Positions 1 to 55,755 of a stretch of 55,755 bases of DNA are shown one piece after another (within the stretch, counting starts at the first letter, position 1; each line of letters opens with the position of its first letter). Origin of the DNA: Chiloscyllium plagiosum (lineage: Eukaryota). The stretch spans positions 1,199,332 through 1,255,086 of the forward strand of contig NC_057718.1 in NCBI RefSeq assembly GCF_004010195.1, written 5' to 3'. Made by a program: the position numbers and the translations under genes. Below the pieces are notes generated by a model. That model was not told the DNA's origin. It made no database searches and was given only the letters and a program-made list of their open reading frames with translations.

Positions 1-740
1 GTGTCGTTGACAGTATAGAGGGTTATTGTATGCTGCAGCGGGACATTGACAGGATGCAGATTTGGGCTGAGAGGTGGCAGATGGAGTTCAACCTGGATAA
101 ATGCGAGGTGACTCATTTTGGAAGGTCGAATTTGAAAGCTGAATCCAGGATTAAGGATAGGATCCTTGGCAGTGTGGAGGAACAGAGGGATCTTGGTGTG
201 CAGGTACATAGATCCCTTAAAATGGCCACCCAAGTGGACAGGGTTGTTAAGAAAGCATATGGTGTTTTGGCTTTCATTAACAGGGGGATTGAGTTTAAGA
301 GTTGTGAGACCTTGTTGCAGCTCTATAAAATTTTGGTTAGACCGCACTTGGAATACTGCGTCCAGTTCTGGTTGCCCTATTATAGGAAAGATGTGGATGG
401 TTTAGAGGAGGTTTACCAGGATGCTGCCTGGACTGGAGGGCTTATCTTATGAAGAGAGGTTGACTGAGCTCGGACTTTTTTCATTGGAGAAAAGGAGGAG
501 GAGAGGGGACCTAATTGAGGTATACAAGATAATGAGAAGCATAGAGAGAGTCGATAGCCAGAGACTATTTCCCAGGGCAGAAATGACTAACACAAGGGGT
601 CATAGCTTTAAGCTGATTGGAGGAAAGTGTAGAGGGGATGTCAGAGGTGGGTTCTTTACACAGAGAGTTGTGAGAGCATGGAATGCGTTGCCAGCAGCAG
701 TTGTGGAAGCAAGGTCATTGGGGACATTTAAGAGACTGCT
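1..740 (+). mobile_element. CR1-clade LINE (HER1-like) ORF2 3' fragment, frameshifted
   Basis: WAERWQMEFNLDKCEV, LYKILVRPHLEYCVQFW, RGDLIEVYKI and FFTQRVVRAWNALP motifs. Confidence 0.93.
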
Positions 741-779
741 GAACTATCCCTAGTCCAGCACTCATTCCTAGAACATCTC

Positions 780-2586
780 GGATCGTATCTTTGGCGTCCT
801 GAAGGGAGAGGTGACCAGCCTCAAGTTGTTGTCCATGTAGGTACCAACGACATAGGTAGAAAGAGGGATAGGGATGTAAGGCAGGATTTCAGGGAACTAG
901 GGTGGAAGCTGAGAGCTAGAACAAACAGAGTTGTTATCTCTGGTTTGTTCCCATGCCACGTGATAGCGAGGCAAGGAATAGGGTGAGAATTCAGCTGAAC
1001 ATGTGGCTGCACTGCAAGGATAGTGCAGGAGGGAGGGTTTCAGGTTCTTGGATAATTGGGGCTGATTCTGGGGAAGGTGGGACTTGTACAAACAGGACGG
1101 TCTTCACTTGAACCAGAAGGGTACTAATGTCCTGGGTGGGAAATTTGCTGGTGCTATTCGGGTGGGTTTAAACTAGCTCAGCAGGGGGATGGGAACCAGA
1201 GGTGTAGTTACAGTGCACAGGAGGATGAGAGTAGGAAAGACAGGGATAGGATTTCAGGATCACAGGAATGTGTTGGCAGACAGCGAAGTGGTTTGAAGTG
1301 TGTCTACGTCAACACCAGAAATATCTGAAATAAGGTAGGGGAGCTTGCAGCCTGGATAGGTACCTGGGACTTTGATGTGGCCATTTCAGAGACATGGATA
1401 GAGCAGGATGAGGAATTGTCGTTGCAGGTTCCAGGGTTTAGACCTTTCATTAAGAACAGGCAAGGCAGTAAAAGAGGGGGAGGTGTGGCCTTGTTAGTCA
1501 AGGATAATATAACGGTGGCTGAGAGAACTTTTGATGAGGACTCGTCTATTGAGGTAGTGTGGGCTGAGATTAGAAACAGGAGGTCACACTGCTTGGAGTT
1601 TTTTACAGGCCTCCACAGAGTTCCAGGGAGGTGGAAGAGAGGATTAGCAAAATTATTCTGGGTAGGAGTGAAAGGAACAGGAGGGTCATTATGGGGGACT
1701 TTAATTTCCCCAACATTGACTGGAAATGCTATAATTGTAGTACGTCGGATGGTTTTTGTCCAATGTTACAAGTGGTGTGCTACAAGGATCTGTTTTGGGA
1801 CCACTGCTGTTTGTCATTTTTATAAATGACTTAGACACAGGCATAGGTGGATGGATTAGTAAATTTGCAGACAACACTAAAGTCGGTAGAGTGATGGACA
1901 GTTTGGAAGTGTGTTACAGGTTGCAGGGGGACTTGGATAAACTGCAGAATTGGGCTGAGAGGTGGCAAATGGAGTTCAATGTAGCTAAATGTGAGGTGAT
2001 GCACTTTGGGAAGAATAACAGGAAGGCAGAGTACTGGGTCAATGGAAAGATTCTTGGTAGTGTGGATGTGCAGAGGGATCTTGGAGTCCATGTACATAGA
2101 TCCCTGAAAGTTGCCACCCAGGTGGATAGTGCTTTTAAGGAGGCATATGTTGTGTTAGGTTTCATTGGTAGAGGGACTGAGTTTCGGAGCCACAATATCA
2201 TGCTGCAACTATACAAAACGCTGGTGCGGCCACACTTGGAATATTGTGTACAGTGCTGGTCCCCATATTTCAGGAAGGATGTGGAAGCATTGGAAACGGT
2301 GCAGAGGAGATTTACCAGGTTGTTGCCTGGTCTGGAGGGAAGGTCTTATGAGGAAAGACTGAGAGACTTGGGTTTTACGCAGAGAGTGGTAAGGGCGTGG
2401 AATGCCCTACCTGCTAATGTCGTTAACTCAGCCATGTTAGGGAGATTTAAACAATCCTTAGATAAGCACATGGATGATGATGGGATAGTGTAGGGGGATG
2501 AGCTGAGAATTGTTCACAAGTCGGCGCAACATTGAGGGCCGAAGGGCCTGTTCTGCGCTGTATTGTTCTACGTTCTATGTTCTATG
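780..2586 (+). mobile_element. CR1 LINE, internally deleted (ORF1 esterase end, endonuclease start, RT C-terminus, tail)
   Basis: HVGTNDIG and WGRWDLYKQDGLHL (ORF1); AISETW, GGGVALLVK and IMGDFNFPNIDW (APE endonuclease); QGSVLGPLLFVIFINDL and KFADNTK (RT); gttctat-type tail. Confidence 0.92.
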
Positions 2587-2602
2587 CCTGGACAATAAGG
2601 AT

Positions 2603-3102
2603 NNNNNNNNNNNNNNNNNNNNNNNNNNNNNNNNNNNNNNNNNNNNNNNNNNNNNNNNNNNNNNNNNNNNNNNNNNNNNNNNNNNNNNNNNNNNNNNNNN
2701 NNNNNNNNNNNNNNNNNNNNNNNNNNNNNNNNNNNNNNNNNNNNNNNNNNNNNNNNNNNNNNNNNNNNNNNNNNNNNNNNNNNNNNNNNNNNNNNNNNNN
2801 NNNNNNNNNNNNNNNNNNNNNNNNNNNNNNNNNNNNNNNNNNNNNNNNNNNNNNNNNNNNNNNNNNNNNNNNNNNNNNNNNNNNNNNNNNNNNNNNNNNN
2901 NNNNNNNNNNNNNNNNNNNNNNNNNNNNNNNNNNNNNNNNNNNNNNNNNNNNNNNNNNNNNNNNNNNNNNNNNNNNNNNNNNNNNNNNNNNNNNNNNNNN
3001 NNNNNNNNNNNNNNNNNNNNNNNNNNNNNNNNNNNNNNNNNNNNNNNNNNNNNNNNNNNNNNNNNNNNNNNNNNNNNNNNNNNNNNNNNNNNNNNNNNNN
3101 NN
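2603..3102. other. Assembly gap (others at 25090-25277 and 27158-27470)
   Basis: Runs of N. Confidence 1.
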
Positions 3103-3317
3103 AGAATTGAGGGAGACAGAAGACAGGAAATTATAGGCCAGTTAGCCTGATCTCAGTTGTTAGTAAGATTTTAGAGTGCATTATTAAGGATGAGATTGCA
3201 GAGTACTCAGAAGTGCATGGGAAAGTACAGCTGAGTCAGAACAGCTTCATGAAGGGAAGGTCATGCTTGACAAATCTATTTAGAACTCCTTGAGAAGCTA
3301 ATGAGCAAGTTAGACAA

Positions 3318-3637
3318 TTAGATTAGATTACTTACAGTGTGGAAACAGGCCCTTCAGCCCAAAAAGTCCACACTGACCCGCCGAAGCGCAACCCACCCAG
3401 ACCCATTCCCCGACATTTACCCCTTCACCTAACACTATGGGCAATTTAGCATGGCCAATTCACCTGACCTGCACATTTTTGGACTGTGGGAGGAAACCGG
3501 AGCACCCGGAGGAAACCCACGCAGACACGGGGAGAACGTGCAAACTCCACGCAGTCAGTCGCTTGAGGCGGGAATTGAACCCTGGTCTCCTGGCGCTGTG
3601 AGGCAGCATGCTAACCACTGTGCCACCGTGCCGCCCA
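3318..3637 (-). mobile_element. HE1-type tRNA-derived SINE, full length
   Basis: The reverse complement begins GGGCGGCACGGTGGCACAGTGGTTAGC (A box), has the B box GGTTCAATTCC and ends in an (AATCT)n tail; nearly identical to 39132-39457. Confidence 0.88.
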
Positions 3638-3961
3638 CAAATTACAACCAGAGAGGGCTGCCTAATCAGGGTACTTCCATTATACAGCACTGCCCACATT
3701 GCGCCCCCACTATCGCCAGATCTCAGCCTACTGTAATGCCCCTAGCATAACTACTAACATAATCTAACATAGCAGAGCATAAGCTCGAGTTTGCAGTATG
3801 TGTCCCTTAATCAGGGAACAGGGCATTGTCGTCGATGTGAATACTGAGTCACAAATAAGTAGAATATGTTCTATGTTCTAATCCTCCAAACATTAATCTA
3901 CCAACCAAACTCCAGTCAAAGAACATGAGCTACAGATTTTAGAATCAGAATCCCTACAGTA

Positions 3962-4380
3962 TGAGGAGAAAGTGAGGTCTGCAGATGCTGGAGATCAGAG
4001 CTGAAAATGTGTTGCTGGAAAAGCGCAGCAGGTCAGGCAGCATCCAGGGAACAGGAGAATCGACGTTTCGGGCATAGGCCCTTCTTCAGGAATGGGGAAA
4101 GTGTGTCCAGCAGGCTAAGATAAAAGGTAGGGAGGAGGGACTTGGGGGAGGGGCGTCGGAAATGTGATAGGTGGAAAGAGGTCAAGGTGAGGGTGATAGG
4201 TCAGACTGGGGTGGGGGCGGAGAGGTCGGGAAGAAGATTGCAGGTTAGGAAGGTGGTGCTGAATTTGATGGATTTGACTGAGACAAGGTGGGGGGAGGGG
4301 AAATGAGGAAACTGGTGAAATCCGAGTTCATCCCTTGTGGTTGGAGGGTTCCTAGGCGGAAGATGAGGCGCTCTTCCTCC
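3962..4380 (-). mobile_element. Penelope-like element 3' fragment with terminal repeat
   Basis: Reverse complement of the EEERLIFRLGTLQPQGMN segment and terminus seen at 13544-14075; inserted into a SINE tail. Confidence 0.8.
4058..4093 (-). ncRNA. Minimal hammerhead ribozyme motif
   Basis: Reverse complement reads ATTC-CTGAAGA-A-GGGC(CTAT)GCCC-GAAA-CGTC-GATT. Confidence 0.62.
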
Positions 4381-4640
4381 CTACAGTATGAATCAGGCCC
4401 TTCGGTCCAACAAGTCTACACTAACCCTCCAGGGAGTAACCTACCCAGGCCCATTCCCCTACTCTGTATTTACGTCTGACTAATGCACCTAACCTGCATA
4501 TCTCTGAACACAACGGGCAATTTAGCATGGCCAATTCACCTAACCTGCACAACTTTGGATTGTGGGTGCAAACTCCACAGGCTGAAGTCAAACCCGAGTC
4601 CCTGGCGCTGGGAGGCAACAGTATAAACCACTGAGCCCCC
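4381..4640 (-). mobile_element. HE1-type SINE, diverged
   Basis: Shared core gggcaatttagcatggccaattcacctaacctgcac. Confidence 0.8.
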
Positions 4641-4829
4641 ATTTTGTTCAATGACTTACTTGTCTTACCCTGATCAGCGTTTCCTTCGCCATGCTCCCTT
4701 GCCGTTGTTGCTCTTGACTCTTACCCTCGATATCCTTGAGCTGTCTTCTACGAAGACAATGGAGAGTCGGTGAAGATGATCTGTTTGGTTTTGACTCTGT
4801 GCTACCCAGGTGGCTGCAACATAAGGAAG

Positions 4830-5810
4830 TGCCCATGACAAAGGATTGGCAAATTGGCAGAAGGCAGAGAATGGAGATAAAGGTGTCTTTTCAGGAGAGC
4901 AGGCAGTGACTAGTGGAGTTCCATAGGTCATACAGTCATAGAGATGGATAGCACGGAAACAGACCCTTCAGTCCAACTCATCCATGCTGACCAGATATCC
5001 CAATCCAATCGCGTCTCACTTGCCAGCACCCGGCCCATATCCCTCCAAACTCTTCCTATTCACATACCCATTCAGATGCCTTTTAAATGTTGTAATTATA
5101 CCAGCCTCCACCACTTCCTCTGACAGCTCATTCCATACATGCACCACTCTCTGCGTGAAGAAGTTTGCCCTGAGGTCTCTTTTATATCTTTCCGCTCTCA
5201 CCCTAACCCTATGCCCTCTAGTTCTGTACTCCCCCACCCCAGGGAAAAGACCTTGTCTAATTACCCTATTCATGCCCTTTGTGGTTTTATAAACCTCTAT
5301 AAGGTCACCGCTCAGCCTCCGATGCTCTGACAGTGTTAGTGTTGAGACTACAACTATTCATATCGAACATTAACAGTCTGGACAAAGGAACTGAGGGCAT
5401 TGCTGCCAAATTTGCGCATGATACAAAGATAGGTGGAGGGACACAGGTCGTGTCGAGGAAGCAGAGAGGCTGCAGAATGACTTGAACAGGTGAGGAGAGT
5501 GGGCAAATAACTGGAAGATGGAATTCAATGTGGGAAAGTATGATGTGTTACACTTTGGTAGGAGGCATAGAGGTATAAACTATTTTCTAAATGGGAAAAG
5601 ACTTCAGAAATCTGAAGCACAAAGGGACCTGGGGCTCCTAGGTCCTAGTTCAGGATTCTGTTATGGTTAATTTACAGGTTCAGTTGGCAGTTGGAAAGCA
5701 AATGGAACGTTAGCCTTCATTTCGAGAGGGCTAGAATACAAGAGCGGGGATGTATTGCTGCAATTGTGTAAGGCTCTGGTCAGACTGCCTTTGGAATATT
5801 GTGCTCATCT
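4830..5810. mobile_element. CR1 ORF2 fragments (plus-strand copy with a minus-strand 3' fragment inserted at about 4930-5330)
   Basis: FFTQRVVHVWNEL on the minus strand; KFAHDTKIG and WKMEFNVGK on the plus strand. Confidence 0.8.
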
Positions 5811-5829
5811 TCATGTTAGTCCAGAGGAT

Positions 5830-7455
5830 GATCCAGGGAACAGGAGGAGGCAGAGCATCACAGATACCAGTCTTTGGCCAATTGGATTCACTCCATGTGA
5901 TATCAAGAAACAGTTGGAGACACTGAATACTGCAAAGGCTACAGACCCTGACAACATTCCTGCAATAACACTGAAGGCTTGTGCTCCAGAGTTTGCTGCT
6001 CTCCTAGCCAAGCTCCTCCAGTATCATTACAACACTGGCATTTGCCTGACAATGTGGAAAATTGCCAAGGTATATCCTGTATATAAAAAGCAGGATGAAT
6101 TCAACCCAGTCAATTATCGCCCCATCAATCTATTCTCGATCCTCGGTAGAGTGATGGAGGGTGTCAGTAACAGTTCTATCAGGCAGCACCTGCTCAGCAA
6201 TAGCCTGCTCAGTGACACCCAGTTTGGGTTCCCCCAGAGCCACTCAGCTCCTGACCTCATTACAGCCTTGGGTCAAACATGGACAAAAGGAGCTAAATTC
6301 CGAGGGGAGGGGAGAGGGACAGCCCTTCAAGGGCCACATTCCACCAAGTGTGGCATCAAGGAGCCCTGGAAGAATCTAAATCGATGGGTATCGGGGGCAA
6401 AATCTCTGCTGGTCAGAGTCATATTTGGCATATAGGAGGTTGTTCGAGGTCAGTCATCTCAGCTCCAGGACACCTCTGCAAGAGTTCCTCTGGGCAGTGT
6501 GCTAGGCCTAACCATCTTCACTGCTTCATCAATAACTTTCATCCAACATAAGATCAGAAGTCGGTACATTTGATGATGATTGCCCAATGTTCAGCTTTAT
6601 TCATGAGTCTTCAGATACTGAGGCAGTGCATGTTCATATGTAACAAGATCTGGACAATATCCAGGCTTGAGCTGACAAGTGGCAAGTAACATTCGTATTA
6701 CACAAATGCCAGGCAATGAACATGACCAATAAAAAAATAATTGAACCACCATTCCTTGACAGTTAATGGTGTTGCCATCACTGAATACCAACTATCAACA
6801 TCCTGGGGGTTACCTTTGACCAGGAATTCAAGTAGGCTCACCACATAAACACAGTGGCTACAAGAGCAGGTCAGAGGTTAGGAATACTGCAGTGAGTAAC
6901 TCACTTCTTGACTCCTAAAAGCCTGTCCACTATCTACAAGGCACAAGTCAGGAGTGGGATGGGATACTCCCCACTTGCCCTGGATGGGGGCAGCTCCAAC
7001 AACACACAAGCCTGACACTGTCCAGGAGAAAGCAGCTGCTTGATTGGCACCACATCCACAAACATCCCCTCCCTCCACCACCGACACTCAGTAGCAGCAG
7101 TGTGTACCATCTACTAGATGCACTGCAGAAATTCACCAAAGATCCTCAGAGAGCACCTTCCAAACACATGACCACTTCCATCTTGAAGGACCAGGGCAGC
7201 AGATACATGGGAACTCCACTCAAAGATCCCCTCAAAGACAGTCACCATCCTTACTTGGAAAACAATCACCATTCCTTCACTGTTGCTGATAAAATCCTGG
7301 AATTCCCTCCCTTAGAGCATTGTGGGTCAATCCACAGCAGGTAGACTGCTGCAGTTCAGAAGGCAGCTCACCATCACCTTCTCAAGGGCAACTAGGGACA
7401 GGCAATAAATTCTGGCCCAGCTAGTGATACCCACATCCCACAAATGAATAAAAAA
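5830..7455 (+). mobile_element. Second LINE family (CR1/L2 group), RT plus 3'UTR, decayed
   Basis: KATDPDNIP, WKIAKVYPVYKK, NYRPINLFS and QFGF motifs; the 3' end ccacatccca..tgaataaaaaaa recurs at about 29520, 39860 (-) and 52930. Confidence 0.85.
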
Positions 7456-9419
7456 GGGGTGGTTGAGGACCTCAGTCTGTACTCACTGAAGTTTCAAAGT
7501 ATGAATGCAGAAGTGTACATAATGACCTTCATAATGCTGAATCTCATTATAACTTACAGAATACTGAGGGGCCTGTATGGAGCAGACAGATGTTTCCACT
7601 CGGAGGAGTGACCAGGGCAAGGGCACAGCCTCAGAGTGAAGGCCTGGCGTTTGAACTGAGATGAGGAGGAATTTCTTACAGCCAGATGGTGAATCTGCAT
7701 AACACATCGCTGCAGAAGGCTGTGCAGGCCAAGTTATTGAGGAACTTTACGACAGAGATAGATCAGTTTTTGATTTGTAAGGGGATCAAAGGTTACAGGG
7801 TGTAGGCAAGAGAATGAAATGGAGCAACATATTAGCCATAAGTGAATGCTGGAACAATCCCGATGGGCTGAATAGCCTAATTCTGCTCCTCCATCTTATG
7901 GCCTTATCGTTACCGATTGAAATTTCCTTGAAAACTCCAATAAATTAGTCAGACACAATTTCCCTTTCACAAAGCCATGTTGACTTTGCTTGATTAGATT
8001 ATAATTTTCAACTGTTCAACAAAGGTTCAACCATGTATTTGGAAACTATATAGTTGTAAATGTTTTAATGGTCATCCAGATTCCTGCTGTTTGGTGATAG
8101 TTGTGTGCAAGTGATTAACCGGGCCACCAGAGGCTGACACTCACACATGTCACTGTCAGGCTTTGTCAGGGGGACCCATCTTCTCCTATCCTCCAGCATT
8201 ATGGAGGTCATTATGTACACTTCTGCATTCACCCACACAGCTCTAATGGCTCTGACTGGAATCGAGTGAGCTTGAGCCCCAGATGTGTACAGTTTCATCT
8301 TAATGCGTTCCTCAACTTGCCCATTTTATAGAGTATTATTAAAAAGCTCTTAAAAGGCTCTTGTCTTTTTATCGACATTAGGTGCAAGGCACACACAGAT
8401 GGGGCAGCTCTTAGAGTATCTTAAAAAGGAAATTAGACTCATGGATTGTTTCCTCTGCTGATGGACAACATCCATTCAGCATCTACCTGACTCATTTCTC
8501 AAAGTTCTCAGTGTTTTCAGTTCAGTGTTATATTTAATGAAATGAGATTCGAGAAAAGGAAGATTGATTGAATCCAGTATACAGGAGGCTTGAGTGCCTT
8601 TCTGCTAAACAGCCAGACAGTCATGCACTTACACTCTAATTGAAGACTCACAGAGGTAGCCTTGTAGTACTCAGGTGGATCTGCCAGGCTTGTTCCCATC
8701 GGTGGGCTAACTCTGACTCCAAATGTATCTCTTCTGCCTAAATCCCAGCTTGTGCCCACTCCCAGGTTTTAAGGAGAAAGTTCTTTAAGGAAGGGAAGAT
8801 GTTCCAAATCAATATTAAGCACTCCATTTTACAGCAAGCCCTCAATGTGGTATAAAGTAAGCAAGTGAGTCGGTTCTAGATCACTGACCTGAATCTTCTG
8901 AGTGGACCGAGGACAGACACCTCACACAGATTTTTCATCCTCGTACACTGAGGGTTAGCAGGAAAGGGCAGAGTAAAGCCCCTGAAACAATTCATTGGCT
9001 AACTTCTGTGTTCTCTTTTGTCCCTATCAGATAGAGGATATCACAGCCCAATGTTTCCCAGTCACTCTGATCCCAAAGCCCCATATTCCACAGTCACACA
9101 AATCTCAGAGACTCGAGATCCCTCCTTCACCCTGGTCCAACAGTCTTCTATTCCTCATGTCATCCTGTTCCCCCAGTCACCCTAATTGCAGAGCCCCTAA
9201 TCTACAACACCCCATCAACCTGGTCCCACATTCCCCTTTCGCCACATCATCCTGTTTCCCCCAGTCTCTCTGGTCCCAGAACCACCTGAACATCTCTGTC
9301 ACTGGTCACATAGCTTTGTTCTCCCACTACCCTAGTCCAGCCTTTGTTCCTGGTTCAGTGTATGTTGTTTTCTGACCTTTATAGATTATTGTGAGATGGA
9401 AAACAATTTAGTTCCAGTA

Positions 9420-9904
9420 AGTGAAGAGGACAGGTGGCCTGTTGCGCTGTCACCGGAGAAAATCACAGACAAAAAGACAGGAGATGTGATCTTGTGTTGA
9501 CACCGCCTGTAATTGTCCAGCTAATTTGATGTTGATCTGTTGAAACGTTTCTGTGTAAATGCACACTGAAGCTTAAAATCAGCGTTTCATTGAGAGGAAA
9601 GGTTTGTAAATTAAAAACGGTGTCATCAGTGACCAATGAAGTTTTTGAAAAGTGTTAGGTTTTGAGAGGATGCTGTGAAATTTCCTGTGTGGAGAGGTGC
9701 TAATCCCCTGCACTGTGTAACCAGTGGAAAAGGTTCTGTTTACACATGCAACGTCTGTTAAAAGCTCTGATTCCTTTGGAGTGCTAGCTGTTTCAGATTT
9801 CCTACAATTATTGTCCTTGAAAAGGTTGATTTAATCGTGATGACGCGTTTCTTTGAAGTACAAATAGGAAGAATGGTATAAAAAGGCAGAGAGTTGCAGT
9901 TGAA
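9420..9904 (+). promoter_or_regulatory. Putative POMC proximal promoter
   Basis: TATAAAAA 9877-9884; half-CRE TGACG 9841-9845; Pitx-type TAATCC 9701-9706 directly after T-box-like AGGTGC; CCAAT 9633-9637; T-box-like TGACACC 9498-9504; E-box CAGGTG 9431-9436. The region is TE-free in an otherwise TE-saturated window. Confidence 0.65.
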
Positions 9905-9955
9905 GCAGATAAAGGGACAGAGCTTCCGCTAGAAGTCTCTTCACAACCAGAACAG
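9905..9955 (+). other. POMC: POMC non-coding exon 1 (start approximate)
   Basis: Lies about 28 nt after TATAAAAA in non-repetitive DNA and ends at a consensus donor CAG|GTAAGA at 9955/9956. This matches the conserved three-exon POMC layout with an untranslated exon 1. The TSS is inferred. Confidence 0.72.
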
Positions 9956-10159
9956 GTAAGAGAATCGGGACTGACCATGTATTTATTCATAATGGGGAAA
10001 GAAATTGGTTACTTGTTTAATAGTGACTAGCTTAAATACTCTGAAATTCTTACAGGTCTCTTATGTATCAGCATTTATTGCATAAGTCCTGGACATTTGT
10101 AAGATCATCCAGATATTCCTGTACTGACTTATCTCACCAATACTGCAGCACTGTCCCAG

Positions 10160-10644
10160 CCTCCTGTCCAGTCTCTCTACACCCCACACCCTTCTGTCCA
10201 GTCTCTCCGACACCCCACACCCTGCTGTCCAGTCTCTCCCACACCCCACACCCTCCTGTCCAGTCTCTCCTAACCCCACATCCCTGCTGTCCAGTCTCTC
10301 CTACACCCCACACCCTCCGGTCCAGTCTCTCCTACACCCCACACCCTCCTGTCCAGTCTCTCCCACACCCCACACCCTGCTGTCCAGTCTCTCCCACACC
10401 CCACACCCTCCTGTCCAGTCTCTCCTACACCCCACATCGCAGGTTAGGTGAATTGGCCATGCTAAATTGCCCGTAGTGTTAGGTAAGGGGTAAATGTAGG
10501 GGTATGGGTGGGTTACGCTTCGGCAGGTCGGTGTGGACTTGTTGGGCTGAAGGGCCTGTTTCCACACTGTAATCTAATCTAATCTAATCTAAACTCTACT
10601 GTCCAGTCTCTCCCACACTCCACACCCCACAGACTGCTGTCCAG
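10160..10644 (+). repeat. ~31-bp C-rich minisatellite (CTGTCCAGTCTCTCCCACACCCCACACCCTS), about 10 copies, interrupted by a SINE 3' fragment
   Basis: Unit starts at 10164, 10194, 10225, 10256, 10287 and onward to about 10437; the unit resumes at about 10597-10644. Confidence 0.92.
10439..10592 (+). mobile_element. HE1 SINE 3' half with (AATCT)n tail
   Basis: Matches 39300-39457 almost exactly. Confidence 0.88.
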
Positions 10645-11518
10645 ATTATTTTTAAATATATTTAATGTTTTACCGATTAATTAGAATTAAGGGGTAAGAC
10701 ATATTAGGAGACCCCCAAACCATAGTCTGCTTGTCTGTCTGTACATGGGAAGCTGGGCACATTAACTGGGCCGAGGAGTTGCATGCGTATAAGATGTGCA
10801 TTCAGTTGCAGTTCCTAGACGCCCGAGTTTCGGAGGTGGAGCAGCGTCTGAGGTCATTGAGCAACATTTCTGAGGTGGAGAGTATTGCAGATAGTGAGGT
10901 GGTCATACCGCAGACTCAGACTCCGCAGGAAGGGAATGGGTGATCACCAGGCAGAGCAGGAGGGCTACGCAGGCAGTACAGGAATCTCCTGTGGTTATTT
11001 CCCTGCAAAACACACATACCATTTTGGTTACTGTCGAGGGGAATGGCATCTCGGGGATAACAGTAACAGGCAAACTCTTGCACCATGGTTGGCTCTACTG
11101 CAGGGTGAGGGTGAAATCAGTATGCACATGGTATAGTTGTAGGGGATTCAATCATAAGGGAAGTGGATAGTCATTTCTGTGTCTGCAAACGAGTCCAGGA
11201 TGGTGTGTTGCCTCCCTTGTGCTCAGGTCCTGGATGTCTTGGGGCAGTCGCGAGACATTCTGAAGGGGGAGTTTGAACAACCAGCGATCGTGGTACATGT
11301 TGGTACTAACGACATTGGTTAAAAAGGATGAGATCCTAAAAGGATGAAACCCTTGAAATGTGGGCCTCAAATGTTGTTATCTCAGGATTACTGCCACAAG
11401 CTAGTCAGAGGAGAATCAGCAATATATATAGGATGAACATGTGGCTGAAACAATGGTGTGAGGGGAGGGTTTCAGGTATGTGGCACATTGAACCGGTTCT
11501 GGGGGAGATGGGACCTCT

Positions 11519-13543
11519 ACACCTGGGCAGGACTGGGACAGGTCACACCTGGGCAGGACTGGGACAGGTTACACCTGGGCAGGACTGGGACAGGTTACAC
11601 CTGGGCAGGACTGGGACAGGTTACACCTGGGCAGGACTGGGACAGGTTACACCTGGGCAGGACTGGGACAGGTTACACCTGGGCAGGACTGGGACAGGTT
11701 ACACCTGGGCAGGACTGGGACAGGTTACACCTGGGCAGGACTGGGACAGGTTACACCTGGGCAGGACTGGGACAGGTTACACCTGGGCAGGACTGGGACA
11801 GGTTACACCTGGGCAGGACTGGGACAGGTTACACCTGGGCAGGACTGGGACAGGTTACACCTGGGCAGGACTGGGACAGGTTACACCTGGGCAGGACTGG
11901 GACAGGTTACACCTGGGCAGGACTGGGACAGGTTACACCTGGGCAGGACTGGGACAGGTTACACCTGGGCAGGACTGGGACAGGTTACACCTGGGCAGGA
12001 CTGGGACAGGTCACACCTGGGCAGGACTGGGACAGGTCACACCTGGGCAGGACTGGGACAGGTCACACCTGGGCAGGACTGGGACAGGTCACACCTGGGC
12101 AGGACTGGGACAGGTCACACCTGGGCAGGACTGGGACAGGTCACACCTGGGCAGGACTGGGACAGGTCACACCTGGGCAGGACTGGGACAGGTCACACCT
12201 GGGCAGGACTGGGACAGGTCACACCTGGGCAGGACTGGGACAGGTTACACCTGGGCAGGACTGGGACAGGTCACACCTGGGCAGGACTGGGACAGGTCAC
12301 ACCTGGGCAGGACTGGGACAGGTCACACCTGGGCAGGACTGGGACAGGTCACACCTGGGCAGGACTGGGACAGGTCACACCTGGGCAGGACTGGGACAGG
12401 TCACACCTGGGCAGGACTGGGACAGGTCACACCTGGGCAGGACTGGGACAGGTCACACCTGGGCAGGACTGGGACAGGTCACACCTGGGCAGGACTGGGA
12501 CAGGTCACACCTGGGCAGGACTGGGACAGGTTACACCTGGGCAGGACTGGGACAGGTCACACCTGGGCAGGACTGGGACAGGTCACACCTGGGCAGGACT
12601 GGGACAGGTCACACCTGGGCAGGACTGGGACAGGTCACACCTGGGCAGGACTGGGACAGGTCACACCTGGGCAGGACTGGGACAGGTCACACCTGGGCAG
12701 GACTGGGACAGGTCACACCTGGGCAGGACTGGGACAGGTCACACCTGGGCAGGACTGGGACAGGTCACACCTGGGCAGGACTGGGACAGGTCACACCTGG
12801 GCAGGACTGGGACAGGTTACACCTGGGCAGGACTGGGACAGGTCACACCTGGGCAGGACTGGGACAGGTCACACCTGGGCAGGACTGGGACAGGTCACAC
12901 CTGGGCAGGACTGGGACAGGTCACACCTGGGCAGGACTGGGACAGGTCACACCTGGGCAGGACTGGGACAGGTCACACCTGGGCAGGACTGGGACAGGTC
13001 ACACCTGGGCAGGACTGGGACAGGTCACACCTGGGCAGGACTGGGACAGGTCACACCTGGGCAGGACTGGGACAGGTCACACCTGGGCAGGACTGGGACA
13101 GGTTACACCTGGGCAGGACTGGGACAGGTCACACCTGGGCAGGACTGGGACAGGTCACACCTGGGCAGGACTGGGACAGGTCACACCTGGGCAGGACTGG
13201 GACAGGTCACACCTGGGCAGGACTGGGACAGGTCACACCTGGGCAGGACTGGGACAGGTCACACCTGGGCAGGACTGGGACAGGTCACACCTGGGCAGGA
13301 CTGGGACAGGTCACACCTGGGCAGGACTGGGACAGGTCACACCTGGGCAGGACTGGGACAGGTCACACCTGGGCAGGACTGGGACAGGTTACACCTGGGC
13401 AGGACTGGGACAGGTCACACCTGGGCAGGACTGGGACAGGTCACACCTGGGCAGGACTGGGACAGGTCACACCTGGGCAGGACTGGGACAGGTCACACCT
13501 GGGCAGGACTGGGACAGGTCACACCTGGGCAGGACTGGGACAG
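11519..13543 (+). repeat. 26-bp minisatellite, about 78 copies, unit ACACCTGGGCAGGACTGGGACAGGT(C/T)
   Basis: Directly visible near-perfect tandem array with a single variable position per unit. Confidence 0.99.
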
Positions 13544-14075
13544 TTGTGGAGCGTTTCAGAGAACACCTCTGGGACACCCGGACCAACCAACCCAACCACC
13601 CTGTGGCTCAACATTTCAATTCCCCCTCCCACTCCACCAAGGATATGCAGGTCTTTGGACTCCTCCATCGCCAGACCACAACAACACGACGGTTGGAGGA
13701 AGAGCGCCTCATCTTCCGCCTAGGAACCCTCCAACCACAGGGGATGAACTCAGATTTCTCCAGTTTCCTCATTTCCCCTCCCCCCACCTTGTCTCAGTCA
13801 AATCCCTCAAACTCCCCACCGCCTTCCTAACCTGCAATCTTCTTCCTGACCTCTCCGCCCCCACCCCATTCCGGCCTATCACCCTCACCTTGACCTCCTT
13901 CCACCTATCGCATTTCCAACGCCCCTCCCCCAAGTCCCTCCTCCCTACCTTTTATCTTAGCCTGCTGGACACACTTTCCTCATTCCTGAAGAAGGGCTAA
14001 TGCCCGAAACGTCGATTCTCCTGCTCCTTGGATGCTGCCTGACCTGCTGCGCAGTTCCAGCAACACATTTTCAGC
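13544..14075 (+). mobile_element. Penelope-like element, GIY-YIG C-terminal part plus terminal repeat
   Basis: ERFREHLWDTRTNQPNHPVAQHFNSPSHS..RRLEEERLIFRLGTLQPQGMN, the R..E..H/N pattern of PLE GIY-YIG endonucleases. Confidence 0.85.
13982..14017 (+). ncRNA. Minimal hammerhead ribozyme motif
   Basis: ATTC-CTGAAGA-A-GGGC(TAAT)GCCC-GAAA-CGTC-GATT; stem I has one mismatch. Confidence 0.62.
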
Positions 14076-16426
14076 TAAGAACAAGAACAGGCAGGAAATG
14101 CTGCTGAAAACAGCAGGGGAGGTGTCTGAAAAACATGTATTTCAATGTGAAATGTATAATAGGCAACATAGATGAACTTAGAGTTTGGTTAGTACTTGAA
14201 ACTATGATATTATTGTGATTAAGGAGACTTAGAGTCATAGAGATGTGCAGCACGGAAATAGACCCTTCAGTCCAACTCGACCATGCCGACCAGATATCCT
14301 AATCTAATCTAGTCCCATTTGCCAGCACCCGGCCCATATCCCTCTAAACCCTTCCTATTCATATACCCATCCAGCTGCCTTTTAGTTATTGTAATTGTAC
14401 CAGCCTCCACCACTTCCTCTGGGAGCTCATTCCATACACGCACCACCCTCTGTGTGAAAAAGTTGCCCCTTAGGTCCCTTTTAAATCTTTCCCCTCTCAC
14501 CCTAACTCTTTGCCCTCTAGTTTTGGACTCCCCCACCGAGGGAAAAGACCTTGCCCCCTCATGATTTTACAAACCTCTATAGGTTATTTTAAAAATTTAA
14601 TCAAGAGACATATCTCAATAAAAATATAATCAAAAAAGAACCCACTCTATTCGCTATTGTAGATTTACAGTAAGGTTACATTTAAAAACAATGCACTTAT
14701 CTGTTCCTGTGCTGTGAGCTCTCCCACACAGGTTCCTCCAAGGTCAGCTGGGAATTTTGCTGTTTATTCATTTTTCGCAGATGCAGTTTGATGTCCAGAC
14801 ATAGTTGAACTCAAACAGGAAAGGCAGTGGGTGTGCAGATTCTGAAAGAGGTACAGGACTGGCAGCTGAATCCTCCGGGATTTAAATGTCTCAGATGTGA
14901 TAGAAAGGGATGTAAAAGGGAGTTGGAGAGTTGCATTACTGGTAAAGGATTATCTCGCAGCTATACTGACAGAGGATATATCAGAGGACCCGTGCAGTGA
15001 GACAATATGGAATAGGAAAGGTAAAATTATAATACTGGGGTATACTACAGGCTTCCAAACAGCCAGGGGAGGATAGAGGAGAGAATATGCAGACAGATTT
15101 TGGAAAGATGTAAAAATAGCAAGATTATTGTGGTGGATGATATTAACTTCCCACTTATTGACTGGGATTCACTTTGTGCTAGGGGTTTGGAATGGGGCAG
15201 AATTTGTAACAACCATTCAGGAGGGTTTCTTGACACAGTATGTAAACATATGGATGCTGTCTGACCTGCTGCGCTTTTCCAGCACCACATTTTTCAATTC
15301 TGATCTCCAGCATCTGCAGTCCCCACTTTCTTCCAGTATATAAACTGTCCAGCAAGGGAAGGGGTTTTGGGAAATGAGCCCGGCCAGGTGAGTGAAGTTC
15401 CAGTGGGGAGCATTTTGAGAGTAGTGACCATAATACAGTTGGCTTTAAGATACTCATGGATAAGGATAACAGCAGTCCTTGGGATAAGGTGTTAAATTGG
15501 AGGAAGGCAAGCTACAACCATATTAAGTAGGAACTGGAGAATTTTAAGTGGAGTCAATTGTTTGAGAGTAAATCCGCATTAGACATATGGGAATATTTCA
15601 CAAGGTAGTTGATAAAGGTTCAGGAGCAGCACGTTTCTACAAGAATGAAGGATAGGTATGGCATACTGCCAGGGGAGATGGTGGAAGCAGACACATTAGT
15701 AGCATTCAAGAAGCACCTGGAATACACCAATAGGAAGGGAATAGAGGGATACGGATCCTGTAAGTGAAGGTAGTTTTAGTATGGGAGGGCAAAATGTGTC
15801 ACTGCAGGCTTGGAGGGCCAAAGGGCCTGTTCCTGTGCTGTTTTGTGCTTTGCTCTGAGTTCTTTGTTCTTTGTCTCATTGCACTTCTCCCTTTCTCAAT
15901 CTATCACCATTCAGATGTAAACCAGTCTTCCTTTTTTGCTTTTAAAGTGGATAACCTCACATTTGTCAACATTATCCTGAATTTAGGCCACTCCCCCAGC
16001 CTGTCCAATCACACTGCAACATCTCAGCATCCTCCCACCTCGCTTTGTATCATTTGCAAACTTGGAGATAACACATTTAGTTCCCTCATCTAAATCACCT
16101 ACGTATATTTTATAAATATTATGGACAGGTTACATGCAGGAAGGATGTTCCTGATGTTAGTGAATCCAGAACCAGTGGTCATCATTTAAGGAGAATGGGA
16201 AAAACTTTCAGGACTGAGAGGAGAAATTTCTTCACTCAGAGAGTGGAATTCATTGCCAGAGAAAGTGGTTGACACCAAAATATTTAGCGTTTTTAAGAAG
16301 GAGGTAGATGTGGCACTTGTGGTGATTGAGCTTCAATGATCATCTTGCATCATAGTGAATGGTGGAGCAGGCTCAAGGAGCCAAATGTCCTACTCCTGCT
16401 CCTATCTTCTTTGTTTCTATTTTAAT

Positions 16427-17080
16427 GGAGAGAGATATCCAGAAAGATAAGAATAGCTGAAGAGATCGAATTGGAGAAAAAGAGATTGAGTGTGGAGAGC
16501 GAGAGAGAGACATGGAGAGCTCATGTAAAAAGAGACAGAGAGAAGGACAAGGAGTGCTGCAGAGAGGGAGAAAAAGACAAAGGGATACATAGAGAAAAAT
16601 TAAAGGAACTGGACAGAGAGAGACATGCAGAGCTGCAGAGAGAGAGAAAGTGAAGGGAAGCTGGGGAGAAATATCCAGAGAGACACAGATAGTTGGAGTG
16701 TGCAAGCTGGAGAAAGGGAGATTGAGAGTCAAGGGAGAGAGAGAGACAGGGAGAAAGAAAGAGAGAGAGAGCAAGAACGAGAGAGAGAGAGACAGAGAGA
16801 GACATTGAGGGGTCATGCAAAGAGAGGCAGAGAGCAGGACAAGGAGAGATGCAAAGAGGGTGAGAAAGCTGGAGAAAGGGAGATTGTGACTTGAGAGAGT
16901 TTCAGAGAACTGGAGAGAGAGTGAGAAAGACATGGAGAGCTCATGCAGAGTAAAACAAGGAGAGATGGAGCAGAAGACAAGGGAAGAGACAGAGAGAAAC
17001 TAGGAGAGCTGGACAGAGAGAAACATGGAGAGTTAGAGAAAGAGAGAGAGAGAAAAGGAAAGCTAGAGATAGATGAGATC
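16427..17080 (+). repeat. GA-rich low-complexity / degenerate tandem repeat
   Basis: Strongly purine-biased tract with recurring gagagacatggagagct and ctggagaaagggagatt motifs. Confidence 0.9.
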
Positions 17081-17865
17081 ATGATAATTACAGGCCAGAA
17101 AGGCCATTAATCCATCCACAGACCCTGGCACCTCACCCCAACTAGAGAAACCAAAGATGTATTTCAAAGATTCTACAGCATCTGCATTCACTCTATCTGG
17201 CGGTTTATTCCTCTTCGATTAGTCTTTTTCTGCCATTTATTTTTACTTAAATCAATATCCACATTAAATTGGAATTTTAACCATCATATTTACCTTCATG
17301 TGGTCATCTCCCAGAGCGAAAAGCCCCACTCTCTTTCTCTGGCCATCGCTGTGGGGAATATCTAAGCTGTCAGGGATTTTAAAGCTATGGATAGCATCTA
17401 ATCAAAGTGGATGAAGGATGTGGACCGCTTTCAAATGATTCCAGAGGCAAGAAGGCTCCACTTGGGTAGCGTGTGGTTGATCAGGATAGGGCTTTTTCTG
17501 CCGTTGCCATTTACTTTAGTTCATGCTGTTATGTCGCAGTGGGATATGGTAAGAATATAGCCCCCAAAATATAGGCCCTTACCTCAGTCAGGACAGGGAT
17601 TGGATCTATGTAGTAAGAGTCATTCTTCAGTTAACTCTTAGCCAAATGAGCTAACTGCCATTTCCCATAACTCAGACTCTGACTTTCAGGGATTCCCTCA
17701 GATCTGCCCATCATAGTTAAGTCTCTTTCAGTGGCTGAGCAGAACTGAACACAATAGACAGGATGGGTCTGTAGCATGAGACAGTGTACTGGGGAAGGGT
17801 TTCTGTCTAATGTAGTTTTCTGTTTTCTTTCTGGAAAGAATTTCTGATCCTGAGACCTGACTATC

Positions 17866-17994
17866 ATGCAGCAGTCAACATGGAGAAGTATCCTGGTGAT
17901 GTTCAGCATGTCGTGGACTCTGACATCTGGCCAGCTGGGGGATTGCTGGGACCAAAGCAAGTGCAAGAAGCTGTTTTCAACTCCAAAAGTGATG
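17866..17994 (+). CDS. POMC: Proopiomelanocortin, first coding exon (exon 2): signal peptide and start of N-POMC, 43 aa
   Basis: MQQSTWRSILVMFSMSWTLTSGQLGDCWDQSKCKKLFSTPKVM has a hydrophobic leader and the C-W-x4-C pattern of N-POMC. It ends ATG|gtaagc (phase-0 donor at 17995). Probable acceptor is tgttttctttctggaaag| at 17838, giving 27 nt of 5'UTR. It joins in frame to ECIEACK of exon 3. Confidence 0.93.
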
Positions 17995-18302
17995 GTAAGC
18001 AAGAATCCAACTAAAATACTCACACAATCACTCACTGCAATTACCATTGAAGAAACTGAAACCATTGTCTTCATTCCTGACCAAACTTGGTTCAGTCATC
18101 CCTGAGTATTATTCTGGTCACTGACTGAACAACATTGTTTAGCACCTTTCAGTTCTATTTAACATCCAGCTGAGCTCTGGGCTACTTATTGTCTTCATCA
18201 TAAAAACATTGCCCATTACCAGCTCATCTATAGTGGAGATCCTCATGCAAGTTTTCAACTCACACATTCTGCCCATTTAAAATTCTGCTGCCAAATATCT
18301 AA

Positions 18303-18500
18303 AGTAGACAAGCAGGAGGCTGAAAGAACACAGCAAATAAGGCAGCATCAAGAGGTGGAGAAATCGATGTTTCAGGTATAACCCTTATTCAGGAATGTCG
18401 ACTTCTCCACCTCCTGATGCTGCCTGGCTCGCTGTCTTCTTCCAGCTTCCTACTTGTTTACTTTGGATTTCTGCATCTGCACCTTTTTTTGTCTCTAAAC
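18303..18500. mobile_element. Short inverted pair of Penelope-like termini
   Basis: aaagtagacaagcaggaggctg...ggcagcatca is mirrored by tgatgctgcc...cagcttcctacttgtttacttt. Confidence 0.7.
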
Positions 18501-19056
18501 AAGTATCTAAATATAACCACTTACCTTTCACCCTTGAGTTTGTTGACCTGCATTGACCCTTTCATTGGCAACAGCATGAATTTAACACGATCATCATGTG
18601 GAAATCACTTAATGGCCTCACCCATTTATTGTGGTTAGGGTGGTGGCCTCACAATATTATCACCAGACTATTAATCCAGAGAGCTAGGTAATATTCTAGG
18701 TATAAAAAATGCTGGAGATCACAGCAGGTCAGGCAGCTTCCATGGAGAGAAAACAAGCTAACGTTTCCAGTCAAGATGACTCTTCATCAGAGCTGACATG
18801 AAGTGTGGAAGGGACAGACAATCAGAATTCCTATCAGTCAGAAAAGCAAAGCTTCTTCAGGGTGGGTACTCCTCAAAGAGACATGGCGGTTCATTAAACA
18901 CAATGTAGGAGCAAATTACTGCAGATGCTGGAACCTGTACAAACGTGCTGGAGATCACACTGGGTCAGGCAGCCTCCATGGAGAAAAAGCAAGCTGATGG
19001 AAGGTTGGTATGCATGATGCACTGGGCTGTGTTCACAACTCTGTAGTTTCTTGCAG

Positions 19057-19373
19057 TAGATTAGATTAGATTACTTACAGTGTGGAAACAGGTCCTTTGG
19101 CCCAACAAGTCCACACCGACCCACCGAAGCGTAACCCACCCATTCCCGTACATTTACCCCTTTACCTAACACTACGGGCAATTTAGCATGGCCAATTCAC
19201 CTGACGTGCACATCTTTGGACTGTGGGAGGAAACCAGAGCACCCGGAGGAAACCCACGCAGACACGGGGAGAATGTGCAAACTCTACACAGTCAGTCGCC
19301 TGAGTCGGGAATTGAACCCGGGTCTCTGGAGCTGTGAGGCAGCAGTGCTAACCACTGTACCACCGTGCCACCC
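19057..19373 (-). mobile_element. HE1-type SINE, full length
   Basis: Highly similar to 3318-3637. Confidence 0.88.
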
Positions 19374-19658
19374 TAACTTTCCAAACCAAGCTATAATGCG
19401 TTAGGATAGGATGCTTTCTATGGTGTATCTATAAAAATTGGTAAGAGTCATAGAACCATAGATTATTATAGCATGGAAACTGGTCTTTCGGCCCAAACTG
19501 GTCCATGCTGACCATTGTATCCACTCAGTTACTTCCCGTTGTTGCATTTTGGCCATATCCCACTAAACCCTTTCCCAGCCATGTACCGATCCAAATTTTT
19601 AAAAAAATGTTGCTATTGTACCTGCCTCAAACATTTCCTCTGGCAGACCATTCCATAC

Positions 19659-22600
19659 ATAGAACACAGAACATTGAACATAGAACATGACAGTGCAGTA
19701 TAGGCCCTTTGGCGCTTGATGGTGCACTGAAATGTGGAACCAATCTGAAGCCCATCTAACCTACACTATTCTGTTTTCATCCATATGTCTACCCAATGAC
19801 CATTTAAATGTCCTTAAAGTTGGCAAGTCTATTATTGTTGCAGCCAGAGTGTTCCACACACTTATTACTCTCTGAGTAAACTACCTCTGACATCTGTCCT
19901 ATATCTATAACTCCTCAGTTTGAAGCTATGTCCCCTTGTGCTAACTATCACCATCTGAGGAAAAAGGCTTTCACTGTCCATGCTGTCTAACCCTCTGATT
20001 TTCTGATATGTCTCAATTAAGTCCCCTCTCAACCTTCTTCTCTCTAACGAAAACAGCCTCAAGTCCCTCAGCCTTTCCTCATAAGACCTTCCCTCCATGC
20101 CAGGCAATATCCTAGTTAATCTCCTCTGAATCTTTGCGAAAGCTTCCACATCCTTCCTATAATGTAGTGACCAGAACTGTACGCAATACTCCAAATGTGG
20201 CTGCACCAGTGTCTTGTACAGCTGCAGCATGATCTCATGGTTCCGAAACTCAATCCCTCTACCAATAAGTGTTAGCACAACATATGCCTTCTTAACAACC
20301 CTATCAACCTGGGTGACAACTTTCAAGGATCTATGTACCTGGACACCGAGATCTCTCTGCTCATTTATACTACAATTCTTACCATTAGCCCAGTACACTA
20401 TTCTTGTTGCTCCTTACAAAGTGAATCATCTCACACTTTTCCACATTAAACTCCATTTGCCACCTCTCAGCCCAGCTCTGCAGCTTATCTACGTCTCTCT
20501 GTAACCTGCAACATCCTTCAGCACTATCCATAACTCCATCGACCCTAGTGTCACCCACAAATTTACTAACTCATCCTCCTACCCTCTCATCTCGGTCATT
20601 TATAAAAATGACAAACAGCAGTGGCCCTAAAATAGATCCTTGCAGTACACCACTAGCTGAACTCCAGGATGAACATTTCCCATCAACTACCACCCTCTGT
20701 CTTCTATCAGCTAGCCAATTTCTGATTCAAACTGCTACATCACCCTCAATCCCGTGCGTCCATATTTTGTGCAATAGCCTACCGTGGGGAATGTTATCAA
20801 ATGCCTTACTGAAATCCATATACACCACATTAATCGCTTGACCTTCATCCACCTGTTTAGTCACCTTCTCAAAGAACTCAATAAGGTTTGTGAGGCACGA
20901 CCTACCCTTCACAAAACCGTGTTGACTACCTATAACCAACTTATTTTTCTCTGGATGACTATAAATCCTATCTCTTATCACCTTTTCCAACATTTTACCC
21001 ACAACTGAAGTAAGGCTCACTGGTCTATAATTTCCAGGACTGTCTCTACTCCCCTTCTTGAACAAGACAACAACATTTGCTATCCTCCAGTCTTCTGGCA
21101 CTATTCTTGTAGACAATGGCAACATAAAGATCAAAGCCAAAGACTCTGTAATCTCCTCCATGGCTTCCCAGAGAATCCTAGGATAAATCCCATCTGGCCC
21201 AGGAGAATTACCTATTTTCACACTTTCTAGAATTGCTAACACCTCCTCCTTATGAACCTCAATCCCATCTAGTCCAGTAGCCTGTATCTCAGTATTCTCC
21301 TAGACAGCATTGTCTTTTTCCAGTGTAAATACTGATGAAAAATATTCATTTAACGCTTCCCCTATCTCCACAGACTCCACACACAACTTCCCATTGCTGT
21401 CCTTGATTGGCCCTAATCTTTGTCTAGTCATTATTTTATTACTGACATACCTATAGAAAGCTTTAGGGTTTTCTTTGATCATCTCTGCCAATGACTTCTC
21501 ATGTCCCTCCTGACTCTTATTAGCTCTCTCTTTAGGTCCTTCCTGGCTAACTTGTAACTCTCAAGTGCCCTAACTGAGCCTTCACATCCCATCCTAACAT
21601 AAGCCTTCTCCTTCCTCTTGACAAGAGATACAGCTTCTTTAGAGTTCCCTCGCACGACCACTTCCATCCTGCCTGACAGGTACATACTAATCAAGGACAC
21701 GCAGTAGCTGTTCCTTGAATAAGCTCCACATTTCAATTGTGCCCATCCCCTGCAGTTTCCTTCCCCATCCTATGCATCCTAAATCTTGCCTAATCGCATC
21801 ATAATTACCTTGCTTGCAGCAATAACTCTTGCTTTGCAGTATATACCTATCCCTTCCCATCGCTAAACTAAACATAACTGAATTGGGGTCAATATCACTA
21901 AAGTGCTCACCTACCTCCAAATCTAACACTTGGTCAGGTTCATTCCCCAGTACCAAATCCAATGTGGCTTCACTCCTTGTTGGCCTGTCTACATACTGTG
22001 TCAGGAAACCATCCTGCACACATTGGACAAAAACTGATCCATCTAAAGTACTCGAACTATAGTTTTGGGGCAGCATGGTGGTTCGGTGGTTAGCACTGCT
22101 TCCTCACAGTCCCAGGGACCGAGGTTCGATTCCCACCTCGGGCGACTGTCTGTGTGGAGTTTGCGCATTCTCCCTGTGTCTGCGTGGGTTTCCTCTCACA
22201 GGTCAGGTGAATTGGCCATGTTAAATTGTCCATAGTGTTAGGTGCATTAGCTAGGGGTAAATATAAGGTAGGGGAATGGGTCGGGAAAGGTTACTCTTTG
22301 GAGGGTTGGTGTGGATTTGTTGGGCCGAAGGGCCTGTTTCCATACTGTAGGGAATCTAATCTATTTCCAGTCAATATTTGGAAAGTTAAAGCCCCCATAA
22401 CAACTACCCTGTTACTCTCGCTCCTATCCAGAATCATCTTTGCTATCCTTTCCTCTACATGTCTGGAACTACTCGGAGGCCAATAGAAAATTCCCAACAG
22501 GGTGACCTCTCCTTTCCTGTTTCTAACCTCAGTCCATACTACCTCAGTAGATGAGTCCTCAAACATCCTTTCTGCCACAGTAATGCTGTCCTTGACTAAC

Positions 22601-23612
22601 AATGCCACACCTCCCCCTTTTTTACCATATTCTCTGTTCTTACTGAAATATCTGATTTCCAGAACCTGCACCAACCATTCCTGTCCCTACTCTATCCATG
22701 TCTCCAAAATGGCCACAACATCAGAGTCCCAGGTACCAACCCATGCTGCAAGGTCACCCACCTTATTCCGGATGCTCCTGGCGTTGAAGTAGACACACTT
22801 CAAACCACCTTCCTGCTTGCCAGTGAACGTTTGTGACCATGAAACCATATTTCTGATCTCACTGCTCTCAACCTCCTGGACACTGGAACTACAATTCAGG
22901 TTCCTATTCCCCTGCTGAATAAGTTTAAACCCTCCCAAAGAGCATTAGCAAATTTTCCCCCTGCAGGAGATTGGTACCTGTCTGGTTCAGGTGAAGACCA
23001 TTCTGTTTTTAGAGGTCCCACATACCCCTGAATAAGTTGCAATTATCTAGGTATCTGAAACCCTCCCTCGTGCACCATCCCTGCAGCCACGTGTTCAACT
23101 CCTCTCTCTCTCCCTATTCCTTGCCTCAATAGCAAGTGGCATGGGCAGAGATAACAACTCTGTTTGTTCTAGCTCTAAACTTCCATCCTAGTTCCCTGAA
23201 TTTCTGCCTTAAATCCCCATCCCTTTTCCTATCTATGTCGTTGATGCTTATGTGGACCATGACTTGGGGCCGCTCCCTCCCCCTCAAGGATCCCGAAAGC
23301 ACGATTCAAGACATCATGAACCCTGGCACCTGGGAGGCAACACACCAACCGTGAGTCTCTCTCGTTCCCCCAGAACCTCCTGTCTGTCCCCTAACAATGG
23401 AGTCCCCAATGGCTAATGCTCTGCTCATCTCCACCTTTCCCTTCCGAGCAACAGGGACAGACTCTGTGCCAGAGACCTGTACCCCATGGCTTACCCCTGG
23501 TAAGTTGCTCCCTCCACCAGTATTCAAACACTATACTTGTTATTGAGGGGAAAGGCCACAGGGGATCCCTGCACTGCCTGCCGGTTCCCTTTCTATCCCC
23601 TGATAGTAATGA
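19659..23612 (-). mobile_element. Long CR1 LINE (partial ORF1, endonuclease, RT, tail) with stops and frameshifts
   Basis: Minus-strand ORFs: AIGDSIVRG (ORF1 esterase), CVYFNARSIRNK, SPGPDGIYPRIL, NYRPVSLTSVVGK, YMDFSKAFD, LVQPHLEYCVQFW; tail (atagaac)n at 19659-19688. Confidence 0.93.
22067..22363 (+). mobile_element. HE1-type SINE nested in CR1 ORF2
   Basis: A box (tggttcggtggttagc), B box (ggttcgattcc) and aatctaatcta tail; it interrupts the endonuclease coding sequence. Confidence 0.85.
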
Positions 23613-24029
23613 TGCACCACTTTCTACATGAAGACGTTGCCCCTCAGATCCTTCTTAAACCTTTCCCCTCTCACATTAAACCTATGCCCTCTAGTTTTCA
23701 ATTCCCCATCCCTGGAAAAAAACAAAATGCCCCTCACAATTTTATATACGTCAATAAGGTGACCCATCATTCTCCTATATTCCAAGGAATAAAGTCCTCT
23801 CCTGGCCATCCTCTCCCTATAACTCAAGCCTCCGAGTCCTGGCAACTTGAGGCCAGGCCCCCTCAAAATGTTTCCAGAAGGTCACCCAGACCCGACCTTT
23901 TTTAGTTCTATTAGGCAGGATGGTTTTTCCAGGAGTGATGCAGCTGGTCAAACCACTCAGATTTAAACAAACAGAATTTATTTACAGACCACTGCATGAA
24001 ACACAAACAAAAGAGAACAGAGTATAGAA

Positions 24030-24100
24030 TAACTTAACCTGCCTAACTTAACATGCCTAACTTAACCCGCCTAACTTAACCCGCCTAACTTAACCCGTCC
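24030..24100 (+). repeat. 14-bp tandem repeat (TAACTTAACCCGCC) x5
   Basis: Directly visible. Confidence 0.9.
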
Positions 24101-24780
24101 GAGAACCCAACACACTCTTTTGCAACTTAATGATGCTATTCCAATTTCTTGCAACATCCCCATAAACACACCCCTTGGCAAAAAAAAGGTAAATTCAAGC
24201 CCAGGTTCTCACAGGAGTGATGTGAGAGAGAGAGGATCTGCCAGGGATCATTTGCTGAAGCATGGATCCTCTGTCCCCACCAAACTAAAAAAATCCCAGA
24301 ACTGGGAGAATTGACCACTCCCCTTTCGTTGTGTAACTGTTCTAAAAAAACCTAAAGGCATTCCCTTATTGTTGACTTAGGCAGTCTCTGGTAGCCATAT
24401 CAGCACCTCTGCCTTTTACAACTCCTTTTGGAATAAAACAAGGACAACATAACCTTGTTGAAGGAGCAGCATTATCACATTTTCCAGGTTAACTATGTCT
24501 TTCCCATAACAAGGTGACTGAAACTGTACAGAATACTCTAAGTGTGGCCTCACTAATGACCTAAGCAGCTGTAGCAATCCTTGTACTCAATGCCTCGACT
24601 GATGAAGGCTAGCATTCTTCACAACTTTGTCTATCTCAGACTCTGCTTTTAACGAACTGTGTATGTGTATTCCTCAGTCCCTCTGTTCTACAACAGTCCT
24701 CATTTGGCTTGATTTTCCAAAAGTTGAAACTTTATTGCTGGAACAGCACAGCAGGTCAGGCAGCATCCAGGGAACAGGAG

Positions 24781-24816
24781 ATTCGACGTTTCGGGCACAG
24801 GCCCTTCTTCAGGAAT
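24781..24816 (-). ncRNA. Minimal hammerhead ribozyme motif
   Basis: Reverse complement reads ATTC-CTGAAGA-A-GGGC(CTGT)GCCC-GAAA-CGTC-GAAT. Confidence 0.7.
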
Positions 24817-25680
24817 GAGCAGAGAGTGTTCAGCAGGAGAAGATAAAAGGTAGGGAGGAGGGACTTGGAGGAGGGGCGTTGGAAATGTGATTGACCTGGG
24901 GTGTGCAGTGAGAGAGGGACTCACTGAAATCTTTGTAGAGAGAGGCAGAGAGCTTCTGCAAGGAAGGCATCCTTGTAAGAGGATTCGCAGTAGGTTGAAA
25001 TCTTCGAGGAGAAAGTGAGATCTGCAGATGCTGGAGATCAAAGTTGAAACTTTATTGCTGGAACAGCACAGCAGGTCAGGCAGCATCCANNNNNNNNNNN
25101 NNNNNNNNNNNNNNNNNNNNNNNNNNNNNNNNNNNNNNNNNNNNNNNNNNNNNNNNNNNNNNNNNNNNNNNNNNNNNNNNNNNNNNNNNNNNNNNNNNNN
25201 NNNNNNNNNNNNNNNNNNNNNNNNNNNNNNNNNNNNNNNNNNNNNNNNNNNNNNNNNNNNNNNNNNNNNNNNNNNNNCGGATGAACCAACCCAACCACCC
25301 TGTAGCACAGCATTTCAACTCCCCCTCCCACTCCACCGAGGATATGCAGGTCATTGGACTCATCCACCGCCAAACCACAACAACGCGACGGTCGGAGGGG
25401 GAGCGTCTTATCTTCCGACTGGGAACCCTCCACCCGCAGGGGATGAACTTGGGCTTCACCAGTTTCTTCATCCCCCCTCCCCCCACCTTGTCTCAGGCGG
25501 ATCCCTCCCGCCCGGCACCGCCTTCCTGCCCTGCAGTCTTCTTCTTGGCCTCTCCGCCTCCACCCTACTCCGACCTATCACCTTCACCTTGACCTCTTTC
25601 CACCTATCACATTTCCAACGCCCCTCCTCCAAGTCCCTCCTCCCTACCTTTTATCTTCTCCTGCTGAACACTCTCTGCTC

Positions 25681-25716
25681 ATTCCTGAAGATGGGCCTGT
25701 GCCCGAAACGTCGAAT
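25681..25716 (+). ncRNA. Minimal type I hammerhead ribozyme motif (Penelope terminal repeat)
   Basis: ATTC-CTGAAGA-T-GGGC(CTGT)GCCC-GAAA-CGTC-GAAT: conserved core, 4-bp stem II, palindromic ACGT stem III, GUC cleavage triplet, 4-bp stem I. Confidence 0.7.
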
Positions 25717-26367
25717 CTCCTGTTCCCTGGATGCTGCCTGACCTGCTGTGCTGTTCCAGCAATAAAGTTTCAACTTTGATCTCCAGCATCTGCAGACCTC
25801 ACTTTCTCCTCTTTGATTTTCCAAAATGCAACACCTGACACTTGTCTGTATTGAATTGCTCTTACCAACCCTCAGCCCACTTCCCTATCTGATCAAGATC
25901 CCTCTGGAATTTTTGATAACTTTCCTCGCTATCGATACCTCCTAATTATGAATCATCTGCAAACTTACTAATCCTTCTTGATGAAGGGCTTTTGCCCAAA
26001 ATGTTGATTTTCCTGCTCGTCAGATGCTGCCTGACCTGCTGTGCTTTTCCAGCGCAATTCTAATCTAGAAACTTACTAATTATGCCTTGTACATCCACAT
26101 CCAGATTATGTATGAAAATAACAAATAACAAAGGTCCCAGCACCTTCCTTGTGGCACAGCGCTAGTAACTGGGCTCCAGTCCAAGAAACAACCTTCAACC
26201 ATCATCCTTTGCTTCCTACCATCAAGCCAATTTTGAATCTAATTAGCTAGCTCTGCCTGGATTCCATGCGACCTAACCTTCACGATTAGCCTGTGATATG
26301 GGACTTTATCAAAGGCCTTACTAAAGTCTATACAGACAATATCCATTGCTTTCCACTCACCTGTCCT

Positions 26368-27845
26368 AGAGTCAGAGTCATAGAGATGTACAGCATGGAA
26401 ACAGACCCTTTGGTCCAACCTGTCCATGCCGACCAGATATCCCAACCCAATCTAATCCCACCTGCCAGCACCCAGCCCATATCCCTCCAATCCCTTCCTA
26501 TTCATATACCAATCCAAATGCCTCTTAAATGCTGCAATTGTACCAGCCTCCACCACATCCTCTGGCAGCTCATTCCATACATGTACCACCCTCTGCGTGA
26601 AAATGTTGCCCCTTAGGTCTCCTTTATATCTTTCCCCTCTCACCCTAAACCTATGGTCTCTAGTTCTGGACTCCCCGACTCCAGGAAAAAGACTTAGTCT
26701 ATTTATCGTATCTATGCCCCTCATAATTTTGTAAACCTCTATAAGGTCACCTCACAGCCTCTGACCCTCCAGGGAAAACAGCCCCAGTCTGTTCAGCCTC
26801 TCCCTGTAGCTCAGATCCTCCAACCCTGGCAACATCCTTGTAAGTCTTTTCTGAACCCTTTCAAGTTTCACAACATCATTCCGATAGGGAGGAGACCAGA
26901 ATTGCACACAATATTCCAACACTGGCCTAACCAATGTCCTGTACAGCCACAACATGACTTCCCAATTCCTGTACTCAATACTCTGACCAATAAAGGAAAA
27001 CATACCAAACGCCTTCTTCACTATCCTATCGACCTGTGACTCCACTTTCAAGGAGCTATGAATCTGCACTCCAAGGTCTCTTTGTTCAGCAACACTCCCT
27101 AGGACCTTACCATTAAGTGTATAAGTCCTGCTAAGATTTGCTTTCCCAAAATGCAGCNNNNNNNNNNNNNNNNNNNNNNNNNNNNNNNNNNNNNNNNNNN
27201 NNNNNNNNNNNNNNNNNNNNNNNNNNNNNNNNNNNNNNNNNNNNNNNNNNNNNNNNNNNNNNNNNNNNNNNNNNNNNNNNNNNNNNNNNNNNNNNNNNNN
27301 NNNNNNNNNNNNNNNNNNNNNNNNNNNNNNNNNNNNNNNNNNNNNNNNNNNNNNNNNNNNNNNNNNNNNNNNNNNNNNNNNNNNNNNNNNNNNNNNNNNN
27401 NNNNNNNNNNNNNNNNNNNNNNNNNNNNNNNNNNNNNNNNNNNNNNNNNNNNNNNNNNNNNNNNNNNNNNCACAAAGCCATGTTGACTATCCCGAATCAG
27501 TCCTTGCCTTTCCAAATAGATGTACATCCTGTCCCTCAGGATTCTCTCCAACAACTTGCCCACCACCGAGGTCAGGCTCACTGGTCTATAGTTCCCTGAC
27601 TTGTCTTTACCACCCTTCTTAAACAGTGGCACCATGTTTGCCAAACTCCAGTCTTCCAGCACCTCACTTGTGACTATCCATGATACAAATATCTCAGCAA
27701 GAGGCCCAGCAATCACTTCTCTAGCTTCCCACAGAGTTCTCAGGTACACCTGATCAGGTCCTGGGGATTTATCCACCTTTACCCGTTTCAAGACATCCAG
27801 CACTTCCTCCTCTGTAATCTGGACATTTTGCAAGATGTCACCGTC
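26368..27845 (-). mobile_element. CR1 LINE 3' portion (RT to tail), spans an N gap
   Basis: KSPGPDQVY, NYRPVSLTSVVGK, LVRPVLEYCVQFW and FTQRVVHVWNELP. Confidence 0.92.
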
Positions 27846-28884
27846 CTCTTGGTTGTCTCTTCAAAAAACTCTAAAAGATTTATCAGGCATGACTTCCCGC
27901 ACACAAAATCCATGCTGGCTATCCCTAATCAGGTCTTGACTATCCAAATATTGGTTGATCCTGTCGCTCAGTTTCCTTTGCAACAACTTGCCTACCACTG
28001 ATGTCAGGCTCACTGGCCTGTAACTCCCTGGCTTGTTTTTGCTACCTTTCTTAAAAGTAGAACAACATTAGCCACCCTCCAGTTTTCCAGAACCTCACCA
28101 GAGGCTAAAGACGAAGCAAAAATCCTCGCAAGAGCCTCTGCAATTTCTTCCCCAGCTTCTGACAATGTCCAAGGATGGATTTGATCAGGCCCAGGGCTTT
28201 ATCCACTTTAATGCGTTGTTAAGGCTGCAAACACTTTCCCTCTGGTAACATGTATGTGTCCCAAAACATCCCTAATTGTTTCTCTTATTTCCTTAGCCTC
28301 CATGATTCTCTCCTTAGTAATCACTGAGGAGAAACATTTATTAAAAATCTCCCCCACCTCCTTTGGCTCCACACATAGATGGTCATGCTGGTCTTTAAGG
28401 GGACCAATTCTCTCCCTATCCACTCTTTTACTCTTAATACAGCTGTAGAACCTCTTGGGATGATCTTTAACATGATCTGCCAGGTCCAGCACATCCCCTC
28501 TTTTTGCTTTTCTGATTTCACTCTGAAGTGTGCTTCTACAGTTTTTGTAGTCATCTGGGGATTCACTTGAGAGCGATAGCTTAAACCCAATGTATGCCGT
28601 CTTCTTTTTCCTGACCAGAGCCTCAATAGCCCTTGTCATCCAGGGATCCCGAAACCTGCCAGTTTTTAACCTTCAGCCAATAGGGACATACTGTCCCTGC
28701 ACTCTTGATATCACACTATTAAAAGACTCCCATTTGCTAGTCACTCCTTTTCCTTTTAAGAAACTCACCCATCGACCTCTGCTAGATCCTAATGGTCCCA
28801 AAATTGGCCCTGCTCTAGTTTGGCACCATAGCCTGTGGGCCTCCCTTATCTTCATTCACAACTCTGTTAAAACTAAGACAGTTA

Positions 28885-29375
28885 TAGTCCTTTTGGACAT
28901 GCGAAGTTTCCTTAACCTCAAGAGGAAGCAAAGAATTTGTTGTACTTTCATGACCATTACATCGACATGGGTGGACTAGGATAGATTGTCAGTGATTGTC
29001 ACTCAGAAGAACTTGACACTCATGAATATCTCCAGCTCAGTACCATTATGCAAACAGGAATGTGCCCTCCACTCCACTTCCTCAAGTCAATAACCAACTC
29101 CTTTGTTTTGTTGATGCTGGTGGAGAGATTCTTGCCTTTGCATCATGCTGCTAAACTCTCTATTTCTTTCCTGTATTCTATTTCATCATTGTGTGAGATC
29201 CTCCCTACAACGATGGTGTCATCAGTAAATGTTTAAATGGAGTTGGGGCAGAGCTTTGCTATACAGTGTATAAGGAGTACAGTGGGGGGGCTGAGTATGC
29301 AGCCTTGCGGGGCTCTGGTGTTGAGTATTAGGGTGGAGGAGGTGTTGTCACCTATTCTTACTGATTGTGGTCTAT
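28885..29375 (-). mobile_element. Rex1/Babar-type LINE fragment
   Basis: Reverse-complement similarity to the RT fragment at 31915-32390; appears to continue at 19000-19450. Confidence 0.65.
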
Positions 29376-29764
29376 GGGTCTATGGAACTTACTTCCAAAT
29401 AGCACTGTGGGTGCACCTACATGATATGGACTGCAGTGGTTCAAGAGAGCAGCTCACCACCATCTTCCAAGGGCAAGTAGGGATGGGCAGGAAATGCTGG
29501 CCCAGCCAGTATTGCCCACATCCCACTAATGAATTAAAATACATCAAAGTTGGATCCTTGCCCCTGAGCTTGTCTTTCTAACCCTAAATTAAAGTCCAAT
29601 GGCACAGATGTGAATGAAATGAGGATTGGCAAGGGATTGATCCCGATTCCCTTCCTTCCACAACTTTGTAGCCTACCCACACTCAATGGCAGGGTTACTT
29701 GTCCCTGTGTCATAATCATAGCATCTATGTACTGTATAGAGTGGCTATAGCACTGAAGGAGGCG

Positions 29765-29970
29765 AAAATGAGGACTGCAGATGCTGGAGATCAGAGTCTA
29801 GATTAGGGTGGTGCTGGAAAAGCACAGCAGGTCAGGCAGCATCCGAGGAACAGGAAAATCGATGTCGCAGGCAAAAGCCCTTCATCAGGATTCCCGATGA
29901 AGGGTTTTGCCCGAAACATTAATTTTCCTGCTCCTCGGATGCTGCCTGACCTGCTGTGCTCCATAGCACT
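29765..29970. mobile_element. Short inverted pair of Penelope-like termini (hairpin)
   Basis: agcacagcaggtcaggcagcatccgagg...aaaagcccttcatc / gatgaagggttttg...cctcggatgctgcctgacctgctgtgct. Confidence 0.8.
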
Positions 29971-31914
29971 ACTTTGTCCATACCTCCAAGTGGAGCACAT
30001 AAGGACTATGTAAGCAGTCCAATCCCATTCCTCTGCCCTGCAAGTTTATTTCCTGAAGGTACCATTTGATTTCCTTTTGAAATTAGTGTTATTCTCCATC
30101 TCACCAATTTGGTAGGTGCCAAGTTATTACCACTTAGCGCGTAAAATGATCTTTCTCACATTCCCGTTATGCCACATCAAAATCGCAGACATGTATGACA
30201 TGGAATGTACCCATTTGGTCCTTAATGTTTTTGTCAGTTGAGAAACAGTCAAGCAATCAATCCTACCTTCCAGCATTTGATCTGTGCCCAGAAAGTTTCA
30301 GCACTTCAAGTACACAATTCAAGTAAATTTTAAATGTTCTGAGGGTTTTTGCCTGTAACTCCATTTTGTCCTATAAAGGTTGGACCTCCAAAGAAGAGGT
30401 TAGAAGTAGAAGAGGTAAACTCATTCAAACTGATTTGCTTGGGGTATTCTAGAATCAGGATCACAGTCTCAGAATAAAAGGTAAGTAATTGCGGACGGTG
30501 TTGAGGAGGAACCTCTTCACTGGTGAAAGGGTGGTGAATCTTTGGAATTCTCCATTTTATGGAGCTGCAGGGGGTCAGTCATTGAGTTCCAGGCAAAGTT
30601 TGACAGTTTCCGAGATGTTAAAAATGATTCTTAAGGTATTTGAAAAGGTGCCACATCAAAGATTATCTCAGAAAATAAAAGCTCTTCAGGGAGTATGCAT
30701 AACAAAGAGAATGTATAAGAGGGTCTCTTTCTGAGAGGCAGGATGAAGAGTCTTGCAGAGGTCTGTGCCAGAGCCTTAACCTTTTACAATTTACATCAAT
30801 GACTTGAATTATAGGAGCAAAGGTATAAGACCTTATGACATTGGAGCAGAAGTAACACTTGGCCCATTGAGTCCTCTCCACCATTCAGTGAGATCAGGGC
30901 TGATCTGATAACCCTCAACTCACTTTCCAGCCTTTTCATAATCACCCTTGATTCCCGTACTGATTAGAAAGCTGGCTACCTTAGCCTTGATTATACTTAA
31001 CAAATTAATCTTCAAAGCCCTATGTGGTAAAGAATTCCACAGACTTTCCAACTTCTGAGAAAAGAAATTCCTTTTCATCTCTGTCTTAAATGGTAAACCA
31101 TCACTCTGAGGTTACACCCTCTGGTCCTCGACTATTAATACAAGGGGACACAACCTTTCTTCATCTTCCCTGCCAAGACCACTGTGGATTTTTTTTTGTT
31201 TAATTAAGGTCTTCTCTTGATCCTCTAAACTTGAATGAGTATAGGCCCAATTTTCCCAACTTTTCTTCATGAATCAGTGCCTCAAATCTGGGTATCAGCC
31301 TTGTGTATCTTCTCTGGACTGCCTCCAATGCTGGTAGATCTTTCCTTACAGAAGGGGCACAAGAATGTTCATAGTATTCCAGCTGTGGTCTGACTAGTAT
31401 CTTTTATAATTTTTAAATCTCTGCCTACTTTTATAACCTGTTCCTTTTGAAACCAAGGCCAAAATTCCTTTTTCCTTTCCTATTACCCGCTGAAGTTGAA
31501 TACCAGCTTTTTTGATGCATGGACGAGGACTCTCAAATCCTTCATTTCTGTAGTTTTCTGCAGTTTTTTTTTCTCTATTTAAATAATATTCAACTTCTCT
31601 CTTCTTCCTGCCAAACTGCATAACCTCACATTTCCCCATATTATATTCCATCTGCCAGGTTTTTGTCCACTTGCTCAATCTGTCTTTATCCCTCTGCAGA
31701 CTCTTTGTGTCACCTTCACCACTTTCTTTTCAACCTATTGTTATGTCATCTGCAAACTTGGGTATAGTACTTTCATTTTCCACATTCAAGTCAATAATAT
31801 ATATTGTAAATAACTGTGGCCCCTGCATTGATCCCTGTGGCACTAGTTACAGGTTGTTATCCTGAAAATGCCTCCTTTATCCCAACTCTCTGTCTTCTAT
31901 TATTGGCTCCTATT

Positions 31915-32390
31915 TATTAATTTTAGCTCCACCTTCAACACCACAGTTCCAACAAAACTCATCTCCAAACTCTGAGACCTCAGACTGAGCTCCCCCACCC
32001 CCCTCCCTCCCCCGCCGCTGCAAATGGATCCTGGATTTCCTGACCCACAGACTGCAATCAGTAATGATGGGTGACAACATCTCTTCCACAATAATCCTCA
32101 ACACTAATGCCCTGCAAGGCTGTGTACTCAGCCCCTTACTGTACTCATTTTACACTCACCAAATTCAGCTCAAACTCCATATACAAATTTGCTGATGACA
32201 CCACCATAGTGAACCAGATCTCAAATAACAACAAGGTAGAGTACAGGAAAGAGATAGAGAGCTTACTTGAATGGTGTAAATACAACAATCTCTCCCTCAA
32301 TGTCAGCCAAACAAAGCTGCTGGTTCTTAGTTTCAGGAAGCAGAGTAGAGGACACACCCTTGTCTGTATCAATGATACTGTGGTGAAGGT
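31915..32390 (+). mobile_element. Rex1/Babar-type LINE RT fragment
   Basis: [28 protein letters not shown] and WCKYNNLSLNVSQTK. Confidence 0.75.
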
Positions 32391-32937
32391 GGGGGTCACA
32401 CCGTCTGCTTTTCTTTTCGTTTCTTTCCTTTTTTTCTCTCTCCTCTTGTTTTCTTTTCTCTCTGCTATTTTAGTTTACTTACCTCTTGGTGATGAGCTTG
32501 GTCATGGTGAAGGCTTTAGCAGTTCTGAGTGGGCCTTGCGATGCAGACTTGAGTAGGCTCAGTAATACGGACTCATGGCAGTGGTATTAGATGTGAGCTT
32601 GGGTCCCCAGCAGCTTCTGCATTGTCAAGGTGGTCCTAGCATTGACTCTTAGCTGCTATTATGGAAGTGAGTTTGGGTTATTACTGCTGTCTGCTTCCAG
32701 CACAGGTTCATGGAGGTGGTGGAGGTGAGTTTGGGCCCAGTATGAGAGCTGGCAGCATCAGCAATGGACCCAAAGCAGAGTTGAGCTCGGGCTGGTGTGG
32801 TACCCAGCAGCATCAGTGAGATCTGCATTGGCAAGGTCCAATAGGAACTGATAGTGTTGAGGGCATTGGTGGAGGTGAATTGGCACCGAAGGCTGGTGAC
32901 ATTTGCTCCAGCAGTGGCAGCATGGTGACATCATGGA

Positions 32938-33277
32938 CTATAGAATCCCTACAGTGTGGAAACAGGCCATTGGGTCCAACAAGTCCACACTGGCCCTCCA
33001 AAGAGTAATCCATCCAGACCAATTCCCCTACCCCATTGCTCACCCTTTACCCCTGACTAATGCACCCACCCTGAACACTATGGGCAATTTAGCATGGCCA
33101 ATTCAACGAACCTGCAAATCTTTGGCTTGTGGGAGGAAACCGGAGCATCCAGATGAAACCCATGTAGACACGGAGAGAACGTGCAAACTCCACATAGTCA
33201 GCTGCCCAAGGCTGGAATCAAACCCAGGTCCCTGGTGCTGTGAGGCAGCAGTGCTAACCACTGAGCCACCATGCCAC
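32938..33277 (-). mobile_element. HE1-type SINE
   Basis: Head and core similarity to the other copies. Confidence 0.83.
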
Positions 33278-34104
33278 CTGGACTCATGCCTGGCTACCAA
33301 GCGCATGACTGAACACTTAACAAGAAGGACCGTAAAGGTGAACACTTTCTTTATTTCTTCATTTTTCTGCCTTTATGTTCTATGCTTTGGTTTATTTTTC
33401 TGTGTTTTAAGATGGTGCCAGAGAGTGGCAACACTATACAACAAATTTCACTGTATTTTGTAACAAGATACATGTGAAAATAAATAAATCAAATACATTA
33501 AAAAGTGTGAAATTACATGCCAACAGTTACCAGACCTTCACATATACATATAGATTTTTCTTTGCACTTTTTCTATGGCTACAATATATTCTGCATTCGG
33601 TTCTGTTATGCTGATGTTCTTGTGTAATGCATGATTTGTCAAGTTAGCATGCACAACAATACTTTTCACTGTTTCTTTATACATGTGACAATAATAAATC
33701 AAATCAAATATGAATTAGTCTACCGCCTAGCCATGCTCTTGTTAAATAGTCTAATGTGTGGCCCCTTATCAAATGCTTTCTGAAAATCCAAATATATTAC
33801 ACCCACTGCTTCTCCATATCCAACTTGTTACCCATTCAAAGAGTTATAGTAAATTTGTCAGGTATGATTCCCATTTCATAAAACCATGTTCAGTCTGATT
33901 TATTGATATACCGAAGCACAGTGAAAAACTTTATTTACGAGCAGTACAGGCAGATCAAAGTAAACAAGGATGTACAGAATATTTAGTAATTTTGGAGAAC
34001 TATTAATATCTTCTTCTCTAAAACCTGATGCCCCTCAATCACTAAGGAGCCTATGTTTACGTTAGCTTGTCTCTTCCTTTTAGTTATTTAAAGGTAACTG
34101 GTTG

Positions 34105-35042
34105 TTATCTATATCAATGATTTGGATGAGAATGTCCAAGGTATGATTAGTAAGTTTGTTAATGACACTAAAATAGGCAGGATTGTGGATAGTGAGGAAG
34201 GTTGTCAGAAATTGCAGCAGGACCTTGATCAGCTGGGGAAGTGGACCGAGAAATGGCAAATGGAGTTTAATATAGATAAGTGTGAGGTCTTGCATTTTGG
34301 AAAGTCAAATCAAGGTAGGAGTTTCATAGTGAATGGTAGGGCCTTAAGAAGTGTAATGGAACAGAGAGACCATGGAGTTCAGGTGCACAGATCTCTGAAA
34401 GTGGAGTCACAGGTAGACAGGGCAGTGAAGACGGCTTTGGAACACCGGCCTTCATCAGTCAGGCAATTGAGTATAGGAGTTGGGAAGTTATGTTGCAGTT
34501 AGACAGGACATTGGTGTGGCTGCACTTGGAGCATTGTGTTCAGTTTTGGTCACCTTGTTATAAGAAGAAATTTACAAGGATGTTGCCTGGACTCAATGGT
34601 CTGAGCTATCGGGAGAAGTTGGACAAGCTGGGAGGTTTTTCTTTAGAGCATAGGAGACTGAGGAGGGTTCTTATAGAAGTGTATAAGATCATGAGAGGCA
34701 TGGATAGGGTGAATACACTCAGTCTTTTTCCCAGGGTTGGGGATTTGAGGACTAGAGGGCATCAGTTTAAGGTTAGAAGGGAAAGAATAAAAGGGAATTT
34801 GAGGGCCAACTCTTTTACATAGAGGGTGGTATGCATATGGAATGAGCTGCCAGCAGAAGTGGTTGGGGTGGGTACATTAACAACATTTAAAAGGCATTTG
34901 GACAAATACATGAATAGGAAAGGATCAGAAGGGTATGGGCCAAGTGCAGGGAAATTGAGGTAGCGTTGAGGGAAAATTTGGTCGGCATGGAGCAGTTTGG
35001 GCCAAAGGGCCTGTCTCCATGCCGCAGGACTCTATGACTCTG
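34105..35042 (+). mobile_element. CR1 LINE 3' fragment
   Basis: SKFVNDTKIG, WQMEFNIDKCEV and LEHCVQFWSP; tail gactctatgactct. Confidence 0.9.
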
Positions 35043-37174
35043 AGCTCTTGCTGTCTGCCTTAATATTACTTGCAAGTTTACCCTCAAATTCTTTTTCAGT
35101 CATTTTTTGGTAGCTTTTAAAACTCTCTTAATCCTCTTGCTTATTATTAATCTTTACATATTTAATGTGTTTTTTTTTAAAAAAATCATCCTTATACAAT
35201 TCTTAATTTCCCTGGTTAACCATGGTTGGCTTATACCCTTTCTAAAATCCTTCTTCCTCATTGGAATATGTCTTTTTTGAACGCTATGAACTATTTTCTT
35301 AAACATCTACCATAATGTCTCAACTGACTTTGCTGCTTGACTTCTTTCCCAGTCCACTTTAGCCAGCTGTGCCACCATTCCTTTGTAATTACCTTTATTT
35401 AAGATGCACAACTTCCTTCCTCTCAAACTGAATGCTAAATTGCACTATGCCATGGTCAGAGTTTTAGAGGAGATCTTTTTCATTAATATTTATTAAACCT
35501 GCCTCATTACACATCACACCACAGACAAAATAGTCTGATCTCACAGTGGATCCACAATACATTGTTCTCGGACATGGTCCTGAACATTCCTGAACACACT
35601 GGATGAATTCTTCCTAATGGCTTCCTCTGCCAATCTGACTGTCTCAATCTACAAAGACATGAAGATTAAAATCACACATGATTAATGAACTGCATTTCTC
35701 ACACACTCTCATTATCTCCTGATGTATTCTCTGTCCCACCATATAGCTACTGTTTAGGGGCCTATAGATTACTCATACCAGTGTCTTCTTTCCTATTTTA
35801 TTTCTTAACCTCTAACCATATGGATTTTATGTCTTTCAAGATCATTTCTTGCTATAATTTTTAACCTATTCAGTACCAACAATGCTACCTCACTATTTTT
35901 TATTTCCTGTCTGTACCTGAATATTTACTTCTCATCTTTGGTCTACTTGTAAACATGTCTCTGTTATGGCTATAAGATTATATTACTTAGTCCATATTTA
36001 TGCTGATTATTCAATAATTTTGTTCCAAATACTCTGTGCATTCAACAGCCATTAATTTTGCCTTTTTGACCACTTTTTCCCCTTTATATTCTGTTTACTA
36101 CTGTTTTTCTACATTATACACTGTCACTTCTTGTTCCACTCCAGGTGTCATTGTCCAAATAGCTGCCCTGTAATGCTGCCTTATCCTCTTGCTTTGAAAG
36201 CCCATGTTTCCCTCAACTAAACCCACCCATAAGTTCTACATTTACTCCTTTATCTATCTCATTTTCTCAATGAATTGGAGTAAAGATTCTGGTTAATCCA
36301 AGATGGAGGACAGGAAATAATTGTATCTGTAAGAGCTGTTCCTTTTTTGAGGTATTTTCAGTGTTGGAGCTGATTTCCTCAAATTCTAAGAGCAGTAATT
36401 ACTGTTTTATAAAAGCCATTGCATTGTTTTAGAACTTTAGGGGAAAATGATCAAAGTAACAGCAATTTAAAAAGCAGAAAGAGTGACAAAGCAGGGAGCA
36501 CATGGCAGCTGAAACAAATGGAGCAGTAAACCTGCACAGCTGTCTGACTAGGCAGTGGACCTTCACTGCTGACTGACTCTGCTGTTTAGTTTCAAGTATC
36601 TTTAGTATCTTCAAGTATATTTCTTCCTTGCTCCTTTCGCCTCTTAATTATTTTGCTTATTTTTGAATGCTATTGGTGTCCTGTACTGTGGAGACTGATA
36701 CAAAGAGCACATTCAAAAGTTTGAATGGCTTCAATTTCTGCTCATATTTCACACAGCCACATACGCCCTTCAGGGATCTTTGGATATTCATTCCAAGGTC
36801 TCTGCCTCTCGACCGGTGTCAATATCAACAATTTATAGAGGACTCCATTGTCTTGCTAACCTTCTCTAAATACATTACTTTTGTCCGTTAGGTCCATTGA
36901 TATCTTCCTGAAATCTTCAGATCTTTTCCTCATTATCAACCACATGGTCAATTTCTGAATTGTCTGCAAACTTATTAGTTATTTCTCCTATGTTGGACCA
37001 CATACCATTAATAGAAACCACAAAAAGCAGGAGACCCAATATATGCCTTACAGAACCCAATGGATACTGCCCTCCAGTCACAAAATCACTCATCAACCAA
37101 AATTCCTTCTTGCTTGACTAGTACATGGAACAATATTGTGGCAGCTGTTCCAGAAACTTGGTTAAGAGAAGGCC

Positions 37175-37750
37175 TGGGGAGACTGGGCGCCTCCTAGCAG
37201 AGCGCTTTAGGGAACATCTCCGAGACACCCGCACCAATCAACCAAACCGCCCCGTGGCTCAAAATTTCAACTCCCCCTCCCACTCTGCTGAGGACATGGA
37301 GGTGCTGGGCCTCCTCCACCCCCGCTCCCTCACCACCAGACGCCTGGAGGAAGAACGCCTCAATTCCGCCTCGGAACACTTCAACCCCAGGGCACCAATG
37401 TGGATTTTAACAGTTTCCTCATTTCCCCTTCCCCACCTCACCCTAGTTCCAAACTTCCAGCTCAGCACTGCCCCCATGACTTGTCCGGACTTGTCCTACC
37501 TGCCTATCTCCTTTTCCACCTATCCACTCCACCCTCTCCTCCCTGACTTATCACCTTCATCTCCTTCCCCACTGACCTATTGTACTCTATGCTACTCTCT
37601 CCCCACCCCCACCCTCCTCTAGCTTATCTCTCCACGCTTCAGGCTCTCTGCCTTTATTCCTGATGAAGGGCTTTTGCCCGAAACGTCGATTTTGCCTGTC
37701 CTCGGATGCTGCCTGAATTGCTGTGCTCTTCCAGCACCACTGATCCAGAA
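37175..37750 (+). mobile_element. Penelope-like element, GIY-YIG fragment plus terminal repeat
   Basis: GETGRLLAERFREHLRDTRTNQPNRPVAQNFNSPSHS (G-T-R..R..EH motif). Confidence 0.87.
37656..37691 (+). ncRNA. Minimal hammerhead ribozyme motif
   Basis: ATTC-CTGATGA-A-GGGC(TTTT)GCCC-GAAA-CGTC-GATT. Confidence 0.65.
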
Positions 37751-37759
37751 TAAGAGAAG

Positions 37760-39850
37760 GACTGGACTGGCAGCTCAATGTTCAACAGTTTAAATGTTTC
37801 AGGTTGGATAGACAGGGATGGAATGGGGGGGGAGGGAGTTAAGGTGAGAATCAAGAGTAGACTTCTTGCAGGGTTCATCCAGCAAGACAATATTGGTAGA
37901 AGTTAGGAATAAGAAAGGTGCTATCACGATTATGGAATTATATTCTTGGCTTCCCATTAGGCAGCAGGAGATAGAGGAACAGAAATATAGACAGGACATA
38001 GAAAATGTAAAAACAACAGTGTTGTTGTAGTGGCTTATTTTAATTCCTCCAATATTCACTGAGACTCCCTTAATACCAGGGATGTAGATGGGGTAGAATT
38101 TGTTAGACGCATCCAGGAAAAATTCCTGAAACAACATATGGATAGTCCAACAGGGAAGGAGCCATATTAGCCATATTGGGCTAGGTGATCAAAGTTTCAG
38201 AGGGATAGCATTTTGGGAATAGTGGTCATAATTCCATTAGGTCTCGGATAGTTATGGAAAAAGAGAAGATTGCTTCTTGGGTGAAAGTGCTAATATGGGG
38301 GCGGGTTAATTATGACATTATGAGGCAGTAACTGGAAAAATTGGATTGGGGCCAGCTGTTTGAAGATAAATCCACATCTGACATGTCAGAATCCTTTAAA
38401 AGCCAGTTGACCAGAGTTCAGGACTTACATGTTCCTCTGAGGATGAAAGATAAAGATGGCAAGATTTGAGAATCTTGGGTGCTGAGAGATCTAAGTTTAG
38501 TTAAAAAGAAAATGGAAGCATATGTAAGGTTTAGGAAACTGAAATCAAACCAGGTACTTGAGTATAAAGGAAGCAGAAAAGAATGTAAAAAACGAAATTA
38601 GGGGGGTAGAAGGAACCATGAAATATCTTTGGCAAATTGGATTAAGGAGAATCCCAAGGCATTTCATATGTATGTTAGGAGTAAAAGGGTAATTAGGGAA
38701 GGACAAAGGAGGGAATTTATGTGTGGAGCCAGAGGAGGTGGATGAGGTTCTCAATGAGTCCTTTGCATCGGTGTTCACCAAGGAGAAGGACATGGGTGAT
38801 GATGAATTTAGATAAGGGCTTGTTGACATTAAGGAGTAAGTGTTGAGTGTGTTGAAAAATATTAAGATAGATAAATCCCCAGGGCCTGATTGGATCTATC
38901 CCAAAATAATGAAGGAGGCAAGGGAGGAGATTTGTGGGGCCTTGACAGAGATCTTTGTGTCCTCTTTAACCACAGGTGAGTTCCCAAAAGACTGGGGCGT
39001 AGCCAATATTGTTCCTTTGTTCTTGAAGAGCAATAAAGATAATCCAGGAAATTATAGGCCAGTGAGCCTCACATCATTGCGAGGGAAATTATTGGAGATG
39101 ATTTTTAGGGACAAGATTGACTTGCATTTGTGGGCGGCACGGTGGCACAGTGGTTAGCACTGCTGCCTCGCAGCGCCAGAGACCCGGGTTCAATTCCCGC
39201 CTCAGGCGACTGACTGTGTGGAGTTTGCACGTTCTCCCCGTGTCTGCATGGGTTTCCTCCGGGTGCTCCGGTTTCCTCCCACACTCCAAAGATGTGCAAG
39301 TCAGGTGAATTGGCCATGCTAAATTGCCCGTAGTGTTAGGTAAAGGGGTAAATGTAGGGGTATGGGTGGGTTACGCTTCGGCGGGTCGGTGTGGACTTGT
39401 TGGGCCGAAGGGCCTGTTTCCACACTGTAAGTAATCTAATCTAATCTAATCTAATCTAAAAATAGACTTATTAGGAATAGTCAGCATGAATTTATGCAGA
39501 GGAGTTTAAAAATGTGGTGCTGGAAAAAACACAACAGGCCAGGCAGCATCCGAGGAGCAGGAGAATTGACGTTTCGGGCATAAGCCCTTAAACGTTGATT
39601 TTCCTGCTCTTCGGATGCTGCCTGGCCTGCTTGTGTTTTTCCAGCACCACATTTTTCAACTCCGGTACTCCAGCATCTGCAGTCCTCACCTTCTCCTTTA
39701 TGCAGAGGAGGCCTTATCTCACAATAATATCAAGGTTTTTGAGGAAGTGATGAAATTGATTAATGAGGGTTAGGCAGTAGATGGTGTTTACATTACCTTA
39801 CTGAAGTATTTGACAAAGTCCCTCATGATAGGCTGGTCCAGAAAGTCAAT
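37760..39850 (+). mobile_element. Decayed CR1 ORF2 hosting an HE1 SINE and a Penelope hairpin (about 39505-39698)
   Basis: KSPGPDWIYPKI and NYRPVSLTS; the coding sequence resumes after each insert. Confidence 0.82.
39132..39457 (+). mobile_element. HE1-type SINE, full length, young-looking
   Basis: A box TGGCACAGTGG, B box GGTTCAATTCC, CpGs retained, (AATCT)n tail. Confidence 0.9.
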
Positions 39851-39854
39851 TTTT

Positions 39855-42800
39855 TAAGATTATTCATTTGTGGGATGTTGGCATCATCAGCTAGCCAGCA
39901 TTTACTGCCCATCTCTAGTTGCCCCTTGAGAAGGTGGTGGTGAGCTGCCTTCTTGAATCACTGCAGTCCACCTGCTGTGGAATGACACACAATGCCCTGA
40001 AGGAGGGAATTCTAGGACCTTCATCAGTGACAGTGAAGGAATAATGATAGATTTCCAAGTCAGGATGGTGAGTGGCTTGGAGGGGAACTTGAAGGTAGTG
40101 TTCACATGTATCTGCTGCCCTCGTCCTTCGAGATGGAAGTGGTTGTGGGTTTGGAAGGTGTTATTTGAGGAAGTTTGGTGAATTTCTGAAGTGCATCTTG
40201 TTGATAGTACACAGTGCTACTACTGAGCATTGGTGGTAGACACCGTGGATGTTTGTGGATGTCACGGCAATCAAGTGGCTGCTTTGTCTTGGATGGTGTC
40301 AAGCTCCTTGAGCGTTGTTGGAGTTGCATTCATTCAAGCAAGTGGAGAGTATTCCATCACACTTTTGCTTTATAGATAATGCATGAGTTTTGGGGAATCA
40401 GGAGCACAGTGGCTTAGTGGTTAGCATTGCTGCCTCACAGCATCCAGGACCCGGGTTTGATCCCAGCCTCAGGTGGCTGTCTATGTGGAGTTTGCACATT
40501 CTTCCCGTGTCTACGTAGGTTTCCTCTGGGTGCTCCGGCTTCATCCCACAATCCAAAGATGTGCAGGTAGGTGAATTGGCTGTGCTAAATTGCCCATAGT
40601 GTTCAGGGATATGTAGGTTAGGTGCATTAGTCAGGGGAAATGTAGAGTAATTGAGTTGGGTGAATGGGACTGGGTGGGGTACTCTTCAGAGGGTCGGTAT
40701 GGACTTTGAGGGCTGAAGGGCCTGTTTCTATACTGTAGGGATTCTATGATACTCACCACAGTATTCCTAGTCTCTGACCTATTCTTGTAGTCACTGTGTT
40801 TATGTGACGAGTCCAGTTGAGTTTCTCATCAATGGTAGCTCCCAAGATGTTGATACTGGGAGACTCAGTGATGGGAACATCATCGAATATCAAGTGACAG
40901 TGGTTAGATTGTCTCTAAATGATGATGGGCATTACCTAGCATTTGTGTGGCGTGAATGTTCCTTGCCACTTGTCAGCCCAAACCTGGACATTGTCCAGAT
41001 CTTGTTCCATTTGAACATGTACTGCTTCAGTTTCTGAGGAGTCACAAATGATACTGAACATTGCACATCCATTGGTGAACATCTCCAATTCTGACCTTAT
41101 GATGGAGGAAAATCATTGATGAAGCAACTGAAGATAGTTGGGCTGAGGTCACTACCCTGAGGAATTCCTGCAGAAATGTCCTGGAGCTAAGGTGACTGAC
41201 TTCCATCAACCAGGATCATCTTCCTATGTGCCAGACATGACTCCAACTGATAGAGAGTTTATTCCTGAGGCCCAGTGATCCCAGTTTTGCAAGGGCTCCT
41301 TGATACCACAATCAATCAAATTCAGCCTTGATGTCAAGGATTGTCACTCTCACCTCCCTTCGAGAATTCAGCTCTTTTGTCCATGTTTGACCCAAGGCTG
41401 TAATGAGGTCAGGAGCTGAGTGTCCCTGGTGGAACCCAAGCTGGGCGTCACTGAGCAGGCTATTGCTGAACAGGTGCTGATAGCACTATTGATTGACACC
41501 TTCCATCACTTTACTGATGGTTGAGAGTAGACTGATGGGGCGGTATTTAGTTGTGTTGGATTTGTCCTGCTTTTTATGTACAGGATATACCTGGACAATT
41601 TTCCACATTGTCGGGTAGATGCCAGTGTTGGAATAGCTTGGCTAAGGAGTGGCAAGTTCTGGAGCACATATCTACAGTACTATTGCTGGAATATTCTCAG
41701 AGCCCATTGCCTTTGCAGTATCCATTGTCTCCAACCATCTCTTGATGTCATGGGGAGTGAATTGAATTGGTTGAAGACTGGTATCTGTGATGTTGGGTAC
41801 CATGGGAGGAGGCCAGGATGGATCATCCATTTGGCAGTTCTGGCTGAAGATTGCTGTGAAATCTTCAGCCTTATCTTTTGCACTGATGTGCTGGGCTCCT
41901 CCTCCAGTGATTTGTTTAGTTGTCGAGCACATTCATGACTAGATGTGGCAGGACTGCAGAACATAGATCTGATCCCGTTGGTTGTAGGATCACTTACCTC
42001 TGTCCATCACTTGCTGCTTAAGCTGTTTGGCATGCAAGTAGTCCTATTTGGTAGCTTTAACAGGTTAACACCTCATTTTCAAGTATGGCTGGTGCTGCTC
42101 CTGGGATGTGTTCTTCATACTCTATTGAACCAGGGTTGATCCCCTGGCTTGAGTGGGGGATATACCGGGCCATGAGGTTGCAGATTGTGCTCAAGTACAA
42201 TTCTGCTGCTGTTGATGACCCACAGCGCCTCATGGATGCCAGGTGTCCCTCAAAGATTATGACTCTGAGAGTTGGGGCTATTAGCCTAGAACAATCACGA
42301 TACCCTACCTGACAGATATAAACAGAAATATCAGAGGTTCTGTTCACTCTGAGAGCTGGCTGTGATGAAGCTGGACCAGTATCAAGAACTGTGCTTGTGT
42401 CAATAAAGGGTGACTTGGTGATAGGATACTAGCCTCTATGAAATTATTTCAGTGGTGACAAGAGAAAAAATACATTCCTGAAGAAATTCACTTGCAACAG
42501 TCATCTTTGAGTTGTGGTAAGCATTTCTGGCATCATGTTATTATTTGAAAAGCTTGACTTGTTTGAACCTGCTGTCGAAGACTTGGCCCAGTCTGTGGAA
42601 AGATGAGTTATTTTTTCCGGGCAAATGACATTGGGGAAGATGAAAAGCAATGAGTAATTCCCCTGACAGCATGTGTGCCTGCTGCTTTTTATGGTTATTA
42701 GGAGCTAAACTTTTTCCTGAGGCACTGGATACTAAAACCTTTCAAGAGTTGATGGATTTAGCTAAGGAATATTACAACCCTAAACCTCCTCTAATTCTGA

Positions 42801-45450
42801 AACAAAATTGATTTTATTTGGCAGATTGAGAACCAGGGAAATCAGTGTCTGGATTTTTGATAAGGTTCTGTCGATTGGCAGAGGCATGTGACTTTGGTTT
42901 GATCTGAATGAGATGCTGAGAGACTGTTCAGTTTGTGGGATGAATACTATAACCTTACAAAAGTGCCTATTGCTGAAGACCAACTGGAATTCAGACAGAC
43001 ACTACAACTGGCTTTGTCATTGGAAAAGGCAGCAAGTGGAATTACAGGGTACACTGATGGAAGGGGACACCCTCCTTGATTGACCTTGGGGGACATCACT
43101 TGAACAAAGGCAATTGCCCAGCCTCACTCTGGACATATCCTAAACAGAGGGACTCCATGTCAGCCAATAGCAAAACACCAAAGCAAAGCCAAGTCTCAGC
43201 CAAATGGTTAACCTTTTCTTCAGGATCCTGCCCCTCACAGCATTATAGGTGCAGTGCTACGTGGACTCGAGACAGTAAAGGAGTCTGACCAGACCTGGAC
43301 TGAGTCAGGGAACTCATAGGCTGGTATCCAGGAGACTGGAAAGCCCACCTACAGCTGGTTTGGAGCAGTTAAATTGCTCAGCAACATCCAATCAAGATAA
43401 ACATCTGGTTAAATGGTCACCGGGTTCTAATGGAGCTTGATGCTGGTGTGGCTGTATCAGTGATCACAGAATCAGTCTTTAACAAAATTCACTCTGCACT
43501 CCAACCTTTCAGTGTGCGTAAGACTTTGGTTAGACTGAGAACATACATCAGGGAACGTTTTTTTAGATTAAGAGTACAACTTTGGTTCTGATCATGTATA
43601 AGAAGCAGCTGGTTCAGTTCCCATTGATTGTAGTAAAGGACAGTTCCAAACCATCCATAATCCAGTGGTCTGGTAGAAACAGCAGACCAAACTTTGAAGG
43701 CAGACTTAAAGAGACAGTCTACAGCTTCACTCGATATGAAACTGATCTGGTCTCCGTTTGATTATTTGATTAGCCCTTATGCAACTACAGGATAGCTCCA
43801 TCAAAAATTCTAATGAGGAGAAATCTAATCTTCTTGGACTTGAGGGAGGTGGGGGGGGGGGAGGGGACAGTAAGTGAACGGACATTAGGAATGCCAATAC
43901 TGGACTCAAGACTCTTCTAAGCAAGAGACATGTTCAATGTGAGTTCAGGCTCTGTGAAGTATAAAGTTCGAGTAGATTATGCGCTCTGAACAAGCATGTG
44001 AACCACACGAAAGGTGCAAGCTCGCAAATGGGGCAGGAACAAAACATATCCGGTCCTTCAGAACAGCTGGAAAGGCTGTTAGAACCTGTAAGGTACACCT
44101 CTCTGCCTAGCGCGAAGAAACTTTAGAGTCTGAGATGGACACAGTCGGTGTCGCAGCCTCAAGGCCTTTACCACCTGAAGAAGAGGTTGAATTTCTTCCA
44201 AGGCAATCCTGGTGCAACAGGGGTGGCACGGTCTGGTACATGCCACCTGTATCAAGGCTGGGGCAGAGGAACTGGACCCAGTGTGAAAACACCGCAGGAG
44301 AGGTTACAAGAAAAAGAACAGGCCCATGTCCCTGGACTTATAGAGGAGGGACGTAGTGATTATAATGAGATTAGCCAGCCGGACCTCATAGAATAGGAGT
44401 TCCTTGATTGAACCTGGTTCAATAATGGAGCCCCACCCCAGATATAAACAGAAGTGTTATGGGTTTTGTTCACAGGCTCTGACAAAGCTGGACAAGTGTC
44501 AAATGCCTTGCATGTGTAAAGGGTGACTTGGTGACAGAATACCAGCCTTTGTGGAGTTATTTCAAGGCCAAGTATATTTTTCCTTCTTGTGGTTCCCTCA
44601 CCATCTGTTGCAGACCCAGTAAAGCAGCTATGTACTTGAGGACCCGGCCAGCTTGATCTGTAGTGCTGCTGCTGAGCCACTCTTGGTAACGGACATTGAA
44701 ATTCCCCACGGAATGTACATTTTGTGCTCATGCCATCCTTAGTGCTTCCTCCAAGTATTGTTCAACAGGAGGTTACCTTGCCATGTTTAACCTGAAGCCA
44801 TGAGACTTCTTGGGGTCTGGAGTCAATGTTGAACACTCCAGGACAACTCCCTCCTACTGTATGCCATAGTGTCACTACCTCTGCTGGATCTGTCTGGACA
44901 GGACGTATCCTGGAATGGTGATAGTGGTGGCTGCAACATTGTTTGTAAGATATGCTTCCATGAGTATGACAGTGTCGGGCTGTTGTTTGACTAGTCCCTC
45001 CCAATTTTGGCATTAGCTCCCAGATGTTAATAAGGAGGACTTTGCAAGGTGGACAATGCTGTTTCGGCCTTTGTTTTTTCCAGTGCCTTGGTTGATGCCA
45101 GGTGGTCCATTTGGTTTTATTTCTTTCTTGAGACTTTGAAGCGATTCATATAGTTGAATGGTTTGCCACACTATTTCAGAAGACAATTATAACTCAATCA
45201 CATTGTTGTGGGTCTGGAGTCATATGTAAGCCAGACAAGGTGAGGATGATAGATTTCCTTCTCCGAAGGACATCAGTGAATGAAAAGAGTTTTTCTGACA
45301 ATCAACAAATAATTTCATGGTCATCAGTAGATTTTTAATTCCAGATTTTTTAAACTGAATTTAAATTCCACCATCTGCCATTCAAACCCAGGTCCCCAGA
45401 ACATTATCTGAATTTCTGGATTGATAGTCTAGTGATAACAATATTAGGCC
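39855..45450 (-). mobile_element. Long decayed copy of the second LINE family, interrupted by an HE1 SINE (about 40404-40750, +) and a Gypsy element
   Basis: Reverse-complement similarity to 5830-7455 (3' end at about 39860; TAKAMGSENIPAIVL at about 41700). Confidence 0.78.
42244..44564 (+). mobile_element. Ty3/Gypsy LTR retrotransposon remnant, internally deleted
   Basis: Two diverged ~210-bp LTRs sharing cagatataaacagaa, aaagggtgacttggtga and a ttatttCA end (42451 and 44564); PBS-like gTGGTGACAAG at 42452; purine tract at about 44342; gag-like start at about 42535; protease-like LNGHRVLMELDAGVAVSVI at about 43410; integrase-like SSGLVETADQTLK at about 43661. Confidence 0.78.
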
Positions 45451-45469
45451 CCTTTATTGCAGGGAATTT

Positions 45470-46830
45470 ATGGTGAGTTGGCAAGTTGGATACCAAATTG
45501 GCTTGGTCATGGAAGATACTTGCGGAGGGGTGTTTTTCTGACTGGAAGTTTGTGATCAATGGTGTTCTGCAAGGATCAGTGCTGCGACCTCTGTTGTTAA
45601 AACACTAATTTGACCTCAGCTGGAGATTGCACCCAGATCTGTGCACCATACTTTAAGAAGATTGTGATCACATTGGAGAAGTGCAGAAGAGACCATGATA
45701 GCATTTGCACGGATATGGAATTTCAATGATGAGCAATCCGAAAAGCTGAAAATGTTTTCGCTAGAGAGAGGCGATTTGAAAGAAGTTTTCAAAATCCTGA
45801 TGGGCCCGAACAGTGTAGATTGGGAGAAACCATTACCATTCATAAAAGGATTGAGAATCAGAGGACACAGATTTAAAATAACTAGTGAATAAAACAAAAA
45901 TGATAACAGGAAATGTTTTTATCACGCAGCCAGTGTTTCAATTCTGGAATGCTTTGAGGTTGTGATGGAGATAGGTTCTTTCAGGTGCAGGTTCATAGTT
46001 CCTTGAAAGTGGAGTCACAGGTGGACAGGATAATGAAGAAGGTGTTTGGTACACTTGCCTTTAATGATCAATGCATTGAGTACAGGAGTTGGGAGGTCAT
46101 GTTGCCACTGTACAGGACATTGGTTAGGCCACTTTTGGAATATTGTGTTTAATTCTGGTCTTCCTGATATAGGAAAGATGTTATGAAACTTGAGAAGGAT
46201 TTACAAGGATGTTGCAGGGTTGGAGGGGACGTTTAAGCTATGGGGAGAGGCTAAGTAGGACTGGGTCTATTTTCCCTGGATTATTGGAAGCTTTTATAGA
46301 AGTTTATAAAATTATGAGGGGCATGGATAGGATGAATAGTCAAGGTCCTTTCCCCAGGGTAGGAGAATCCAGAACAGGTTTAAGGTGAGAGGTGAAAGAT
46401 TTAGAAGGGACCTAAGGGTCATTTTTTTCATGCAGATGGGGGTGGTACGTATATGGAATGAGCTGTCAGACGAGGTGGTGGAGGCTGGTACAATTACATT
46501 TAAAAGGCATATGGATGGATATTGAATAGGAAAGGTTTCGAGGGATGAGGGCCAAGTGCTGGCAAATGGGACTAGATTAATTTAGGATATCTGATCAACA
46601 TGCAAGAGTTGGCCTGAAGGTCTGTTTCCGTGCTGTACATCTCTATGACTATAAATCTATGACTCAATGTAGGTATTCAAGAGGGAATTAGATGGCTATT
46701 TGAAAAGGAATTATGTGCAGGGTTAACAGGAGAAAGCAGTCTAATGGAACAAAGTGAGCTGTTCATTTGGAGAGTTGTTGCAGACATGATGGCACATGGG
46801 GCCTCCTTCTACACTGTTCCAGTTTTGTGA
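45470..46830 (+). mobile_element. Nested CR1 3' fragments
   Basis: QGSVL, RGDLKEVFKI and RPLLEYCV-like remnants; tail at about 46640-46665. Confidence 0.78.
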
Positions 46831-46943
46831 ATCCATGAGGCCAGCACTGAATATGATATTTTGACAAACTCTGAGTTCAAGTCAAGGTATATCAAAAATG
46901 TGTGCATGGAAGTAACAATTCATCTTCCATTTGTTCTTCACAG

Positions 46944-47765
46944 GAATGTATTGAAGCCTGCAAAGTGGACAAGACCCTCGAATCTCCAATCTATCCTGGA
47001 AATGGCCACCTGCAGCCAATTGAAGAAAGCATCAGGAATTATGTTATGGGCCATTTCCGCTGGAATAAATTTGGGAAAAAAAGAGGCAATAACACTGAGA
47101 TTTCAGACAACAAACGAGAAGATGAACCTGTTCTGGCATTCCTGAATAACCTCCCTGCTATAGAGTCCCAGACCTCTCAGATAGAAGGTGAGGAGATGGA
47201 AATTCCATTTCCTAGGGAGGATGATAAGAGATCCTACTCTATGGAACATTTTCGCTGGGGGAAGCCAATGGGCAGGAAGAAGAGGCCTATTAAAGTCTAC
47301 CCAAATAGCTTTGATGATGATTCATTGGAGAACATGAGTCCTGAACTGAAGCGTGAAGCATCTGTTGATTTTGACTACCCAGTAAAGCCTACTGAAGTAG
47401 GTGAAGAGGAGATGCTGGAAGATCTCAAGAAGAAAGAGAAGAAGAATTACAAAATGAACCATTTCAGGTGGGGCAGGGGACCACAGAGTTTAGGTCCTGA
47501 CGGTATGCATCTCCAGCCATTGCAGTTTCTAAACACTGAAGATGTGCGCCAGGAAAACATGGACAATGGCTTCCCTGAACAAGAGGCGAAAAAAGATGAG
47601 GAAGATTACAATTTTGGCCACTTCCGATGGAGTGTACCACTGAAAGACAAGCGTTACGGAGGCTTTATGAAGTCTTGGGATGAGAGAGATCAAAAGCCAC
47701 TTCTGACTCTCTTCAGGAATGTCATTGTCAAAGATGACCATGAGAAGAAGGCTGAAAATCAATAG
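46944..47765 (+). CDS. POMC: Proopiomelanocortin, exon 3 CDS (273 aa plus stop; full precursor 316 aa)
   Basis: Acceptor ttgttcttcacag|GAA. The translation contains four HFRW melanocortin cores, SYSMEHFRWGKP (ACTH/alpha-MSH) and KR-YGGFM (beta-endorphin), and ends at TAG 47763-47765. Confidence 0.99.
   Translation, partial: ECIEACKVDKTLESPIYPGNGHLQPIEESIRNYVMGHFRWNKFGKKRGNNTEISDNKREDEPVLAFLNNLPAIESQTSQIEGEEMEIPFPREDDKRSYSMEHFRWGKPMGRKKRPIKVYPNSFDDDSLENMSPELKREASVDFDYPVKPTEVGEEEMLEDLKKKEKKNYKMNHFRWGRGPQSLGPDGMHLQPLQFLNTEDVRQENMDNGFPEQEAKKDEEDYNFGHFRWSVPLKDKRYGGFMKSWDERDQKPLLTLFRNVIVKDDHEKKAENQ
47037..47072 (+). other. gamma-MSH peptide (NYVMGHFRWNKF, followed by G-KKR)
   Basis: YVMGHFRW core in the N-terminal region; the trailing G plus basic residues form an amidation/cleavage signal. 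Confidence 0.9.
47232..47348 (+). other. ACTH(1-39); alpha-MSH is 47232-47270
   Basis: KR-SYSMEHFRWGKPMGRKKRPIKVYPNSFDDDSLENMSPEL-KR, exactly 39 residues between dibasic sites. Confidence 0.97.
47436..47471 (+). other. delta-MSH (EKKNYKMNHFRW-G-R), chondrichthyan-specific
   Basis: Additional HFRW core located between ACTH and beta-MSH, preceded by KKK and followed by GR. Confidence 0.9.
47595..47648 (+). other. beta-MSH (DEEDYNFGHFRWSVPLKD)
   Basis: KK-...FGHFRWSVPL...-KR immediately before beta-endorphin; FGHFRWSVPL is the shark-type sequence. Confidence 0.93.
47655..47762 (+). other. beta-endorphin (36 aa to the stop, internal KK near the C-terminus)
   Basis: YGGFMKSWDERDQKPLLTLFRNVIVKDDHEKKAENQ with a Met-enkephalin core. 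Confidence 0.96.
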
Positions 47766-48205
47766 ATTGGCAAACCCTAATGAAGATTCTTAGCTGTATG
47801 ATATAGGAGCAGTCTATAGATCTACAATAACAATTCTAAGAAGCTGTTGTTGAACCAGAAAGGAACCTGTGCAATGTACCTTGTGCGGTTTACTGTATGT
47901 AGCAATCAATAAAAGAGTTAATATTGTACATAAAGGCTTCAACGAGTCTGCGACCCAATCATGGGCTGTGCAAAGATTTTCCTATTTATTGAGCTGTACA
48001 ATATGTAAATGAAGGATGGAAAATACATTCTTTTTTGCAAACCAAGTCAATCTCCTGGGATGTGATTATTTTTATGTAGATTATGTTGTAAAATGGGTTG
48101 TGCAGCCCTTCATTCCACTAATTACATGCCAAAGTTGTGTATTTTACAGATTATGCAAATCCCCTAACTTTAGGAATAAACAATAAAGTAGCAAAAGTCC
48201 ATGCA
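47766..48205 (+). terminator. POMC 3'UTR with polyadenylation signals
   Basis: AATAAA at 47908-47913 and tandem AATAAA at 48175-48180 and 48182-48187; TE sequence resumes at about 48250. Confidence 0.7.
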
Positions 48206-48249
48206 ATTCCTCCCAGTGCCTAGAGTATGAGAAAGAGGAACATTTTTAA

Positions 48250-51200
48250 AACTCATTCAGGGGTTTGGGATTTGCTGATTGGGATCTGACATTTATTGCT
48301 TGTCCATAATATCTGGAGGAAGTGGTGGTGAGCTGTCTTATTGGTCTGCTGTGGTTCATGTGGTGTTGCTACAACTGGAGTGATGTGTTCTAGGATTTTG
48401 ACTCAGTGATACTGAAGAAATAGCGATATAGTTTCAAGCAAAGATGGAGTGGGGGGACTTCGAGGAAAGCTTGCAGCTGGAATCAGCCCTCAGCCCTTCA
48501 AGATTATTCCAACATTAAATAAGATCAAAGCTGATCATCTACCTCAATATCATTTTCCGTATTATTACTGCATGCCTTGACATCTTCAATATCTATAAAT
48601 CCATCAATCTCAGCCTTGACCATACTGAATGTCTGAACCATATGATCCCCTACATGGAGAATTCCAAAGATTCAACACCTTCTGTTTAAAAGAATTGTTT
48701 CTCATCCCAGTTCAAAAAGTCTCACACTTTATTCTAAGACTGTGTCCCGAGTTCTAGACTCCCAGCTGGAGAATCCTTTTTCTTGCATCCAAGATTATCT
48801 CTACTTCTAAACTCCAGAGAATATACACCCAGCCCATTTAATCTTTCCTAGTAGCACCATATTTCCACCCCAGGATGTGGTTTTCAGAACTAATGCGGCA
48901 CTCCCTCAATGGCAAATAAACCATTTCCCTCGGCAAGGAGTTCAAACGACATAGAATATACTACACGTGGTCATACCAAGACTCTACATAATACATAATT
49001 TCACTAGTTTTATATTCAAATCCTCTTGCAATAAAGCCAACAATTTTTTTAAATGCCTGCTGTGCCTTCTTGTTAACTTTCAGTGATCAATGAGCAAGGA
49101 AAATAAAATCTCTTCGAAATTCAACACCTCCCACTCTCACCATTGAAGAAATTCTTTGTCTTTCTGTTTTCCTGCCAAAGTGGGGCACCTCACATTTCTC
49201 AACATTCTACTTCATCTGCCAAATTTTTGCCCATTCATTTAGACTCTCCAAATCCCTTTGAAGTATCTTTGCAACCTTCTCACATTTAGTTTTATGTCAT
49301 CTGCAAACTTGGAAGTATTATATGATTCCCACATCTAAATCATTGACATATATTCTGAAAAGCTATAGTCCAAGCATTGGTCCTTGCCTGGCCTCACTTG
49401 TCACAACCTGAAAATAACCAATTTATGCCCAAACTATTTTCTATCAATTGCCTAGTTCATAATTCTTGACAATACATTCCCCCTAATTCCATGTGCTTTA
49501 ATTTTGATAATTAACCTCTTGTTCTGAACCTTATCAAAACTTTTCTGAATTCTAAACATAACCACGTCTATCATTTCCCCTTTATCTATTCTTCTGATTA
49601 GATATTCAAAAAAACTCCAACAAGTTTATTAAATGTGATTTCCCTTTCATAAATCTAGGTTGACTCTGCCCAATTGTACCATCATTTTCTGAGTATTTTG
49701 TAAGAAAATTCTTCATCAAAAGTTCTAGCAGAATCTCTATTCTTGATAATAATGAAATAAGACATAACAACACAAAACCAAGGAGCGGAACGAGACCATT
49801 CAGCCCATTGGGTCTGCTCTGCCATTCAATGAGATCGTGGCTGATCTATTAACCCTCAACCCCATTTTCCTGCCTTTTAACAATTACCCACGATTCCCTT
49901 ATTGATTAAAAATCTGTCTACCCCAGCCTTGAATAGACTTAATGACTCAGCCTTGACAATCTGTGGTAAAGAATTCTGCAAATTCAGAACCTTCTGAGGT
50001 AAGAAGTTCCTCCTCATTTCTGTCTTAAATGAGTGACCCTTTATTCTGAGATCATACCCACCCAGTTCTGGACTGTCCTACATAGAAAGTAATATTTTCA
50101 CATCTAGGAATTTTGTATGTTTCAATAAGATTGCTCTCATTTTTCTCTGAACTTTTTTGGACTGCCTCCAATGTCTTTCCTTAGAGAAAGGACCCAAAGC
50201 TATCTCACAGTATTTCAGCTGCAGTCTTACCAGTGTCTTGTACAGTTTTAGTAAAATCTCCCTACTTTTATATTCTATTTCTTCTGAAATAAGGGCCAAT
50301 ATTTGACTTGCTTTTCCAATGTCTGCTGAATGCTCGCATTTTGTGATTCATGGATGAGGATGTCCAAATCCCTCAATTCCGTAGCTTTCTGCAGTCTTTT
50401 TCTATTTAAATAACATTCAGCTCTTCTATTCCTCCTGCCAAAGTGCACAACATCACATCATGCTGATATGCTATCTCCAACAGTATGGGCTCTTATTAAG
50501 TAGTCTAATGTGTGGCACCAAATCAAACACCTTCTGAAATTCCAAATATATTACATCTAATGTTTCCCCTTTAACAATCCTGTTTGTTATCTTCTTGAAA
50601 AAAATTGAGTAAATTTGTCAGTCATGATTTCCCCATCATGAAGCTATGTTGATTCTGCTTGGTCATATTATGCACCTCTAAATGCTCTGATATTACATCT
50701 TTTATAATTGACTTGGATATTTTCCTAAGAACAGACATTAAGCTAACTGGCCTGTAGTTATTTGTTTTTCATGCCCCTCCCTTTTTTATCTAAAGGTGTT
50801 AGATTGGCAGTTTTCCAATCTTCTGAAATATTTCCAGAATTTAAGGAATCCTAGAAAAGGCCAACCATTGCATCCACTATCTCTGCAGCTACTTCTAACA
50901 TCCTATGGTGCATCTCGGGTTCAAGGGATTTGTCAGTCTTTAGCCCTATTGATTTCCCTAGCACCTTTGCTCTAGTGATGGTTATTGTATATACTTGCTC
51001 TTCTTCTTTTGTCCTCAGAATATACAGTAATGTTGGCATGCCATTAGTGTCTTCTACTGTGAATACTGATGCAAAGTATTTATATCACACTAATATGTCA
51101 GTAGTTCCCTGTTTTCTAACTCTTTGCTTTCTTAAATAGTAGGATTATATTTGTCACTTTCTAATGTGCAGGCACCAACCAGAGTCGATAGAATTTTGAA

Positions 51201-51300
51201 AGATAATCATCAATACACCCACACCTCGAAAAGTCACATCTTTCAGCACTGAGATATTGATCATCAGGTCCAGGGGATTTATTTACTTTACATACCATTC
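48250..51300 (-). mobile_element. Old, heavily decayed CR1 fragments
   Basis: Minus-strand remnants such as LYKTLVRLQLKYC and LKTDKSLEPEMHHRML; catctgcaaactt (KFAD) motifs. Confidence 0.7.
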
Positions 51301-51479
51301 ATTTTTCTTCGGTGACTTTTACTAAACAATAGAAACACCATGAAATGTTTGGTTTACTCTGGCCGTTAGATTTTCCATCATTTAATGTTTTCTTTCATGA
51401 AACCTCTCTGCCATTTTCTTATGCCCTATTCCCCAAGTTATGAGTGGATCATCTATCTCAGTACCCACCAGAAGTCCCT

Positions 51480-52950
51480 AGCATTGCAATGCCAGTCTTT
51501 AGCCAATTCAATTCCCTCCATGCAATGTTGAGAAATGGCTGGATACCACAAAGGCTGGGAATCGAGGGGAAACCGCTCCACTGGTTGGAGTCATAACCTG
51601 CATAGAGGAAGATGGTTGTCATTGCTGGAGGTCAGTCATCTCAGCTTGAGAACATCTTGCAGAAATCCCTCAGAATAGTGTCCTAGGCCCAACAATCTTC
51701 AGCTACTTCATCAATGACCTTCTCTCCATCGCAAGGTCAGAAGTGGGAATGTTTGCTAATGACTGCATGATATTCAGCACTATTTGAGACTCCTCAGATA
51801 CTGAAGCAGTTCATGTACAAATGTCACATGACTTGGACAACATTCAAACTTTGGCTGACAAGTGGCAAGTAACATTTGTGCCACACAAGTGTCAGGCAAT
51901 GACCATCTTCAAAAGGAAAGAATCTACCCATCGCTCATTGGCATTCAATAGATTACCATTATTGATCCCCCACTTCAACATCCTGAGGGTTACCATTGAC
52001 CAGAACCTGAACTGGATTAGCCACATAAAAACAGTGGCTACAAGAGCTGGTCAGAGTCTAGGCCCTCTGTGGTGGGTAACTCACCTGCTGACTCCCCAAT
52101 GCCTGTGCACCGTCCACAAGGCTCAGGAGTATGATGAAGTACTCCCCATTTGTCTGGATCAGAGCAGCTTTAACAACACTTGAAGCTTGACACCATCTGG
52201 GACAAAGCATCTGATTGGCAGCCACTTGGTTAACACCTTATGTAACACTTTTAGTATTCATTCTCCACATCAGCAAAGTAAAGTAGGCTGCATTGTATAT
52301 TATCTACAATATGCCATGCAGAAACTCGCCCAGAGTTACTCCATAGCCACTTTCAAACCCATGGTGGCTCAGTGGTTAGCACTGCTGCCTCACAGCACCA
52401 GGGTCCCAGGTTCGATTCCCGCCTCGGGCGACTGTGTGGAGTTTACACATTCTCCCCGAGTCTGCATGGGTTTCCTCTGGGTGCTCCGGTTTCCTCCCAC
52501 AGTCCAAAAGATGTGCAGGGCAGGTAAATTGGCCATGCGAAATTGCCCATAGTGTTAGGTGCATTAGTCAGAGGGAAATGGGTCTGGGTGGGTTACTCTT
52601 TGGAGGGTCAGTGTGGACTTGTTGGACCGAAGGGCCTGTTTCCACACTGTAGGGAATCTAATCTATAACCTTTACCATTTTGAGACACTAGAATATCAGA
52701 TACATGAGAATCTGCAAGTCCCCCTCTAAGTCATTCACCTTTCTAACTTGGAAATATATCACAGTTCCCTATGTTGTTGGGTCAAACTCCTTGAACTCCT
52801 TCCCTAACAGCATGATGGGAGCCTCTACATCCCAAAGACTGTAGCAGTTCAGGAAGAAAGATGACCACAACATTCTCAATGGCAATTAGAGATTGGTAAT
52901 AAATTCATTTCTAGCCAGTAATGTCTATATTATGTGAATGAATAATTTAA
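51480..52950 (+). mobile_element. Second LINE family fragment with nested HE1 SINE (about 52360-52665)
   Basis: ADKWQVTFVPHKCQAMTI, similar to 6650-6950; SINE A and B boxes are present. Confidence 0.8.
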
Positions 52951-54269
52951 AAATTATAAATACTGTTCTGATTCTTCTTGTAATGGACCCACATTTATTT
53001 TCGTTAAATGTTTTCTTTTCACCTATTTATAGAAGTTTTTACAATTTATCTTTATGTTTTGTCCTGGTTTACTCTGTATTTTGACATTTTACCTTCCTTG
53101 ATATTTTTCTTGGCTCTTTTTTGCAGTATTTTAAAATGCAGACAATTCTCAGATGCATCCTTTTTGCAAGTTTATCTGGCTCTTCCTCTGATCTAATTGG
53201 AAATCTTATTAAAAACCAATGAAATTGTGATAGCTTCATCCGGAGGCTTACTGATGATGTTAACTAGTAAGGTGACGACACGTCTGAAAAGAGAACTTTA
53301 CAGCTCAGTGTGCAAACCTACATCCAAATTGTGATAGTGTTAAGTAGGTAGTTATATAATATAAGTTGAATGGACAATGAAATATGTCCAAGTCAGGGTA
53401 TGTGCGACTTTGAGAGAATCTCTCTTTTAATCAGCATATTCCAGATCACAACAACTTGCTGTATAAAAACACTCTCCTCATCATCTATCTAATTCCATTG
53501 CACCATTTACTCTATCACTTTGAAATTTTGAATACATCCAGTAAAAAGGTCCTTAACTTCATCTCCTTCAAAAACAATGAAGCTTCCATAACCTCTCAGT
53601 CCATCTGAAGTCTCTCATCTCCAGTACCATTATAGTAAAAATCATCTCTCCAAAGCTTTATGAATGTTCCAAAAATGGTTGTTCCAAGCCAAACACGATG
53701 TTCTTGCTGAGGCTTAACCATGACAAATTCAATCTAGAAGGACAAAGACAGCACATGTATAGGAACACAACCACCTGCAAGGTACCATCTAAGTCACCCA
53801 CCATCTTGACTTGGAGATGTATCATCATTCCTTCAGTGTTGCTGGATCAAAATTCTGGAAAATCCTCACCATTGTCATTATGGGTATACCTACAACATGT
53901 GGATTGCAGTCATCCAAGAAGACAAATCACCTTCATCTTCAGACTAGGCACTTTACAACCCTCTGGATTTAATACTGCATTCATTACATTCAGATTGTGA
54001 ACTGGCCCATTCCTTCCCTTTCTTTTAGCTTTACTTGTTGCATTCTTTGTCATCATGTCTTCCCTCCCCTCCCCCCACTCCAATGTTCTGTCTGTCCTTC
54101 CCAGTTTGGCAGTTAGACACACCATTGTTCTGCCATTCTCACAATCCGAAACTTAATCTGTACTATTAGCCACCTTCCCCCTCCCTGCCAGCACTCCAAT
54201 TCCAGCCCCCAATCCCCCAGTACTGCACAAATGCTGCCCCCTCCACACTTCACTCTGATGAATAGCGCA

Positions 54270-55755
54270 AGAGGATTCTGGGTAATCCAAGATGGAGGAT
54301 GGAAAAAAATTCTGGCTGTGATAGCTGCTCCTTCTTTTGAGGTATTTTTGGTGCTGGAGGTGATTTCCTCGAATTGCAGGAGCAGCAATTACCGTTTTAT
54401 ATGCTGTTGCATTGTTTTGGAACTTTGAAAAAAGTCAAAACAACAGCAGTTTTAAAAGGGAGAAGAACAGACAAAGGAAGCACATGGTGAGGACAGTGCA
54501 GGAGAGAGGGAGAGAGAGAACCTGCACAGTTACTGCCTTTGCTGTTTGAATTCGTGTATCGCTGGACATCGGATTGCATCTTGGAAAACTATCAAACAGT
54601 GAAATTAACAACTGATCTTGGAGGAACTGTTGGGCAAAGTTCACAGCACAGAATCAGATAAGTTAATCGTTCTTTTAAGTGTGGCACACAGAGAATCTGC
54701 AGTAGTGAGTAGAGTAGGTTCTTTCTTGATTATATGTTTTTGGAGATATGTCTCTTGATTAAACTTAAAATATAAGCCATAACTATTAATTTAACCTGGG
54801 ACAGTGTTTGTAGAGGAATGAGACGGTGTTATTTTCTGGGTCTGTAGATTGTGAAGGAGCAAAAATGGCCGTTAATAGAGTGATATGTACTTCTTGTCAG
54901 ATATGGGAGTTTAAAGAAAGTTTAAGGGTTACTGCAGATTATATCTGCCATAAATGTTGCTGGCTGCGAATCTTATCAGATCGAATGGATTGGTTGGAGA
55001 GACAGAAGCGATGAGGAATTTACAACAGCAACAGTATGTGATGGATGGCAGTTATAGGAAGGGGAGGAAAGTCTCAGATATAGTCACATAGATGGGTTAA
55101 CTCCAGGAAAGGCAAGAGAGGGGTAGGCAGCAAGTGCAGGAGTCTTTTATGGAGATACCCATTTCAAACAGGTATGCTGTTTTGGAAAATGTAAGGGGTT
55201 ATGGATTCTCAGGGGAACGTAGCACGAACAGCCAAGTTTCTAGTATTGAGACTGGTTCTAATGCAACGAGGGGTACGTTGGGGTCCAAGAGACCAATTGT
55301 GTGAGAGGATTCTCTAGTTCGAGATACAGACAGTCGCTTCTGTGGCCAGCAACGAAAAAGCAGATTGGTGTGTTGTTTCCCTGGTGCCAGGATCAAGGAT
55401 GTCTCAGAGAGGGTGCAGAATGTTCTCAAGGATGAGAGGGGCCAGCAAGAGGTCATTGTCCACATTGGAACCAATGACATAGGAAGGGAAAAAGTTGAGA
55501 TTCTGAAGGGAGATTATGGAGAGCTAGGCAGAAATTTAAAAAGGAGGTCCTTGAGAGTAGTAATATCTGGATTCATCCCAGTGCTACGAGCTAGTGAGGG
55601 CAGGAATAGGAGGATAGAGCAGATGAATGCATGGCTGAGGAGCTGGTGTATGGGGGAAGGATTCACATTTTTGGATCATTGGAATCTCTTTTGGGGTAGA
55701 AGTGACCTGTACAAGAAGGATGGATTGCACCTAAATTGGAAGGGGACTAATATAC
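54270..55755 (+). mobile_element. 5' end of a CR1 LINE: 5'UTR plus ORF1 (Cys motif and SGNH esterase), disrupted, runs off the window
   Basis: MAVNRVICTSCQIWE..CHKC, CFPGARIKDV, VHIGTNDIG and FWGRSDLYKKDGLHLNWKGT. The 5'UTR is also present as a fragment at about 36285-36590. Confidence 0.87.

What the first reader, a model, noticed from the sequence alone, without database searches (positions are those of the whole stretch)
11519..13543. Intron-1 minisatellite is an array of 55 perfect T-box half-sites next to the POMC promoter
Seen: across each unit junction the C variant reads CAGGTCACACCTG. This overlaps a nuclear-receptor half-site (AGGTCA), the consensus T-box half-site (TCACACCT) and an E-box (CACCTG). 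Of the 77 variable positions, 55 are C and 22 are T. The T breaks both AGGTCA and TCACACCT but leaves the E-box. The array begins about 1.6 kb downstream of the inferred TSS. Established: mammalian pituitary POMC transcription depends on the T-box factor Tpit/TBX19 (TCACACC-type element), NR4A receptors (AAAGGTCA-type sites) and bHLH factors. Inference: the VNTR could act as a copy-number- and variant-tunable enhancer, silencer or factor sink for POMC. The match may be chance, since the unit is TE-derived, and the NR4A site lacks its 5' A-run.
Basis: partly seen in the sequence, partly recalled or inferred. Interest (0 to 1): 0.72.

Follow-up and report, generated by a model that had tools for sequence, protein, structure and literature searches.

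The report
LINE-born minisatellite in shark POMC intron
A 2-kb tandem repeat in the first intron of a shark's stress-hormone precursor gene grew out of a dead retrotransposon and carries a T-box-type DNA motif in most copies, but a related species lacks it, so the motif is most likely a by-product and not a built-in regulator.

Summary
The counts hold: 77.9 copies of a 26-bp unit at 11519-13543, 55 C and 22 T of 77 variable sites, upstream of POMC exon 2. The unit is the catalytic D-x-x-H loop of a decayed CR1-type LINE ORF1 esterase: T units read DRLHLGRTGT where relatives read DGLHLNxxGT. One T>C change, 1 of 78 possible, makes the T-box half-site. The array ends at a 5'-truncated Penelope-like insert. 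In 4 runs laid on the left flank, organism B's orthologous contig holds one partial unit, no T-box site and no array; organism C's runs into the array at about 26-30 times single-copy depth; 3 raw reads of this species confirm real units but disagree with the assembled variant order. The array has no Pitx site, no NBRE and no T-box dimer geometry; the inferred promoter has its own Pitx-type site and NBRE. Best reading: an ordinary TE-derived minisatellite with an incidental motif; '55' is unverified. A regulatory effect is not excluded (about 12% for a T-box-driven one), since homotypic motif-cluster repeats can be enhancers.

The parts
9373..9380 (-). Exact NBRE octamer upstream of the inferred promoter
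   Evidence: Only AAAGGTCA outside the array in the window; NBRE sequence from PMC7226830 passages
9498..9504 (+). T-box-like heptamer (1 mismatch to TCACACC) in the inferred promoter; a second on the - strand at 9619-9625
   Evidence: weak, since 162 such 6-of-7 matches occur outside the array
9695..9706 (+). Pitx-type site (TAATCC at 9701), 9 of 12 letters like the Pitx side of the rat Tpit/Pitx element
   Evidence: rat element from PMC5686559 passages; 17 such 9-of-12 matches in the window, so suggestive only
9877..9955 (+). TATA box and inferred non-coding exon 1 (about 9905-9955), donor GT at 9956
   Evidence: inference, no RNA laid
10160..10436 (.). Second, unrelated 31-bp minisatellite (9 copies, 92% matches)
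10710..11539 (+). Decayed ORF1 of a CR1-type LINE (SGNH esterase), ending W-D-L-Y and then, out of frame, H-L-G-R-T-G-T; its last 21 bases are the first partial unit
   Evidence: tblastn of 22 relatives, E down to 1e-25 in the rows printed; relative P0122 matches the ZfL2-1 ORF1 esterase 4C1B at E 9e-26; orthologous in organisms B and C
11519..13543 (+). 26-bp minisatellite, 77.9 copies; 55 C units (T-box half-site, AGGTCA) and 22 T units; CACCTG in all; 0 CpG; 11-unit higher-order period in its 3' three quarters
   Evidence: units and left junction seen in raw reads of run X19 and in contigs of X14
13544..14076 (+). 5'-truncated retroelement tail, probably Penelope-like (C-terminal part of a GIY-YIG-type ORF plus 3' end), joined to the last unit
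   Evidence: 70-94% identical copies at 3999-4380(-), 25278-25775 and 37200-37740; GIY-YIG lead, score 0.91, family on 12% of cluster members, for the 37-kb copy; no Pfam hit
14077..14230 (+). LINE sequence resumes (end of ORF1 region / start of ORF2 endonuclease), so host LINE bases are missing at the insertion
   Evidence: Read by eye from the translations against the LINE copy at 996-1330; not tested with a profile
17839..17994 (+). POMC exon 2 (ATG 17866, signal peptide, start of NPP)
   Evidence: its translation equals the N-terminus of P0001
46944..47765 (+). POMC exon 3 with four MSH cores and beta-endorphin

Best explanation
A selectively near-neutral, transposon-derived minisatellite. 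A CR1-type LINE decayed in the POMC 5' intron (shown). 26 bp of its esterase D-x-x-H-L-G-R-T-G-T codons, bounded by short GGAC repeats, were duplicated by microhomology-mediated slippage or template switching (inferred), possibly while a Penelope-like element was being joined at that spot (inferred; its 5' end sits on the last unit). The G-rich, strand-asymmetric unit, which holds 9 bases of the human minisatellite core, then expanded and is homogenised by slippage and unequal exchange, including an 11-unit block (inferred). One T>C transition (Leu TTA to Ser TCA; direction inferred, about 65%) created the overlapping AGGTCA/TCACACCT match and drifted to a majority of units. T-box or E-box proteins would probably bind naked units in vitro, but POMC control rests on the promoter, and the array is dispensable.
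For: Left flank is LINE ORF1 esterase. 19 of 22 relatives show D-G-x-H-L in this place; T units read DRLHLGRTGT and match three other LINE copies in the window at 17-18 of 30 nt in codon register. In 3 of 3 contig runs, a contig with a joint 11467>11518 carries a 22-letter side, read as other LINE copies holding these bases once (table 5). Only 1 of 78 single changes to the T unit makes TCACACCT. Organism B: contig 17 fits 10650-11539 (39 differences, 0 gaps), then runs 155 letters unlike the window; depth 0 over 11549-11570. No Pitx site or NBRE in the array; both lie near the TATA. TE-born minisatellites are common: about 7276 in human (PMC9659126 passages). Core motif from PMC9069542 passages.
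Against: The motif is rare per unit (0.05%); with 13 TRF rows in the window the chance of an exact half-site in some array is about 0.7%, and 3% for TCACACC, so the coincidence at a Tpit target needs the scan's look-elsewhere effect. The array is shared with organism C (flank 6.1% diverged; about 26-30 times single-copy depth), so it is old. The motif-bearing variant is the majority. The array has no CpG, so methylation cannot mask it directly. None of the 22 protein relatives has the exact HLGRTG subfamily, and the host copy lacks its own D-G-L codons in A, B and C, so the source of the unit's 5-base linker (LINE D-G-L codons or the Penelope-like join) is unresolved. Absence in B rests on one run of contigs, which show presence better than absence.
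Confidence: 0.74

Rival explanations
1. Co-opted T-box enhancer: Tbx19 monomers load on dozens of half-sites 1.6 kb into the gene and loop to Pitx at the promoter; C/T ratio and copy number tune POMC.
For: 55 exact half-sites, none elsewhere in the window. Repeats with 26-61 homotypic motifs can be enhancers (PMC13373173, abstract and section 13). 6.1% of 2672 tested human VNTRs associate with expression, including a coding VNTR in POMC (PMC8024321 passages). Array shared with organism C.
Against: No adjacent Pitx site; TBX19 alone is weak. Brachyury binds a half-site 20-fold more weakly than the palindrome, and TBX1 did not bind one at all (PMC4010391 passages). The 26-bp period is about 2.5 helical turns, unlike palindromic or abutting dimer sites (inference). 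Absent in organism B. Only 2 MORC3-restricted repeats of some 53 analysed had genes activated nearby.
Confidence: 0.1
2. Repressive or sink element: the invariant CACCTG in all 78 units recruits ZEB/Snail/E-proteins, or the motif cluster draws MORC3/DAXX-type closing, and slightly dampens POMC or slows elongation, independent of the C/T variant.
For: 78 CACCTG copies. Large motif clusters are closed by MORC3 in human cells. ZEB proteins bind bipartite CACCT(G) sites some tens of bases apart (recalled, not checked here). G4Hunter score 0.66 is only modest.
Against: No data on chromatin. CACCTG is simply the His-Leu codon pair and occurs in 1.9% of background 26-mers. Absent in organism B. Single-strand folding is not exceptional (z -1.21).
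Confidence: 0.1
3. Array real but its length and variant order are inflated or smoothed by assembly (can hold together with the best explanation).
For: Exact 11-unit periodicity (P 8e-5) and no other mutation in 2 kb. X1 contig depth over the units is only 2.5-3.6 times single copy. 3 array reads in X19 against 5.6-7.6 expected for 78 units; point estimate 30-41 units, 95% range 5-124 (genome size 3.5-4.8 Gb assumed from recall). The junction read does not show T at the second variable site. The window has 3 N gaps.
Against: 3 reads do not reject 78 units (P 0.05-0.2). Block duplication gives the same periodicity. Contig depth is stated by the tool to be no copy number. Allelic difference explains the junction read. 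Organism C shows a high-copy array independently.
Confidence: 0.3

Closest known systems
Transposon-derived minisatellites (Alu-, MaLR-, B1-derived; CR1-containing HinfI repeat of chicken); PMC9659126, passages
   Same: Tandem array grown from a short stretch inside a decayed retroelement; G-rich unit with part of the human minisatellite core; one interspersed variant.
   Different: Source is the catalytic D-x-x-H loop of a CR1-type ORF1 esterase in a shark, at a nested Penelope-like junction. The passages read list no such case (0 occurrences of 'shark' or 'Penelope' in that review).
Mammalian Pomc Tpit/Pitx element (TCACACC next to a Pitx site); PMC5686559, PMC8111286, PMC7226830, PMC11933146, passages
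   Same: TCACACC heptamer, in the POMC locus.
   Different: No Pitx site beside any copy; intronic, multi-copy, TE-derived; missing in a related species.
MORC3-repressed tandem-repeat enhancers (IFNB1-MRE, 45 PU.1 sites); PMC13373173, abstract and section 13
   Same: Dozens of homotypic TF motifs in a tandem repeat near a gene regulated by that TF class.
   Different: No accessibility, binding or activity data here; motif class differs; the cluster is not kept in organism B.
Human eVNTRs, including the 9-bp coding VNTR of POMC; PMC8024321, passages
   Same: A tandem repeat in POMC whose length might track expression.
   Different: Unrelated sequence and position; the human one has a measured expression association.

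Membership tests
TE-derived minisatellite (VNTR) | Head-to-tail array of a unit of tens of bases | tested here: met
   26-bp period, 77.9 copies, 99% matches; units seen in raw reads
TE-derived minisatellite (VNTR) | Unit homologous to the flanking element | tested here: met
   Unit continues the LINE ORF1 motif after WDLY; organism B holds 21 bases of it once
TE-derived minisatellite (VNTR) | Copy number varies between individuals | tested here: inconclusive
   Differs between species (B about 1 partial unit, C about 26-30 by depth); within species only 3 reads and one low-depth contig set
CR1-clade ORF1 SGNH esterase (left flank) | GDS, G-x-N-D and D-x-x-H blocks, homology to ZfL2-1 esterase | tested here: met
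   GDS and GTND read in the flank; relative P0122 vs 4C1B E 9e-26; direct fragment vs 4C1B only E 0.13; catalytic D279/H282 from PMC3905857 passages
Penelope-like element (right flank) | GIY-YIG endonuclease | tested here: inconclusive
   Atlas lead 0.91, family on 12% of members; Pfam 0 hits for 2 of 2 fragments; the name rests partly on recall
Tpit/Pitx composite element | T-box half-site TCACACC | tested here: met
   55 copies in the assembly
Tpit/Pitx composite element | Adjacent Pitx (TAAGCC/TAATCC) site | tested here: not met
   0 in 11451-13610; nearest at 11390(-) and 14952(-)
Tpit/Pitx composite element | Tbx19 binding and activation | not testable with these tools
   Needs EMSA, CUT&RUN or reporter
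NR4A monomer site (NBRE) | AAAGGTCA octamer | tested here: not met
   0 in the array; definition from PMC7226830
T-box dimer sites | Palindrome or abutting direct repeat of half-sites | tested here: not met
   Half-sites are head-to-tail, 18 bases apart; site types from PMC4010391
MORC3-type motif-cluster repeat enhancer | Large homotypic motif cluster in a tandem repeat | tested here: met
   55 T-box and 78 E-box motifs in the assembly; true number unverified
MORC3-type motif-cluster repeat enhancer | Restricted accessibility and enhancer activity on release | not testable with these tools
   Needs ATAC-seq and perturbation
MORC3-type motif-cluster repeat enhancer | Motif accumulation kept across related species | tested here: inconclusive
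   Array in organism C (variant not visible in the rows shown), absent in organism B

The most novel reading that the evidence does not exclude
One transition in a LINE esterase codon, multiplied by minisatellite turnover, built a cluster of dozens of T-box half-sites in the intron of the main Tpit target. In the sharks that carry it, it works as a length- and variant-tunable POMC enhancer (or a repressed one), while a related species without it offers a natural control for stress-axis and pigmentation output.
Probability: 0.12. Interest if true: 0.65.

Novelty: new member of a known kind. Interest (0 to 1): 0.24.

Why it matters
As it stands it is a clear, traceable case of a minisatellite born from LINE coding sequence at a nested insertion, with present and absent states in close relatives, and a possible marker in POMC. 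If it proved regulatory, it would show a lineage-specific POMC enhancer made from TE protein-coding DNA by one mutation plus repeat amplification, testable across three related sharks.

Tried and rejected
No whole genome is held for this window, so genome-wide counts of the unit could not be made. Pattern scans: 0 matches in viral contigs; 9 in metagenome contigs, none of 9 with LINE or array context, so dropped. Homolog searches with the frameshifted flank fragment failed: 0 of 4 candidates scored, and 2 weak hits that are unrelated repeat proteins. Pfam found nothing in the 3 TE fragments among 5 proteins scanned. A PDB search with the array-spanning frame gave only a chance hit. The 743-886-aa ORFs over the array are rejected as genes: the 78-nt cycle simply has no stop on the + strand. 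A NurRE-like arm in the promoter, seen by eye, failed the scan (0 matches of at least 9 of 11 in 9300-9960), and the whole rat Tpit/Pitx 20-mer has no good match near the promoter (best 14 of 20, elsewhere). Hairpin stability is not unusual. Decoy splice donors are unlikely: the CAG/GT in each unit lacks the intronic consensus (by eye). A wholly artefactual array is rejected by raw reads and by organism C. Which of B or C is closer to A is unresolved (4.4% vs 6.1%, Fisher P 0.17); the low word share of C (0.06) is not used as evidence. Paper searches for a shark POMC promoter/Tpit study (1 unrelated paper) and for a shark POMC intron repeat (12 of 62 listed, none on this) found nothing; most subscription papers are outside the library. 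No supplements were read. Earlier-finding look-ups near the place, by sequence and by words returned 0.

Full report
Observation. Tandem Repeats Finder gives a 26-bp array at 11519-13543 with 77.9 copies. Decomposition gives 55 C units, 22 T units and one partial unit, with no other difference in 2,025 bases; the order is C, T17, C9, T, (C10, T) four times, C5. TCACACCT and AGGTCA occur 55 times and CACCTG 78 times in the array; TCACACCT occurs nowhere else in the window, and the NBRE octamer is absent from the array. The gene is POMC: exon 3 (46944-47765) carries four MSH cores and an opioid domain and is 100% identical to a protein that its source names bamboo-shark pomc a. Exon 2 has its ATG at 17866.

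Exon 1 is inferred. Of 5 TATA matches between 3200 and 17800, 2 have a strong donor behind them; 9877/9953 lies in unique sequence and 15337/15385 among repeat remnants. A Pitx-type TAATCC (9701), a CRE half-site (9841) and an exact NBRE (9373-9380) lie upstream of the first. No RNA was laid. I put 'intron 1, 1.6 kb from the start' at about 85%.

What the unit is. The left flank, 10710-11539, is a decayed SGNH-esterase ORF1 of a CR1-type LINE. Twenty-two relatives were found with another copy in the window; in the tblastn rows printed for 6 of them they align along the flank with E down to 1e-25, and one of them matches the solved ZfL2-1 ORF1 esterase at E 9e-26, whose catalytic residues include D279 and H282 (PMC3905857, passages). 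In 19 of the 22, W-D-L-Y/F-x-x is followed by D-G-x-H-L-N-x-x-(G)-T. The window reads W-D-L-Y and enters the array, whose T unit reads D-R-L-H-L-G-R-T-G-T and whose C unit reads D-R-S-H-L-G-R-T-G-T. The T unit matches three other LINE copies of the window at 17-18 of 30 nt in codon register. So the E-box is the His-Leu codon pair, and the T-box half-site is one transition away from the Leu codon: 1 of 78 single changes to the T unit creates it.

The right end joins a 5'-truncated element with three or more copies in the window at 70-94% identity, probably Penelope-like (GIY-YIG lead only; no Pfam hit). The copy at 37.17 kb begins with CCTGGGGAGACTGGG, close to the unit's CCTGGGCAGGACTGGG, which suggests a microhomology join. 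The unit's 5-base linker could come from the LINE's D-G-L codons or from this join; both give T as the older state, but the first unit is C in the window, so polarity is inferred at about 65%.

Relatives. A search with 10650-11600 listed 21 runs of three coded organisms; 4 were laid on 10650-11570, which ends two units into the array. Organism B (X6): one 1,096-nt contig fits 10650-11539 with 39 differences and no gap, then continues 155 letters unlike the window, and depth over 11549-11570 is 0. B thus shows one partial unit, without T-box site or AGGTCA. Organism C (X14): a 559-nt contig fits 10983-11557 to its last letter, into the second unit, and summed depth over the units is 923-1,055 against 35 for that contig, about 26-30-fold, while depth on multi-copy LINE peaks scales alike in all three organisms (246, 412, 257-fold). 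C carries an array. Its variant could not be read, since 97 rows of differences were not shown. Organism A: X19 raw reads (1,934 million letters, about 4% of the run) gave 3 reads over the units, one spanning the left junction from 11499; all stop at 11569, so none has T at the second variable site as the window does. Three reads compare with 5.6-7.6 expected for 78 units (P 0.05-0.2) and imply about 30-41 units, range 5-124, if the genome is 3.5-4.8 Gb (size recalled). X1 contigs show only 2.5-3.6-fold depth there. The array is real and older than the A-C split, but its length and order are not verified, and B does without it. Contigs show presence better than absence, and B was one run of 5 listed.

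Chance. An exact half-site occurs in 0.055% of 52,603 background 26-mers read as tandem units and 0.048% of 200,000 shuffles; the triple overlap in about 1e-5; some POMC-type site in 8.4%. With 13 TRF rows in the window, that is 0.7% for the exact 8-mer, 3% for TCACACC and 68% for any POMC-type site. The match is uncommon for one locus but expected in a scan of many windows. Two earlier notes on this genome describe other intronic arrays of 56-63 units (unchecked), which suggests such arrays are frequent here.

Regulatory fit. The rat element is TCACACC followed by a Pitx site (PMC5686559, passages), and TBX19 or PITX1 alone activates weakly (PMC11933146, passages). The array has no Pitx site within 60 bp. 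Brachyury binds a half-site 20-fold more weakly than its palindrome, and TBX1 prefers abutting repeats (PMC4010391, passages); here half-sites are 18 bases apart. NR4A monomers need AAAGGTCA (PMC7226830, passages). In favour of keeping the question open: tandem repeats with up to 61 homotypic motifs are closed by MORC3, and two of them act as enhancers on release, though most had no effect on nearby genes (PMC13373173, abstract and section 13); 6.1% of 2,672 human VNTRs associate with expression, one in POMC (PMC8024321, passages); human POMC has an intragenic second promoter/enhancer (PMC8372657, abstract); and the array has no CpG.

Mechanism. Shown: LINE origin of the unit's sequence, the nested insertion, presence in A and C, absence in the B contig. 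Inferred: a 26-bp microhomology-bounded duplication; expansion and homogenisation helped by a G-rich asymmetric unit holding 9 bases of the human minisatellite core (PMC9069542, passages); an 11-unit block amplification or assembler loop (P 8e-5 under random placement); drift of the C variant. Most likely effect on POMC: none that matters (0.74). Rivals: T-box enhancer (0.10), E-box or chromatin repression (0.10); inflated length (0.3, compatible with the others).

Novelty. TE-derived minisatellites are a known kind (PMC9659126, passages). Two paper searches found no report of this array; the library lacks most subscription papers. Verdict: new member of a known kind, interest 0.24; novel case probability 0.12, interest 0.65 if true.

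Noticed in passing
window 10160-10436 and 10598-10644: A second minisatellite (31 bp, 9 copies) 200 bp into the inferred intron 1, interrupted by a short repeat tail ending in (TAATC)n; its reverse strand shares GACTGGACAG with the GACTGGGACAG of the 26-bp unit.
   Followed up: no
window 37162-37760: Another copy of the Penelope-like tail, inserted in a LINE with a 10-bp target duplication (TAAGAGAAGG) and cut at its 5' end within about 20 bases of where the 13544 copy begins.
   Followed up: partly
window 11340-14000: All three + frames stay open across the array, giving spurious 743-886-aa ORFs fused to LINE and Penelope-like remnants; a trap for gene annotation.
   Followed up: yes
window 24722-25775: Two inverted tails of the same Penelope-like family flank the 188-N gap at 25090-25277.
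   Followed up: no
window 9300-9960: The inferred POMC promoter holds an exact NBRE, a Pitx-type TAATCC, two TGACACC heptamers and a CRE half-site; a shark counterpart of the mammalian composite elements has not been mapped in the papers searched.
   Followed up: partly
window 17995-46943: POMC intron 2 is about 29 kb and largely LINE/SINE remnants.
   Followed up: no
P0123, P0128: Proteins labelled as bacterial SGNH/GDSL hydrolases are 80% identical to the shark LINE ORF1 fragment, which suggests vertebrate DNA contamination in those records.
   Followed up: no
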